Positions 1 through 64,000 are shown, counted from the stretch's first letter. The stretch: 64,000 nt of DNA from a virus (IMGVR_UViG_3300025141_000065:7508-71507), one strand, 5' to 3'. Program-made: numbers and translations. Notes: a model not told the origin generated them from the sequence alone.

Positions 1-184
1 GCGTTGGCCTAGTCGATAGAATGGATTGCGACAATGGCGACAATGGCGTTTATTTAATAGACAACAATCTAAACATAATAGAGCGGAAGTATTTTAGCGG
101 ACAGGAACAAACAAAAGATGATCCAAAGTTAATCAAACAACATTTTAAAAAGATTAATGACGATATATTTAAAAAGGAGAATGA

Positions 185-931
185 ATGACTTATTTCAAAT
201 TGAAGGATAAATACCCTAACAGGAAAGTAACCTATACTGCGCTAGTTAAAGCAGTTAGTGGAAACGAATATCGAACACTACAATCCATCGGTGATGAGTT
301 TGGAGTTACTAGGGAAAGAGTAAGACAGTTGTTAATAAAACATGGGCTGTCTGATGTGCCATCGCGTCAAAAGCCAGACCCTAGAAAAATTTGTAGACAT
401 TGTAACAATCCTGTGGAAATGCGCTATTTTATTAGAACAACATCGAGTAATAAAGGCGCGTGGTATCCAGCATCACACCAAGAGTGTCGAGACAAGTGGA
501 GTGTTAATAATTGGACAGAAGTACAATGTACTAATTGTCAAATACCAATAGAACTACGGAAGTCTGACGCTCGACTCAAACGGCGAATAAAGGACTGGTT
601 GTTTTGTAGTAAAAGGTGTTCAACAACATATCGCGTTGCAAATGAGACTGATTGGTTTGGAACTTGGGCAAAGAGTAGCCATCTTAACCGGCGCAACTAC
701 AAGAAATCTATTCTCCCTAAGAAAGAGGCAAGTAAAGCACCTGTCCAAAAAGAAAGAGAAAAAACCAAAATGGAGATGGCTGAGGAGAAATTTGGTGATC
801 TTAAAGTTTTAATTCCAAATTTAATTGAGGAAGTCGGAGTTGGTAACACAGCTAAAGCGTTGGAAATAAGCAGACCTACGTTTGACCGCTGGAGAACAAG
901 ATTAGCAATTCAAAAGGCGAGCAGACTATGA
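185..931 (+). CDS. HTH plus Cys-rich (zinc-finger) DNA-binding protein
   Basis: Sigma70-region-4-like HTH (TLQSIGDEFGVTRERVRQLL), CxxC motifs (CRHC, CTNC, FCSKRC), second C-terminal HTH (TAKALEISRPTFDRW); AAGGAG RBS. Confidence 0.7.
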   Translation: MTYFKLKDKYPNRKVTYTALVKAVSGNEYRTLQSIGDEFGVTRERVRQLLIKHGLSDVPSRQKPDPRKICRHCNNPVEMRYFIRTTSSNKGAWYPASHQECRDKWSVNNWTEVQCTNCQIPIELRKSDARLKRRIKDWLFCSKRCSTTYRVANETDWFGTWAKSSHLNRRNYKKSILPKKEASKAPVQKEREKTKMEMAEEKFGDLKVLIPNLIEEVGVGNTAKALEISRPTFDRWRTRLAIQKASRL

Positions 932-1125
932 GTGATGGAGTTAGAAACAGCCTAATAAAAGAATATGGGATATCTGAGATAGTTAATAAGATAGTATCGC
1001 AGATGCCTATTGAAGAATTAGAGGATATTGTACAGGCTCATATCGAGGATGAATTATCAGTATTAGCAGAAGACTTAGGAGATCGACAGAAGTTTATAAA
1101 CGAAGTACAGGAGATATACTTTTAA
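928..1125 (+). CDS. hypothetical protein
   Basis: ORF coupled to upstream stop (ATGA overlap). Confidence 0.6.
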   Translation: MSDGVRNSLIKEYGISEIVNKIVSQMPIEELEDIVQAHIEDELSVLAEDLGDRQKFINEVQEIYF

Positions 1126-1370
1126 TGTTACTACAACCTTTAAGGACTGGAAAACAACTGTTACTAAATCAGGTTGGTCGGATTGTAGATATTTTTGACG
1201 CGGACGTCATAACATTCGAGTTACAATCATCAAATGGTAAAAAGGTCATTAAACGCTTGCCGTACAGCCACGAAAAAGGATGTCCGAAGGCAGATACACC
1301 AGAGACCTTAAAAGAATCGCTGTACTGTACGTGTAAATCAAATTGGGAGCTTAATCATGTTAAAAATTAA
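1125..1370 (+). CDS. hypothetical protein
   Basis: TAATG-coupled ORF in the operon. Confidence 0.55.
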   Translation: MLLQPLRTGKQLLLNQVGRIVDIFDADVITFELQSSNGKKVIKRLPYSHEKGCPKADTPETLKESLYCTCKSNWELNHVKN

Positions 1371-1641
1371 CACCTCTAAAGACAGGACTTGTTGGAACTG
1401 TAAGAAACAAGCTGTAGATCACATTGTCTATTATGAAACTACGACTGTTAAGGGATTTGTTTGCCAAAACTGTTTAGACCAGTTTACCATGTGTGATAGA
1501 TGTCAAATGGAAATACCACCTGAACAAATCCACTATATTGTTACAGCACTAAAGACCCAAGACGCGGAGCAAGTCTGTATAACTTGCATTGACCCCTGTT
1601 TAGACGTAAATGTCAGCTCTAACGTTAGGGCGGTGTATTAA
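1357..1641 (+). CDS. small zinc-finger protein
   Basis: Four CxxC pairs; GGGAG RBS. Confidence 0.6.
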   Translation: MLKINTSKDRTCWNCKKQAVDHIVYYETTTVKGFVCQNCLDQFTMCDRCQMEIPPEQIHYIVTALKTQDAEQVCITCIDPCLDVNVSSNVRAVY

Positions 1642-1868
1642 TGAGATATATAAGAACCATCCAAATACCAGATCAATTCTATTTTGAATTTGATGCTGAA
1701 ACACCAGAGGAGATCGACTTGGCATTTAAAGATCATTGGGATATTGATAAACAAGATTTCATTGATACTCTCAGCGTTAATGATTTGGACATTATAAAAA
1801 CAGAGACAGAACAGGCTTTTAAAGACCGCCAGAAAGCCGAGAGAGCAAAGATTTTCGGAAATGACTAG
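1641..1868 (+). CDS. hypothetical acidic protein
   Basis: TAATG-coupled ORF. Confidence 0.6.
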   Translation: MRYIRTIQIPDQFYFEFDAETPEEIDLAFKDHWDIDKQDFIDTLSVNDLDIIKTETEQAFKDRQKAERAKIFGND

Positions 1869-1916
1869 CAGAGCTTATAAAATTAAAAAGAATAGCTTAA
1901 AAAGGAAAAGATAAAA

Positions 1917-3065
1917 ATGTTTAAATTATTAACAACAACAAAGGATCAAACTATGTATCAATCACAAGTTCAATATAGATATGAGAGATGGAGTATTCAA
2001 AAAATATTAAAGTTAAAAGCAACAGGTAAATTACAAAGAGACCTTACTTATCAAAGAAACGATAAGATATGGGCAACCGAAAAAAGAAACGAATTTTGTC
2101 AAGGGTTGTTTAATTATCCTATGTCGTCTCCAATTTTGTTGGACGGACGCGTTAAAACACACTATAAGATCATTAACGGACAGCAAAGACTACACACCCT
2201 AAATGACTTGTATGAAGATAATTTAAAGTTAAAGCCACTTCTACATAAAAAGTATGGACATCAATTATCGGGCTTTTTTATTGAGTTACCAAAAGCAGCT
2301 AAAAATTTCATATTAAAAGAGAAACTTAATATAGTTATAGCGGAAACTGGATCGGATCAAGATATAATTGAACTTTATCAAAACGAAAATCAAGGAACGC
2401 CGTTAAATAGTGCAGAGATGCGAAAACCTTTAAACCATGAATTAAATGCCTTTCTCGATACTTTGCTTAATAAGCATTATATTTTTAAATATAAAGATTT
2501 AAAAAATTCAGACCCGAAAAAAGCTCCGATAATAAACGCTACACAGCATAGAGAATCATTAAGAACTTTGATTGAACAATGTTTATTGATTTTCAATCAT
2601 AGTGATATAAGAGTAAGTATTTCAAATGAGCAATTAACAAAACAAGCGTTAACGATTAATAACCAAATATTAAATCAAGAATTTGTAAGAAATATGATTA
2701 ATGCGTTTAATTATGTGGGTAAAGGGGTCGAAAAAATTAAACGAACAAATCCCGATTTAATAATAAAAGCACGTGGTCAAGGGGGTAAGAGTGGGGGAAT
2801 TCTCAGTAAAGCTCTAATTAAACATGCCTTATATTGTTATGATGTCCTACTGCAAAGGGGTTATCCAATCAAAGGCCAAGAAGAAAATTTTATGGGGTAT
2901 ATACTACAATATAAATTCGTACCAGACTTAAAGCGGAGAATGGCTGTTTATTATTCGCGTGATAATAGTGCAAAACTCCGATGGGAGGCACATCAGTTCA
3001 TGTTAAGGCGACTATTAAAAGAGAAGTGGTTAGTTCGGCCAATAAATATAAGTAAGGTCGCTTAA
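1917..3065 (+). CDS. DUF262 (ParB/Srx-fold, GmrS-like) domain protein
   Basis: YQR..W, I(N)GQQR and N.G.PL...E motifs of DUF262; no HNH domain visible. Confidence 0.75.
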   Translation: MFKLLTTTKDQTMYQSQVQYRYERWSIQKILKLKATGKLQRDLTYQRNDKIWATEKRNEFCQGLFNYPMSSPILLDGRVKTHYKIINGQQRLHTLNDLYEDNLKLKPLLHKKYGHQLSGFFIELPKAAKNFILKEKLNIVIAETGSDQDIIELYQNENQGTPLNSAEMRKPLNHELNAFLDTLLNKHYIFKYKDLKNSDPKKAPIINATQHRESLRTLIEQCLLIFNHSDIRVSISNEQLTKQALTINNQILNQEFVRNMINAFNYVGKGVEKIKRTNPDLIIKARGQGGKSGGILSKALIKHALYCYDVLLQRGYPIKGQEENFMGYILQYKFVPDLKRRMAVYYSRDNSAKLRWEAHQFMLRRLLKEKWLVRPINISKVA

Positions 3066-3092
3066 TCTATTTAATTTAAGGAGAAATACAAA

Positions 3093-3329
3093 ATGACTAT
3101 AAAAAGAAACCATAGCCCAAGTATGCACTATAACCATAATGAAACAGAAATAGCGGTTTTATTCACAGATGAATACTGCTCTTTTTACATGCCCAATGAT
3201 CCAGAGCCGATCTTTGGTATAAGACGTGAGATAGTGGAAATATTAGCGCATCAATGGCCTGATGGAACAGAGGTGTGTCCAGCTTGTGACTCGGACGACC
3301 CGAACCACACAATGCAAGGAGCAGACTGA
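3093..3329 (+). CDS. hypothetical protein
   Basis: AAGGAG RBS; C-terminal CPAC. Confidence 0.6.
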   Translation: MTIKRNHSPSMHYNHNETEIAVLFTDEYCSFYMPNDPEPIFGIRREIVEILAHQWPDGTEVCPACDSDDPNHTMQGAD

Positions 3330-3438
3330 ATGATTAACGAGAAAGATAATATCTGCCCTGAATGTGAACACTCACTAATCGAGGGATCAGACTATTGCCA
3401 CAATTGCGATCCACCGCAGGAGTGGGAAAGAGTAGAAA

Positions 3439-3642
3439 ATGAATAACATTGATTGGCCTATTTCAGAGATTGAAACAGAAATACAAATAACTTGGTCAAT
3501 CCATGATGTAAAGAGTAGAGATTCAACTCTAAGTGATGATGAGGCAATAGAGATTTTGTTGTTGATTAGAGATAATCACGATGCGTCAATAGGGGTTAAT
3601 TGGGATGTGATAGATGCAGCAATCGAGTGTTGGAAGAAGTGA
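3439..3642 (+). CDS. phage hypothetical protein
   Basis: WSIHDV...LSDDEA.EIL...HDASIGVNWDVI pattern recalled from phage early proteins. Confidence 0.6.
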   Translation: MNNIDWPISEIETEIQITWSIHDVKSRDSTLSDDEAIEILLLIRDNHDASIGVNWDVIDAAIECWKK

Positions 3643-3769
3643 CAATAGAGTATTGGTGACTAATAAACCCATAAAACGATCGACACACAGCCACGAAAAG
3701 ATAGTCCAGATAGCTACCACACCAAAGACTAACTAAAAAACGCTCTAATTTAAACAAGGACACAATACA

Positions 3770-4051
3770 ATGCTGAAATACGAAGTTACTACAGATATGG
3801 TTGAACATTACTTTGCAGGTAATTTAAAAAAATTGACTCAGGTATTCAATGGACTATTCAAAGAAAATACTAGATTGAAATCGGAGTTTATTAAAAATCT
3901 CAACTACGATATACTAGAGAGGTTTCTCAATGCTGATTGCAACATACACGAGCCGTCAGGCTGGCATTGTGAAGAGTGTTGTGATTGCCGGACTAAAGGC
4001 CAGTTAAAGGAGTGGGACTGGCCTATTGGATGTAGATATGACCATGAATAA
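3770..4051 (+). CDS. hypothetical Cys-rich protein
   Basis: AAGGA RBS; ORF in operon orientation. Confidence 0.55.
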   Translation: MLKYEVTTDMVEHYFAGNLKKLTQVFNGLFKENTRLKSEFIKNLNYDILERFLNADCNIHEPSGWHCEECCDCRTKGQLKEWDWPIGCRYDHE

Positions 4052-4262
4052 TCAAGAGCAAGAATTTGAATGTGTGTTTGAGTGTACAGGTTGTGGCTCA
4101 TATCCGACCGAACAGATAATCGAGGATGAAGGACGGCCTGTATCCTATTGTGAGTATTGTGAGATAGATATCGTGTTCGAGTGTTTACTGGTTTATAAAT
4201 CGCGCGGAGGCCACGACACATGTATAGGCACTTATCCAATGGGAGAAAAAAATGAAGTATGA
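4026..4262 (+). CDS. small zinc-ribbon protein
   Basis: CTGC and CEYC motifs; true start may be a few codons downstream. Confidence 0.5.
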   Translation: MDVDMTMNNQEQEFECVFECTGCGSYPTEQIIEDEGRPVSYCEYCEIDIVFECLLVYKSRGGHDTCIGTYPMGEKNEV

Positions 4263-4298
4263 TTGCAACATACACGAAGATGTAAATGAGTAAATTTA

Positions 4299-4307
4299 TG
4301 TTATAAT
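4299..4307 (+). promoter_or_regulatory. extended -10 promoter (TGnTATAAT)
   Basis: TGTTATAAT directly upstream of two hairpins. Confidence 0.5.
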
Positions 4308-4355
4308 TTAAAGATAGTTGATAGTAGGGGTTTAACCAGCTACTATCGTTAGGCC

Positions 4356-4403
4356 AAAGACCCTAGATGGTTTCTTATTTACTCCTCATCTAGGGTCTTT
4401 TTT
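4356..4403 (+). terminator. intrinsic terminator
   Basis: AAAGACCCTAGATG / CATCTAGGGTCTTT 14-bp stem ending in a T-run. Confidence 0.8.
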
Positions 4404-4499
4404 ATGTTATTTTAAAAATACCTCAAAAAACGGTTTGAGAAAGGCTTGAAATTGTTTTAGAAGTGTCTATGATATGTATAGGAAATAGGAGAGGTATTT

Positions 4500-4670
4500 A
4501 TGAACCCCAAAATCTCTTTGACACTGAAGGAAAACGAAGTTTATCAAATTCGCTTTAATGGAGAAATATCCATTTATGTTCCCAACTATGAACGCCAGCA
4601 GATAAACCTTTACTTCAAGCGTAAATTACAAGAGAGGCACAAATCTCAATCTAACGAGTGGATCACATGA
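4500..4670 (+). CDS. small hypothetical protein (56 aa, not in ORF track)
   Basis: GGAGAGG RBS, ATG at 4500, TGA at 4668-4670; TTGAAA-N16-TATGAT upstream. Confidence 0.5.
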   Translation: MNPKISLTLKENEVYQIRFNGEISIYVPNYERQQINLYFKRKLQERHKSQSNEWIT

Positions 4671-4791
4671 CACCGAGTCTAAGGGGCTTATTATGGCTTT
4701 GCTTACTAGGGTTTATTGTAGGCCTTTGTCAGAATTGTCTGCCAACATACTCAACACTTATCGTTTAAGCTATCAATAAGGATTTTTAATT

Positions 4792-4992
4792 ATGACAAAG
4801 AAAGCAACTTGCACTGAATGTGGCAGCGAGAATGTGAGATTGATTTTACCAGCTTTTTATGCCTATGACTCTAGCACTGGAGAATTTGAGACGCATTTAT
4901 ACAATGAAGACTGGCCTGTGTCTTATGTCTGTATTGACTGTTCTAATGAATCAGCAGACATGGATCACGTGGTGGAAATCATAAATAGTTGA
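4792..4992 (+). CDS. small zinc-ribbon protein
   Basis: CTECGSENV...CIDC. Confidence 0.6.
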   Translation: MTKKATCTECGSENVRLILPAFYAYDSSTGEFETHLYNEDWPVSYVCIDCSNESADMDHVVEIINS

Positions 4993-5017
4993 CAAGATAT
5001 TGATTCAGGTGTACCAT
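4989..5017 (+). promoter_or_regulatory. sigma70-type promoter
   Basis: TTGACA-N17-TACCAT. Confidence 0.7.
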
Positions 5018-5023
5018 AAGACT

Positions 5024-5435
5024 TAGGTCTTGGTTTCACAAGATCAAATTTAAAAAGAGAAAAGGAATTTTAACAACAAAATAATAGGTGGTTAATAAGG
5101 CTAGGATTTGATAACAGAACCGTATCCTTAGACAGACATTACAATCTTTTAAGATGTAAAGTAAACCATCCAAGATAAACTACGGTCAATGGCTTGTTAA
5201 GGCATTAACAACAACCTAGACCACAAGCGTTTTGGATTATCTGCAACTAAGCAAGTAGACAGCAACAACACCGAAAGTTAAGCAGTTGTGAATCAAGCCT
5301 AAACATTAATTGATCTTACTGGACGGCAGTTCAGCAATTAAGTTTAGAGATTACTGTAACTTATTAAAAGAGTATTTTAGCGAATATTCTTTATTGGAAA
5401 CAAGGCCTTAAATGTAGAGAAAATTCTACGGCCTA
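5024..5435 (+). ncRNA. candidate large structured non-coding RNA (family unknown)
   Basis: No ORF of 60 aa or more; downstream of a consensus promoter; many hairpins, a long-range stem (5098-5115 with 5285-5300) and a pseudoknot (5119-5124/5181-5186 crossing 5168-5175/5230-5237). Confidence 0.55.
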
Positions 5436-5580
5436 TTAGTTATTACAACTTTTGGAGGAATTAGAAATTGTGACAGCAGAAAACAAAAATATATGGGAAG
5501 TGCTTATAATTGAAAATTGTAAGCACTTAAAAAAGAAAAAAGAGAAAACATATATTTTGAGAGGCGAACCAAATTTTTTT

Positions 5581-5840
5581 GCCCGTCCCTTCCTATAGGC
5601 CTTCCACTTCCTATAAACTAGAATTTATATCCCCCCCCTTCCTATATAGACTCCCTTCCTACTTAACCTTCCACTTCCTCTAATAACAATGCCCGTCCCT
5701 TCCACTTCCATTCCTTCCTATGATGCTATGCCCTTCCCTTCCTATCTACCCCGTCCCTTCCTATCTAACCTCCTCCTTCCTATACTCCCATAATCTAATA
5801 TGCCCCCCCCTTCCTACTTCCTATGCCCCGCCCTTCCTAA
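5581..5840. repeat. polar array of CTTCC / CCCTTCCTA motifs
   Basis: About 17 CTTCC copies in 260 bp by hand count, all on the + strand, irregularly spaced. Confidence 0.9.
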
Positions 5841-5844
5841 GAGA

Positions 5845-6063
5845 TTATTTATTAGGGACTTTAACAATATACTCTCCTGTTATAAGTGAGTTATCAAATT
5901 GTTGTACTTTAACCCTTCCCACCAAACCTTTTAATGCTTGGCACGCTTCCTCTTCCTCCCCTTCCCACACTATAAAACTCATCAACGAATAGGCTCCTAC
6001 CTCGTGGCCCCTTCCTATGCTTCCATTAACTTTCTTCATTTTGTTTTGTACCCCTATTATCAT
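5845..6063 (-). CDS. hypothetical protein
   Basis: Last ORF of the minus-strand block; start probably at MKKVNG. Confidence 0.5.
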   Translation of the reverse strand: MIIGVQNKMKKVNGSIGRGHEVGAYSLMSFIVWEGEEEEACQALKGLVGRVKVQQFDNSLITGEYIVKVPNK

Positions 6064-6229
6064 TTACATACCAGCCGGAACCTTTAAACACTACAGATAC
6101 TTTGCTGATTTTTCTTTTACATGCCCTTCCACAATTCGGACAATCTGCTACCGGCTTTGAACTGAAAGACTGCTTTAACCAAAATGCCCCTTCCTCACAG
6201 TTGTCACATATATATTCATACTTAGGCAA
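6026..6229 (-). CDS. FmdB-family zinc-ribbon protein
   Basis: MPKYEY.C..C ... CPNCG ... VVFKGSGWYVND signature. Confidence 0.85.
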   Translation of the reverse strand: MPKYEYICDNCEEGAFWLKQSFSSKPVADCPNCGRACKRKISKVSVVFKGSGWYVNDNRGTKQNEES

Positions 6230-6433
6230 CTACCCCTTCCTTCCCTCTTCCAAAGCCTTTATCCTGTTCTCTAAAGCAGTTATTTTAAGATGTATCGCGT
6301 CTAAGGCTTCTAAATAATTAAAGAATGGTTCTGTCTCAATAAGTATTTGATCTATCGCTTCCTCCTGCCAGTCTTCCAACTGTTCTGTATTCTTGTATTG
6401 GGATATATCTATTATCTCCCCGTCCTTAACCAT
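6230..6433 (-). CDS. hypothetical protein, C-terminal coiled coil
   Basis: ORF with GGAAGG RBS. Confidence 0.55.
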   Translation of the reverse strand: MVKDGEIIDISQYKNTEQLEDWQEEAIDQILIETEPFFNYLEALDAIHLKITALENRIKALEEGRKG

Positions 6434-6490
6434 TACTATAACCCCTTCCTTAATATTTTTGAGGGTACTTCGCGCATTTTTCTATCTTTC

Positions 6491-6718
6491 CTACGTTAAC
6501 ATTAACTTGGTAAATAATGTTTTCTTATCTTTCTCTACTTTTATAGATCTTCTATAAATAATATCTTTTAGGATCTCATTCCAATTTAAACCCTCTTCCT
6601 CTTCCCAATTTTCTCTAGGCCATTCACCATCTAAATTTGAGTCGCGGGGAGGAGTATACTTTTTAGGAAATTCATATTCCACAGTTACCTTTATACATCC
6701 TTCATTAATATCACCCAT
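6491..6718 (-). CDS. hypothetical protein
   Basis: ORF in operon orientation. Confidence 0.5.
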   Translation of the reverse strand: MGDINEGCIKVTVEYEFPKKYTPPRDSNLDGEWPRENWEEEEGLNWNEILKDIIYRRSIKVEKDKKTLFTKLMLT

Positions 6719-6878
6719 TATGATAGCTTCTTTTCTATTGGGGTTGGATACTGTTTTTGTTTAGTCATTGTTCTCCTCTTCCCTCATGTCTTTTCATAGA
6801 TTGTCATAGAAACCACAATTTAAACATCTATAATAGTTGTCTGCTTCTAAGAATAAAAATCCTCGGCATTTTGGACAT

Positions 6879-7079
6879 TTATTTTGTTTCTCCATTACTC
6901 TCCTCAACTTTAAAACTCTCAAATCTCTTTATGAGTTGTGATTCTAATTCCTGTAGAATTTTCAACGAATCTTCCCGCCCCTTCCCAGCTATACGAGGCA
7001 CGGATTGCCTTTTTAGATCTTCTATATAAATAATGTCTTTGATGGTTTTTATAATCTCATCTACATCGACCTCATTCAT
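6879..7079 (-). CDS. hypothetical protein
   Basis: AGGAG RBS. Confidence 0.6.
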   Translation of the reverse strand: MNEVDVDEIIKTIKDIIYIEDLKRQSVPRIAGKGREDSLKILQELESQLIKRFESFKVEESNGETK

Positions 7080-7324
7080 CTTGTTCTCCTATTCCTTCGT
7101 TACATATCCAGCCTCTATCTAAAGCCGTAACTAAAATATTTATAGGTATCATGATTGGTGTATCATCATCATTTACAATTACTGGAATTGTTTCTTCCGA
7201 ACTATTAGAATATTCTTCGTAAGAATTGAGCATAACTTAGCTATTCTCCTTCTTAATTAAATTATTAGTTAATAAAATATCATGGAACTAAAGGGGGTGT
7301 CAAGTGGTGTGGGACTGAGTTTTA

Positions 7325-7552
7325 TTAGATTACTATGAAATCTTTTGCGTCTTTTAGACCATAACCCTTTAATCTGGATACAGTATCATCAACAAGGCTA
7401 TATTTCATAGCTAAACTCACAGCTATATCTGCTATATAAGTTAAATTTATGTTTACAAAGGTTTTCTCATTTAAAAACCAAGCTTTTATTATTTCTGGGA
7501 AGGGTTTTAATATGTATATGTTTACTTTAGGTTGTTGTTTAGATAAGTTCAT
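7325..7552 (-). CDS. hypothetical protein
   Basis: ATGA-coupled ORF. Confidence 0.5.
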   Translation of the reverse strand: MNLSKQQPKVNIYILKPFPEIIKAWFLNEKTFVNINLTYIADIAVSLAMKYSLVDDTVSRLKGYGLKDAKDFIVI

Positions 7553-7821
7553 TTAGTTTTCTTATTTGTTTTTGCGGTTTCTTCTTCGGGATCTCCTAAA
7601 GCCTTTCGTAATTTTATACTTTCAATTAAAACATCTTCAGATATCTTTCTAATTAAAATTGTTTCTTTCCTGATAATAATGGTTTCTTCAAGCATTTTAA
7701 TACTGATATTAAGAATGTTCTCAGAAATCTTTAAAATTCTCCAATTTATCCAAATTAGAAATAAAGTGAAGCTTCCTAAACATATACTGGCTAGTAACGT
7801 GCCAACTATAAATGAATCCAT
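7549..7821 (-). CDS. membrane-anchored coiled-coil protein
   Basis: N-terminal hydrophobic helix followed by heptad-like Ile/Leu repeats. Confidence 0.6.
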   Translation of the reverse strand: MDSFIVGTLLASICLGSFTLFLIWINWRILKISENILNISIKMLEETIIIRKETILIRKISEDVLIESIKLRKALGDPEEETAKTNKKTK

Positions 7822-7830
7822 ATTAAACTA

Positions 7831-8214
7831 CTAATGAGGGTATTCTACTGTATCTGTGGCTTCCGAAGCTGAATTATTTTCTTCAGTAATAAGATTATCA
7901 GTTACCATGTTAATCATTTCGTGTAATGAATTCTTCCATTGATGTTTAGTTAAAGGTGTTTGAATTGTTTCAGTAAGATTTATATTATCTTCAACTTCTT
8001 TTAGAGAAGGCATTCTCCCTTGACCGTCCTTCAACCCTGAATCCACAACGTTTGTAATCCAACCAACATTTAAAACTTGCATATTCTTACCACGTCTATA
8101 AAATTCCATGTAGCTTTTCTTAGTAATCCGGGGTATACCTACAAAATGAGCTTGCATTCGTAAGCATTCTTCAATTGTTTGTGGTGTCGGAAATCTAATT
8201 GGTTTTTGTGTCAT
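7831..8214 (-). CDS. hypothetical protein
   Basis: 127-aa ORF with RBS. Confidence 0.65.
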   Translation of the reverse strand: MTQKPIRFPTPQTIEECLRMQAHFVGIPRITKKSYMEFYRRGKNMQVLNVGWITNVVDSGLKDGQGRMPSLKEVEDNINLTETIQTPLTKHQWKNSLHEMINMVTDNLITEENNSASEATDTVEYPH

Positions 8215-8725
8215 CTGTCTTCTCTTTCGACTTTTCTAAATCTTTAAAACTTTTTACTTCTTGAAAATCCTGTAAGCTAAAATCTATTCCACTGGTTAAT
8301 GTATCTATAAAATTTCTTTCTTCCATACTATCTTCTAAGATCAAAGTGTATATTTTACGTAAAAGATTGTATCCTACTAATTCCTTATTTATCTTTACAA
8401 AAGACTGACAACATTCTCTGAGTAGATATAAATCTGCTATATTAAAGAAAAGAGTAGCTTCTTGAGATGCATTAGCTGGGTCTGTAGCAATTAATACTCC
8501 CATACCAATAGTGTGAATTAAATCTACTGATACTGGTACACCAGCACTAGGCATTAATTGTCTGGCCGGTATATGCATCTTACCATGTTCAGACGTATGT
8601 TCCATTAATAATGTTATTGAATCACTTAAATATAGTAATTCGTTTTTTGTTAATACTAATGATTTAACTTCCAACAAAAGTTCTTCCTCATTTTCGGCTT
8701 CTTGGTCGTAGTTTTGATTATACAA
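8195..8725 (-). CDS. hypothetical protein
   Basis: 176-aa ORF with weak internal duplication (ELLYLSD / DLYLLRE). Confidence 0.65.
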   Translation of the reverse strand: MYNQNYDQEAENEEELLLEVKSLVLTKNELLYLSDSITLLMEHTSEHGKMHIPARQLMPSAGVPVSVDLIHTIGMGVLIATDPANASQEATLFFNIADLYLLRECCQSFVKINKELVGYNLLRKIYTLILEDSMEERNFIDTLTSGIDFSLQDFQEVKSFKDLEKSKEKTDDTKTN

Positions 8726-8870
8726 AAGGTTTTTCCCCTATCTGTACCAAACATCTTCTACAAAGAAAAACACTTTTTTGCATTGAATTACTTGCCTCCC
8801 ATACTTCAATTATAGGTGGTGTTGAATTATGTCCCATTAATCTACACAACAAGTATTTTAAGTTAATCAT
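8718..8870 (-). CDS. small protein, DUF1660-like (LLCRLMGH...CRRC)
   Basis: 50-aa ORF read by hand, directly after an AGTATAATA motif. Confidence 0.45.
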   Translation of the reverse strand: MINLKYLLCRLMGHNSTPPIIEVWEASNSMQKSVFLCRRCLVQIGEKPFV

Positions 8871-9144
8871 ATCATATTATACTAATACTATTCATCATTA
8901 CGGCGATTAATATTAATCCTCGTTTCTATTTCTTGGATTCTAAAAGCTAATAAATCTATCTTGTCTATAATATTTAAGATTTGTTTATCAATCTTTTCAT
9001 AAGATTCTCTAGCGTCATCATTCATTTGAATAAGATACTGCATAATATTTGACATGTGATACCTCTTAACTTATTTTAAGCTAAGTATACCTAATCAGTC
9101 AAACATATTAATACTAGTAATTACCATACCCCCCTATTCTGCTA

Positions 9145-9426
9145 TTACTTTTCTTTTCCGAACACACTTCCTGTTAATAAAGCACCGAAAGCTAAGTGGA
9201 ATAACCCACCACCCTTCAATGTAAAAGGTTCGTGTTGAGATACGAGTTTCTTTAGATATTCCATCTGTACTAAAGGGTCTTCAATTGCTTGTAGATGACT
9301 CATATAATCAGCTAAATCTAAACCTATTCTTGCAAACCCATAATAAATAGGAACTACCATAAAATCATATATGCAGATTACTAAGTAGACTATTAAAGCC
9401 GTCCATCGCCATCTCATAATACTCAT
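9145..9426 (-). CDS. putative holin-like membrane protein (GTA_holin_3TM-like)
   Basis: WR...YLVICIYDF..P ... PFTLKGGGLFHLAFGALL pattern; hydrophobic helices. Confidence 0.55.
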   Translation of the reverse strand: MSIMRWRWTALIVYLVICIYDFMVVPIYYGFARIGLDLADYMSHLQAIEDPLVQMEYLKKLVSQHEPFTLKGGGLFHLAFGALLTGSVFGKEK

Positions 9427-9433
9427 CTTTTAA

Positions 9434-9658
9434 CTACTCCGGAATAACGATGTTGTCTATAAGTTTTATTGCGCTAGCACTAAACTCTTTTAGTTCCTTT
9501 ACAATTACTTTTTTCTCAGCCATAGTAATCTTTTTATCTTTCAACGCAGCCCCAAGAGCTTTTATAACGTCCATCCCCTCTTTTAAAACCTTCTTACCTT
9601 GAACTGATTGCCCAGAATTTAACTGAACAAACGTAATAATTAAACTAATTATATTCAT
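9434..9658 (-). CDS. small amphipathic basic protein
   Basis: AAGGAG RBS; ALKDKKIT..EK motif. Confidence 0.6.
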   Translation of the reverse strand: MNIISLIITFVQLNSGQSVQGKKVLKEGMDVIKALGAALKDKKITMAEKKVIVKELKEFSASAIKLIDNIVIPE

Positions 9659-9855
9659 AATAGATTCTCCTTATCTAAATCGTCTTCTTCACATAAACAC
9701 TGACCATTCCCACAAATACAAGATGATATAATTTCTTGAGAGCAGTCATAACAGTCGCAATCGCATATGCATAATATTTCTGTACATAAGCATTCGCCGG
9801 TTTCCACACAGTCACAATCGTTATTCATTAATGTCATAACAACAACCTCATTCAT
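9655..9855 (-). CDS. Cys-rich metallothionein-like protein
   Basis: 13 Cys, mostly in CxC motifs; acidic. Confidence 0.55.
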   Translation of the reverse strand: MNEVVVMTLMNNDCDCVETGECLCTEILCICDCDCYDCSQEIISSCICGNGQCLCEEDDLDKENLL

Positions 9856-10006
9856 TTTCTAAAACCTTCATTCCCAAAGCTATTACGCCACCTATTGTGC
9901 CTGTAGCAATCTCAGGCATACCATTAGTAGCCCCAATATAAGCTAAAACTCCTAAGACTAAAATAGCTAAAAATATTTGTGGTCTGAATTTACCAATAAA
10001 TTTCAT
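9848..10006 (-). CDS. small two-helix membrane protein (52 aa, not in ORF track)
   Basis: MKFIGKFRPQIFLAILVLGVLAYIGATNGMPEIATGTIGGVIALGMKVLENE; RBS upstream. Confidence 0.6.
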   Translation of the reverse strand: MKFIGKFRPQIFLAILVLGVLAYIGATNGMPEIATGTIGGVIALGMKVLENE

Positions 10007-10036
10007 TTCAGTCTTCTTCCCTTAAACTATATTAAA

Positions 10037-11416
10037 TTATTCTTTTAATGCTTCTGCAATCTCATCCCGTTTTTTAGCCCCAGCACTACCTTCTGAGAAG
10101 TCTTTATGTCCCTGTTTCTTAGCCTGTGCTGTTGCAACCGCAAATGGATTTTCCACATCTTTTTCTATTATACCCATGAACGCTGATTTTTCTTGAAAAC
10201 AATTTTCACAGTTACATGAATCTTTAACTAAATGTTTAGTTCGATTTAGTGGATCATTCTTAAGCCAGTCATTTAATACTGTTGTCTTAGCTACTGACTG
10301 AGGTAGGTTTAATTTTTTTAAAGGTACACCCATAAGCGTTTTCATTAACGGATCAAAATCATTCACCACATCGTTTTGTGATAAGGAAAGAAATTTATTT
10401 TTAAAATTAGATAAATAAGACACTTTCCCTTCAACTCGCAACATGAGTTTATCTATGAAACTTATACCAACATCCTGTAGCAGTTTATTTGGTACTTTCT
10501 TACCTTCATATATAGCATCTTCTAAATATTTTTTATACCCTCTCGCTCTATCTTCAGAAGTAGCTCCATTATTATATTCCTTTGAATAAACATGGAGTAT
10601 ATCTTCTGTACTAGCCCCACTGGCCTCCGCCATTCCTAAAAATGTAGTCCCCGGCAGACTACTACCATATAGGGGGTCCATTTTGTATCTATAAGCACGT
10701 TTACTTTTTCTGTAGTCTTCTATGTCATCCAATTGTCTCTGACTTTTTCCAGAACGTTTGTATGGATTCACTGCCTTACCTTTCTTTGCAGTCACCTCGA
10801 ATTCATTTTGCGCCATTTCCCACGGAAGTTTCTGTACTGCAGCAGGTCGAGCTGATTGCCTAACAGTGGGACGATGGGCGGCTGCTATTGTTTTATCGAA
10901 GTCTTCTCCTGCAAGATTTGGTAGTATTTTAACACCATATTTTTCCCCAAGATGCTTAGCCATCTCCTTTCTATGACGTACTGAATCTTCATCCCTACCA
11001 TAATGATTTTGGTCCTCCACATTCAAAGCAAAGGACTTAAGAGGAGGTTTACCAGCTAATATATCTTCCAGAGTCTTAACAATAACTCCACCATCAAGAT
11101 TTAAGGCTTCAGCTTCATCGTAGACTTCCCCTGTAAATCCACCCTTCTCCTTTGAATAATTAGGATGTTCTTTAAGGGATTGTATAAGTTGCTTGGTCTG
11201 TTCTCCCGGTGATTTTTTCGTATCCTTTTGACCGGGAATCCAATAGCTTGTGCCACCTTCAGTTTGGAGTTCTCTTACACCTTCAGGAGGTGGTTTTGAA
11301 GATGAATAAACCGCTCCGGGGGGCAAAGCTTCCTTTTTAAACTCCATTTTTAAAAGTTTAATAACCCCATCCTTTACGGAATCATCATATAATTCTCCAA
11401 AATTGAATTTGGTCAT
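10037..11416 (-). CDS. putative internal head/morphogenesis protein
   Basis: Follows the prohead protease; mosaic; many hydrophobic-x-K motifs; ENPFAVATAQAKK near the C-terminus. Confidence 0.5.
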   Translation of the reverse strand: MTKFNFGELYDDSVKDGVIKLLKMEFKKEALPPGAVYSSSKPPPEGVRELQTEGGTSYWIPGQKDTKKSPGEQTKQLIQSLKEHPNYSKEKGGFTGEVYDEAEALNLDGGVIVKTLEDILAGKPPLKSFALNVEDQNHYGRDEDSVRHRKEMAKHLGEKYGVKILPNLAGEDFDKTIAAAHRPTVRQSARPAAVQKLPWEMAQNEFEVTAKKGKAVNPYKRSGKSQRQLDDIEDYRKSKRAYRYKMDPLYGSSLPGTTFLGMAEASGASTEDILHVYSKEYNNGATSEDRARGYKKYLEDAIYEGKKVPNKLLQDVGISFIDKLMLRVEGKVSYLSNFKNKFLSLSQNDVVNDFDPLMKTLMGVPLKKLNLPQSVAKTTVLNDWLKNDPLNRTKHLVKDSCNCENCFQEKSAFMGIIEKDVENPFAVATAQAKKQGHKDFSEGSAGAKKRDEIAEALKE

Positions 11417-11422
11417 CTTATG

Positions 11423-13312
11423 TTACTTCTTTGAGATGGTTTTGATGTTTTTTCTTTTAGGTTTTACTGCTTCCCTTGAGGCTTTTGAACTAAGTAATTT
11501 AGATGCTCCGAACCCAGCTAATGCAGGCCAAAACCACTTCTCAAGCTCTAAAGTATCTTCGGTATCTTTAGAAATAGTTTTAATGTTCTTTCTTTTAGGT
11601 TTTACTGCCTCTTTTGAAGCTTTCGAACTGAGGAGTTTCCCTGCTGAGAACCCAGCTAATGCAGGCAACCAAGGAAATTTCACTAAGTCGGGTTCAGTAC
11701 CCTTTATATCTTTAGAAATAGTTTTAATATTACTCTTTTTAAATTTAGCATTATCTTTCGATGCTCTTGTACTAAGAATTTTCCCTGCAGCTAAACCTGC
11801 AAGACCAGTTACCGCTGGATTAGCTGCTAAGGCCGCTAATGCCGGTGCTATTTTTTCAATTCTCATTTTTTTAACAGCTTTTGTACCTAAAACTTTATCA
11901 GCAACTCTTTCAGCCACTACTGTGGCAGCTATAGATCCGGGGGTTAGTCCAGCTGCAGGACTTACCCTTACTTTTTTATTAATTGGTTTAGCGTTACTCA
12001 TATAATTATCCTTTTCAATAGATTTTTTCTTTAGTTTACTTCCAGCAACAGCCCCTGCTACTGCTGGCAACACGAAAGGTGCAGCTAAAGCGGCTAACCA
12101 AGGAAATTTCACTAAATCAGGTTGGGTTTCCTCTATATCTTTTTTATGTTCTTTGGTATGTGCTTTAGTCATACTTAATCGCTCTAACATTTTTTCTTTC
12201 ATAGCGGAATCCATATACGTAGACTTCATGTTTTGTCCTGCATCATTAACAACCCAAGGAGGCGAAGGATGCATCGGATCATATTCATCTATTCCTGCAT
12301 CCCGTATACTTTCTTGATCTACATCTGCAGGGAATCCATATTCAGCTAGGAATTGTCTATGTACAAGTCTCCTACCCTCTTCATTTTTTAGGGATGGGAA
12401 AGGATCTTCTCCTAAATCATCAAATATACCTTTGTTCATAAACTTAAGAAAAGATTTTGTGAAATCTATATCTCCATTTGATTTATACATAAGTTCAACT
12501 CCTTTCTCATGTGTTTCTTCTTTAGATACTAAACAACTACCATCTATACAAGAAGAAGTTGCAGCATCCTCAGCTTTTAATATCTCAAAGGAAGCACCTT
12601 GATTAACTCCCTTTTCACATACAGTTACCTCAGCAAGTTCCAATTCATCTACTTGCATTACATTTTGTAATCCTTTTTGTATGTTTTGAGTTTTAGTTGC
12701 ACTCCCAGCAATACTATAGCTTCTTAATTTACCCTCATGAATCTGTTCCATTACCCTCTTAGCAATTTTAGTATCATTCCTAAGTTCAGTAATAAAAAAT
12801 AAACCCTTATCATCTACCCCACTCTTAAAAATCTGTCCGCCCTTTGAAATGTATGCGGGTAAAGCCCAACCTACCTGTACATCAGAGTGTAATACCATAG
12901 CATTTCTTGTACGGAAATTATCCATATATTTTGTAAATGCCTTCCCTAATGCATCTGTAGTTATGAAATGGCCTTCTCTGTCAACTAACTCAATTGAAGC
13001 TGGACCACCAACTACCAAGGAATCGTCATCACCTATTTTCATTTTAGTTAATGCTTTAGAGAAAGTAGAATTATCTGGATAAGCCCTAGATAATGTAAGC
13101 ACTTCAGCAGGACTTGCTATCCCAGCTTTATAAAGTTTTTTATATTCAGTAAGAGCTGGTTCAATGTCATCTAAAGTGGTTCGTCCATCCGTAGCCTTCT
13201 CTAAAAATATAACAGGTTGGTCATTATTAATATCATCAGGCATATAATACCCAGCCCAATCTGATGGGTTTGGTATTGACGTAACTGCTGTTTGAATAGT
13301 TTCTGTAGTCAT
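11423..13312 (-). CDS. prohead (capsid maturation) serine protease with repetitive C-terminal extension
   Basis: GPAS...VDREG, MVLH, GKLRSYSIAG and EVTVCEKGVNQGA.F..LK motifs of HK97/XkdF-type proteases; located in the head module. Confidence 0.85.
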   Translation of the reverse strand: MTTETIQTAVTSIPNPSDWAGYYMPDDINNDQPVIFLEKATDGRTTLDDIEPALTEYKKLYKAGIASPAEVLTLSRAYPDNSTFSKALTKMKIGDDDSLVVGGPASIELVDREGHFITTDALGKAFTKYMDNFRTRNAMVLHSDVQVGWALPAYISKGGQIFKSGVDDKGLFFITELRNDTKIAKRVMEQIHEGKLRSYSIAGSATKTQNIQKGLQNVMQVDELELAEVTVCEKGVNQGASFEILKAEDAATSSCIDGSCLVSKEETHEKGVELMYKSNGDIDFTKSFLKFMNKGIFDDLGEDPFPSLKNEEGRRLVHRQFLAEYGFPADVDQESIRDAGIDEYDPMHPSPPWVVNDAGQNMKSTYMDSAMKEKMLERLSMTKAHTKEHKKDIEETQPDLVKFPWLAALAAPFVLPAVAGAVAGSKLKKKSIEKDNYMSNAKPINKKVRVSPAAGLTPGSIAATVVAERVADKVLGTKAVKKMRIEKIAPALAALAANPAVTGLAGLAAGKILSTRASKDNAKFKKSNIKTISKDIKGTEPDLVKFPWLPALAGFSAGKLLSSKASKEAVKPKRKNIKTISKDTEDTLELEKWFWPALAGFGASKLLSSKASREAVKPKRKNIKTISKK

Positions 13313-13313
13313 T

Positions 13314-14258
13314 TTAACTTCCCCAGATTACACCACTAACTGTTGGTGTGTTTTGTGCCGCTATTATTGAAACCTTCTTAGTGAAATGTAATGGGAAATT
13401 TGTTTCAAACACGCCTTGGCTTGAAGTAGCAACTAATGGTAATATCGGTACTCCAGTTGATGAAGTTGCTGTTTGATCAAAAGCTAAATAAAGTATGTCT
13501 CCACTTGTAGAGGATTCGTTAGTTATCTTAATACCTTTTATAACTGTTATGCCGGGTCTTTTTCTTGACGTAGAAGCATTAGCAGTTCCTGACCATTCAT
13601 AATTAACCCCCGTAGATCCATCTAAGTAGGTGGAAACTGCTGTGGTATCTTCCCTTACTTCAAACATAATCTTATCAGCGTAAAAATTGATGTTATGTTG
13701 TGCATATGAAGTTAAATATAATCTGTATTTAGCGGCAGCGGTACTACCTGCTATTGTGTAAGCAGCAGTTATTCTAGTCCAAGAAGTTGCTAGGCTACTA
13801 GAACCTGATGTTGCTAATACACTTGTACCAGCAGCATCTCGAATCTCTAATTTAACAGTACCTGAAGCTGAAGCACCACGATGTTCTACATTTACAGATA
13901 AATGTTGGGGGTTAACACTAACAGGAACTGTGGGAGATTCCCAGTACCAACCTTCACCTGCCGCACTGTTGTCAGGATTTGCTAGTAAAGAAGCGGCACC
14001 AACGGACTGTTGTCCTGTGTCCCTAGTTATAGAGCTACCCGTAGCAGTGAACCCATCAGCAGAACTAAGTGCCGTCTCAACTCTTGGGTTAGTTACCCAG
14101 TTTGTTGCTATTTCCCCTTGAGCAGCAGATAATATAGTAGATGCTGTAGTGGAAGTAGCTTCCCTAAAGGGATAATATTTTGTGTATGCATGTACAGATT
14201 GTCTTGTAGATGGGTCTATTTCCCATTCTCTATAATCTGTATGTCTTTCATTAGCCAT
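13314..14258 (-). CDS. virion decoration protein with inserted carbohydrate-binding-like domain
   Basis: NWVTNP..E, WTRIT, FYADKIMFE, YLDGS...W.GTANASTS (CBM4/9-like); C-terminus paralogous to 52815..53141. Confidence 0.6.
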   Translation of the reverse strand: MANERHTDYREWEIDPSTRQSVHAYTKYYPFREATSTTASTILSAAQGEIATNWVTNPRVETALSSADGFTATGSSITRDTGQQSVGAASLLANPDNSAAGEGWYWESPTVPVSVNPQHLSVNVEHRGASASGTVKLEIRDAAGTSVLATSGSSSLATSWTRITAAYTIAGSTAAAKYRLYLTSYAQHNINFYADKIMFEVREDTTAVSTYLDGSTGVNYEWSGTANASTSRKRPGITVIKGIKITNESSTSGDILYLAFDQTATSSTGVPILPLVATSSQGVFETNFPLHFTKKVSIIAAQNTPTVSGVIWGS

Positions 14259-14267
14259 GTAATACTC

Positions 14268-14531
14268 CTATTTGTCCATGAAATTAATTAGGGTTATAAA
14301 ACCACCCATTACAGCGGATGTGTGGAGTATTAATACGCTTAAAGCTATAACTACTGTTTTACCGCCATATATTCTGCTTCTCCACATCTTAAAATCATCA
14401 AGAGAATTATGAACGCTTTCTAAACTAGAGCATAAAGTAGCATTTAAAGTATTTTGACTCTCAATATAAGCATCGAGTCGTTCCATATACACTGCTAAAT
14501 TCACTTCGGTTGAATTTGCTATACTGCTCAT
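14268..14531 (-). CDS. coiled-coil protein with C-terminal transmembrane helix
   Basis: AVYMERLD coiled coil followed by a hydrophobic tail (XhlA/holin-like architecture). Confidence 0.5.
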   Translation of the reverse strand: MSSIANSTEVNLAVYMERLDAYIESQNTLNATLCSSLESVHNSLDDFKMWRSRIYGGKTVVIALSVLILHTSAVMGGFITLINFMDK

Positions 14532-14585
14532 TATTTATTCAGTCCCATAAATTATATCTCCCGATTAAAATTTACAAATAAATTT

Positions 14586-14618
14586 AAAAGTAACCACGCC
14601 CCAAATTGGGGCGTGGCT
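14586..14618 (-). terminator. intrinsic terminator
   Basis: CCACGCCCCA/TGGGGCGTGG stem followed by TTACTTTT on the minus strand. Confidence 0.75.
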
Positions 14619-14631
14619 AGATAATTATTTA

Positions 14632-15345
14632 CTACGCATCATAACCGTAAAGTTTAATAATAAACTTGCCAGCCGTATATGTATTATTAGTGCTTCCACC
14701 TGAAGCAACTAGATACAAATATGTGTCAGCTGCTGGTACTGCTGTTAGCCCTTTAGGAGCTAATAGGTTTGTCCAATCAGCTGCTGTAGCTAACAATGCT
14801 GCTTCACTTCCACTAGCATTAATACCAGCCTCTTCTGTTAATGTAGCTACCGTATTTGAGTATAAATCAATGTCAGGCTCTCCACCAGCAGGAGTTTCCA
14901 AACATTGTACATAACCGGATAGGATAGTACCGTTTGTAGCAGCAGTAATCTGTCCATAATGACAGTTTGCAGTATCAGCTTTACCGATAACATCGCCATC
15001 AGCACCACCAGAGTTTAGCCCTGTTACGTCTAATGCGATAGTTGTCTCGATAATATTACCAACCTGAACGACACTGTGCTTTACAATAGCAGCAGCTACT
15101 GCTGAAATCCCAGTTCCTACAGTCATTTGAGCTGTAGTTCCTAATGCTACAGTACCAGTAAATTCGGTAGCTGCTGATGTCACATTAAGAGAATCTCCAT
15201 CCCATGCAATTGTAGCGTCACTGTCCGTACCAAAAATGATAGTTTCATCATCAGCGAAATAGTTAAAGTCATAACCTAATGAAGACCGGGCAAGTACCCT
15301 AGTATCACCAGTTACATCAGACATTTTAAATGAATGTTTTGTCAT
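14632..15345 (-). CDS. capsid decoration/head fibre protein
   Basis: Immediately after the major capsid gene; Gly/Ala/Thr-rich beta protein ending TAGKFIIKLYG. Confidence 0.6.
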   Translation of the reverse strand: MTKHSFKMSDVTGDTRVLARSSLGYDFNYFADDETIIFGTDSDATIAWDGDSLNVTSAATEFTGTVALGTTAQMTVGTGISAVAAAIVKHSVVQVGNIIETTIALDVTGLNSGGADGDVIGKADTANCHYGQITAATNGTILSGYVQCLETPAGGEPDIDLYSNTVATLTEEAGINASGSEAALLATAADWTNLLAPKGLTAVPAADTYLYLVASGGSTNNTYTAGKFIIKLYGYDA

Positions 15346-15407
15346 TTAATTCCTCCAAATTATGGCGATTTTATTGTACCGCCGACATATAAATGTTCAT
15401 TATTTCT

Positions 15408-15440
15408 TAAAATGGAGGGTGGGTTTCCCCACCCCTCATT
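15408..15440 (-). terminator. hairpin/terminator after the major capsid gene
   Basis: GGGGTGGG-GAAA-CCCACCCT stem-loop plus short T-run. Confidence 0.6.
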
Positions 15441-15453
15441 TATAAACCTAAGA

Positions 15454-16788
15454 TTACGAGTTAAGGTCGGCAATCTTAGCTTGTACCCAAATATTCTTAC
15501 ATCGCATCTCACCCATAGTATAGAGCAAGCCCCGTACTACTAGAGCATTAGCAGCGAAGTAATCCCTGTTCTCGATATATTGAGTAGGCTGGGCCACAGC
15601 CATCTCTATATAGTCCGTATCAAGTACATAGACGTTAGAACCTAGAACAGCATCTGCTGTAGATACAGATTTAGGCACATCAGCATCTGGAAGTATAGGA
15701 ATACCTTGATAAGTAGCTAAAACAAGTCCTGTTCTAGTACCCGGATAAGTTCTCTCGGAACCTATGCCAACTTGATATTCCTCTTGTCCCATATACCTTT
15801 GGTTGGAGTTAAGCAATCTTTCAAGATTGAAATATTGATCGTGACCCAAAAGTATTAGTTTTGGCTCTCCACCATTCTGCCTTACTTTCTGTATAGCTGT
15901 ATCTATCAAATTTAAAGATAGAGATCTTCCTGTACCACTATTATATGATACGGAAGCACCAGCATCCCAATCACCAGCAGTTCTACCTGCTAATGTTAGG
16001 TCATAAGCTCTTGTCCTAGCAACACCACCACCAACAGCAGCTCCATCTTCAGAGACGATATCGTCAATTGAAGTCATTCCAGCTCTGGAATATATGTATG
16101 CTATATCACCGTCAGCAAAGGTTGTGCCAGAAGCTACGGTAACTACACCGGTTGAGGTGTTAACTGCGGATACAGCAGAACCAGAAGTTCTGTCATGGTC
16201 AGTTGCTGTAAGGTCATACTGCGCTACTGCATCTCCAATTTTGAAGTGTTTTGCGATAGCGGCAGGAACGGTAAATGAAGTGGTAGCACCAGCAGAGCAT
16301 AAATAAGCTGAACCAGCCATTATTTCCTCATTTATTTCCTTGATGTGGTCTAACTGAGCATTTTCGTTCTCCAATGCCAAAACATCTCCAACACCACCCT
16401 CTAATTGTGCTGTGAAGACTGACTTCACGGAAGCACCGAAAGTGGTTGAAACAATTCTAGGTAAACTAGAAACTGATTCTATATTAGAGACATCTACTGT
16501 TGGTAGAGTTCCAGTCTCAGTTACAGGTCGTGAACGTCCGGAACCTCTATCGGTCCTTACCCTCCAACCTGCTGTGTTTCCCCATACTACGCGAGGAATA
16601 GCGTTGAAGAAGCGAGTTTGGTTATTTAATGCCTGCCAAACTTTTCTTCCATAAGTTGTGTTAAAAATACCTGTAGCAGTATCAACGGTAAAGTATGACT
16701 GCTTTTGCAGATACTCTTCGCCAAATACTGACTGATACAATCCTCGTTGGGACTGCGCCAGATATTCTGATAGACTTGGATTAGCCAT
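15454..16788 (-). CDS. major capsid protein (HK97 fold) with inserted beta domain
   Basis: Follows the scaffold; TYGRKVWQALN, V.E.G.LP, YQGIPILPD.DV, VYVLDTD, GLLYTMGEM.C...QAKI.DL. Confidence 0.85.
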   Translation of the reverse strand: MANPSLSEYLAQSQRGLYQSVFGEEYLQKQSYFTVDTATGIFNTTYGRKVWQALNNQTRFFNAIPRVVWGNTAGWRVRTDRGSGRSRPVTETGTLPTVDVSNIESVSSLPRIVSTTFGASVKSVFTAQLEGGVGDVLALENENAQLDHIKEINEEIMAGSAYLCSAGATTSFTVPAAIAKHFKIGDAVAQYDLTATDHDRTSGSAVSAVNTSTGVVTVASGTTFADGDIAYIYSRAGMTSIDDIVSEDGAAVGGGVARTRAYDLTLAGRTAGDWDAGASVSYNSGTGRSLSLNLIDTAIQKVRQNGGEPKLILLGHDQYFNLERLLNSNQRYMGQEEYQVGIGSERTYPGTRTGLVLATYQGIPILPDADVPKSVSTADAVLGSNVYVLDTDYIEMAVAQPTQYIENRDYFAANALVVRGLLYTMGEMRCKNIWVQAKIADLNS

Positions 16789-16825
16789 TAGCCAATATCC
16801 TCCTGATTATTTATTAATTAATTGT

Positions 16826-17590
16826 TTAACCTAAAAGTTCCCTTGGCACACCGTCAGTATTACCTGTTTGGATGTTGTGTTGTAGATCCCTAAGTTCTTT
16901 ATATGATAATGAAGTCAATTGGTCGGCAACATCACCATTATCGGATTTAACTAGTGGAGTAGTGTCTACTCCTAGACCTGCGGATATTTTAGGAGCTTTA
17001 AGAGAAGTCTGTTCGCTGAAGCCCATCTTTCGTAGACGCTCTTCTGCTACACCCTTACTATCGGTAAGAGCTTTTTCCAAAGCAGAAATCTGCTTCTTCA
17101 TCGACTTCATTTCCTCTGACTCATCATCTTCTTCTTCAGGAATATCAGCTGCTTCATCATCTTCATCCTCATCCTGTTTGTAGGCCATTCCACCCTTCTC
17201 TACGTCATCTTCATCCTCATCTTCTTCATCATTTTTCTTAAGACTTGCTTGAATAGTATTCTGTTGCTCTTCTATGTCTGTAGAAATGTCTGCGTTCTCT
17301 GGACTATCATCTGCAGTAGCTGCAGATCCAACTGACTTAGCAGGTCGTGAATCACCACTAACATCTAAACCAGCTAATTCGTCTTTCAAAACGTTAAGAA
17401 CTTCTCCAGCTATGGATTTTACTAAATCTTCTTTTGCATTGTCACTAGCTTCTTCTTGAGCTAGTTCGAGAGCATAAGACTCTTCTTTAGCCAACCGAGT
17501 ATCCATTTTCTGTAAAACTTCTGCTACAGCAGCCAAAGCAAGGTTAGTACCTTCCATTTGTTTTTCGATGCGTTCTGTTACATCTGCCAT
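16826..17590 (-). CDS. capsid scaffold protein
   Basis: Acidic, coiled-coil, directly upstream of the capsid gene, many hydrophobic-x-K sites; strong GGAGG RBS. Confidence 0.7.
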   Translation of the reverse strand: MADVTERIEKQMEGTNLALAAVAEVLQKMDTRLAKEESYALELAQEEASDNAKEDLVKSIAGEVLNVLKDELAGLDVSGDSRPAKSVGSAATADDSPENADISTDIEEQQNTIQASLKKNDEEDEDEDDVEKGGMAYKQDEDEDDEAADIPEEEDDESEEMKSMKKQISALEKALTDSKGVAEERLRKMGFSEQTSLKAPKISAGLGVDTTPLVKSDNGDVADQLTSLSYKELRDLQHNIQTGNTDGVPRELLG

Positions 17591-17702
17591 AAAACCATAC
17601 CTCCCTGAGATAAATTAATTTTTATCCATCGTGAAGGTTGGTCTGAGCCACCTCCGACCTCCATAATAGAACTAAATGTAACGCTATTTTATAACGTCAA
17701 TA

Positions 17703-17711
17703 TATTATACT
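17703..17711 (-). promoter_or_regulatory. putative late promoter AGTATAATA (scaffold-capsid operon)
   Basis: Same 9-mer recurs upstream of minus-strand gene starts at 8875, 18559, 23466, 55265, 55923 and 57677. Confidence 0.6.
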
Positions 17712-17766
17712 CATTAAACTTGAAAATCCTACAGTAAAGTTATAAATTATATAAGTTATATTATAT

Positions 17767-17985
17767 TTATGTGTTTTCTGAGGTATCCGGCACTCCATTT
17801 GAATCTAAAAAGATCATTTCCTTCCTAAAATCATAGAGGGGTATCTGTATAAGTTTCTTTTGTTTCTCTAATTGACTGCCTTCTGGAGTAAACGCTTCAA
17901 TTAAATCCAAAATTTTACCCACCATTCTGCTATGTCTTGCTATTATATAATCTTGTTCTGGGGTTACTTTACGCACATCTACCAT
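17767..17985 (-). CDS. hypothetical protein
   Basis: AGGAGG RBS. Confidence 0.65.
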   Translation of the reverse strand: MVDVRKVTPEQDYIIARHSRMVGKILDLIEAFTPEGSQLEKQKKLIQIPLYDFRKEMIFLDSNGVPDTSENT

Positions 17986-17994
17986 TATTTCCTC

Positions 17995-18552
17995 CTAATC
18001 TGTTTCTAATTTTTTTATTTTAAGTGTTTCGGGTAATATTTTTTGTGCAAGGCTATCTTCCCCACTAAGTACGTTTTCCCAAGCTTTCTGTACCCAGTTA
18101 GCACCTTCATAATTAATAGTGGCTTGATCAATAGATCGCCAACCGCCGTTTATCTTCATTGGTTTATAATATTTTTTATATTGTTTGGTGTGGCCCCTTA
18201 CCCTTTTACCTTTTCTAGTATAAGTTTTTATTTTAGATATCCAAGGATATTGTCCCGAATCCTCTAACTCCACTTGCGACATTCCTGCCCCCTCATGTAA
18301 AGAATACGCATAAGGTGTATTGTATGTAATACTGAATGCTTCCCCGGTACGATAATTAGCAGTATCAGATAAAGTACCGCTATCTTTAAGCTGCCCACTT
18401 CTGCTAGGAACCATATCTTGAGCTTTCTTAAAAGTAAGACCAACCAATCTTTCGAAATAAGATTTCTCTAATTTTTTCAGCTCTTCTACAAACTTCATAA
18501 TCCCTTCATTAGTGAAAGGTTCCTTTAAAATGTTTCTGTTAGCTTTAGCCAT
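17995..18552 (-). CDS. HK97-gp10-like tail completion/neck protein
   Basis: AQDMVP.RSGQLKDSG...YNTPYA...HEG motif. Confidence 0.7.
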   Translation of the reverse strand: MAKANRNILKEPFTNEGIMKFVEELKKLEKSYFERLVGLTFKKAQDMVPSRSGQLKDSGTLSDTANYRTGEAFSITYNTPYAYSLHEGAGMSQVELEDSGQYPWISKIKTYTRKGKRVRGHTKQYKKYYKPMKINGGWRSIDQATINYEGANWVQKAWENVLSGEDSLAQKILPETLKIKKLETD

Positions 18553-18579
18553 GATAGTTATTATACTTAAAAAATTAAG

Positions 18580-19893
18580 TTACTCTTCAATTAAAGAAGA
18601 CCAGATGAGTGGTACATCATCATTAAACTTATTTTTACTTCTATCATATCTATTTAAATAAATTATTTCTTTACCTATATAGCCATACTTAGGGTGAAAA
18701 TATAATGCTAGTTGTTTCGGTTTAGTGGCTGCATGAAGTCTTTGTAACGCAAATTCATCCGGCCCTTTCATACATCCTGCGATATGAAGGGACCCAGTTC
18801 CTATATCAATTTCATCCACACGATGGAAATGTCCAATAATAGCAGAATCAAATTGTATTACCTTATTAAAAGGATTTTGATTACCCACCTCACTATTAAC
18901 GTTCTTTTGATATTGTAAAACTCCTCGCAAAGAAGTTATGGCTCTTGCAATGGACATATTACTACCAGCTCCAGAAATACTATCTCCATGCATAATTAAT
19001 ATAGTATTGTTATATATGGAAAATGTGTTTATAAAACTTTTAGGGATGTCAAAGATTAAATTCTTTTGGTTTTTACAAAAAACACTTACCCATTGATACA
19101 TCATAAAGTCCCAGTCCATATACTTATCCTTCATAGGAGGCTTCCTAGTCATTCGACCATGATTACCAACCACGCAAGGTACTCGTATGGATTTAAAATG
19201 AGGAGCCAAAAACATCAAGGCTTGTGCTATCAAATTAGCCCCTCGTATCATCTGTTCCATACAGTTTGATATGTTTGACCTAGCAAGTTCCTCATGTATA
19301 TCACCAGATATCATGTCCCCCAACATAGGAACTATTAAATCATCTACTTTAGCAATATTTCTTCTATAATTTACTAAATTTAATAATTGGTTTGCCCAGC
19401 CGTATAATCGTTGATTAAAAATATTGAAATCATATGTATTAAGACCAACCATCTGTTCAGCATCTACTGATTCTCCTATATGAGTATCGGATAACGGAGC
19501 CACAACAGTTTGGGTGTGTTTACCTACAAATTTACCTTTAGGAGGGTTATATCTAACTGAAGCTACAGGTTTAAATCTAGGGGCTAACTGCTTAATAGAA
19601 TCAATTATTAAATCTTTTTTAACGTTATCTTTGAGGAGTTGTTGGTATAACTTTTTATATAAGTTTGCTTCCCCTTTAGAATGGGAAACCTTTTTATCTA
19701 ATCTTATTCTATCTTCTGGAAGTAAGAAGTCCTCTTCTTCTTCTCCCCATGCTTCTTTGTCGTGACAACGTTGAATTGAAGTTCTGTGGACCCTTATTCC
19801 GTACTTCTCGTCCAACCAATCCGCTATCGAATCCCACGTCATTCCCTCTGCCCGCTTTCTTATTATCTCTGATTTTGCCTGATCTGGAATCAT
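18580..19893 (-). CDS. calcineurin-like metallophosphoesterase with N-terminal HTH
   Basis: SDTH, GD, GNHGR, HGD and GHFH motifs. Confidence 0.85.
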   Translation of the reverse strand: MIPDQAKSEIIRKRAEGMTWDSIADWLDEKYGIRVHRTSIQRCHDKEAWGEEEEDFLLPEDRIRLDKKVSHSKGEANLYKKLYQQLLKDNVKKDLIIDSIKQLAPRFKPVASVRYNPPKGKFVGKHTQTVVAPLSDTHIGESVDAEQMVGLNTYDFNIFNQRLYGWANQLLNLVNYRRNIAKVDDLIVPMLGDMISGDIHEELARSNISNCMEQMIRGANLIAQALMFLAPHFKSIRVPCVVGNHGRMTRKPPMKDKYMDWDFMMYQWVSVFCKNQKNLIFDIPKSFINTFSIYNNTILIMHGDSISGAGSNMSIARAITSLRGVLQYQKNVNSEVGNQNPFNKVIQFDSAIIGHFHRVDEIDIGTGSLHIAGCMKGPDEFALQRLHAATKPKQLALYFHPKYGYIGKEIIYLNRYDRSKNKFNDDVPLIWSSLIEE

Positions 19894-20005
19894 AATTCCT
19901 CCTTATCTTAAGATTAACTGTTCTTCCGCAAATAATACAATGTAAATCCCCATCCATATCTATATAGATATCTCCATCACATTTAAAGCATAACTTGGAA
20001 TACAT
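19709..20005 (-). CDS. small zinc-ribbon protein
   Basis: CFKCDG...CIICG at the N-terminus; the tail overlaps the next gene. Confidence 0.5.
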   Translation of the reverse strand: MYSKLCFKCDGDIYIDMDGDLHCIICGRTVNLKIRRNYDSRSGKIRDNKKAGRGNDVGFDSGLVGREVRNKGPQNFNSTLSRQRSMGRRRRGLLTSRR

Positions 20006-20063
20006 ACTTAATCTTCTTTAACGTAGTGGATTAATCCATTCACGATGAATTAGTTTTTACCCC

Positions 20064-20729
20064 TCAAGAACTACTTTTTTCTAACTCTTGTTTTATCTCC
20101 TGTTCTAGTGCTTGTTCTATTTCTTGTTCTATATCTTTATAGTTTTTATCTTCTGGAATTTCAATATTTTCTTCTGGATCAATTTCATCGGATTCAGTGT
20201 CTAATTTTATATTCAACCCAGCAGGTGCGGCTGTTGAAGCCTGCCCTGTATCATGAGGATCATTTCTCTTATCATCTTGACTATCATCTAATTGTTTAAT
20301 GCGTTTAATTTCATCGTTTTGTTTTAATGCAGCTTGTTCATCTGGCTCCGCATCAAATTCTGAAGGTTCTGCATTAGTATCTTCGGGGGATTCTTCTTTC
20401 TTTTTCTTCCAGTCAATTCTTGGGGGTTGGTCATTTATTGAAGTTCCACTATGTTGTTGAGTAAACTGTGAGTCTTGTTCTTTATGAAGTTCTGTTGTAA
20501 CCCATTTAACTAATTCCACTACAGATTTTTTAGTTGCTTTAACCATCTTTTTTTCGGGACTATGATCCCTTAGAAAATCAGCAAGTCTATTGACACCAGT
20601 TCTTTTCCTCTGTTTCTTTTGTTTAGGACCCGCCCCATAGGTGGGGGTGAAGACGCCTGAATTAGACGATGTGAAAACAGTTCCTCCTCCATCACCAAAT
20701 GCACCATCTTCTTTTTTTACTTTTTTCAT
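20064..20729 (-). CDS. head-module hypothetical protein
   Basis: Directly after the portal; acidic and likely disordered; hydrophobic-x-K motifs. Confidence 0.6.
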   Translation of the reverse strand: MKKVKKEDGAFGDGGGTVFTSSNSGVFTPTYGAGPKQKKQRKRTGVNRLADFLRDHSPEKKMVKATKKSVVELVKWVTTELHKEQDSQFTQQHSGTSINDQPPRIDWKKKKEESPEDTNAEPSEFDAEPDEQAALKQNDEIKRIKQLDDSQDDKRNDPHDTGQASTAAPAGLNIKLDTESDEIDPEENIEIPEDKNYKDIEQEIEQALEQEIKQELEKSSS

Positions 20730-20739
20730 GTTAATACCT

Positions 20740-22740
20740 TTAAGAATCTATGTTAGCATCAATTTTTGTTGATGCGGAATTATTTTCTTTCTGTTTATTG
20801 TTTTCCCGACTGAATTTCCTAGGATCTGTAAATGTCGCCTTCTCAACATGAGTTACGCCGGTAGGAGATAAATTGGCTACATATTCCATATTATTTTGAG
20901 AAAACCACATTTTACTTAAATCTGAAGTCACCTCTCTTATTACTGGAGACATAAATCCTTTTTCATTTAAGGACTCAACCCAAGATTTAGAAAGTGTTAT
21001 ATCATCTTTCTTGCGGATATCTCTATATTCTTTAGGATTTTTATCCCCACGAGGATTTGTATACCACGATTTATCTACATTTTCAGCTCTAGCTTCTGCG
21101 TATTCATCTATATCTCTTTCTTCATCTGGAGCTTTATCTGCCCAATTAGGAGTTACGCCACCAGTTCTACCCTTAAACTTTCGCTGTGATCTGGGAATGG
21201 ATTTTTCAAGCGGCTCCTCCTCGCCTTCTTCTTCATATTCAATGTCTTCATCAACCATCGCTTGTTGTTCTTGCATCTGTTGTTCCATTTCCATTTGTTG
21301 TTTTTGTTGTTCAATTCCTATAGCCAGCTGTTCAGCAGACAGTTTAGCCGTAGGAACATATTCACCACTAACAATGAAGTCAGCCTCCCATATTGGGGTA
21401 TCCTGTTCTTTCAATCTAACATCAAATCCAAGTTGAGCAAACTGACTAACAATTTGAATTTTCTGTTGTGCAAATGATAACCTAGTATTCTCAGCCTTCT
21501 CTTCAGGTTGTGGTAATCTGATTTCATAATCAGTTATACCGAAAGCTTTTAAGAGCTGAGGGAATATTTTTTCGTGGAATAATCTTTGGTCGCCTTCTAC
21601 TACACGACTCATAACAACTAATTGCTGTGTTTGACTTGATAATCCTCCGAAAGCTTCAGGTGCGCCCTGCCAAGCTGGAGTTACACCCCACATTGCAGCC
21701 ACCCTTTCTCTAATTTCATCTCGAACAGGAAGATAATCCATCTCCTGAAGGGTATGAAATAAACGAACCAGATCAACACGGCCCCTTTGATTTCTAGCAG
21801 ATACAGCTACCATTGGTATATAGTTTGGATCAATTCGAGTCTGGGCTGCTATATGTTCCCGTTCTCTACGTAATGATTCTGGATCATCTGTAGTTACCAT
21901 TAACATAGCCGCTGGCATCTTTCTCTCAAAGAAATACCTATAGAGATTCTTATCCATCCCCACTAAAGTTAAAGCTTTTTCAAAAATAGTGAGTAGTGGA
22001 CTCCAACCATAAGTTTCAGAAGGGGAAAACTTAGATAAGTGAATAATTTCACTATCTGTAAAATACATATGTTTATTTCTATGATAATATTTGTACATCG
22101 CAGGATGCATTTCAATATCACAATTATCCTGTTTACATTGCCCTGAAGCTTCCTGTACATTTTCTCTATGTAAAGGGCAAAGGAAATGAGAATTTTTAGG
22201 TAATCCGGCAGTATCAAGATCAAATTCCATTAAAGCTGGATTTAAACGTCTAATCTCCTGCATCTTAGCAGTAACTTTACCCTCACCAACATCTGTATAT
22301 TCCTTAGCTAAATATAAAAACCCATCATCAAGAGAATTTACATCGAAATGGAATTGTCGTAATACCTCTTCTATACTTTGATCAAATACATTACAATCAG
22401 CTGTCCAGTTTTTAAGTTTTTCTTTCTGTTTTGGATCTGGGTTTTCTACAGTTGGGACAAATTCTAATCCCCGCCTAAAAACCTCTCCTGTTATATGGGA
22501 TAAAGGGCCTCTAATCTCCTCTACAGACATGGCTATTGTTTGTAAATCTTGTACAAGTTGTTGCCTGTATGCCATTTGATGGCGTATCCATGTATTAACC
22601 ACATGATCTAAACCTATAGTAGGCGCAGCGTTGGTGTCCCCACTCGCTTTCATCACATCCAACAAACTGATTTGCTTATTCAAATCAGCCATCTGTTGTG
22701 TCATTTTTGGAACCTGTGGAAGGTATTCTGACAACTTCAT
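20740..22740 (-). CDS. portal protein
   Basis: EIIHLS..SPSE.YGWSPL, YF..RKMP..ML, ERVAAMWGVTP; size and position. Confidence 0.85.
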   Translation of the reverse strand: MKLSEYLPQVPKMTQQMADLNKQISLLDVMKASGDTNAAPTIGLDHVVNTWIRHQMAYRQQLVQDLQTIAMSVEEIRGPLSHITGEVFRRGLEFVPTVENPDPKQKEKLKNWTADCNVFDQSIEEVLRQFHFDVNSLDDGFLYLAKEYTDVGEGKVTAKMQEIRRLNPALMEFDLDTAGLPKNSHFLCPLHRENVQEASGQCKQDNCDIEMHPAMYKYYHRNKHMYFTDSEIIHLSKFSPSETYGWSPLLTIFEKALTLVGMDKNLYRYFFERKMPAAMLMVTTDDPESLRREREHIAAQTRIDPNYIPMVAVSARNQRGRVDLVRLFHTLQEMDYLPVRDEIRERVAAMWGVTPAWQGAPEAFGGLSSQTQQLVVMSRVVEGDQRLFHEKIFPQLLKAFGITDYEIRLPQPEEKAENTRLSFAQQKIQIVSQFAQLGFDVRLKEQDTPIWEADFIVSGEYVPTAKLSAEQLAIGIEQQKQQMEMEQQMQEQQAMVDEDIEYEEEGEEEPLEKSIPRSQRKFKGRTGGVTPNWADKAPDEERDIDEYAEARAENVDKSWYTNPRGDKNPKEYRDIRKKDDITLSKSWVESLNEKGFMSPVIREVTSDLSKMWFSQNNMEYVANLSPTGVTHVEKATFTDPRKFSRENNKQKENNSASTKIDANIDS

Positions 22741-22744
22741 ATAA

Positions 22745-23197
22745 TTATTCCTTATTACCTAAATTGGTCATATCCTGTATTGAAACTAATTTTAATATTG
22801 TGTTCATAGCTTTTTCTTTTAATTCATAATCATTTGTGGGGGAGGTGTCGTGTATCCGTTGATTTTTTTCTTCTTTTAGTTTTGTTATTTGGTCATGTAA
22901 AGATTGTATATCTTCATCCCTTTTTAATATCCCCTCATCTAATTCGGCTAATTCCGATTCGTTTACCCCGTGATTAGCATTTTGTAAAACCCCTAATCTC
23001 CCCGCTTCTTTCACTAAAGCGTGGAACTGTCCTTCTGAAAGTAAAACTACTGCTGGACTATCATCCGGAATATCAGAATCTGCATCAACCTGCTTAAGGT
23101 CATCATGCCATGTATCTAATATCCTCCACGTCCTCGCTTCATCTTGTAATGCTACATATTGCAGTTCTCCACCAGCTAACATGTTTCCTATAGGCAT
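22745..23197 (-). CDS. hypothetical protein with coiled coil
   Basis: AGGAG RBS, 150 aa. Confidence 0.65.
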   Translation of the reverse strand: MPIGNMLAGGELQYVALQDEARTWRILDTWHDDLKQVDADSDIPDDSPAVVLLSEGQFHALVKEAGRLGVLQNANHGVNESELAELDEGILKRDEDIQSLHDQITKLKEEKNQRIHDTSPTNDYELKEKAMNTILKLVSIQDMTNLGNKE

Positions 23198-23210
23198 TAT
23201 TAATTCTCCT

Positions 23211-23447
23211 CTATATACTAAAAGCTTGTTCTAATTTCTTAACGTTATAACCTACTATGTAAGTTATATCCCCCTCGTTTTGTATAATTGTTATCGGGGT
23301 TGATTGATAACCCTTCTGAATGAGTTCTCTCCTATTTTCTTCCTCTGTAATATTTTTTTCTGTATATGAAATATTATTTTTGCCTAACCAAGATTTCGTA
23401 GCCATACATGGAGAGCAACCATTGGATGTATATATTATTACCCCCAT
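23211..23447 (-). CDS. nrdH: NrdH-like glutaredoxin
   Basis: IYT...CSPC..TK.WL, G..STP, IVGY; follows the RNR gene. Confidence 0.85.
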   Translation of the reverse strand: MGVIIYTSNGCSPCMATKSWLGKNNISYTEKNITEEENRRELIQKGYQSTPITIIQNEGDITYIVGYNVKKLEQAFSI

Positions 23448-23491
23448 AAATTCTCCTAGTTACTTTATTATACTCAAATTATATTAATTAC

Positions 23492-25441
23492 CTAAGCAAT
23501 AACACAAGCACTGAAGCCACAAGCCTTACAAGTCTCACAACCTGATTCCATCACTATGTATGGACTATTGCAACAATCCTCTGTATTTGGATAATTTTCT
23601 TCTTTTGTTAAAGGTAAGGTAAATTCTAATTGATTACCTTCATTTGTCCCTTTAACTAACACTTCTTTCTCCCTACTTCCGGCTCTATATACAGTAATAC
23701 CCTTACATTTCGTATCCCACGCTAACCTATAAGCATTTTTAACATCATCCACTGACGCTTTATTTGCAAAATTAATGGTTTTAGAGATTCCAGAATCTAC
23801 ATGTTTTTGGAATGTGGATTGCATTAATACATGATCTTCAGGTGAAATGTCTGGAGAAGTAATATAAACATTTTTTACCCATGTGGGTATAGCATATGAG
23901 TATTCTTGTAATGAACCCCCATTAGCAAGATACTCCATCAACTCTTGAGAATAAAAACCGTATTCTTTAGCATCCTTCTTAAAATACTTATTTACATAGT
24001 TAAATGATTTACCCTCTAAAATGTTTTGCTTTTTCCAAGCTAATGCAAATGTTGGTTCTATCCCACTTGAGCAATCAGCTAACATAGATATTGTTCCTGT
24101 CGGAGCAACAGTCAAGCGACAATGATTCCTGTACATTTCGGAATTTCTATCAAATGTACTATCCTCCCAAGCAGGGAAAGTTCCTCTTTGAGAACCAAGA
24201 TCCAAAGACTCATCATCAGCCCATTCTTTAATCTTGGACATTATTTCATTTCCAACTTCTCTAGCTGTTTCGGAATTATATGAAATTCTAAGTTGAATTA
24301 ACAAATCTGCAAATCCCATTACCCCTAAGCCGATCTTTCGAGTAGCTTTAGTCATATGTTCTATGTCAGGAGTCGCATAGTGATTAGCGTCTATTACATT
24401 GTCTAGGAATCTGGTTGATAAACGAGTCACCTTTTGTAGTCTTTCCCAGTTTATTTGAACTTTCCATGCAGGCCCCTCCACAAGTTGTAAATCCCTATTA
24501 ATATAAAACTCTGCTAAATTAATTGAACCTAAATTACAAGATTCATTTCCTAAGAGAGGCTGTTCGCCACATGGGTTAGTAGCAATCATTTCTCCATAGG
24601 TTTCTGTTACATGATTATCTGTATTGACTTGATCTAAAAAGATCATTCCGGGTTCACCGTTTTTCCACGCCCCCTCAACTATCTTATTAAATACAGCCTC
24701 AGCATTTAATTTTCCAGCTACTGTATTATTATGGGGATTAATTAAAGTATAATCTAATCCATTTATCACACAATCCATCCAATGTGAATCAACTCCCACT
24801 GATATATTGAAATTATGAATATCCCCTTCATTAGACTTACAAGTAATAAACTCCAAAATATCAGGATGATAAACAGACATAACAGCCATATTCGCTCCAT
24901 CACGTTTACCTCCTTGAGTTATCATAGAGGAAACCCGTGAAAGTGTTTTTAATACTTCTATCGGGCCACACGCAATTCCGTGAGTGGTTTTAATTTTAGA
25001 TCCTTTAGGTCTAATTTTTGAGAGCGAGAATCCGGTTCCACCACCAAACTTTTGTACCATAGCTGTGTCAGTAGCAGCTTTCATAATACCTTCCATCGAA
25101 TCTTCTAAAGGTAAAACGAAACATGCGGATAAGGTTCCCTGCTCTGTTCCAGCATTCATTAAAGTTGGGGAATTGGGTATGAATTCAAGATTAGAAAGCA
25201 TTTCAAAAAAGTCGTTTTCAATTAACTCCGTTTCTACCGGTAAAGTGTAGTAAGTAGTTTCTATAGAAGAAATTGCTTTAGCAACTCTTTTAAACAATGT
25301 ATTGCTATCTTCAACAACATTCCCATTTGTATCTTTTAATAAATACCTATGTTCTAAAATTGTTTCCGCCTGCTTTGATAAAGCCTTATTATGTGTTGTT
25401 AATGTTGTTGTAGCAACGCTTGTCATCCTCTTGTCCTCCAA
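23492..25441 (-). CDS. nrdJ: class II (adenosylcobalamin-dependent) ribonucleotide reductase
   Basis: PNSPTLMNAG, LSACFV, TNPCGEQPL, VAPTGTIS, KGITVYR and a C-terminal Cys cluster; no beta-subunit gene. Confidence 0.92.
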   Translation of the reverse strand: MEDKRMTSVATTTLTTHNKALSKQAETILEHRYLLKDTNGNVVEDSNTLFKRVAKAISSIETTYYTLPVETELIENDFFEMLSNLEFIPNSPTLMNAGTEQGTLSACFVLPLEDSMEGIMKAATDTAMVQKFGGGTGFSLSKIRPKGSKIKTTHGIACGPIEVLKTLSRVSSMITQGGKRDGANMAVMSVYHPDILEFITCKSNEGDIHNFNISVGVDSHWMDCVINGLDYTLINPHNNTVAGKLNAEAVFNKIVEGAWKNGEPGMIFLDQVNTDNHVTETYGEMIATNPCGEQPLLGNESCNLGSINLAEFYINRDLQLVEGPAWKVQINWERLQKVTRLSTRFLDNVIDANHYATPDIEHMTKATRKIGLGVMGFADLLIQLRISYNSETAREVGNEIMSKIKEWADDESLDLGSQRGTFPAWEDSTFDRNSEMYRNHCRLTVAPTGTISMLADCSSGIEPTFALAWKKQNILEGKSFNYVNKYFKKDAKEYGFYSQELMEYLANGGSLQEYSYAIPTWVKNVYITSPDISPEDHVLMQSTFQKHVDSGISKTINFANKASVDDVKNAYRLAWDTKCKGITVYRAGSREKEVLVKGTNEGNQLEFTLPLTKEENYPNTEDCCNSPYIVMESGCETCKACGFSACVIA

Positions 25442-25443
25442 TT

Positions 25444-27111
25444 TTATTTACGTATTCCACAATATAAACATAAACCACGTTCCGCTACCCAAAAAGAAGG
25501 ACTGCAAACTACTTCTTTGCACTGTGGATTAGGTGCAGAAGACATGCGTTCCTGAGCGTTAACAGGTTCCATTTGTAATGCTTGGGCTGGGGAAGTTTTA
25601 TTTACCTTCCTTAACCCTTGATTATCAAGCTTCTCTAACCTGCCTTCTGGTGTTTCATATGGACTTACAGCTTCAAACCAATCATTTGCACTGCCTAAAT
25701 CCACAAACTTATACGCAGTATCATGTACTGCCTCTAATGCCATTGCTATTGAAAAGAAGGCGTCTCCGTGACCTAGTGGGGTATCGGGAGCCTTCAACTC
25801 ATTACTTACTGATAATATTTGTTGTTTTTGTCTTTCATCTTTAATTAATCTTAAATTACCACTATGTACAAATTTCTCAAATATACCCGCCATAGTGTTT
25901 TTTGACTTTCGACTAAATATTTTAGATAACCACCGAGTATCTAACCCCCTATCTTCTAACTCCCCTCTAGTATTATCTATATATCCAGAACTTAAATTAA
26001 AATTTTCCGCCACTTCATTAAGGTATTCAATCTGGTCTGAATACGACCAACCGTCTAAGAAGGATTGATGTATCTGTTCTACCCTTTCCCCACGTTTTCT
26101 GAATAAAACTAAATGAGATGGATGTTTTTTCTTTCCCACATCAAACCCACCGAATACTTGGTCTCCAGACTCTAAATCACTAAAAACTTTAGTGGCAGGA
26201 GCGGACCTTAATATTTCATCTTCACATTTAAGTATATCTTCTTCGTCAAAATAAGCTTCAGTTGAAAAATGTGGTATTAACATGAATTCCGAAGCGAATG
26301 ATTTAGGTCTTGCTTGTTGTTGTTGTAATAACCAGTCCTCCGAATATAATTCTGGCATTAAAACCCTTCTACCGGGTACAGGGTCTAAAGCAGGTAACAC
26401 TCTTGATTTAAAACGACTATCTTCTTGAAGTTTAGTAAGGAGGTCTCCCGGCATCATCGGAGTCCCTAACACAATAGTTGGAGTCCCTCTTAAGGGGATG
26501 AACAGTGATTCTGTCATAAAATGGTCTTCTACCTTGGTTATCTGCCCTACATTTAAAGGATTCTCTGGATCACGTAATACGTCATCCGCTATTAATGCTC
26601 CATTAACATGCATTCCCCGTTTAAAGCTGAATAGCCCCCCATGCATTATCTCCACAGGTTTATTGTTTAAATAATATCTAGCTGAAAAATCTGCTTTGGG
26701 GCTTCTATTAACTAGTATCTCATTTAAAATAGGGTTTCTGGAAATCGCTTTATTAATTTCTGATATATGGTATTTCGCCATTCCATCAGAATAACTAAGA
26801 TAAAGTACAGAACAATCCCTTTGTGCGGTTAATAATCTCCAAACACTAAATGCATGTCCTAATACAGTAGATTTAAAATGGAATCTTGGTAATACTGCAA
26901 CATAATTCATCCCAGTTTCCAGACATTCCTCTATATCGTCAGCTAATATTCCCACATGCCAAGCTTGAAAATACTCTGGATGGTCAAAACTATAACACCA
27001 TATATTTTGAAGGAAATCTTTAAAAGAACCAACTTTAAATTTCTCCTGCTTCTTTAAACCTTCCGAAAGTAAATTGAAGGCGTTTTCTACTGTTATTACA
27101 TCATTAGCCAC
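25444..27111 (-). CDS. terminase large subunit
   Basis: LPRFHFKST (Walker A-like), LIADD (Walker B), LGTP, GFDVG and HGDA nuclease motifs. Confidence 0.88.
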   Translation of the reverse strand: MANDVITVENAFNLLSEGLKKQEKFKVGSFKDFLQNIWCYSFDHPEYFQAWHVGILADDIEECLETGMNYVAVLPRFHFKSTVLGHAFSVWRLLTAQRDCSVLYLSYSDGMAKYHISEINKAISRNPILNEILVNRSPKADFSARYYLNNKPVEIMHGGLFSFKRGMHVNGALIADDVLRDPENPLNVGQITKVEDHFMTESLFIPLRGTPTIVLGTPMMPGDLLTKLQEDSRFKSRVLPALDPVPGRRVLMPELYSEDWLLQQQQARPKSFASEFMLIPHFSTEAYFDEEDILKCEDEILRSAPATKVFSDLESGDQVFGGFDVGKKKHPSHLVLFRKRGERVEQIHQSFLDGWSYSDQIEYLNEVAENFNLSSGYIDNTRGELEDRGLDTRWLSKIFSRKSKNTMAGIFEKFVHSGNLRLIKDERQKQQILSVSNELKAPDTPLGHGDAFFSIAMALEAVHDTAYKFVDLGSANDWFEAVSPYETPEGRLEKLDNQGLRKVNKTSPAQALQMEPVNAQERMSSAPNPQCKEVVCSPSFWVAERGLCLYCGIRK

Positions 27112-27113
27112 GA

Positions 27114-27620
27114 CTATTTATCTTCCTCCTGATTTTGTACCAGAGTCTTTAATTTAACGGCTATCTTATTCAAAATATCCTGATCGGATATCTCTTCAAC
27201 TAAAATCCCTAAAACATCCTGAACGAATTGTAGGTTTATCAGTCCAGATAAAACATCCCTTTGCCCTTTAATTGCTATGTCTACAGCCTTTACAGCATCA
27301 AAGGCCTTTTCAAAAGGTAACCCCTCCGATTCTCTAAATGCTTTATTAGATAATGATGTGTACCTCTCAAGCTGTTCATGTTGCAATCTTGCAAATTTCT
27401 GTCCTTCTGATTCGGCGATCTTTTGTTGATTATCAGACCTAGCAACGGCTTTCTGTTCACCCCAACCATATTGCTTCGCCCACGCATAGATAGTCACAGG
27501 CTTCACTTCTGTGTCATTTTCTTTGGATATTATTTCTGCTATTTCTTTAGCAGTTTTATCTCCAGCTACAAATAATTTCATAGCATCAAGTTTTACAGAT
27601 TCAGGAAATCTTTTAGGCAT
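27114..27620 (-). CDS. terminase small subunit
   Basis: N-terminal HTH (TAKEIAE...TIYAWAKQYGW) directly upstream of TerL. Confidence 0.7.
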   Translation of the reverse strand: MPKRFPESVKLDAMKLFVAGDKTAKEIAEIISKENDTEVKPVTIYAWAKQYGWGEQKAVARSDNQQKIAESEGQKFARLQHEQLERYTSLSNKAFRESEGLPFEKAFDAVKAVDIAIKGQRDVLSGLINLQFVQDVLGILVEEISDQDILNKIAVKLKTLVQNQEEDK

Positions 27621-27629
27621 TTACCCCTC

Positions 27630-28130
27630 CTATTCATACATGCTGTTAGGGTCTAACGCCCCATATCCAGCATCAGAAACATGTTGGGAATCAATATTCC
27701 CTCCAATAGGAGAACCATCAGATTGTAAAACGCTAGTAAAATCAAAATGACCTGTCTTTTTCGTAGATGACGTAAAGCAAGTAGGCACTTTAATTTTAAA
27801 TTTTCCTGCTCCTATATATACCTCATCATAAGTAATAGCTATCTCATCTCTTGCACATATAGATGACCATATAGCTTCCTGTTCTGCTATGGGGGCATAC
27901 AATTTATTTTTTAATATTGTTCCGGAAGTTCTTTGTAAGCCTTTTATTTCCTGATTATATTTACAATCAATGTACTTACACCAAACCACTACCCCACGTT
28001 CTTTTTTCACATCCTCTAAAGTAGGTAATTTCTTTGGGAATTTATCTGCATACTTCTTTTTTTTCTTTACTGCTTTACTGTTAAAATGAATCTGAATTTC
28101 TGGTCTTACCTTTTTTAAACCGCCTACCAT
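27630..28130 (-). CDS. hypothetical protein (CxxxxC..N motif)
   Basis: WCKYIDCKYN, two further Cys. Confidence 0.6.
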   Translation of the reverse strand: MVGGLKKVRPEIQIHFNSKAVKKKKKYADKFPKKLPTLEDVKKERGVVVWCKYIDCKYNQEIKGLQRTSGTILKNKLYAPIAEQEAIWSSICARDEIAITYDEVYIGAGKFKIKVPTCFTSSTKKTGHFDFTSVLQSDGSPIGGNIDSQHVSDAGYGALDPNSMYE

Positions 28131-28585
28131 TAGTCTAATCTCCTTTTATTCCATAACGCTATACATGCCGCATCGGCATAATCTTGTTCAGGGAAAACAT
28201 CTCCCCATTTATCTACCGCAAATTGTCTGATATCATCTTTTGAGGCATTTCCTTTACCTAAAACACCTTTTTTCCATTGTTTATTATCCACCCTAATCGC
28301 ATCAATACCCTTTTGTAACAAAGTACCCCAAGCAAACCCAACTACATGAGCGATTGCGATAGTCGCCTTTGGATTTTGAATAAAAATCGCTGCTTCAATG
28401 GAAGCTTTATCAGTTATATTTATTTTACTCAAATCATTAAAAAATCCTACCGATATTTCAGGGAATCTTTCCTCAAAATTTTTCTTTTTACTGCCCCACT
28501 TATACATTGAACTTATTTGTTCTTCAGGATCTAATAAAACTCCATGAATAGCAAGCGAAGAACAGTCCAAACCTAAATAATTCAT
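28130..28585 (-). CDS. ruvC: RuvC-like Holliday junction resolvase
   Basis: YLGLD.S, IE, WKK..LGKGNASKDD, QDYADAACIA. Confidence 0.85.
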   Translation of the reverse strand: MNYLGLDCSSLAIHGVLLDPEEQISSMYKWGSKKKNFEERFPEISVGFFNDLSKINITDKASIEAAIFIQNPKATIAIAHVVGFAWGTLLQKGIDAIRVDNKQWKKGVLGKGNASKDDIRQFAVDKWGDVFPEQDYADAACIALWNKRRLD

Positions 28586-29073
28586 ACATTAGGCCTGTAA
28601 GTTCTTAGAGCAACAACTCTTGAAACTGTATTATACGCGGTAGTATATGTATTTAATAAACCGGAAATCTTCTTAAGTTTAACTTGTGCATCTATGATCT
28701 CCTGTTTAGCAGCTAATATATCTGGGAATTTAGTTAAAATCTCACCCCTAAGCTCTTCTTTTGTGGGTTTTCGTATGGAAAGATCCTCATATATTTTAGC
28801 TATTTTAAAATGTGCTATACTATAATCTTCCACAAAAGAAGCTTCTAATGCTCCCATTACTGCTTCTTGGTCAGCTAATTCAGTTTCTATATAAGCTTTA
28901 TAACCCCCATACATAGTTAGAAAAGTTTCTAATTGTTTATTTTCAACATTCATTAAATTAGAAAAGTCTAAGTCATCCCTTTCAGACAAGTCCATGCTAA
29001 AACTGGGTATATTAAGAGCGTCTACCTCTTGTTTAGCATTCTCTAAAGATTTTGTCGGTGTCCAATCCTTCAT
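28582..29073 (-). CDS. helical protein, possibly UvsY-like recombination mediator
   Basis: Coiled-coil character and position in the recombination cluster only. Confidence 0.35.
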   Translation of the reverse strand: MKDWTPTKSLENAKQEVDALNIPSFSMDLSERDDLDFSNLMNVENKQLETFLTMYGGYKAYIETELADQEAVMGALEASFVEDYSIAHFKIAKIYEDLSIRKPTKEELRGEILTKFPDILAAKQEIIDAQVKLKKISGLLNTYTTAYNTVSRVVALRTYRPNV

Positions 29074-29088
29074 AATAAATTCTCCTGA

Positions 29089-29775
29089 TTATTTTAAATT
29101 AACTTTTTTACACGCACACCAAACCAATCCTGTACATCTGGTTGGTGGAACCCTCATATTTTGTATATTAAAACATCTGGTTAATATATCGTCCCATTGT
29201 TTTAAATCCCGCTTAACTAAAAAGGTTTTAATTTTTTGATTATCTTTGTTTTCATAAAAAACAGTTCCTATATCATAATGTCCTATATTAAGATACATCT
29301 GAAGTTGGGTTTTATGATCCTCTCTAGGACCGTTTAATTTACCAAAATAGTAATTGTTTATCGACTTTAATTCTACAGGAACTATCCCATGCTCTTTATG
29401 TTTAATAAGGAAATCTATTCTTCCTGACATTGGAGGGTTTTCATGTTTCACCTTCACCTCTTGACCCATTAGAATACCTAGTTCTTTAAACCAAACCTCA
29501 ACTCGTTTTTCTAAATAACTACCATTCTGGAATATACGATTTAATATAGGTTCTAATTTGGTTTCAGGCATCTGCCCGTTAAAGATCAACCATACCGCCC
29601 GATCACATTTATTACTTAATGTAGATGGGTGAAAAACGCCGCTTCTTGATGGTGTCATTGTGCTGGTTAAATACTCATCTAGTGCAGTGTTTAGCCACAC
29701 ATCTTCGGGTTGTATTTCTATTGTTCTGGGATTGTCTGGTCTTTTATCATCGTTAAATTTAATAATTCCCGGCAT
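29089..29775 (-). CDS. Cas4-like PD-(D/E)xK exonuclease
   Basis: HPS...C.R, GRID, ELKS, QLQMY and C-terminal Cys cluster. Confidence 0.8.
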   Translation of the reverse strand: MPGIIKFNDDKRPDNPRTIEIQPEDVWLNTALDEYLTSTMTPSRSGVFHPSTLSNKCDRAVWLIFNGQMPETKLEPILNRIFQNGSYLEKRVEVWFKELGILMGQEVKVKHENPPMSGRIDFLIKHKEHGIVPVELKSINNYYFGKLNGPREDHKTQLQMYLNIGHYDIGTVFYENKDNQKIKTFLVKRDLKQWDDILTRCFNIQNMRVPPTRCTGLVWCACKKVNLK

Positions 29776-30050
29776 AAAATTTCCTTTATAGCTTTCCTCG
29801 TATCCTCTTTAATGTGTAAAATATATTCCACATCATTATATTTTTGTAACTTTACATCTCTTTTTCGATCACGCTTTTTTAAATGTCCATATGTTCCGTC
29901 AGCTTCAACAACCATTCTGAGTTCTGGTATATAAAAATCTACCGTGTATGGGTAAAAATCATATTGTTCTGTATACCTAAGCCCTAAATCAGATAAACAC
30001 TCAGCAATTATATTCTCCTGCTTTGTAAAATCTCTAGGTAGTAAGCTCAC
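29718..30050 (-). CDS. DUF559/Vsr-like endonuclease
   Basis: EQ....YTVDFY....VVEADG.Y.H...RD.KRD; GTG start at 30050 after AAGGA inferred. Confidence 0.8.
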   Translation of the reverse strand: MSLLPRDFTKQENIIAECLSDLGLRYTEQYDFYPYTVDFYIPELRMVVEADGTYGHLKKRDRKRDVKLQKYNDVEYILHIKEDTRKAIKEILCRELLNLTMIKDQTIPEQ

Positions 30051-30972
30051 TTTGTAATTCCTTAAAAAGTTTCTTATTCTCAATAAAGAATTCTTTAACT
30101 CCATTTAAACCTTGTAATTTAATTTCATTATATGTATACCAAGGACCGGCTTGTTTAATCAGACGTTGTTTAATCGCTTCCCTAATATAACTTTCCATAA
30201 TGTCTATCCCACCCTCAACTCTAAAGGGAATGGTTGCCGAATTCCAGTTTTCACCCCCTGCTTTCGTTTTGCGTAACCTAATATCCATATCAAAACCCAC
30301 GTTCTGCTTACCTTCTTTTATCCAACCCTGTCTCCGAACTTGTATTAAGAAGTGGGCGAAGAAACTTTGTGCTAATCCTCCGGGCATGTTGTCTAAAGCT
30401 GTAGGACCAACGGAAGATCTGACTTGGTTTATAGCTACTAAGGCTGAACCATATTTAAGATTAGGTAATAATTTAGGTAAGGCACTATTTACAAATCTAG
30501 CCTGCCAAGCCATAGGATTATAACTAAACTCTTCATCTAATACTACGGTGGGTACTAAACCAGCTATGCTATCCAATACAATAATATCCACACCATCCAG
30601 CATTAACTCCCTAATCGTGCTAAAAGCCTCCTCTCCAGTAGTTGGTTGTAAAAATAGGAGGTTTTTTGTATCCACACCACATTTTTTAACCCACTTAGGG
30701 TCATAAGATAGTTCTGTATCAATCCATGCGGCTACCCCACCTTGCTTTTGAACATTAACAACAATTTGTGAGGCTAAGTATGATTTACCAACATTTGTAG
30801 GCCCATAAATTAAAGTAAATCTTTTCTTGGGTATACCACCACCAGTTAATTTATCCAAAGCTGGGATATTAAATGGAATCCTGTCATACTCTAACCCAGC
30901 ACTATCCCCTGATTGTAGATTTTTATGCTTTTTAAGTAGTTGTTTTATAACCTCAGATGCTGTTTTCTTCAT
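30034..30972 (-). CDS. recA: RecA/UvsX recombinase
   Basis: GGGIP, GPTNVGKS, WIDTE, IVLDSIAGL, QAR, INQVR, PGG. Confidence 0.92.
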   Translation of the reverse strand: MKKTASEVIKQLLKKHKNLQSGDSAGLEYDRIPFNIPALDKLTGGGIPKKRFTLIYGPTNVGKSYLASQIVVNVQKQGGVAAWIDTELSYDPKWVKKCGVDTKNLLFLQPTTGEEAFSTIRELMLDGVDIIVLDSIAGLVPTVVLDEEFSYNPMAWQARFVNSALPKLLPNLKYGSALVAINQVRSSVGPTALDNMPGGLAQSFFAHFLIQVRRQGWIKEGKQNVGFDMDIRLRKTKAGGENWNSATIPFRVEGGIDIMESYIREAIKQRLIKQAGPWYTYNEIKLQGLNGVKEFFIENKKLFKELQSELTT

Positions 30973-31190
30973 TCAGTATCCTCTTCGTCTTTACTATTAC
31001 TTTTATGATAAAGCTCGCTAAGTTTGGTTTTTATTAATTCTAAACTAGCGTCTATCACAGTATCCGCATCTGCTAACTGAGCTTCTAAAGATAACTCTGT
31101 ATCAATGTCTGATATTTCGACATCAATACGGCGATTTTCAAAATCCGCCATTTTTTGTGTAAACCCACCTTTAACTGAAATTAAAGACAT
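30969..31190 (-). CDS. hypothetical protein
   Basis: Start taken at MSLISV after a GGGGA RBS. Confidence 0.55.
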   Translation of the reverse strand: MSLISVKGGFTQKMADFENRRIDVEISDIDTELSLEAQLADADTVIDASLELIKTKLSELYHKSNSKDEEDTE

Positions 31191-31191
31191 A

Positions 31192-31497
31192 TTAATCCCC
31201 CATTGACTTGTTTTCTTGGAGTTCATTAGTGAAACTCCCTTTAGCTAACATTAAAGCAATTATACCATATCCAGCGATATCTATAAACGTATCTATAACT
31301 GATTCATTCTTTGGCTCGTAATCGTTTTTCCACATCAGGTTTTTTAATCTCGACACTTTATCCCATAATCTAACAACCAATCCCTTTTCCCTAAAAGCTA
31401 AAATGTTGTCATGACCATAATCATGTTGTTTGTTTATTACAACTTGTGCTATTTCTAATGCAGCTTCCCTGCAAGCTTCTTCATAACTTTGTTCCAT
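31192..31497 (-). CDS. DUF1599 / nucleotide-modification-associated all-alpha domain protein
   Basis: KQHDYG...VRLWDKVSRL.NL...ES..DT..DIAGY.I. Confidence 0.8.
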   Translation of the reverse strand: MEQSYEEACREAALEIAQVVINKQHDYGHDNILAFREKGLVVRLWDKVSRLKNLMWKNDYEPKNESVIDTFIDIAGYGIIALMLAKGSFTNELQENKSMGD

Positions 31498-31510
31498 AAT
31501 AATTCCTTCC

Positions 31511-33532
31511 TTAATCTGAATAATCTAAAAATGAAATATCTTTAAAATCTTTTTTATTAGCCCATGATTTAACGCATAACTCCATATCAACTTTTAAAGG
31601 GATATCTAAACTGTTTTGTTCAAGTAATTCTTTGATTCGCTTTGGAATTAAGCCTAATTCAGATTCATGTATCTCACATATAATCTCATCATGTACTTGT
31701 AAGACTATATTGGATCTCTTATCTTGTAAATAGTTAGAAATTTCTACCATTCTCTCACTAAGGATGTCAGCACTAGTTCCTTGTACAAGATAGTTAACTC
31801 CTTTATAAGCAAAATCTGCTTTTATATTATACCTACGATTATATCTATTTTTTATACCCTTTTTACTCTGTTTAACTCTAGCAACAACATCATTAAAAAA
31901 TTTTTTAGATCCAACCATACCCTCAAAATATTTTCTTTTATAACTTGCTGCTTCTTCTGGAGTTGTTTTTAACTGCTCTGCTAGTCTATTTTTGCCGATA
32001 CCATAAATTGTGCCAAAAGTGATACCTTTAGCTAGTTGTCGATAAAATTTAAACTGCTCATCATTTTCAGTAATGTTGAAGGCTAACTTAGCCGCCTCTC
32101 CATGAAAGTCCACCTCATCTTTGTTAAGTAAGGCATCTATAGTCTCATTTCTAAAGTAGGACATAAAAACTCGAACTTCCATTTGATTATAATCAAAACT
32201 AACTAATGAGTAATGTGGTCTAGGTACAAATAAACGTCTAATAGATATTTGATTTTCATCTTTATCATCATAAGATTCATCCCCAATAAATGCCCAAGTT
32301 TCTAGTACATCATCAGATAACTCTACATTAAGTTGTTGACCTTTTGATGAAACCATAGCGTCTATTTTGTTTTTTATTCTAAGTTTTTCTTCTTCAGTTA
32401 ACTCAGGACTAACTAAACGAAAATGGTTTCTAGGTATATTTTGTAAATTTGGATCTCTACTGGAAAGTCTCCCTGTTGCTGTACCCCAATTACAAAAAGA
32501 TGTTCGCATAACATCTTTATCTACATATCTATCTACATAAGTGGACTTTAATTTCTGTAACGCTCTGTATTGCCGTATTAACCCAGCTAAACGGTGATTT
32601 ATGTTTACTAAAGCCGCCTCATTCCAAGAAGCAGCCCCCTTTTCAGTCTTTATTGGTGATTCTATTCCCAAAGAGGCGAAAACTTCCCCGATTTGCTTTG
32701 GGCTAGACATATTAAATTCTTTTTCATCATGTTTGGGGGAAGCTATTGGAATATCACGATTCCATTTTTTCATACCGGATACGTTAAGTATTTCACGTTC
32801 AAGTTCATTTAAGCGTATTAGTAATAATTTTTGAATTTTTAAAGTGTATTCTTTATCAATTGAGATACCTAACATTTCCATTTCAAGTAATACTTTAGTT
32901 AGCTTACATTCTAAGTTAAATATGTTACTTTGATCCGTTTTCTTTATCTTTACTAAACACTCTTGGTATAATCTCGCGGTTAAATTAATATCCTCTTTAC
33001 AATATTCCCCCAAAAAATCTATTGGTGCTTCAGAAAAATTTTTGTGCCAGTTATTCTTACGTAACTCGTGTTTAGTATCAAGATCATACTGTACTGCTTC
33101 TGGACCATAACGCCTATTGCCTGTAGCTGTTAAACTTAACTCTCTAATGTCTGAGTGTTCAATTAGCCTAACCATCACAATTACATCAATTAAAGCTTTA
33201 TTAAGACAAGTTAACCCCTCTTGAGCTAAAAAATGTAAATCGAATTTAAGGTTATACCCAATAAAAGTGTTTATTGATGAATTTAAAAACTCGATCAGTT
33301 CTGTGCGATGTTCCTTATAAAGATTTTGATCTCTATCTTCACCGGAATGTAAAAAGGGGTAATACTGCATTACCCCCTTATATTTAGGCTCGCCAATTCC
33401 TATACCACACAACTGATTAATATCATAATCTAACCCATTAGTCTCCACATCAATAACAACGCTTTTGGTTTCCAAGGTTGACGACTTTAATTGTTGTAAT
33501 GCATCTTTAAAATTATTATTATTGACTATCAT
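31511..33532 (-). CDS. polA: family A DNA polymerase with 3'-5' exonuclease
   Basis: DVET, YNLKFD, YC.ED; TGRLSS.DPNLQNIP, DYNQMEVR, R..AK..TFG.IYG, VQGTSAD, QVHDE. Confidence 0.95.
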   Translation of the reverse strand: MIVNNNNFKDALQQLKSSTLETKSVVIDVETNGLDYDINQLCGIGIGEPKYKGVMQYYPFLHSGEDRDQNLYKEHRTELIEFLNSSINTFIGYNLKFDLHFLAQEGLTCLNKALIDVIVMVRLIEHSDIRELSLTATGNRRYGPEAVQYDLDTKHELRKNNWHKNFSEAPIDFLGEYCKEDINLTARLYQECLVKIKKTDQSNIFNLECKLTKVLLEMEMLGISIDKEYTLKIQKLLLIRLNELEREILNVSGMKKWNRDIPIASPKHDEKEFNMSSPKQIGEVFASLGIESPIKTEKGAASWNEAALVNINHRLAGLIRQYRALQKLKSTYVDRYVDKDVMRTSFCNWGTATGRLSSRDPNLQNIPRNHFRLVSPELTEEEKLRIKNKIDAMVSSKGQQLNVELSDDVLETWAFIGDESYDDKDENQISIRRLFVPRPHYSLVSFDYNQMEVRVFMSYFRNETIDALLNKDEVDFHGEAAKLAFNITENDEQFKFYRQLAKGITFGTIYGIGKNRLAEQLKTTPEEAASYKRKYFEGMVGSKKFFNDVVARVKQSKKGIKNRYNRRYNIKADFAYKGVNYLVQGTSADILSERMVEISNYLQDKRSNIVLQVHDEIICEIHESELGLIPKRIKELLEQNSLDIPLKVDMELCVKSWANKKDFKDISFLDYSD

Positions 33533-33557
33533 GATAAGTCTTAATACTTATCGTAAC

Positions 33558-35174
33558 TTAAAATAAATTCGAGGAGGCACTCCCACTAACTGATTCCTCT
33601 TTAGGAGATCCACCCCCCTGCGTTCTATAAAAATAATCTTTTATTGACTCTACAGTATTGGCCTTCTCTAAAACATCTTCAGGTATTTTATTATTAATTG
33701 CTGTAGGAGATATGAAATATCGAGTGTCTATACCTTTCCCCTCTCTAACCATTTTCATCACAACTTTATTTAAAGCTCCTGATTCATCACCAATTGGCGA
33801 AATCTGTTGTTTCCAATTTGAATTACTTGTAGTAATAATGCGTAAATCATTAACTTCTTCTTTAAAGATTTTCCTGCCGCCAGCTGTCTCCGCTTCCTCC
33901 CAAATACCTTGCTCTATCAATTCTTGGTGTGTACCATCTATAACTTTTCTATGCTCTAAACTATGGTGAATTTCATGTATATATATCCAAAATGAAATTT
34001 TAAATCTACTTCTTACATCTGCTGGTACAACACTATTGTCTATATCAGGATGATCCATTAACGAAGTCCATTGATTTGAGCCGGTTGACCACATGTACAT
34101 AAAATAACCATCTAACCAACGCTTTTCTACTTTACTTACTTCCGGTCTATCATCGCCAGAAGCTAACATTGTGAAAAATACTGCATCTCCCGGTTGAAAA
34201 TAGTATTCAACATACTCATTCGCAGTCTCTGAACTTTTCTTTGGTTTATGCTCTTCAAAAGTTACAATACCCATATCTGTTCTCCTTAAAAAACTTCTAT
34301 TTCTTATAATTAAATCTAACTCTTCTTTATTCCGAATTTCTTGAAAATCTTTATACTTATCTGGAAAGTCTACAAAGGATATCATGAATCTATCCTCAAA
34401 AGCAACGTCTAGTGTCTCGCCTTTAGTTTTTAATGCTCTTATTATCCCTTCTTGACCTGCCCTATCATTATCTAAACATAAAACTATTTCACTTGGATTT
34501 AAATTCCCTAATAAATCTATCTGATACTTCGACACAGAGGCCCCTAGAACCGCCACAGACGAATAATTATGCTGATCTAGCCATATAGTATCCAAAACAC
34601 CTTCTACGACCAGTATTGGGCTATTATCACGTAATTTATTTTCCCCAAATAAAACCTTAGATTTTTTAAACCCCGCAGTAAATAAATATTTGGGTATTTC
34701 TTCTCGCCTTCGCGTAATCCAACCCAATGGCGTTTTATTAGGTGATTGTACTGGAATAACAAAATCACCATATTTATTTTGCTTACATTCCCATTTAGCT
34801 AATGTTTCTTTTGTAAATCCTCTCTGATAAATCCAATGATCATCTGGGAGAGGAAGTAAACCAGCATAAGAAGTTTGTGGAAAAACATCCAACTCTTTTA
34901 CATTAGATTTATCATCAAAAAAACTTGTATATATTAAAGGGGTATCTAATTCATTTTTTAGTTGTTTTATTGCTTTGTGGGATATACCGCTAATTAAAGA
35001 GAATAAACTACCTTGTCCACACCCAGCATAACATATCCAAACACCCTTCTCTGTGTTAATTGAACAAGAAGCTCTTCTATCATAATGATTAGGAAGTGGA
35101 CAATTAATAACGAACTGTTCAGAAGTTGGTACTTCAACCCCATATTTTAATAATTGGGAATACCAATCTATCAC
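33558..35174 (-). CDS. DnaG-type primase (Zn finger + TOPRIM) in frame with a gp32-like ssDNA-binding protein
   Basis: CPLPNH...C..GC, VVEG..D, LDNDRAG, KD in residues 1-300; residues 301-538 begin at an ATG (34274) with AAGGAG RBS and contain R.GKGIDTRY and a C-terminal LF. Confidence 0.8.
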   Translation of the reverse strand: MIDWYSQLLKYGVEVPTSEQFVINCPLPNHYDRRASCSINTEKGVWICYAGCGQGSLFSLISGISHKAIKQLKNELDTPLIYTSFFDDKSNVKELDVFPQTSYAGLLPLPDDHWIYQRGFTKETLAKWECKQNKYGDFVIPVQSPNKTPLGWITRRREEIPKYLFTAGFKKSKVLFGENKLRDNSPILVVEGVLDTIWLDQHNYSSVAVLGASVSKYQIDLLGNLNPSEIVLCLDNDRAGQEGIIRALKTKGETLDVAFEDRFMISFVDFPDKYKDFQEIRNKEELDLIIRNRSFLRRTDMGIVTFEEHKPKKSSETANEYVEYYFQPGDAVFFTMLASGDDRPEVSKVEKRWLDGYFMYMWSTGSNQWTSLMDHPDIDNSVVPADVRSRFKISFWIYIHEIHHSLEHRKVIDGTHQELIEQGIWEEAETAGGRKIFKEEVNDLRIITTSNSNWKQQISPIGDESGALNKVVMKMVREGKGIDTRYFISPTAINNKIPEDVLEKANTVESIKDYFYRTQGGGSPKEESVSGSASSNLF

Positions 35175-35185
35175 TACTCAGCCTC

Positions 35186-35386
35186 TTAGTCCTTCCCACG
35201 TAAATAAACTAGAAGTTCATTCTCATACCCATCTTTATCTATTACTACAAGCTTCTGCTTTGGGTCAACTGCTTTCTTAATCATGCCTGCGGTAATATCT
35301 ATGAGGTGTTTATTTACGCCCCTACTTTTTAAAGTTGTAATAACGGTGTCATCATCATTACTATTAAATAAATTAAAAATACCCAT
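35186..35386 (-). CDS. hypothetical protein
   Basis: AAGGAG RBS between helicase and primase. Confidence 0.6.
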   Translation of the reverse strand: MGIFNLFNSNDDDTVITTLKSRGVNKHLIDITAGMIKKAVDPKQKLVVIDKDGYENELLVYLRGKD

Positions 35387-35401
35387 TTTAAACTCCTTAC
35401 T

Positions 35402-36649
35402 TTATATATTTAAATAATCGGGTCGTTCTTCAATGTTACCATTATCTACGTCCCAATGCATAACTGTCAAATCCTTCATTAATTCACCATCCCTATATTT
35501 CTGAAAACTAATACTTCTTTTATCGTCTTCTATTTCAGATAAGGTACACATTGATATAACTACATCAGCCGCTCTAAATAATGCATCACCAAAAGCTACT
35601 TGATTTGTTTTAGGGTGAGTAAATTCATCTACAACTTCTCTAGTTGCCTGTGTTGTAACCATAATAGGAATTTCCATAGAAATGGCTAAATTCTTTAAAC
35701 CATAAAATAATTCATGGGATTGTTCCCAAGCTTGTTTTTTAGAAGTTCCCGTATTTAATAAGTAAACACCATCTATTACTACAAACTCAGGTTTATTCTG
35801 CCTAATTAAATTAGATATATCTTCCAAAGTAATACTTATGTGTCCGGAAATACCATCACAAACTAATAATGATTTTTGATCTGCTTTAGATAGGAAGTCT
35901 ATATATTCAGCTTCATTAATCTTATCCCCCCTGCGTAAAGCACTATGTGATAAGTTATAGCCCATCATATTAGCTAAAACTACATCCAATCTCATATTCA
36001 TGGATTGAGTAGGCATTTCAGTGGATATTAATAACGTTTTAAAGCCCTCTCTGATCGCCATAGCGGCAGAATGAATGCACATCCATGTCTTACCTATAGT
36101 AGGCCTCGCAAAAACCGATATAAGCTCTCCCGGCATCCACCCAACTCCAACATCATTAAGTGATGTAAAACTAGTAGGTATACCCATTAAACCTGAAACA
36201 TTTTTATTACGTTTATCAACTCTATCTCTATATTCTTCTAACCGATCTAAACTACCGGAATTATACAGATCAAGATTTCTATCCATACCTACTCTTATGT
36301 TAGATAAGCTGGTTAAGATATTACTAAGGGCTTGTTTCGGATTTTCATTTATTATGGAGTCGACATCTCTAAAAGCTCGTATCGTTTGACGGCCTATTGA
36401 AGCTTCTTCAAATTGCTCTAAAGCAAACTCAAATTTTTGTGTTTTGCTACTTTCATCAAGTTCTGGGAACTCATTATGTAAAACTTCGACAGATGGGGGT
36501 GAGCCACACCTATCAACGTACTGAGCAATAAATTTATATTGTTTAGCATACAAGTGAAAATCTTGTACTGAAAACTTAAACTTATCAAAATTTTCTTTTT
36601 TAGTTAATTTAAAAAGTACCGCGGATTCTATAAATTCAGGGCTTGCCAT
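35402..36649 (-). CDS. dnaB: DnaB-like replicative helicase
   Basis: ARPTIGKT, ISTEM, VIDGVYL, TTQ, AD.V, KYRDG. Confidence 0.9.
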   Translation of the reverse strand: MASPEFIESAVLFKLTKKENFDKFKFSVQDFHLYAKQYKFIAQYVDRCGSPPSVEVLHNEFPELDESSKTQKFEFALEQFEEASIGRQTIRAFRDVDSIINENPKQALSNILTSLSNIRVGMDRNLDLYNSGSLDRLEEYRDRVDKRNKNVSGLMGIPTSFTSLNDVGVGWMPGELISVFARPTIGKTWMCIHSAAMAIREGFKTLLISTEMPTQSMNMRLDVVLANMMGYNLSHSALRRGDKINEAEYIDFLSKADQKSLLVCDGISGHISITLEDISNLIRQNKPEFVVIDGVYLLNTGTSKKQAWEQSHELFYGLKNLAISMEIPIMVTTQATREVVDEFTHPKTNQVAFGDALFRAADVVISMCTLSEIEDDKRSISFQKYRDGELMKDLTVMHWDVDNGNIEERPDYLNI

Positions 36650-36890
36650 GTGGTGAATTTCCTACTTTTGAGTATAAAACTCTATTAGAATTAATATTTT
36701 CTAAGTAATAGTCTACATTCACATCATCCAAACTGTCAATAATCTTCTTAGCTTCATTAAATGAATTATATTTTCCAACTACCCACACTTTAGAGGGATT
36801 TTCTATAGCTATAACCCTAAAAACATAATCCTCATCTTTAAGCGGCTTGGCACTTTGAATTAAACCTCCTTTTCTATGTCTCTTTACCAC
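36636..36890 (-). CDS. hypothetical protein
   Basis: GTG start with AAGGA RBS. Confidence 0.55.
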   Translation of the reverse strand: MVKRHRKGGLIQSAKPLKDEDYVFRVIAIENPSKVWVVGKYNSFNEAKKIIDSLDDVNVDYYLENINSNRVLYSKVGNSPHGKP

Positions 36891-36916
36891 TATATCTTTA
36901 ATCCTTCATCTACAAG

Positions 36917-37804
36917 TTAATATTCTTCAACTAAATCTGAAAATTTCTCTCTCAATGTTTGTCGAATTTTATACGCTGAATCACCTAAATCATTACTTAT
37001 CTCTTCCATAGTCATCCCCTCTTGGCGTAACTCAAGAAATTTAAGCTCTTTAACATCTAATTTTTTATTCTCAATAACACTTTCCATTTCAATCTGTTCA
37101 AAAAGATCTACACTTCTCATATCTTCTGGCTCGATGCCTTTAATTTCACGCTGTGCAGAATCATGTAAGGGGACAAGTTCATCTAAATTTATCTCGTTCA
37201 CATACTCCCCATCCGCACCCTGTTTTCTTTTCTTATCTTTACTTATTAATGTGTAGACCGTATTCTGCATAGCCCAATGTAAATAAGTATGGAATAATAC
37301 TTTCTTTTCTTCACCCTTCTCAGTTTTATATGTTCTATCAGGATTAAATAAATTTGCCGCTTTTATAATTGAATACCTTAATTCTTGCGCCATTCCGTCT
37401 TTATCTATACTTAATCTTTTAATAGCCCCTTGTACAAAATCTGTTTGTAAAAATTTATGAACTTTAGGTTCCCATAACATAATTAATAAATCAAGATAAG
37501 GAGACATAATTTCTAACCGCAGTTGAGCTTCTTTAACTAAAAGATCACGTTCCACTTCAGAAAAGTTTAATTTTTCTAAATCTTCTCTATCAATAGCTTC
37601 GTATTTTTTAATGAATTTACGTATTTGTTGACATTGTTCATAAATAGTTAATAAAATTTCTGTAAGTTCACGTTCTGTTTGTTTCTCATTAGTTGTTTTT
37701 ATACTGTTAGCAACTTTATATGTTTTAAGTAAATTGTATTTTTGTTTAACCTCCTGTATGGCTAAACTAAAATCAGTATTTATAAGGGGTATACTCTTTT
37801 CCAT
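36917..37804 (-). CDS. phage-encoded sigma70-family sigma factor
   Basis: Region 2 (D..QE....IIKAA..FNPDR...FHTYL.W...N) and region 4 (EGMTMEEIS..LG). Confidence 0.8.
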   Translation of the reverse strand: MEKSIPLINTDFSLAIQEVKQKYNLLKTYKVANSIKTTNEKQTERELTEILLTIYEQCQQIRKFIKKYEAIDREDLEKLNFSEVERDLLVKEAQLRLEIMSPYLDLLIMLWEPKVHKFLQTDFVQGAIKRLSIDKDGMAQELRYSIIKAANLFNPDRTYKTEKGEEKKVLFHTYLHWAMQNTVYTLISKDKKRKQGADGEYVNEINLDELVPLHDSAQREIKGIEPEDMRSVDLFEQIEMESVIENKKLDVKELKFLELRQEGMTMEEISNDLGDSAYKIRQTLREKFSDLVEEY

Positions 37805-38010
37805 TATCGTTGCTTGTTATTTAAGTATTTAACAAAAATAGAGATGGTAAAAGCCCACAATATAATACCAATTATTAAAAATCCTATGGGAACTACAGTA
37901 TATCTAGCTAAAACAGTCCAAACCATATCTTCGATAATATGGGCAAAAGATAATGATGTAAATAAAATCCAAAAACTTTTAGTTTTCAAGAAATTTAATG
38001 TGGTGATCAT
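37804..38010 (-). CDS. small membrane protein
   Basis: Two hydrophobic segments around H.IED. Confidence 0.55.
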   Translation of the reverse strand: MITTLNFLKTKSFWILFTSLSFAHIIEDMVWTVLARYTVVPIGFLIIGIILWAFTISIFVKYLNNKQR

Positions 38011-38088
38011 TTATATTCCCCTTTAAATAATATATGAACCCCAAGGGTTCATAAATATTTTACCAAACTTATGTTCTAATGTTAAGTG

Positions 38089-38511
38089 TTAAAATTTAGC
38101 TGTTCTAGTTTGTCCTGCTCTTTGGGCTTTGTCATAACATTGTCTAGTACAATACATATACTTTTTGTATCTTTTATCTTTATATCGCTGAATAATTTCA
38201 TTACGTTTTCGATAAAACGGAATTCTGCAGAAAGCGCAATTTACTTTAATGTTGTAATATTTGAATTTACATTTTTGTGAACATATACGTTTTATATAAC
38301 CCTTATGGTTTTCTATATAAGTTTTACAAACAAGACAATAACCAACTTTTCTTTTTTTTACTGCGACTGTGGTTATATTATTTGCTTTTAATACTTTATG
38401 GACATATTGTTTAGATACTTTAAATTGTTTACCAATTTGCTGTAACGTTAAGGTAGGCTTTTCCTGCCTATACAAAACAATGTCTTCGATTTTACTAGGC
38501 TTTTTCCTCAT
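38089..38511 (-). CDS. HTH plus zinc-finger protein, paralog of 185..931
   Basis: TLQQIGKQFKVSKQYVHKVL, CLVC, CSQKC, CAFC, YCTRQC. Confidence 0.7.
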   Translation of the reverse strand: MRKKPSKIEDIVLYRQEKPTLTLQQIGKQFKVSKQYVHKVLKANNITTVAVKKRKVGYCLVCKTYIENHKGYIKRICSQKCKFKYYNIKVNCAFCRIPFYRKRNEIIQRYKDKRYKKYMYCTRQCYDKAQRAGQTRTAKF

Positions 38512-41500
38512 TATCTTCTGATTCTAAATTTTCTAACCTAGTTTTTAATTTTTTAATTTCTTCTACTAGCAATACTGTTAATAATTGATAGTGTAATGAA
38601 TCCGGTTGCCCCTCTTTGTTATATTGAACAACTTCAGGTAATACATCCTCTAGCTCTTCAGCAATGTAACCAAAAGTAGTTCCACCTAAAAGACTTAGGT
38701 GTCCATCTATATAATCAAAACTTTTGGGTGTTAGATCATATATCTTTGAACTGTCTAGCTCCATTCCTCTAATATTTTCTTTATATCTCTCCGAAGAAGA
38801 TGTACTAGCCCAATCAGTGGCTCCACTAGTCCCATCAGCCGTTAATACATGATTATCTGTTCCTGATGGGCCATTTGGAAATGTAAAGGTATAGGTCCCT
38901 GACACGCTTGCATGAGGCCTCAGTATCATAGCACCACTACCAGAATTAGTAGCCATATCTATTTGTGCATAATCATTAAAACCCCTGAGTTTTAAATATC
39001 CACCACCATCCGATGATACAACTTTAAATGTTTCGGTAGTACCATCCCCTACATTATCTCCACTATCTGTAAATACTGCGGTAGATTCTTGCATTTGCGC
39101 CCCGAAAATCTTACCTGAAATTGTTGTAGTGTCAACAGGTTCTTCAATATGCCATGTATATGAAGCAAGAGGATCATCTTTTATAGCCTCAAAAACAACA
39201 AAAGAATCTGCTGTTTGTACATTAACATAATTCTTCTTCATAATAGCATGTAATGATGTGCCTGTACCACCCGGATAAAAAACATAATAAGGTTCATTAT
39301 CTAAGAATTCCGGGGAAGTGCTTCCCGTTAAATCACCTTGTCCGGGGTTCCCATGATATTCATCAAGCATAAAAGAAGCATGATTAGTTGTACCTTCTTC
39401 AATTGTTAAAGTTCTATCCCCAATAGTTATACTACCATCACTTGGGAATCTTTTTGTGCCTGTATTAAAAGTCCCTGTACCCCAAGCTACCGCATCATCA
39501 TCAGTAGGTCTAACTGTAAGGTTAGTGCCTGCATCTGTCACGTTACCTGCTACTGTTGCAGAAGGCATTCCATGAATATATGCCAACATTTCTTGTGTTG
39601 CTACATCAGCTGATTTTCTACTATGTGCCGCCTCATCAGCTTTAGCTCTTCCTTGCACCTGCCATCGTGTGGATCTCACCCCTGATTGTTCTGAATAAGT
39701 AACTCTTATTACTGTAAAAATCTGATCTACATTTGCAAGATTATTTGTTACTTTTATAACATCTCCAGCTCTTACTGGAACATAATAACGTATAGTAGAA
39801 TCAGTAGCTACAGTACCTGTCGCCCAAGTTACGGTGACTTGTGTTGCCGTAACAGCTGAACAATAGCCGTATGTTGCTGTTGGTTCGCTATTAGAATCTA
39901 ATTCAGTAATAGCAGTTCCTACTCTAACACCATTATTTAACGGATTACCACTAACATTATAAATTGCTGTTGTGTCGCTATGCGTAGCCGCTACTCCCCC
40001 ACCAACATCCTTATTTACTTCCCTTACAACTACTATGGTTGTACTGTTGGTTACACTTGATATGGTCATCTCCTCAGAATCAATTTTAATTGTCTGTCCT
40101 GCTGCCATACTGCTAGAACTCGCTACGGTTAAGGTAGTTGCGGTTGTGCTACTTATAGCCGCCCCTAATGTAGATAATTGTGCTGTCGTTCCAACATTTG
40201 CTAATGTATATGTCTGCGTTGTAGAAGATGTGCTATCAATAGCAGAAGGGCTATTATCAAAATATGATATAGGTTGTGAATATGTTGTAAAAGATCCTCT
40301 AATTGTAGAATTACTACTTTTAACTAATGAGGACGCAACCATTTCTCTAAGAGTGTCTGGGGTGGAAACTGGAGTAATTAAATGCTTAGTACGTCTAAAA
40401 TTAAAAACGTTTCTAGGTCTGCTTTTTATAGTAAATGACGCAGAAGTATTTTGTTTACCATACCATATTACGTTCTCATCAAAAACAGAAGAATTAAGAC
40501 CTTGATTCACTTCGGAAATTAAAACGTAAGCAATATTATCATTATCTATAGTGCCTTTAGTTTTATTTATATACTGCATTCTAGCAACATCTGTTAGTGT
40601 TCCACCACTCGCGCCAGTACCCCCATTAGGATCGCCACTCCCGTCTAACCTACATTGCAACATTTCTGGCATGGTTATAGCATCAGTACCCCCGGTAATC
40701 TGTGTATTTCTAGCACCCCATGTAAACCCTGCGGTAACGGAAGCATTATCATTATGGGCAGCAGCCGCTGTCCCATTTACACCTCTAACAACTCCTAACT
40801 CATTAGCTACAACTGTACTTACAACTTTAACATGCATCTGTTCGTTATCAATTTTTATCGTATCCCCAACTACTATCCCATGACTTCCATCCACATCAAT
40901 CTTAGTCTGAGAATCAGTTATATTACCCGCTTCATTAAGTTTAGTAATTTCACTACCGTCAGAAACTGCTTTTATTTTTAAAGCTTCAAATGTAACTTCA
41001 TGCCGTACAGTTTTATCTTTAAGTGTAGCTAAAAACTCAAGTACAACATCTGTATAAAGTTCGCTTTTAGGTCTATCAAAACGATAGTTAAGCATATTTA
41101 ATGTCCGCCCGGCAGAAGAAACTCCCGTTGAACCGGGCTGTTGTATCGTTAACCCATAATTTGCTGGGTCTGTATTTGGACGAGTTCCTGCTTTAAAATA
41201 ATTAAAATCTGCAGTTGGTTTGGTATCACCAGTAGAAACAAAATTAGGATCAACATAAAAATCAAACCCATAAAATTGTTCTTCCCCAACATCTGTGTGT
41301 GGTTCACTATTTGAAAGATCTGTAATATGACTTAAGATAGATTTTTTATTAAAACTTCCTAGAAGATATGTAAAATCTGCCTTAAATTTTGTGTTAGATG
41401 TAGTGAATTTACTCGTATCTGAAGTATCTAAATTACTTGTGAATTTATTTAGAAGAGATTTAATTAAACCACTACGGTTTGAAATAGCTGTACTCCACAC

Positions 41501-41965
41501 TTTTCCACTGGATGATGAAGCTGTCTGGGTTTCTAGGAAATTAGATACATTATTAGAAGTTGCTACTGACACATCAACCTTAAAACTAGTTTCTCCATGA
41601 GAAATATTATCTTTCATCTCCGTTAGAAAATCCCGACAATCTAACTCTATTATCATCCCATATCTTTCATCAAACGTTTCTTTTACTTCATAAACAACCC
41701 CATAAAACATAACGTCATGTGTTTCTAAACTAGTTAATCTAACCGGCATAAAATCAGTGAATACACCCGTATATGCGCCTTTAGCTGAACCAGCAGAACC
41801 AGAATAAGGGTTTGTTGTTTTATTAATTATTGATACAAAAGCTACTTTGGGTAGATTAATTTCATGTACTATGTCAAGCGAATATATAGCACTTATAGTT
41901 CCGGTTGAAACAACATCTTCCCATGAGTCCCCATCCCAATATGCAAGCATTGTACCTTTAGCCAT
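38495..41965 (-). CDS. tail tip/hub-spike protein with C-terminal intramolecular chaperone (peptidase S74)
   Basis: Two genes after the tape measure; SSERYKENI...GYIAEEL..VLPE.V...Y..L...L+E.IK.L. Confidence 0.8.
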   Translation of the reverse strand: MAKGTMLAYWDGDSWEDVVSTGTISAIYSLDIVHEINLPKVAFVSIINKTTNPYSGSAGSAKGAYTGVFTDFMPVRLTSLETHDVMFYGVVYEVKETFDERYGMIIELDCRDFLTEMKDNISHGETSFKVDVSVATSNNVSNFLETQTASSSSGKVWSTAISNRSGLIKSLLNKFTSNLDTSDTSKFTTSNTKFKADFTYLLGSFNKKSILSHITDLSNSEPHTDVGEEQFYGFDFYVDPNFVSTGDTKPTADFNYFKAGTRPNTDPANYGLTIQQPGSTGVSSAGRTLNMLNYRFDRPKSELYTDVVLEFLATLKDKTVRHEVTFEALKIKAVSDGSEITKLNEAGNITDSQTKIDVDGSHGIVVGDTIKIDNEQMHVKVVSTVVANELGVVRGVNGTAAAAHNDNASVTAGFTWGARNTQITGGTDAITMPEMLQCRLDGSGDPNGGTGASGGTLTDVARMQYINKTKGTIDNDNIAYVLISEVNQGLNSSVFDENVIWYGKQNTSASFTIKSRPRNVFNFRRTKHLITPVSTPDTLREMVASSLVKSSNSTIRGSFTTYSQPISYFDNSPSAIDSTSSTTQTYTLANVGTTAQLSTLGAAISSTTATTLTVASSSSMAAGQTIKIDSEEMTISSVTNSTTIVVVREVNKDVGGGVAATHSDTTAIYNVSGNPLNNGVRVGTAITELDSNSEPTATYGYCSAVTATQVTVTWATGTVATDSTIRYYVPVRAGDVIKVTNNLANVDQIFTVIRVTYSEQSGVRSTRWQVQGRAKADEAAHSRKSADVATQEMLAYIHGMPSATVAGNVTDAGTNLTVRPTDDDAVAWGTGTFNTGTKRFPSDGSITIGDRTLTIEEGTTNHASFMLDEYHGNPGQGDLTGSTSPEFLDNEPYYVFYPGGTGTSLHAIMKKNYVNVQTADSFVVFEAIKDDPLASYTWHIEEPVDTTTISGKIFGAQMQESTAVFTDSGDNVGDGTTETFKVVSSDGGGYLKLRGFNDYAQIDMATNSGSGAMILRPHASVSGTYTFTFPNGPSGTDNHVLTADGTSGATDWASTSSSERYKENIRGMELDSSKIYDLTPKSFDYIDGHLSLLGGTTFGYIAEELEDVLPEVVQYNKEGQPDSLHYQLLTVLLVEEIKKLKTRLENLESEDNEEKA

Positions 41966-42498
41966 TAGAAACTTATCCCATTGCGTGTTTTAGCCACAAA
42001 TCCAATAGTATACATCCACCTGTCTTCCATACCCGGAGCTAAAGCAAACTGCATTTGTTGGACCGCAACTTCATATATACCACCACCAGTTGCTAAAGCA
42101 CCTGAAGTGGCTATTGGAGTAGTCGCATCCCCAATCTCTAATTGTAATACAACAGAAGTTGAAATGACCCAAGTAATTAGTTTTTCTTCTAAATAATTTT
42201 TATATGGAATATAATAATCTTGACCACCAATTGATAAAAGTTCCTGTCCTTTATGTTTAGTGTTAGAATCCCAAGTAGTATTAGCAGGATTACCCCCTAT
42301 ATTATCTACTACTCCAGATAGTGTTATCGAGGGTCTATTAAAACCTAAATCTATTAATTCTGGCTCCCCACCCGGTACTGGGATTTGAATTGGAGTTCTT
42401 GATATACTAATAGAAAGCTGCTCAACTTTTAATGCTAATTTCACTCCCGAAGCATCATGTGCCACATCTCTTAATAATACAGATAAATTTGAATCCAT
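41965..42498 (-). CDS. distal tail-like protein
   Basis: Directly after the tape measure; P.PGG...IDLG...P.ITLSG. Confidence 0.55.
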   Translation of the reverse strand: MDSNLSVLLRDVAHDASGVKLALKVEQLSISISRTPIQIPVPGGEPELIDLGFNRPSITLSGVVDNIGGNPANTTWDSNTKHKGQELLSIGGQDYYIPYKNYLEEKLITWVISTSVVLQLEIGDATTPIATSGALATGGGIYEVAVQQMQFALAPGMEDRWMYTIGFVAKTRNGISF

Positions 42499-42502
42499 TT
42501 AC

Positions 42503-43576
42503 TTAAAAGTGCCTATCTAAAATTGCTTGGTTCGCTATACTATTAAGTCTGAGATCAGCTTCAAAAATAGCTGATGTCCTTGATCCTCTATCTGTGTGCA
42601 GGTCAGCAATACTTTGGTAAGTCTCTCCACCCTGAGTATTACTAATTCTATAAGGTAAATCACTCCCTAACTTAAACTCCCTAGATCTATTAGCTTGGCT
42701 TTGATTTACCCCTGTTGTTGCAAAATATTCCATTATAGGCGGTGCTGTTATTCCCACCCCTTGTGGAGCAGCAGGTGGAAGAAAAGCATCTTTTAGTACC
42801 TGTCCCAGCTGTTTAAATTTATCTTGCCAAAATTCTGGCATGTCACCCCTAAAAGGATTTATTAACCACCATATTCCTTCACCAACATTCCAGAAAGCCG
42901 TCAAAGTCTCTACTAACGTTTTAAGTGGGGAATTATTATACCAATCTCTAATTGGTATCCATACGTCAAAGTAAATCCAACTTTCGATCGCTCTTGCTAT
43001 GATATTCGCCTCTCTCATAATCCATTCCAGAGAATCGTTCCATATTTGTTTAAGATATCCTTCCCAAACGTTTTCTTTTAACCAAACCCAAGCATTTGAT
43101 AGTTGGCCTTGCCACCAATCCCAATTATCAAAATTCGCATAAGCTTCTTCAAACCACATCCTTATTGCAGGCCATTTATTGTCAAACCAATCCTGAACTT
43201 TTTCCCTAAATTCGGGCATTTGATCTACCAACCAACGTAATCCATCTGTCATCATGGGTACTAACGGAGCTAACGCAATATCAATAAAAGCACCTATTAT
43301 TTGAAATAAAGAACCAAACATAGTTGTGAAAATTTGCGATTGACGTAACATTGAAGAAACTGAAAAGCTAAGTCCGGCTTTCCCCGCAACTGATTTAAGC
43401 ATCTCTCTAAAGAATTTTCTTTCTTCTTTTGGACCCTCAATAATAGATTTAATCATCTTTTTGTTTTCGCTTGGTGTTATAGGACTTTTAGCTCCTCCAC
43501 CAGAGGAGCCACCACCTGCTGAAGCAGACATTAATCCTGCTGTACTAGCTGCTTCTAATATAAGACTTGCTATCAT
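42503..43576 (-). CDS. short tape measure protein
   Basis: Follows the chaperone pair; helical with periodic Trp. Confidence 0.65.
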   Translation of the reverse strand: MIASLILEAASTAGLMSASAGGGSSGGGAKSPITPSENKKMIKSIIEGPKEERKFFREMLKSVAGKAGLSFSVSSMLRQSQIFTTMFGSLFQIIGAFIDIALAPLVPMMTDGLRWLVDQMPEFREKVQDWFDNKWPAIRMWFEEAYANFDNWDWWQGQLSNAWVWLKENVWEGYLKQIWNDSLEWIMREANIIARAIESWIYFDVWIPIRDWYNNSPLKTLVETLTAFWNVGEGIWWLINPFRGDMPEFWQDKFKQLGQVLKDAFLPPAAPQGVGITAPPIMEYFATTGVNQSQANRSREFKLGSDLPYRISNTQGGETYQSIADLHTDRGSRTSAIFEADLRLNSIANQAILDRHF

Positions 43577-43593
43577 TTTAAATCATCCTCCAT

Positions 43594-43815
43594 TTACATC
43601 ATGGATTGTCTTGTCCTAGACATTACCTGTGCTTCAGACTGCATCTGTTCCTCAGCTAATGTAATCCCTAGAATCATATTTATTTCATCCTCAGTAAAAT
43701 GCATTATGGCTTCCCACGTTATTCCTATTTTTAATAATCTTAATATTACCATCCAATAAGAAAATACTAACGTTTCTTGGGGAGTAAATTCCCCGGCTTT
43801 ACGCATGAAAGCCAT
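43594..43815 (-). CDS. tail assembly chaperone, post-frameshift part (gpT-like)
   Basis: In the -1 frame of the upstream ORF at the A7G run. Confidence 0.7.
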   Translation of the reverse strand: MAFMRKAGEFTPQETLVFSYWMVILRLLKIGITWEAIMHFTEDEINMILGITLAEEQMQSEAQVMSRTRQSMM

Positions 43816-44204
43816 TACTCTTTTTTTATTTGGTTTATCCCTAAATCTGTATTACCCCCACCATAAGCACTTGGAACTACACTTTCTAAAGCTGTTCCTA
43901 AACGTTCATCTATTGACGCTAGAAAAGCTTCTGTTGTTGGTCCCCAAGGAGCATCAACTATCATCTCTTTTAAAGATTCCCGAACATATAAATCACCATT
44001 AAATTTAGTCTGCCCATTCTTAGAAATTTCAAGAGCTTTAGAAATCAATTGATTCCTTTTACTCCAAGATAATTGCTTTACTGTAATTTCAAACTCATCA
44101 TCCGTACCCGATATTTTCACAGTTACTGGTTTTGTCTGAGTCTGAACTTGGTATTTTGATAAATCAAAATTATTAATATTAGCTTTACTTTTCTGTGTTG
44201 GCAT
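43815..44204 (-). CDS. tail assembly chaperone (gpG-like)
   Basis: Between tail tube and tape measure; ends ATA AAA AAA GAG TAA. Confidence 0.75.
   Translation of the reverse strand: MPTQKSKANINNFDLSKYQVQTQTKPVTVKISGTDDEFEITVKQLSWSKRNQLISKALEISKNGQTKFNGDLYVRESLKEMIVDAPWGPTTEAFLASIDERLGTALESVVPSAYGGGNTDLGINQIKKE
43820..43827 (-). other. programmed -1 frameshift site (A AAA AAA G)
   Basis: A -1 slip reads AAA AAA AGA GTA ATG GCT into 43594..43815. Confidence 0.75.
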
Positions 44205-44221
44205 AATGCCTCCTTATGTTT

Positions 44222-46051
44222 TTATGGATATACTGGTTCTGCATCTCTTATAAATATCTTCATACTCCTAAATATCATATCTGCAGTTACTTCAAGTACA
44301 TTATCTCCACTGGGAGAATGTGAAACTGTATTAATAAATATTCCCTGACTATTAACTGCGTTACTTCCCGCTGTTGGTGAACCTTCAGAAGAAGAAGCAG
44401 ATGTAGGTATATCTATAATTATGTAATCATTAGATCCACGTTCAAATTTAATTGTGGCTGTAAAACCTACTCTGGCAGTAGCTGCTGTAGCTCCTCCATA
44501 ATCACCTTCCAATAACAATTGCTTGAAAAGTTCTAAAGCCCCATCTTGATCTGCATCAGCAATAGCAGCTGCAGAAAGAACTGAAGCATCAGGTAATGCT
44601 AAAGTAGCACTCATTCCATAAGTTCTGGCTCCTTCTCTTATTTCATTTGGGCCTCTTGCTCTCTCTCCTTGCATTCCTATATAATATCTAGGTTCAGCTG
44701 CATTATCTATTGAAAGGGCAAAAGTTTTAATTCTAGCAAATTCTTGCCCGAAAAATTTAACTGTTCCTTGCGAAAAATAATAGGGTTGGGTAGTAGGATA
44801 CCCTGTTCCATCATTTGCACCCGGTTGTCCTACGTCATCGCTATCAATGGATTGCATTAGTGCATATCTAGGCATGTTAGCGGCTGTAGATCCCCCGGAA
44901 TATAAATTAGTGCTGACAGTTGATTGACTTGCTTGGTTATGGACCATATTCAAGAAATTCACTCCAGACCAATCCATAGTTACCATTCCACCTTCTTCTG
45001 CCGTTATTGTTGAAGAACCTATCATTCCACCAAGATATCTCCTATCAAAATCCTTAGTAGCAGTTTCACTACTTTCTCTCATATGCACATGCCAAGTTAC
45101 TGTATCCAAATCAACAGTTTCTGTAATAGTATGATCATAATAAGTATTGCCAGAAGCAACCTCATTAACCGCTTCATTATCAGGATGATCAAAATGTAGT
45201 GGATAATTCAATTTGAACGTATTAGTATTACCAGCTTCTTGAATTATCTTTCTAACTTCAGATGTAGCCCCACTACCAAGTTGAATTAAATCTCCAACAC
45301 CCAAATTAGCTATGTTACCACCATCTATAGGTACAAATATATCCCCTTTCATCGCACCACCTTGATGCTGGTCTGCTCCAGAAGCATCCGCTACTTTATT
45401 TATAGCGAGTGCATCAGTAGCCACTGATTCAGGAACGGTTGCTACAGTTCCAATAGGAAACCGCAAAGGGAACCCATTTAATAAAACTATTCCAGATACC
45501 GAGCCTGATAATGTTTGTTGTCCGGGGTATGCAACTGCCCAATTTCTTTTTGATTGGGTGCTAATAAATCTTCGCCCTTCTATAGTCATGACTGGATCTG
45601 GTGTATCTATTGATTCATATACACCGGGAATCCATGTAATATATTTATCATCATCAGCCCTGCCACCATCAGTACCAGTAGCGTCAACTTCTTTAACCGT
45701 TTCATTATCTAAATGAAAAAATGCTGTAGGTCTATCTAATATGAAAGTGTTTGTTGAATTACCGCCAGCAGAAGCCATTGATTCAATACGTCTGATCTCA
45801 TGTTCAACCACTGTCTCAGTTTCCGGTGAAGCTATAGTTCCAATACGTATAAAGTCCCCTACTACAAAAGTATTAGATACACCATCAACAATTATACTTC
45901 TACTTCCAGCCGCAAAACCAGTATCATTATTCAAAACAGCGGTAGCTTGCGAAGAAGATACTTCAACACCTTCATTCATTTCTGCATCGGCCCCTTGTGC
46001 GGCTTCAGCTGCAAAAGTTAATTGCGCCTGATCACTTCTATATACAGCCAT
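44222..46051 (-). CDS. major tail tube protein with inserted domains
   Basis: Between terminator and chaperones; T.TW, R.YLG..I.S.TI, F.LSIDN..EP.Y, EI.EG.R motifs. Confidence 0.7.
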   Translation of the reverse strand: MAVYRSDQAQLTFAAEAAQGADAEMNEGVEVSSSQATAVLNNDTGFAAGSRSIIVDGVSNTFVVGDFIRIGTIASPETETVVEHEIRRIESMASAGGNSTNTFILDRPTAFFHLDNETVKEVDATGTDGGRADDDKYITWIPGVYESIDTPDPVMTIEGRRFISTQSKRNWAVAYPGQQTLSGSVSGIVLLNGFPLRFPIGTVATVPESVATDALAINKVADASGADQHQGGAMKGDIFVPIDGGNIANLGVGDLIQLGSGATSEVRKIIQEAGNTNTFKLNYPLHFDHPDNEAVNEVASGNTYYDHTITETVDLDTVTWHVHMRESSETATKDFDRRYLGGMIGSSTITAEEGGMVTMDWSGVNFLNMVHNQASQSTVSTNLYSGGSTAANMPRYALMQSIDSDDVGQPGANDGTGYPTTQPYYFSQGTVKFFGQEFARIKTFALSIDNAAEPRYYIGMQGERARGPNEIREGARTYGMSATLALPDASVLSAAAIADADQDGALELFKQLLLEGDYGGATAATARVGFTATIKFERGSNDYIIIDIPTSASSSEGSPTAGSNAVNSQGIFINTVSHSPSGDNVLEVTADMIFRSMKIFIRDAEPVYP

Positions 46052-46102
46052 TTTTTACCCCCATTGAAATTACTTTCATATCTATTATTATACCTATTTT
46101 AA

Positions 46103-46540
46103 TTAAGTTTCTAGTAAGACAGCGTTATTAACTAATTGTATCGTCACGGTCCCCGTCCAAATATTAACTTGGTCGCTTGTTTCTTCATTGAAACTTTGGA
46201 ATTGTTGTCGTTGAAAATTAGTTAATGAATGCATTCTCGCGTGACAAATTCGTCTTACTTCCTGCATTAAATTAAATAATCTTTGCCTGCTAGTTAAAGT
46301 GAATACCTCTATCTCAATATTATACGTTCTATTTCCGTATTTCCAATTACCTATAGGCTGTTCTATAAACGATGGAGTTCCTATCCTACCTATTAAATGA
46401 TCACCAACATTTAAATCGAACCGTAATGGTTCATTCGCAGCATTTACTTTAATAAACGTTGGTTTGGTGACATTTGATGCATTCCATTGACTATCTAAGT
46501 CTGTAAATACATCATCTATTGCAATTGGTTCATCCGCCAT
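46103..46540 (-). CDS. tail terminator-like protein
   Basis: Position before the tail tube, size. Confidence 0.5.
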   Translation of the reverse strand: MADEPIAIDDVFTDLDSQWNASNVTKPTFIKVNAANEPLRFDLNVGDHLIGRIGTPSFIEQPIGNWKYGNRTYNIEIEVFTLTSRQRLFNLMQEVRRICHARMHSLTNFQRQQFQSFNEETSDQVNIWTGTVTIQLVNNAVLLET

Positions 46541-47670
46541 TAGAACACCTCAAAAGCTTTTAAGCTGTCAAGTGTATCGTCTATCTCATTTGACCAAGCA
46601 GAGATTCTTTGTTCTAAAGATACTCTATCCATACCACCTACAACAGTACCTCCAAAATCTGAGCTTCTTACTACATCTATCGCCGCTTTCTTCTTAGCAA
46701 GATCAGATGCAATTCCCCCTTGACGAACATCAGTACCGATGTCTCTTCCAGCTAAATAACTAACTTTAACCGGCATTGTAAATTCTCCTCCGCCCCATTT
46801 CCATATAGCCGCATTGTAAGAAGTAAATCGTGCTGGTAATAAGAAATAACGACTGAATTGAACCATTCCAGTATCAGGTACTAAAAAGTAATCACTTATT
46901 CTGCCTTGTGTTTTCGTATCCCAACTATTTCCGTCCCAAATTCTAAGACTTAAAATTTTATATGGGTCCGGTTTATCTAATTTAAACCCATTTAAGTTAA
47001 ATTGATGATATTCATTAGCAATATAATTTGGACGCCAAGACTTTCTCGTATACATATCTATGTATGATTGTGCTTCCATAATATACTGCTCAACATTATT
47101 TTGAGAAGGAACTGTACTGGATGTGAAATCTGTCCCGCTTAATACATTTTTAAGTTGTAATAACTCATAAATATCCTTAGTAGTACAATAAGCCGCATAC
47201 GGCCTCATTTGTATTCTTTTAATAGTAGGAGCAGTAGCTACACTAGCTGCTGTAACCCTAATCCAATATATATTTTGACTATTTACAGTTAATGTTGCCC
47301 AATCACTTAATAAATTTGAAGGAAATATCTCTGCTCCATCTTTATCAAAAGCATATTGTGTTCCCTCACTATCATCTGGATCTATCTCAAATCTAGCACT
47401 ACCGGGAACAAATTCTGTGAAATTAGTACCATTACTAAATTCCCAAGTTAATGCGCCAAGACTTCCGGCAGTATCAATATCAAAAATAGCCATATCAAAT
47501 CTTGATGAATGCCCTAAATATAGATAATAAGCACTACTATTAAAAAGGGTAAATGAAGTTCCGGCTGGAGATTGTGCTTCCAGAGTTACGTCTGTATAGT
47601 CACCACTGGATGTACCTACACCATCCCAATTAAATATTTTTTTGAATTCTGCTCCAGCAGATGTGGCCAT
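46540..47670 (-). CDS. head-tail adaptor with extra N-terminal beta domain
   Basis: AYCT..DI...L, I.EA...ID.YT..SW, VKVSYLAG. Confidence 0.7.
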   Translation of the reverse strand: MATSAGAEFKKIFNWDGVGTSSGDYTDVTLEAQSPAGTSFTLFNSSAYYLYLGHSSRFDMAIFDIDTAGSLGALTWEFSNGTNFTEFVPGSARFEIDPDDSEGTQYAFDKDGAEIFPSNLLSDWATLTVNSQNIYWIRVTAASVATAPTIKRIQMRPYAAYCTTKDIYELLQLKNVLSGTDFTSSTVPSQNNVEQYIMEAQSYIDMYTRKSWRPNYIANEYHQFNLNGFKLDKPDPYKILSLRIWDGNSWDTKTQGRISDYFLVPDTGMVQFSRYFLLPARFTSYNAAIWKWGGGEFTMPVKVSYLAGRDIGTDVRQGGIASDLAKKKAAIDVVRSSDFGGTVVGGMDRVSLEQRISAWSNEIDDTLDSLKAFEVF

Positions 47671-47682
47671 TTTATTCCCTCA

Positions 47683-47949
47683 TTATTTCTTTTTAGTTGG
47701 TGGGTACTCAACACTTCTCTCAAAAGTATCATTACCTTTATCTGAAGAATCGTCTTTTACTTTTTTTACTACATCTTGCGTTTCTGTATCGTCAGAAGCT
47801 ACTTTCCCTCTTAAATACATCGCCACCCCATTTAACTGTTGTATCTGTTGAATTAACTGTTCTCTAACATTATTAATTCGATTAAGTTCTTCTACTTTTT
47901 TTGTTAAGTCTTCGTTTACTTTATTTAAATCAGTTTTTAGTTCTTCCAT
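47683..47949 (-). CDS. small coiled-coil protein (possible fibre-associated)
   Basis: AAGGAG RBS; follows the fibre gene. Confidence 0.6.
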   Translation of the reverse strand: MEELKTDLNKVNEDLTKKVEELNRINNVREQLIQQIQQLNGVAMYLRGKVASDDTETQDVVKKVKDDSSDKGNDTFERSVEYPPTKKK

Positions 47950-47990
47950 TCTATTCTCCTTTAAATCTGTCCTTATTATATTTTAGTCCG

Positions 47991-50900
47991 TTACTCCTTT
48001 AAAGCAGCAACTTCAGTTTCTAAAGTTTCTATTCGTGCTATTAATTCTTTAATTGCCCATAATCCAACACCTGCCATATCTTTAGGTGCTAATGTAGCGT
48101 TTTGATATTCGTCACCAGAATCTTTTGTAATTGTTTGACCTAATCCTGACTCTTCCGTTCCAGTGCCAAAAGCATTATAAAAGTCTTGTGCTGTTGGACT
48201 TATATGTCTTTCTGCTGTAGGAATCTTATCTGACGCAATCCCCTTAGTATAATATCTACCAACATTCATAGCTTTAAGCTTGTCTGTAACGACTCGTCCA
48301 TCTGTCCCCCCATAAATTGAATGGGCAGTTCCTTCATATGTTTTAAAAGCTGCGTCCGAAACATCATTCCACGCCCCAGCAGCTGTTAATACAGCAGTTA
48401 CATTGGCATCTGCTGCTCCATTTGTAGTTGAAAACTTCATGTAGGTGATTAGTGCGTTATCAGAAGCATCAGTTGTGTGAACGCCAATTCGAGCAAAATA
48501 ATGTTCCGATCCATCATCCGAATTAGCTTTAAAATTAAATGCGTGTGTGTCGTCAGCATCAGCGGCGGATTTATCAGAGTAGAAAAACATCCTAAATGGG
48601 TCAGTGGTAGTATTGGTAGAGGCAAATCTAGCAACTATCGAACCAGCCCCATTATTTACGTCTAATGCAGTATAAGATAGTGGAGCATTGGTTCCAATTC
48701 CTACACCATCATTACCACCATCAACAAATAGCATATTAGCATTACCGCTACTTTCAACCCTGAAATCAACGTCAGCACCAGAATCATTTATTGTTATAGC
48801 ACCATCTAAATCAACTCCACCTCCAGCATCTTCCCACGCTACAGCAGCACCAACCCCACCAGAAGTTAATACTTGTCCATCCGTCCCGTAGTTAGCACCA
48901 CCTATTCCTATTTCACCCTGACTAGTAAACCGAACCTTCTCGGTAGCAGCTTCTGAATGACCAGTTTTAAATATTAAATCTGTTGCGTTAACAGAAGAAC
49001 TAAATGTTCCTTGTGCAACCGCTTCAATCGCAGCAGCAATGGTTATAGCGTCTGTGCCTCCAGCTTCATCTGGTGCTTGGAAGTCTATCTTGCCTATTAC
49101 ATCATTAGCATTAATGTCAGTAAGAGCTGTTGAAAGTAATAATTTACCTGTACTGGTAGTTGCATCTGCTGAAGCACCTCGAATCTCTAATTGATCCTCA
49201 GACTGGTCATATAACATATACGCACCAGCACTAGCACCAAAGAATTTAACATCATGTCCTGTGTCATCAACACCAACTATTACTCCTCCTGAAAATGTAG
49301 AAGAGAGATCATCGCTAATGGTTAATGCTGTTGCCAGAGCGTTAAGAGAACTTCCTGAACCTGAGGCATTTGCCGTCTGAAAAACAATATTCCCACCAGC
49401 GCTTGAACCTTTACCTTGTCCGCCTTGGAAAGTTAAAGCGCCTCCAGCTTGGTTGTTACTTGTGCCAGCAGTAGTAGCACCGGCTGACATGGTTAATGCT
49501 GTGCCTGCGGCATCATGAGCAGCTGCCGTGGGTATTAATTTATTGCTAGCGAACAGTAAATCCGTTTCTGCTTGAATAGCAGAAGTACCATTACCGGTTA
49601 ATACAGCATTAGTTAAAAGTGTTGATGCGCCTGTCCCACCATCTGCAACGGGTACATCTGTACCACCAGCACGATAAATGGCATTTCCTTCAATAGTTAC
49701 ATCTCCAGAACCTGACCTAGCTATAGTAGTATCACTAGCATGACCTAGTTCTATAGTTCCCGCTGTTGTGATAGAAAGATCATCACTAATAGTCAACGCT
49801 GTTGCAAGGGCATTTAATGAACTTCCTGAACCACCCGCATTAGCAGTTTGAAATATAATATCTCCACCCGCCCCAGAACCCTTACCCTGTCCACCTTGGA
49901 AGGTAAGTGCGCCACCTGCTATATTATTCGTAGTACCTGCGGTAGTAGCCCCAGCTGACATAGTTAATGCCGTTCCTACTGCATTATGAGCAGATGCTGT
50001 AGGTATTAATTTGTTGCTGGAAAACAAAAGATCGGTTTCAGCCTGAATAGCAGACGCTCCATTGCCTGTTAATACAGCATTTGTCAGTAAAGTCGATACT
50101 CCCGTCCCCCCATGGGCTACGCCGACATCTGTAGCTTCCCAAGTACCGGATGATACAGTTCCTACTCCTGTAATATTCGATTGATTAGCAACAGATACTA
50201 ACCCGGCATTGGTCATGGCAGCTGTACTTCCCATTGTAAGCGTGCCAGCTATCGTAGTAGTGGAGGCAGCGCCAGCCCCTATAGTTACATCAATTTCCCC
50301 ATCATCACTTGCTTGGCCTAATATTTGTAACCCAGCAGTCATGGTGGCATCGTTTTCTGCTACATAAAACTTCATTCCGGCAGCTTCAGAACCGTGATCT
50401 GCCTCTACTATATAACTTTCAATTCGGGCGAGTTCTTCGGGTGTGTTATTAGATGCATCTGTTCCGTACCAAGTAATAGTCCCCATAACGTCATTGTCTG
50501 CACCTTGTCCGGAACCGGGGTCTTTAATAAATTTTATGTATGCACCAGTTGCATCAGCATGTGTGTTTGTGATGTCTAGTCTGGGTAAACTAGCTGACGA
50601 TGAGGTTGTGGAAAGAACGTCACTTGCGTATGTTAAATTAGCTTCACCATCTAATTCTGTAGTGGTGCTACCAATAGTGATTAATCTATCTGCTGTTTTA
50701 TTGTTGAGAGCTGTGACCGCCCCTGTCGCTGAATCCTCCCAAGCTACCGCCGCCCCAGCCCCACCAGAAGTTAACACCTGACCATCAGTACCATAATTAG
50801 CTCCGGCTATACCTATCTCATTTTGACTGGTAAATCTAAATTTTTCTGCTGCGGCTTCAGAATGTCCTAATGCTAGGATTAAATCTGTTGCATTATTTGA

Positions 50901-52814
50901 GGCATCAAAAGTAACATCTGATTCAGCCCAAATAGAAGCAGAAACAAGTATTGCGTCTGTACCGGTTTCTTTAGGAGCTTGAAAATCAATCCTACCTAAT
51001 TTGTCCCCATCCACAACTGTTGTTTCAGCAGTAGATAACGTCAAAATTCCGGGCGCTCCCGCAGCCCCACGAACATCTAATAAACTACTTGGGTCTGTGG
51101 CGTTAATGCCTAAATAACCCGCACTTGTAAGTCGTATATGTTCGGTTACAGTTCCGTTTAAGGCGGTTTCTAATGCCAAATATGCATCTTGCGTGCTACC
51201 AGTGGAAGTCCAGTCTTGTTCAGTACCAATAGAAATTCTACCGGCATCGGCTACTGCTGGAGAAGAACCATCATAATACCATTGATTAAATAATATAGAT
51301 GTTTCTGTACCATCCATATCAGATGCATTTACATCGTTGGTAATTGTTAAGATGTCCTTATTTCCTTTTGCTGAACCCGTACCTGTAATTGCTAATACAT
51401 CCCCGTTAAAAGTTAATTGAGCTTCCGATGATACTGTTCCGTCACCATCATCTGTTAGTAGCTGGTTATTTGAACCATCTACCCCTACAGGGTGTAAGTC
51501 CGTTACAACTAAGGTTGCTCCTGATCTGTCTAATCCTGTAGTTCCTACTGTTCCGGCAATAGTATCTAATATATCGGCAAAAGCTTCCTTTTTTGAGGAG
51601 TTATCGTCTGCATCAATAAATGCTATAGAATCTCCATCTGCTAATACCGCTCCGGTTAATTCATTTAAGTCTAATGCTAAAGATACTCCGCCTGAAGTAC
51701 CGCCCCCACTTAAACCATCACCTGCGGTCACTCCTGTAATATCACCTGTCGTTGGGGTCGCCCACGAAGGAACGCCTGACGCTAAAGTTAATACATCTGC
51801 ATCGGAGCCTCTAGCTAATCTGGTTAGTACCCCACTACTATTTCTGTAATAAACATCTCCTTCAGCATCACTACCTAATGTCATCGTGACACCAGCTATT
51901 ACCGCCCCAGTACCCCATGTGCCAGATGTAACGGTGCTAACACCAGTAATATTTGATTGATTAGCTACCTGTAATAATCCGGAAGAATTAATAGTATGTG
52001 TAGTTCCGGAATAAATAGAGCCATCAAATCTTGCGTTACCAGCATCAACCCACATAGCCCAATTCCTAGAAATGGTTTGGTTAGACCCCGCAGTTGCTGC
52101 ATCGTTAATATAAAAAGTGGCAACATCGCTTGTAGTTACGGAAGAATTTGTAGCGGCTAATGTCGGGGCTTCAAGAGCTACATGTGTGTATTTTGTAGCG
52201 GTTCCTGAGCCTGATGTAGCGCTATCTGTAATAGTTGAGGTATCAACATGAAGCATAGCACCATCACCCGGAGTTACGCTTCTATTTCCATCAAGAATTA
52301 AACCTCCGGCAAGAGTAATGTTTCCGGAACTATCCATAGTAAATTTCGTAGCGCCGCCAACAGTTCCGCCAGTATCTATTTTAAGGGAATCTGAATCAGT
52401 ATCATCTACACCAAGAGTGAATTTATCAGTTCCACCTATTTGAAAACTTAAGTGGGGGTCGCCTGAAGATATATCAATATCAACTTCACCACCATCATTC
52501 GTTAAAATAGTACCGTCAAAAAGAAGGTTAGCCTCACCCGCAATTGCTGCGGAACCTGTAACAGTTACCACTGTATTATCAGTAGAACCAGTTAATGCTA
52601 CAGCTGAAGTACCAAGTAAATTGGTTTTAGTTATATATTTTATTATGTCCGGATCTTCTGATACATCAAGGACTAATATTAAGTCACCATCAGCAGCAGC
52701 TGCATCAAGCAGCGTTTGATCGGTAAAAATATCCTCATCAATAGATGTGGCTTTTACGTTGGTGTCAAAGAGATTTCCTTTATGTAATCCGCCGGACCTA
52801 GTATTTTTTGGCAT
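47991..52814 (-). CDS. giant virion fibre protein with internal repeats and C-terminal chaperone-like domain
   Basis: 1607 aa G/A/T/S-rich; VA.GGTG and GQVLTS.G...W fibre motifs; two duplicated 100-120 aa blocks; SD...K ... AIKEL..R.E.LE end. Confidence 0.8.
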   Translation of the reverse strand: MPKNTRSGGLHKGNLFDTNVKATSIDEDIFTDQTLLDAAAADGDLILVLDVSEDPDIIKYITKTNLLGTSAVALTGSTDNTVVTVTGSAAIAGEANLLFDGTILTNDGGEVDIDISSGDPHLSFQIGGTDKFTLGVDDTDSDSLKIDTGGTVGGATKFTMDSSGNITLAGGLILDGNRSVTPGDGAMLHVDTSTITDSATSGSGTATKYTHVALEAPTLAATNSSVTTSDVATFYINDAATAGSNQTISRNWAMWVDAGNARFDGSIYSGTTHTINSSGLLQVANQSNITGVSTVTSGTWGTGAVIAGVTMTLGSDAEGDVYYRNSSGVLTRLARGSDADVLTLASGVPSWATPTTGDITGVTAGDGLSGGGTSGGVSLALDLNELTGAVLADGDSIAFIDADDNSSKKEAFADILDTIAGTVGTTGLDRSGATLVVTDLHPVGVDGSNNQLLTDDGDGTVSSEAQLTFNGDVLAITGTGSAKGNKDILTITNDVNASDMDGTETSILFNQWYYDGSSPAVADAGRISIGTEQDWTSTGSTQDAYLALETALNGTVTEHIRLTSAGYLGINATDPSSLLDVRGAAGAPGILTLSTAETTVVDGDKLGRIDFQAPKETGTDAILVSASIWAESDVTFDASNNATDLILALGHSEAAAEKFRFTSQNEIGIAGANYGTDGQVLTSGGAGAAVAWEDSATGAVTALNNKTADRLITIGSTTTELDGEANLTYASDVLSTTSSSASLPRLDITNTHADATGAYIKFIKDPGSGQGADNDVMGTITWYGTDASNNTPEELARIESYIVEADHGSEAAGMKFYVAENDATMTAGLQILGQASDDGEIDVTIGAGAASTTTIAGTLTMGSTAAMTNAGLVSVANQSNITGVGTVSSGTWEATDVGVAHGGTGVSTLLTNAVLTGNGASAIQAETDLLFSSNKLIPTASAHNAVGTALTMSAGATTAGTTNNIAGGALTFQGGQGKGSGAGGDIIFQTANAGGSGSSLNALATALTISDDLSITTAGTIELGHASDTTIARSGSGDVTIEGNAIYRAGGTDVPVADGGTGASTLLTNAVLTGNGTSAIQAETDLLFASNKLIPTAAAHDAAGTALTMSAGATTAGTSNNQAGGALTFQGGQGKGSSAGGNIVFQTANASGSGSSLNALATALTISDDLSSTFSGGVIVGVDDTGHDVKFFGASAGAYMLYDQSEDQLEIRGASADATTSTGKLLLSTALTDINANDVIGKIDFQAPDEAGGTDAITIAAAIEAVAQGTFSSSVNATDLIFKTGHSEAATEKVRFTSQGEIGIGGANYGTDGQVLTSGGVGAAVAWEDAGGGVDLDGAITINDSGADVDFRVESSGNANMLFVDGGNDGVGIGTNAPLSYTALDVNNGAGSIVARFASTNTTTDPFRMFFYSDKSAADADDTHAFNFKANSDDGSEHYFARIGVHTTDASDNALITYMKFSTTNGAADANVTAVLTAAGAWNDVSDAAFKTYEGTAHSIYGGTDGRVVTDKLKAMNVGRYYTKGIASDKIPTAERHISPTAQDFYNAFGTGTEESGLGQTITKDSGDEYQNATLAPKDMAGVGLWAIKELIARIETLETEVAALKE

Positions 52815-53141
52815 TTAACGCCCCCAAATAATTCCACGTATTCTTACGTTTGTACTACCTGACCTTATAATACTAATCTTTGTGCCAAACCAGATGCCTT
52901 CATCAAAATAACCTTCTCCCTGCGGTATAAGCATACTGCTGGTTGTGGCTGTTTCATCGAAGGCCACATATGCATCTGCAGATTCAACCACAAAGGATAT
53001 TTTATTACACTCCTCCATACTTCCTGCTAAGGTTACAGCATCTTCAGCACTTGAGCTGGAAGTAGTAAATGTAAAAGTCTTATGTTTTTGATAATTTTGT
53101 AAAGATTCTATCTCTGATCGCCACGGTGCTTTAGTTACCAT
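52815..53141 (-). CDS. small beta-sandwich virion/decoration protein
   Basis: YVAFD.TAT...KISII...GIIWG shared with 13314..14258. Confidence 0.55.
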   Translation of the reverse strand: MVTKAPWRSEIESLQNYQKHKTFTFTTSSSSAEDAVTLAGSMEECNKISFVVESADAYVAFDETATTSSMLIPQGEGYFDEGIWFGTKISIIRSGSTNVRIRGIIWGR

Positions 53142-54132
53142 AACTATTCTCCTTCTTAGGATTAAATTTTAATAGGGTTGGGGCTGAATTCCCCAAATTA
53201 CGTGTTCGTATATTTTCCATACCTTGAGGCATCTTAAATCCTTCCCGTTTTGCGATTGACCCCATTGATAAATATTTTGGTTGTGATAATTCTTTCCGGA
53301 AAACATTATTCAGACGGCTTAAGTATTTATTGTCCGTCATTAACCCCTCAATAACCACCCTCATTTCTGATATAGAGGATGTCGAGGAATTTAATTTTTT
53401 ATTTAACCCACCTTTAATAGATGTGTTTTTCGCGTCTTCGTTTTCCAAATTAGTAATCCACCTTCTTAATTTACTTTCAAGCTGTATAGATTCCTCTAAC
53501 TGAGCTGCCATAGCCTTAGATTCTTTTTCCCAAAAATTAATTTTATCTCTAAGTTGTCTATTCTGCTTTTTTACCTCTATGTTTATTCTACTAGTTTCAT
53601 CAGCAAAAGTTTCGAGTTTTTTATTTTTTTCTAAAACTTGTTGATTTAATATCGAAACTTCTTCATCAGATCGTTTCTTTACCTCAGAATTAGCAACTAT
53701 TAATAATTCTTCTTTTTTATCTTCTATATTTTTTTTAAGGGTAGTTATTTCTTTTAATAACAAAGAATTTTTAGTTTCTATTTCTTTAGAATATCCCTTA
53801 ATGAAATTTAATTGATCAATTTCCTTTTGTAATTTTGGAATATTCTGTAGAAACCCTTCTTGGTCAGAAATTGTAACCTTTAATGTTTTTATCTCATCCT
53901 CTAAGTTAGCACTATCGGATTTAAGAGATTCAAATGATTCTTGTGCAACAATTAATTTACGTCTAACTCCATCGCGATCTGCTTCCATTGTTCTGTAACG
54001 ACCAAGTTCGGCGTTTAATTCAGCTATTTGGTCTTTGTATTTAGAATCTAAAGCTTCATTATCTAAAACAAATCGGGGTGGAGATGTTGATCGGCGAATA
54101 CTTTTTTTATTTACAAAATCATTAAGCTTCAT
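53131..54132 (-). CDS. long coiled-coil protein
   Basis: Heptad-rich K/E/L composition. Confidence 0.7.
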   Translation of the reverse strand: MKLNDFVNKKSIRRSTSPPRFVLDNEALDSKYKDQIAELNAELGRYRTMEADRDGVRRKLIVAQESFESLKSDSANLEDEIKTLKVTISDQEGFLQNIPKLQKEIDQLNFIKGYSKEIETKNSLLLKEITTLKKNIEDKKEELLIVANSEVKKRSDEEVSILNQQVLEKNKKLETFADETSRINIEVKKQNRQLRDKINFWEKESKAMAAQLEESIQLESKLRRWITNLENEDAKNTSIKGGLNKKLNSSTSSISEMRVVIEGLMTDNKYLSRLNNVFRKELSQPKYLSMGSIAKREGFKMPQGMENIRTRNLGNSAPTLLKFNPKKENSYGN

Positions 54133-54526
54133 ATGTGGGTTGAGCCTCTTCTGCTATAAACGGGTTGCCAGAAAATTCTCGTGATTTATATAGGTTTGTT
54201 ATCCATGATTCTGGGGACTCTGATTTAGATATCATTTTTATGTTTCCAGCAGTTTCTATTGAAATATCACCCCCAATAATCATCTCAATATTAGCTTCAT
54301 GACTAGGAACATAACATTCTAAAGTAATTGAACCCGCATTTTTATTGTGAAAAATAGCAGCTACAGGTATATTTTTCTCCATTGGCTCACGTTGAAGTAA
54401 GATGGGTGTTAAATAACCCGTTATTTCTGGTTCCTTAACAACAACTTCCTCTACAACTTTCTTCTGAACTTTTGTTGTAGTAGTTTTAGCTTTTTTTGTT
54501 TTCTTACTAGACTTTTTCTGTGCCAT
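54122..54526 (-). CDS. hypothetical protein
   Basis: AAGGAG RBS; Lys-rich N-terminus. Confidence 0.65.
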   Translation of the reverse strand: MAQKKSSKKTKKAKTTTTKVQKKVVEEVVVKEPEITGYLTPILLQREPMEKNIPVAAIFHNKNAGSITLECYVPSHEANIEMIIGGDISIETAGNIKMISKSESPESWITNLYKSREFSGNPFIAEEAQPTYEA

Positions 54527-54550
54527 TGTTATAGCTCTCCTTGTGTATTA

Positions 54551-55246
54551 CTATTTTCTAGGTTTTTTCGCTTTAGTTGGTTTATAAGTTACGTCTGTTC
54601 TCCCTTTTGCCTTCCTGCCTGCACCCACAAATCTGGTAATTCCTTTACCATGACCAGCAACTTTCTTTTCCCCAATACCAGTTCCAGTACCACGTATTCG
54701 TTTTTTACCTTTACGGGCAGCTATCGCACCCTTAGCCTTAGTTTCGGGTTTTACCCATCTATGAGAAACTGGGTCAAATACCTCACCTTTTCTTGGGGGA
54801 GATGTTGTCGCAGGATTAATACGGGGTGTAGTTTTCATTATTGAATTATTTTTATTTAATTGTTGTAATTTTTCTAATAAGATTGATTTTGAAAATCTTC
54901 CCCTTGTCATAGCAGCGTCTATCTGTCTATCAAATTCCCGTTGTTGGGAGGGAGATAATCTGCCTCTCTCTCTATTAATTTCATCTATAGTTTGTCCAAA
55001 CCACCAGCCTGCTAAAGCTCCAGCAGCGGGATCTATTTTCTGTATCGGTTTATTCTGATAACCTTTCTCATAATCATGATGCCATTCAAAATTAACTGGT
55101 TTCTTCTCCCTCATCAATTTTACAGCATAGTTAATAGCCTTATCAAGACCATCATCATCATCATAAGAGAATTTCTTATCATTAACAGTGCCTTTTAGTA
55201 GCTTGATAAATACATTAATAGATTTGTTTAATCTTGTATCAGACAT
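54551..55246 (-). CDS. basic protein, putative internal head protein
   Basis: Many hydrophobic-x-K sites; PPRKG..FD...HRW; very basic C-terminus. Confidence 0.5.
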   Translation of the reverse strand: MSDTRLNKSINVFIKLLKGTVNDKKFSYDDDDGLDKAINYAVKLMREKKPVNFEWHHDYEKGYQNKPIQKIDPAAGALAGWWFGQTIDEINRERGRLSPSQQREFDRQIDAAMTRGRFSKSILLEKLQQLNKNNSIMKTTPRINPATTSPPRKGEVFDPVSHRWVKPETKAKGAIAARKGKKRIRGTGTGIGEKKVAGHGKGITRFVGAGRKAKGRTDVTYKPTKAKKPRK

Positions 55247-55282
55247 AATACCCTTCTTAATATTTATTATACTTATTCTTTA

Positions 55283-55504
55283 TTAATCATTTTTAAGTTT
55301 AGAGACATGAAAAATAAACTGTTTAAGTGGTGACATTTTTTTAAGTGGTTCAGAAGCTAAAGATAATGCTTCGACATTGTTATAATGCTGCCTTGTTCTC
55401 TGTTCAGCCTCACTTTTGGCGGCTTCATGCCTTGTTTGTCCATACATAATATCTAAGTCTGGATCTTTAATCAGAGTTTCATAAAGGTTATCTACTAAAG
55501 GCAT
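55283..55504 (-). CDS. hypothetical protein
   Basis: ORF coupled to the nuclease gene. Confidence 0.55.
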   Translation of the reverse strand: MPLVDNLYETLIKDPDLDIMYGQTRHEAAKSEAEQRTRQHYNNVEALSLASEPLKKMSPLKQFIFHVSKLKND

Positions 55505-55918
55505 TTATCCCCCCAATATCCCTTTCTCAATTAATTTTTGTTTATTGTTCATATGCAAAGCTTCCAGCTCGTCTTTATTTCCCCCAAAATAAGGGACTGC
55601 ATATCCGTCATCACACATCCGTTGATTTATACTTACCGTTTCGTCATCTTGGTATAAAATCCCTAATATCCTACCAAACTTTCCTCTGTCCTTACTAAGA
55701 AGTCTAATAGTAGAGGATTCACAAATGTTCTTAAGGTATTCCTTTGACAAAAGACCTCTCACTTTTTCTTCTTTATTTCTAGTCCTACTTTCTGGTGTAT
55801 CTATCCCATGTAATCTAATACGCTGTTTAGATAAAACAACCTTAAATCCTAATTGAATATCTACATCGACAGTATCACCATCAATAACTCTATCCAATGT
55901 TACTTTATACTCATACAT
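55505..55918 (-). CDS. thermonuclease (SNase) family protein
   Basis: RVIDGDTVD, IRLHGIDTPE, GKFGRILG, SINQ.M..GYA. Confidence 0.9.
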   Translation of the reverse strand: MYEYKVTLDRVIDGDTVDVDIQLGFKVVLSKQRIRLHGIDTPESRTRNKEEKVRGLLSKEYLKNICESSTIRLLSKDRGKFGRILGILYQDDETVSINQRMCDDGYAVPYFGGNKDELEALHMNNKQKLIEKGILGG

Positions 55919-55929
55919 ACTTTATTATA

Positions 55930-56148
55930 CTAAATTGCAACGAATACTCCTACAATCCCCCCGACTATGAGAGAACAAAGCAGGAGAACTAAAATGTTTT
56001 TTTCTAATGTTTTAATGAAAGATATTTGTTTAGCTAATGAATGGATTTCAGACCTTAATGACCCAAAACTATCCATTAAAAGCTCTTCTTTTTCTTTGGT
56101 TGATAAAGCACCTTCTACAGATACTTTAGTATTGTTTTTGTTTATCAT
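55930..56148 (-). CDS. small protein with C-terminal TM helix
   Basis: Hydrophobic C-terminus. Confidence 0.55.
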   Translation of the reverse strand: MINKNNTKVSVEGALSTKEKEELLMDSFGSLRSEIHSLAKQISFIKTLEKNILVLLLCSLIVGGIVGVFVAI

Positions 56149-56278
56149 GTGATTTTTGTCCTTTACGTTGTTTATTAGAACAAACGTAACAAACTTTGTT
56201 GGGTTTTTTAGCGTGTAGTTTTACACCACACTTACAGCGTATCCATGTTCGTCTAGCCATAATTTTAAATCAGTTTAT

Positions 56279-57547
56279 TTAGTGCGTTGTAGTTGTGGGT
56301 TCAGCTATAGTGACTTCCACGTTGTCTTCAAGCGTTATATTAGCCCCTGTGACTGTAGAAGATATGGAAAATTCTTTTGTAGCAAACCCGTTTCCCTCGC
56401 CTATTTCATTTAGCAAAAGTTCCATTTTACCTATATCCATCTTTGAAAATACGCAGTCTCCACCTTTGGTATATAAATTAGTCAATCTAAGTGTTCCAAT
56501 CTTCCCATTAACCCCACTTGAGGGTGCTTGTATCCAGATTCTATCATATGTACCACCATTTGTAACCATCGCATCAGCTTGTTGATGTCCTCCACCTATG
56601 GCTCTCATGCGACTAGTCCCCGGACTTGGCGCTATGGATTGTCCGTCCGAGGCATTTCCCCGCACTATAATCGTATGAGCCTGTATATCCGTAAGTGTTA
56701 ACTTTTTACAACGAGAATTTTCAAGTATAAAATGTCCTATCTCAAGTCGTGTATTAGTACCGCCAGACACAACATTACCTGATACCTGCACCACGTTAGT
56801 CTCGCCAGATGGCAGCGCACTGCCCGTAAATACTGTTCCAACAGAAACATTTTCTATTGTAATTTCCCGAACAGGTGTACTACCTAAATCAATACGTAAC
56901 GTATTTGAACCTTCTACATATTCAGTTGGTATATCTAATGGGGCATCTCCTATAAGGGACGCTGCGTAAACACCACTATCTCCCCGTTGGAAAGAACGCT
57001 CAGCAAATACAGTTTCATTTACCACAACACCACCACCAGCGGCAGTACCAGCAAATATTAAACCTATAGCCATCTGTGGGCTGAACCCAGCGGCCCGAAG
57101 TAAACTATATGGAGATTTAAGAACATTAAAAGCCATTCGCCATTTAGCAGATTCTTCATTTAAGTAAGTAATAAGTTTCAATAATTTATCTCTGCCTACT
57201 TGTAATTTTCTGTAGATCACAATAGGGGAGTGTATTAGGGTTTTATGTAATTGTCTAGGATTATTACTAAACAAGACCAATGAAACAATAATAGCTATAA
57301 TTGAACCTGCAATAGTACCACCCCACATATAGTAGTCTGCATAAAAAATGTTTAAATTAGTTTGTAAAAATTCTTGAGTTATGGTTAAGGTTCCAAAATT
57401 AATGGGAAGATAAGTATGAGTTATATTTAATGGGTTATAACTTACTAAACCAATACCAAGAATACCTATTAATAATAAAGTTGTTGCTGCAAAATATTTA
57501 CTAAATGTTTTTAATTTAGGTAATATATTGATTGAAGGTGTTTCCAT
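56279..57547 (-). CDS. membrane protein with C-terminal beta-rich domain
   Basis: 2-3 hydrophobic helices followed by a Gly/Thr-rich beta region. Confidence 0.65.
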   Translation of the reverse strand: METPSINILPKLKTFSKYFAATTLLLIGILGIGLVSYNPLNITHTYLPINFGTLTITQEFLQTNLNIFYADYYMWGGTIAGSIIAIIVSLVLFSNNPRQLHKTLIHSPIVIYRKLQVGRDKLLKLITYLNEESAKWRMAFNVLKSPYSLLRAAGFSPQMAIGLIFAGTAAGGGVVVNETVFAERSFQRGDSGVYAASLIGDAPLDIPTEYVEGSNTLRIDLGSTPVREITIENVSVGTVFTGSALPSGETNVVQVSGNVVSGGTNTRLEIGHFILENSRCKKLTLTDIQAHTIIVRGNASDGQSIAPSPGTSRMRAIGGGHQQADAMVTNGGTYDRIWIQAPSSGVNGKIGTLRLTNLYTKGGDCVFSKMDIGKMELLLNEIGEGNGFATKEFSISSTVTGANITLEDNVEVTIAEPTTTTH

Positions 57548-58084
57548 TTAATGTCCCCATTTATGTATACAATTTTCGTTCTTCCTCAGAAATATCTTTA
57601 AATATTATTTCTGGGATATCTTCTGGAGTAGTCTTTTCTTTCTTCAATAAAGCGTTTATGAAGTTGCTTTACAACATATTATACTCAAATTTAATGATTT
57701 GTTTTATGTTTTACCACCTTTAAAAACTTCTCTCTTGTACTTAGATCCACATAAATATTGTTATTTAACCATTGAGTGCTGGGTAATTGAGAGAAAATTT
57801 GGGAGTATAATTTAGTGTTATGACAACCTTTCATATACCCACGTTCATATTCTTGCCTTTTTAAAAAACTAATTAATTTATCCTTAAATAAAATTCTTAA
57901 CAAAACATTACTTATTACTAAAATACTACTCCCTATTAAAATTATTTCTACCATTTTACTATCCTTTTTATTTCCCCCTTTAACAATCCCCCTATTTAAT
58001 AAAGAAATTAATACAAAAAACAAAGAAAAGAAAAGATATACTACGTATATCCAAAAGAAAAGAAATAAAAAAGTTAATTTTATT

Positions 58085-58429
58085 TTATAAAGGCCTTATT
58101 TTCTGAAAAGAAATGAACTCATCAGAAGTAAATACTTTCTTAAAATTAACTAAATATCCTTTATCAACTTCTTTACGATTATCAATTGCATAAGCTTCTT
58201 TAGGTACTGATAAATATAAATCATGTTTAATCCCATAAGGAATATCTAATCTAGGGAAAAGCATTTCAGTATATTTCTTAACCCAATCTTTTCCAAATAC
58301 AGACCATATTGTAATATCATAAGTACCTTTTCTTAATCCCTCATGTAAAAGCTCTACTAATTCTTTGTTAATTTCTAATGACATTTCCCATTTTACTAAT
58401 GTTTCATCGGCATCAACATATAATTTCAT
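58085..58429 (-). CDS. HAD-superfamily hydrolase-like protein
   Basis: YVDADETL (DxDxT), ITIWS, AID; start taken at MKLYVD after GAGG. Confidence 0.65.
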   Translation of the reverse strand: MKLYVDADETLVKWEMSLEINKELVELLHEGLRKGTYDITIWSVFGKDWVKKYTEMLFPRLDIPYGIKHDLYLSVPKEAYAIDNRKEVDKGYLVNFKKVFTSDEFISFQKIRPL

Positions 58430-58460
58430 AAATAGCCTCAATTTAATTATACTTATTATC

Positions 58461-58490
58461 TTGACTCAATTATTTAATTTATGGTATATT
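58461..58490 (+). promoter_or_regulatory. sigma70-type promoter
   Basis: TTGACT-N18-TATATT with TG extension, at the strand switch. Confidence 0.55.
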
Positions 58491-58515
58491 CAATAAAATT
58501 AAAATTTAATTTATT

Positions 58516-58830
58516 ATGAATGACGAACAAATAGACATAAGTCATCTTTTACGCGATCCGGTTTATATTACTTGGATTCGAGGTAAAAAAAGACAGAAAA
58601 CAATTCAGAAACGAATATTTAGATTATTAAAAAAACAAAGATTCTTTATTCTAAATACCGGGGAAGAAGAATTGTTTATTGATGCAGGAGCTTGGGTTTG
58701 GCAGAAAGGCGATAATGGGAAGTATAATAAAATATGGGGTCACGCGGAGAAATTTTTCCCCTTCATAAAAAGAAAACCAACAACTAACATATGGTCAAGA
58801 GTTTGGAGATACGTAGAAGAATCTGAATAA
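58516..58830 (+). CDS. hypothetical protein
   Basis: First ORF after the promoter. Confidence 0.55.
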   Translation: MNDEQIDISHLLRDPVYITWIRGKKRQKTIQKRIFRLLKKQRFFILNTGEEELFIDAGAWVWQKGDNGKYNKIWGHAEKFFPFIKRKPTTNIWSRVWRYVEESE

Positions 58831-58987
58831 TGCAAAATAAATGGGAACGTAGAGAATCTAAACAAAAAGCAAAAAAGAAATTCTCACCAGATAATAGAAA
58901 ATCGGTACGTCTTCTTGAAAAACTTTCTATGCTGCCGAATAAACTAAAGAAAAATAAACATACAAAATATAGGTAGGAGGATATCAT

Positions 58988-59236
58988 ATGAGTTCTACAA
59001 TAGATGAAAGTGATAAGATTTGGAATATATTCTTGAAGTATTGCCAATTAATTGATGTAGAAGCAACAAATGCTAGTTTAGATATTTACGGCACTGAGCA
59101 AAAATCTAATATGGCATTAGCTTTAACACAAGTGCATGTGTTGGATCATATCGTATGCAAACTAAAAGATTTAGAAAAACAAAATGCTGATCATGCTAGA
59201 TTAACTCGATATAATCAAGGGATTACGAATGCCTAG
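58988..59236 (+). CDS. hypothetical protein
   Basis: AGGAGG RBS. Confidence 0.65.
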   Translation: MSSTIDESDKIWNIFLKYCQLIDVEATNASLDIYGTEQKSNMALALTQVHVLDHIVCKLKDLEKQNADHARLTRYNQGITNA

Positions 59237-59426
59237 ATACAAATATTCTTGCCCTACTTGTGGGTTAGATGATGTAAGACAAATTGATTATAAATTAGAA
59301 AAACCTAAAGACTTACCGACAGGTTTAGTTAGAATACCAATATGTTACCTATGTGGAGATAGACTGGAAAAGAAATTTATGAAGCCGCCTAAAAATTGGT
59401 TTAATCAACAACGAACACAACAATAA
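59229..59426 (+). CDS. FmdB-like zinc-ribbon protein
   Basis: MPRYKYSCPTCG...CYLCG..LEK. Confidence 0.7.
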   Translation: MPRYKYSCPTCGLDDVRQIDYKLEKPKDLPTGLVRIPICYLCGDRLEKKFMKPPKNWFNQQRTQQ

Positions 59427-59759
59427 ATGTATAACCCCCTCCCCAAATCACTAACAATTAAGAAATCTAAAATTCATGGATTAGGATTATTTGCAGAAAA
59501 AGATATTCCCGCAGAGACGAATTTGGGGCTTACCCATATAAAACATACCACATTCCCACAAAATTGGCTGAGAACGCCTCTGGGAGGCTTCTATAACCAT
59601 TCTGATGCCCCTAACTGTGTATTAATTAAAGCAACTATAGGTTCTTTCTGGAAACCTTGGCAAGAAATTCGCAACTTACTAACTATAAAAGATATAAAAA
59701 AGGGGGATGAAATTACGTGCTTCTATAGTTTGTGGAATATTAATTCGATTAATGTATAA
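59427..59759 (+). CDS. SET-domain protein (putative lysine methyltransferase)
   Basis: S.IHGLGLFA, FYNHSD.PNC, KDIKKGDEIT..Y. Confidence 0.9.
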   Translation: MYNPLPKSLTIKKSKIHGLGLFAEKDIPAETNLGLTHIKHTTFPQNWLRTPLGGFYNHSDAPNCVLIKATIGSFWKPWQEIRNLLTIKDIKKGDEITCFYSLWNINSINV

Positions 59760-59778
59760 TAATAATGGGGAATACTTT

Positions 59779-60093
59779 ATGCTTATAACAACTATAGATA
59801 ATATTCAAGGTAAACGAATTACAGAAGTATTAGGGCTTGTTCAAGGCAGCACTGTAAGAAGTAGGGCAATAGGCAAAGATATAATTGCAATACTTAGGAT
59901 GATAATGGGCGGCGAAGTAACTGAATATACAAATTTACTCTCCGAAAGTCGGCAACAAGCGATAGAAAGAATGACCATACAGGCAGAAATATTGGGATCT
60001 AATGGTATAATTGGGGTTAGATTAGAAAATTCATCTGGTAAAAATGGTGAATCTCAAATACTAGCTTATGGTACTGCAGTTAAATTAAGTTAA
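59779..60093 (+). CDS. YbjQ/UPF0145 family protein
   Basis: MLITTID.I.GK.I...LGLV.G, GGEV.EYT.LL.ESR..A..RM, LAYGTAVK. Confidence 0.9.
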   Translation: MLITTIDNIQGKRITEVLGLVQGSTVRSRAIGKDIIAILRMIMGGEVTEYTNLLSESRQQAIERMTIQAEILGSNGIIGVRLENSSGKNGESQILAYGTAVKLS

Positions 60094-60103
60094 AATAAAC
60101 GAA

Positions 60104-60283
60104 ATGAAAAAAAGATCTAAAAATATATTGATTGGTCTTACAGCCGTGGTACTTTTAAGTTCTGCTGGGTTATTAATTACTAAAAAACTTAAGCATAGAA
60201 AAAAGGAAGCCGTTGAAGCAGAAACCAGAGCGGAAAATGCTTATTTAGATTCATTAACCGAAAAAGATATTGCTTGGGGTTAA
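60104..60283 (+). CDS. small membrane-anchored protein (59 aa, not in ORF track)
   Basis: MKKRSKNILIGLTAVVLLSSAGLLI...; read by hand. Confidence 0.45.
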   Translation: MKKRSKNILIGLTAVVLLSSAGLLITKKLKHRKKEAVEAETRAENAYLDSLTEKDIAWG

Positions 60284-60409
60284 TAACGTTCCCTAAGTTG
60301 AAAAGTACGATTAAACATATTAAATTTATAATAAATTATTTAATACGAATAATTAAATATTTAATCACACAAATTGTTTGAAGAATACCCTGTATGCCAT
60401 TAAACTTAT

Positions 60410-60664
60410 TTAAACAATAGTTTTCCTACTTGATTTTATATCCCAGCAAGTGACGCAGTATCCATTCCCCAGTTCTACATTTATGTTAGGACAGATTTTT
60501 ACACCCTTACGTCCTCCCTTAGTAAAATAAGGTTTAGAATTTTTACATGCACCTATACTTATTTGTGGTAAATGTACTTTTCGATTACCATAAGTATAAT
60601 CTCTTCTCCAATTTTCTTTTTTAGGCATTATCACATTCCCAATCTTTATCAAACGCGTCCTCAA
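60410..60664 (-). CDS. small Cys-containing protein
   Basis: LGNGYCVTCWD; start probably at MPKKEN. Confidence 0.5.
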   Translation of the reverse strand: MRTRLIKIGNVIMPKKENWRRDYTYGNRKVHLPQISIGACKNSKPYFTKGGRKGVKICPNINVELGNGYCVTCWDIKSSRKTIV

Positions 60665-61022
60665 AAATTCTAGGGACAGGCGTTCTTGTTCTTTTCCTAT
60701 CTTCGACTAATATTTTATTTACAATTGTCTGAACCTTATTCTTTTCATGTTTTACCCGCAAAACCGCTGATAATGTTAATAAGTTATCTAAATGTTCTTC
60801 TAAAGAGCTAAGTAACAAACAACCCTCCTCCATCTTAGCAAGAAAGATATCTCCAAGTATACTATTAACTACTGCTTCGATTTTACTTACAGTGTTTATT
60901 AATGGGAATCCTTCATCTTTATTTTTTATATTAATTTCAATATATGGTAGATTAAATTCTCTCATTAACTTTCGTAATTCTATCAGATATTTTTCTGGTA
61001 TGTCTTGAAATGGGGGTTCCAA
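60621..61022 (-). CDS. hypothetical protein
   Basis: 133-aa ORF. Confidence 0.55.
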   Translation of the reverse strand: MEPPFQDIPEKYLIELRKLMREFNLPYIEINIKNKDEGFPLINTVSKIEAVVNSILGDIFLAKMEEGCLLLSSLEEHLDNLLTLSAVLRVKHEKNKVQTIVNKILVEDRKRTRTPVPRIFEDAFDKDWECDNA

Positions 61023-61134
61023 ATTTTAACTCTTATGTTCTGGGAAATTAAAGTGTAGTTTATCTTCTATAGCTTTGATGTATCGTGTGTTTTTAGGCAT
61101 ATTATCTTCTCCCATTACATTATTATACCATTAG

Positions 61135-61428
61135 ATGTGCTATAATATATACATTATGAAATATTATGAAGAAAATGATCCAACATCTTTAGTATCTAAA
61201 TGCTGTGGAGAACCAGCATATGAAGGACCTCCGCCTAAAGGACATAAACCGCAGGGGTTAAAACGTTATCTTTTATCCTTTGAATACCCTATATGTAGTG
61301 AATGTATGGAGTTTGCGGATTTTGTACAGCTCTTTTACTATAACAAATTAAATGGTTATTACCCCGACTTTAAATTTGAGGGTAATTACACATACACCAA
61401 CAGTTTCTACAATATTGTTCCTTTTTAG
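61135..61428 (+). CDS. small Cys-rich protein
   Basis: SKCCG.P...ICSEC.E.A.F; TGCTATAAT upstream of the probable start MKYYEE. Confidence 0.55.
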   Translation: MCYNIYIMKYYEENDPTSLVSKCCGEPAYEGPPPKGHKPQGLKRYLLSFEYPICSECMEFADFVQLFYYNKLNGYYPDFKFEGNYTYTNSFYNIVPF

Positions 61429-61437
61429 AGGTATTGA

Positions 61438-61731
61438 ATGAATAATAATATAATAGACCAGATACTAGAATTAAATCCGGATGCATTAACCGCAGATGGG
61501 TATGACAGATCTATTAAAGGTATAGGGGACCGTGACGGGAAACCCGTACTCCTCTATTCCAGCGATAAATGTATTCAGCAGCTTATGGAAGATAATGACT
61601 GGGACTATGAAGAATCTGTAGAATGGTTTACCTTTAATACAGAATCCGCATATATGGGAGAAAATACCCCCATATTTGAATGGGACTCCGAATTCCCAAA
61701 TCCCTTAAATGATTACTTTGGTTCTTGCTAA
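61438..61731 (+). CDS. phage hypothetical protein
   Basis: ADGYD..I.G...Y...K.I..LM......E..EWF.FN...AYMGE.TP.F pattern. Confidence 0.7.
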   Translation: MNNNIIDQILELNPDALTADGYDRSIKGIGDRDGKPVLLYSSDKCIQQLMEDNDWDYEESVEWFTFNTESAYMGENTPIFEWDSEFPNPLNDYFGSC

Positions 61732-61743
61732 GGAGAAAATAAA

Positions 61744-62301
61744 TTGATAACAATACCACATACACAAGAAATGATAACTAGGGCCGAACAAAGAGCAGCT
61801 GATATGGGAATTTTAAATAATTCAATACTTAATGGTGAAGGAAGTGCAGCAGGGTTTTTAGCGGAGGAAGCAGTATCGGAATATATTAGCGTTCCAATTG
61901 AAAACCACAAGGATTATGATTTAATTTTACCATCTGGTATTCGAGCAGAAGTTAAAACAAAACAAAGATCCGTTCCCCCATTAGATTCTTATGATGCTAC
62001 TATAGCTGAAACCAGCCTACACCAAAAACCCGATCTATATATTTTCGTTAGCTTACATTATGGTGAGAAAATAATGAAGAATAGAAAGATAGAAGGCTAT
62101 AAAGATTTAAAAGCTGTGTGGTTATTAGGACAAAAAACAAAAGAGGACTTCTTAGCTAATGCTGTTTATGGCAAAAAAGATGACCCAGACCCTAATGACC
62201 CTCGGTTTAGATATACAGAAAATTGCTATAATCTAAAACATCAGTATTTAGACCCAATCCCCACTGAATATTCTAAACAACAACCACTCCTTATAACATA
62301 A
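61744..62301 (+). CDS. PD-(D/E)xK-like protein
   Basis: G.LAEEAV, DYDL, EVKTK. Confidence 0.55.
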   Translation: MITIPHTQEMITRAEQRAADMGILNNSILNGEGSAAGFLAEEAVSEYISVPIENHKDYDLILPSGIRAEVKTKQRSVPPLDSYDATIAETSLHQKPDLYIFVSLHYGEKIMKNRKIEGYKDLKAVWLLGQKTKEDFLANAVYGKKDDPDPNDPRFRYTENCYNLKHQYLDPIPTEYSKQQPLLIT

Positions 62302-62794
62302 TCCCGTTTTTTCAAAATTTTTATTTTTTAAAAAAATTCAAAAACACCTGAAAACTATTCAGTTTTTCTACAACAGCATGATAATGTTGTTTCTCCTTAC
62401 ATAATATAGCCACTACAAGCCTTCTATACGCCTCATACAGCAATTCTTTTTACACTTTGGTTGGTTACTATTGTTTACACTATAAACGTTTCTCTACGTT
62501 AATTGATATACACAGTCTATATCAACATGAAAGGCTTTATTTCTTTTTATAATTATATTTTATCTGAGCTTGCGTTTGCTGAGAAGCATCTCTTTTTTTT
62601 AAGATAGGGGTTATTGAGCTACTGGGGGTATCTCAACCCCACAACCGGGGTCGATCAACGTACAGCGTTTTAAATTGCATTGGTAATATCATAGTATATG
62701 TTGGGTGTTTAAATTGGCTGTGCGTAGCTGCTAGATGCCTTAAAAGTGGGTTCGGTGCAGTGATAAGTTCACGACTTGATTATATATAAGATAC

Positions 62795-62833
62795 AAAAGA
62801 AAAAAGCCCTAAAATAATTAAATCTTAGGGCTT
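62795..62833 (-). terminator. intrinsic terminator
   Basis: AAGCCCTAA/TTAGGGCTT stem followed by TTTTCTTTT on the minus strand. Confidence 0.75.
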
Positions 62834-62851
62834 GATTAGTTTGTCTAAGTC

Positions 62852-63046
62852 TTAACGAAGTAGATCATTACAGGCACAAATACATTTGCCTCTGAAGTCT
62901 TCTGGCTCTTCTCGCATTGTGCAAAGATGGTCCTCAACATCAAGGCCAGCAGTAACCATAACTTCAACCTGTTGATCTGGATCGTCAAACCCATGATCAT
63001 ACGCCACAGTCCTGCAATCGTCACAAAGTCGATTTTCTTTAGTCAT
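62852..63046 (-). CDS. small Cys-rich protein
   Basis: TAAGGAG RBS; CDDC, HLC, CICAC. Confidence 0.65.
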   Translation of the reverse strand: MTKENRLCDDCRTVAYDHGFDDPDQQVEVMVTAGLDVEDHLCTMREEPEDFRGKCICACNDLLR

Positions 63047-63106
63047 CTATTTTCTCCTTAGTTGTAAGCTCCAAGATGATTAAATCTTGGAGCTTGGTTA
63101 GTTTAG

Positions 63107-63289
63107 TTATCGTGTGCTTGGATAACCAATTTGCTTATACACTCGATCTTCAAATTTTTGACGGTCGAATCTTCGATTGTCCCGTTTGAATTCGAGGCTT
63201 AAATCATGCACCAATTCGGACACATATTTTCTGTGGGCATGATTCGCCAAAGTGTCGGCAAACATCTCATAATATTTTCTACTTAGCAT
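63107..63289 (-). CDS. phage hypothetical protein
   Basis: MLSRKYY..FA...DN.RFD..KF pattern; TAAGGAG RBS. Confidence 0.7.
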   Translation of the reverse strand: MLSRKYYEMFADTLANHAHRKYVSELVHDLSLEFKRDNRRFDRQKFEDRVYKQIGYPSTR

Positions 63290-63298
63290 TTGTACTCC

Positions 63299-63520
63299 TT
63301 AAATATCTTGATTGTTAAATGTTGGCGAATTAAGTTTGTTTTTTAATTCTCGGACATGTTCACAACGTACAAACTCACCATCACTATTCTGACATCTCCA
63401 ATTTACCGTTGCAGGTTTGTCTGGAATATCCTTGAAAAAATGACTATTGACTATGTTGCCGTTTTCGTCTGTATATCCGATTGCACAATTTGACTTGCTT
63501 GTCGTTTCTTTAGTTGTCAT
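63299..63520 (-). CDS. hypothetical protein
   Basis: TAAGGAG RBS; C...CEH. Confidence 0.6.
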   Translation of the reverse strand: MTTKETTSKSNCAIGYTDENGNIVNSHFFKDIPDKPATVNWRCQNSDGEFVRCEHVRELKNKLNSPTFNNQDI

Positions 63521-63585
63521 GTTTTTAGCTCCTTAGTAGGGCCACCGATTCAACGATGGCCCAAATTATTAAATCAACCCGACTT

Positions 63586-63786
63586 CTATTTTATGCTAAC
63601 TGCACCCCCTGATTTTTCGGCTGCTTGTTCTTGATGTAATTGTTTAGCTTTTTCCAATACTTGAACCACTAGTCTCTTATCCATGTCTGGAAAAGTTGAC
63701 TGCTTAACCAACATGATTGCAACATCAGTCAAGCGTTCCCAATTACTATTACCGTCTTCAAACATATCCATTTTACATACTCCCAT
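63586..63786 (-). CDS. hypothetical protein
   Basis: First gene after the promoter at 63794-63822. Confidence 0.55.
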   Translation of the reverse strand: MGVCKMDMFEDGNSNWERLTDVAIMLVKQSTFPDMDKRLVVQVLEKAKQLHQEQAAEKSGGAVSIK

Positions 63787-63793
63787 AATTTAG

Positions 63794-63822
63794 ATTATCT
63801 TTACTCTATCACAACGTGTCAA
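63794..63822 (-). promoter_or_regulatory. sigma70-type early promoter
   Basis: TTGACA-N17-GATAAT on the minus strand. Confidence 0.65.
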
Positions 63823-63902
63823 GCGTTGTCTACTATCTTTTAGTTATTGTTTACAAACTTTAGAGAATTTTAATGTCCGGTTATTCGCCGGGGAAGGCGA
63901 CT

Positions 63903-64000
63903 CCCCTCCAGCCCAGCACCCCTCCCCTCCAGCATCCCCACCCCTCCAGCCCAGCACCCCTCCCCTCCAGCATCCCCACCCCTCCAGCCCAGCACCCCTC
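63903..64000. repeat. 38-bp perfect tandem repeat, C-rich on + and G-rich on -
   Basis: CCCCTCCAGCCCAGCACCCCTCCCCTCCAGCATCCCCA x2 plus 22 nt, truncated by the window end. Confidence 0.95.

Follow-up and report, generated by a model that had tools for sequence, protein, structure and literature searches.

A lineage-specific non-coding RNA gene, read from the + strand of a marine tailed phage with a transcript that would start near position 5024 and be processed in its leader, is our best account of the stretch described here, with a probability of roughly 55%. A sequence-only reading had proposed a phage ncRNA that could not be assigned to a family, and that central proposal holds: the stretch is non-coding, conserved above its flanks, present in RNA libraries and without an Rfam match. 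Several details of the original proposal, including the length of the RNA and parts of its fold, are revised below. Features are listed in Table 1.

Table 1. Features of the candidate RNA region (positions in the 64,000-nt window)
Feature	Position	Strand	Basis or remark
66-aa CxxC gene	4792-4992	+	directly upstream of the candidate RNA; mostly missing in the X4/X6 relative
sigma-70-type promoter-like TTGACA-N17-TACCAT	4989-5017	+	10/12 consensus matches; start placed near 5024-5026
putative leader: 5' hairpin, then A/U-rich unstructured run, possible processing zone	5024-5098	+	folding; by inference
candidate ncRNA core (~309 nt)	5099-5407	+	RNA-library contigs; MFE -67.6 kcal/mol, z -2.55
hairpin just 3' of the core, possible 3' protective or terminator-like element, without T run	5403-5434	+	folding
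48-aa open frame (42-aa from GTG at 5470), behind GGAGG	5452-5598	+	judged not a gene
14-bp hairpin, terminator-like for the - strand gene block, then CCCATATATTTTTGTTTT on the - strand	5498-5528	-	repeat scan, folding
C-rich, G-poor array, ~10-16 CCCTTCCTAT-like units	5580-5840	+	separates the RNA module from the last - strand gene; repeat scan
72-aa ORF	5845-6063	-	genuine gene with a 64-aa homologue in L220 (20297-20491); MKKVNG at 6039 is the probable start

Setting, promoter, conservation and RNA-library contigs

The source record is a 71.5-kb virus, and the window is the 64,000-nt stretch G000:C1:7508-71507 that was analysed as a whole. Profile matches (Pfam/PHROG) identify a tailed phage with an SU10-like major capsid protein, a portal, a large terminase and a prohead protease; it also encodes a family A DNA polymerase, a DnaB-like helicase, a primase and a ribonucleotide reductase. 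Small, early-type genes occupy the + strand up to 4992 and the long - strand block of structural and replication genes ends at 5845/6026, and the candidate RNA stretch is therefore the place where both blocks converge. Gene direction and GC skew both switch here. The stretch occurs in public runs labelled as marine, seawater or hydrothermal-vent metagenomes; among the matches listed there are 24 runs from 20 studies, of which 8 are RNA libraries and 3 contain half or more of the stretch's words and are thus possible sources of the record. Elsewhere in the window, a 550-nt stretch at 62302-62851 (G000 69809-70358) also lacks an ORF of at least 50 aa. The prohead protease gene (11423-13312, - strand) belongs to a large family with sources that include Tara and other metagenome collections; its N-terminal ~375 residues are 50-83% identical across 638 metagenome proteins (E<=1e-10), and their C-terminal parts differ in both length and sequence.

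The promoter-like element reported from sequence inspection is present at the coordinates given for it and shares the top score among sites in 4500-6500. TAnnnT follows at 16-18 nt after 6 of the 10 + strand TTGACA sites of the genome, this one included, and the early region has clusters of TTGACA...TAnnnT sites on each strand; judged by its sequence, the promoter would belong to the phage's early class. Such a host-type sigma-70 promoter would start an untranslated + strand transcript near 5024. No closer promoter for a start at 5099 was seen by eye, and a terminator scan found no intrinsic terminator in 4500-6500. The 5' hairpin (5026-5045) has a folding energy of -9.0 kcal/mol (z -3.93), and 5060-5100 folds weakly (-1.5 kcal/mol, z -0.59). 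A C>T change at 5045 in the X4/X6 relative turns a G-C pair of this hairpin into G-U and keeps the pairing.

That relative comes from X4 and X6, two seawater DNA runs that hold a related phage and whose assembled contigs were aligned to the window. The X4 contig (4591 nt) aligns over 4700-4777, skips 4778-4971 (194 nt) and aligns over 4972-5599; it then skips 5600-5666, aligns over 5667-5709 and continues unlike the window. The relative has lost 4778-4971 but keeps sequence from 4972 on, that is, from 17 nt before the -35 box, and the 66-aa gene therefore appears dispensable while the promoter is retained. Within 4972-5599, X4 differs from the window by 6 substitutions in 628 positions plus 4 gap letters (~99% identity), against 5/78 in 4700-4777 and 15/278 in 5823-6100, together 20/356 (~94% identity). 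This contrast of 1% with 5.6% divergence in one contig is significant (Fisher p = 2.8e-5; 7e-4 with gaps counted) and thus points to an ORF-free block, promoter included, that is held more tightly than the surrounding coding DNA.

RNA libraries contribute assembled contigs, from which strand, true ends and level are not readable, and such libraries can contain DNA. X10 has one 309-nt contig that equals 5099-5407 with 0 differences. X21, an RNA library of another study, has contigs at 5106-5257 and 5228-5401 and a variant at 5228-5379 with 10 differences. Contig limits are similar in the two libraries (5099/5106 to 5401/5407) and the contigs have no loose ends; the X4 DNA contigs continue through 4972-5599. 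In the X10 study, three further RNA runs contain a 0.21-0.22 share of the stretch's words. Contig gaps over 4700-5098 and 5408-6100 in X10 and X21 were not taken as evidence, and neither were the small-share runs X16-X24. These contigs give a weak hint of a discrete RNA species in ocean RNA libraries. As they are limited to the same interval, the likely product is the core of ~310 nt rather than the 440-540-nt RNA that had been proposed. A processing step is assumed because the start near 5024 differs from the contig start at 5099: the core would be cut out of its A/U-rich leader, its 3' end would fall a few bases after the 5367-5392 hairpin, and the ~309-nt product may then persist. The hairpin that overlaps the 3' limit of the core (-11.3 kcal/mol, z -2.39) loses one outer pair to 5404 G>T in X4/X6.

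The convergence zone and the C-rich arrays

Eleven of the genome's 16 + strand copies of CTTCCTA lie within 5589-5833, and 120-nt windows from 5574 to ~5873 (G000 13081 to ~13380) have at least 36% C and at most 8% G. The array therein has the C-rich, G-poor make-up, downstream of a transcription unit, by which Rho-dependent terminators are recognized, a likeness of composition, which by itself is no demonstration of function. It varies in the X4/X6 relative, with 67 nt (5600-5666) missing and unrelated sequence for at least 255 nt after 5709. A second array in the same genome (L018 2660-2940, G000:C1), located upstream of the window, has a different unit (CCCCTCCCTCCA-like, ~15 units) and is likewise C-rich and G-poor; it follows a + strand unit and directly precedes a TTGACA promoter. 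Because the units differ and the composition is the same, because both arrays stand at unit ends and because the array is variable in relatives, a composition-driven role, namely Rho loading on + transcripts, is favoured over protein-binding iterons. The array downstream of the candidate RNA may load Rho in a rut-like manner and stop + transcription before it enters the late genes in antisense.

Other regions of the genome have control-like features of their own. In L018 2660-3250, the TTGACA after the second array is followed by a 300-nt ORF-free stretch (+ strand folding z -7.8) in which four GAAC-N4-GTTC palindromes alternate with three copies of TTGTGA-N6-TCACAA; we take the former to be LexA/Cheo-box-like and the latter CRP-like. 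L018 4076-4968 (G000:C1) comprises 893 nt without an ORF of at least 50 aa and may be a control region or encode additional small RNAs. Its - strand has a pair of perfect, almost identical TTGACA-N17-TATAAT promoters near 4940 and 4736; more TGTGA-N6-TCACA and GAACA-type boxes also occur there, as does a GC hairpin near 4190-4217. In the unrelated IMG/VR contig L009, two 5-nt-periodic NNTCC arrays (2990-3110 and 3700-3900), similar in style to the phage's own, flank a gene beside a portal-like ORF.

The main rival to an RNA gene is that the convergence zone contains a cis-acting element, either a replication origin with a primer-type transcript or a packaging/partition site with the CCCTTCCTAT array. 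Conservation would then act on the DNA or the nascent transcript, and the RNA seen would be a by-product. This seems unlikely, yet it accounts for several observations: the conserved block (4972-5599) is wider than the RNA contigs and abuts the repeat array, the phage encodes the polymerase, helicase and primase named above, the region sits at the switch of gene direction and GC skew, and both strands fold about equally, as DNA-level palindromes would. ColE1 RNA II, the primer-type transcript of a replication origin, offers a model, since the candidate also has a sigma-70 promoter, several hundred untranslated structured nucleotides and an adjoining repeat-rich zone in a genome that encodes a Pol I-family polymerase. 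Unlike RNA II, the candidate has RNA contigs that end ~170 nt before the array, and a transcript through the array would be C-rich; persistent RNA-DNA hybrids favour G-rich RNA. The end of the RNA-library contigs well short of the array also speaks against a cis-acting site more generally. The array unit differs from that of the second array and is deleted or replaced in relatives, unlike protein-binding iterons, gene orientation explains the skew switch, and related phages do without the module altogether, which would be odd for an origin.

Fold, strand and coding potential

The comparison of folding energy with dinucleotide shuffles that had been suggested gives z -3.32 on the + strand of 5020-5470 (MFE -96.5 kcal/mol, with 0 of 100 shuffles as good), alongside the lower contrast listed for the core. 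When 105 + strand segments of 300 nt, covering the genome's first 15.9 kb, were each compared with 15 shuffles, just one had a lower z than 5094-5393 (-5.03). Individual local hairpins have z values of -2.4 to -3.9. Elsewhere on that strand, 4194-4493 has a folding z of -4.19.

The complementary segments picked out by eye in the sequence-only reading all exist, and 7 of its 9 helix sets reappear in MFE folds or the repeat scan. Recovered helices lie at 5026-5045, 5139-5159, 5168-5176/5229-5237, 5194-5211, 5299-5347, 5367-5392, 5403-5434 and 5498-5528. The proposed pseudoknot finds no support, as its 6-bp arm (5119-5124/5181-5186) is absent from the MFE and centroid structures, and a 6-bp match within 300 nt would be expected by chance. 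The long-range helix 5098-5115/5285-5300 is likewise absent from both and is broken by 5289 T>A and 5293 T>A; these changes are uncompensated, the sole X21 contig over the partner side (5106-5257) being unchanged there. The multi-stem fold is thus a thermodynamic prediction, in which the core would form local hairpins plus the 5168-5176/5229-5237 helix. Natural variants comprise 10 substitutions in the core, 3 at positions unpaired in the MFE fold (5289, 5290 and 5317) and 7 at predicted pairs. Two of the latter preserve the pair, since 5324 C>U turns C-G into U-G and 5377 U>C turns U-G into C-G, and five break it (5258, 5276, 5293, 5343 and 5404), with 0 compensatory changes in two variant haplotypes. 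Two pairs kept and five broken is about what would be expected without structural constraint, in a sample far too small to decide.

G-U wobbles had been thought to select the + strand, a point that is not borne out: the - strand has almost equally low folding z values (-2.75 vs -3.32 for 5020-5470; -2.41 vs -2.55 for the core) and 14 G-U pairs among 100 in the MFE, vs 9 among 95 on the + strand, and folding energy therefore does not pick the strand. The + strand is nonetheless favoured because the promoter lies on its side, its unpaired bases are A-rich (59 of 119 in the + fold), its AT skew is that of + strand genes (core +0.15; + strand genes +0.20; - strand block -0.145), and the transitions at 5045, 5324 and 5377 all keep pairs on it. 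An RNA from the opposite strand would be a stable 3' fragment left by read-through of the late operon past the 5498-5528 hairpin, which we regard as decidedly unlikely. The late operon does end only ~440 nt away, the contigs carry no strand information and the - strand fold of the core is as good as the + fold (-70.1 vs -67.6 kcal/mol). Between operon and core, however, stand a terminator-like hairpin and its T run (5528 to 5480, - strand); the hairpin has 14-nt arms that match at 93% and folds at -10.1 kcal/mol (z -5.25, 0 of 200 shuffles), and it fails the rule of the terminator scan. There is also no good - strand promoter beside 5407, the best sites (9/12) being at 5516-5488 and inside the core. 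Loops of a - strand RNA would be U-rich, the AT skew fits the + strand, and the C>T changes at 5045 and 5324 would give A-C mismatches.

It is very unlikely, in our estimate, that the stretch has no function at all and is spacer DNA, with a low divergence left by a recent sweep or recombination and RNA-library contigs that are DNA carry-over. Such an account draws on the small sample of one relative haplotype and one further variant, on variants that disregard the predicted pairs and on the fact that RNA libraries can contain DNA. It is hard to reconcile with a divergence contrast that arises within one contig, with a promoter of the phage's early class, with a folding z that ranks second of 105 windows and with similar contig limits in RNA libraries of two studies.

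Coding tests bear out the earlier statement that ~440 nt without a long ORF follow the promoter, as 4993-5719 has no ORF of at least 50 aa. All six frames of 4990-5620 contain 11-21 stops each; since these are mixed and mostly TAA in each frame, a hidden recoded ORF is ruled out. Natural indels of one or two bases (+2 after 5192, +1 after 5275, -1 at 5351 and -2 at 5483), none a multiple of three, likewise exclude a coding function. A role as a long regulatory leader of the 42/48-aa ORF, alone among the ORFs here in having a ribosome-binding site, is highly implausible, even though GGAGG stands 10 nt before the GTG at 5470 and 5408-5599 is conserved as well as the core in X4/X6, because the deletion at 5483 shifts the frame of that ORF in a ~99% identical relative and because the ORF matches itself alone among 5.8 billion proteins and has no Pfam or PHROG match. 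A hydrophobic 45-aa ORF at 5036-5173 (- strand, TTG start) was considered as a type I toxin and found no support; the RNA contigs do not cover it.

Homologues, known RNA systems and possible roles

The Rfam covariance-model search that had been named as a check returned no family: Rfam 15 gives 0 matches at the gathering score over the 64-kb window and the genome's first 7.6 kb, and at E<=10 only unrelated low scores appear, the regional best being BTnc060 with 18.7 bits against a cutoff of 228.9. ARAGORN finds 0 tRNA or tmRNA genes in the window, and a tmRNA, suggested by GGC...GCC ends, is ruled out by that result and by the lack of any tmRNA family even at E<=10. Neither 6S RNA nor another Rfam sRNA family gave a covariance-model match. 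Terminal inverted repeats of a mobile element were ruled out by eye, with only 8 of 17 positions matching.

Searches for homologues in wider collections were also negative. A distant blastn search of the phage collection found no match to the stretch. Core-word scans returned 0 and 119 loci in viral contigs, 0 in metagenome contigs and 79 in genome contigs, and all 198 loci are chance matches, with a longest alignment of 46 nt around the seed. A CCCTTCCTAT-type repeat-unit word gave 15 single matches in viral contigs, all unrelated. The neighbouring 459-aa protein has three relatives with 79-81% identity, and neighbour-protein baits recovered no relative locus that spans the RNA region; one 2.3-kb contig ends short of it. 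A protease-family bait drew 312 IMG/VR relatives, of which 80 loci were kept; these contain no homologue of 4972-5599, with three chance-level blastn rows (E 0.17-0.45) and nothing at E<=1 in nhmmer. Five whole related records contain exact matches of 12-18 nt only, and no homologue.

Gene order among relatives gives the same picture. At the 17 related loci examined, genes past the protease keep a single orientation through most of the next 10 kb. The closest IMG/VR relative, L220, with a 97% identical major capsid protein, is the sole locus with matching neighbouring small genes, and its small - strand genes are syntenic up to a zinc-ribbon (FmdB-like) gene. Where the array and the RNA would be, it carries a 308-aa gene, followed by the homologue of 5845-6063 and by further genes, so it has no syntenic counterpart of the RNA module. 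The complete relative G002 is organised differently. Because L220 has other genes in that place, the module, as far as sequence comparison can tell, appears dispensable for the phage family and specific to a narrow lineage. A literature search by topic, rather than by sequence, found no description tied to the candidate RNA in the text portions covered. Large catalogues of predicted phage RNAs exist (e.g., PMC10690425). No known family fits, and the stretch is a candidate for a new family of phage-encoded stable RNA.

Known RNA systems resemble the candidate in part. ROOL (~580 nt) and GOLLD (~800 nt) RNAs are often found beside tRNA genes. Like them, the candidate is phage-carried, ORF-free and predicted to be multi-stem; unlike them, it has a core of ~310 nt (at most ~415 nt from promoter to hairpin), no Rfam match, no tRNA genes in the window and no homologues in which a conserved ornate fold would show. 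ROOL and GOLLD are both Rfam families of large phage-associated RNAs (PMC12286853). Placing the candidate in their size class, as was done initially, is not upheld by a core that lies well below it and has no tRNA genes nearby.

The protein-sequestering stable RNAs 6S RNA, CsrB/RsmZ and CrcZ provide a second comparison, since the candidate is also promoter-driven and untranslated and seems to outlast its neighbours. An excess of AACAA (6 observed vs 2.0 expected, reached in 16 of 1000 shuffles in a post hoc test) was counted as a further likeness. Hfq-type ARN triplet runs show no enrichment (they cover 52 nt vs 40.6 +/- 15 in shuffles), and the four CsrA-type GGA motifs in the core are judged by estimate to be about chance level. 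Unlike 6S RNA, the candidate has no predicted central bubble, and no Rfam match. IMES-type RNAs are Rfam families of non-coding RNAs that are highly represented in marine metatranscriptomes. The candidate shares with them a marine source and a short, isolated contig in metatranscriptome assemblies; it differs in having no Rfam match and a known genomic home, a tailed phage.

For the favoured + strand RNA gene, our guess is a trans role in which the stable, structured core would bind a host or phage protein, as a decoy or scaffold. The guess follows from the conservation of primary sequence, not of pairing alone, and from antisense matches in the phage genome that reach 14 nt at most (E 0.09 for the longest). 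Neither the ARN and GGA motifs nor the antisense matches gave a lead to a protein partner or target. A more far-reaching proposal, which is possible though doubtful, is that 5099-5407 founds a new class of structured phage RNA, accumulates far above the phage mRNAs in infected marine bacteria, and captures a host protein or primes or organises replication together with the array, as a module made mobile by recombination. Such mobility, from one phage lineage to another, would account for a conservation higher than that of the surroundings.

To our knowledge, few phage-encoded stable RNAs have known roles, and thousands have been predicted with no sign of expression. The candidate described here joins a clear promoter, proof of its non-coding nature, conservation above that of neighbouring genes and a footprint in RNA libraries from two independent studies. 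The C-rich, G-poor arrays that stand where transcription units of this phage end deserve attention in their own right, and the candidate RNA could reveal a new way for marine phages to handle their hosts.
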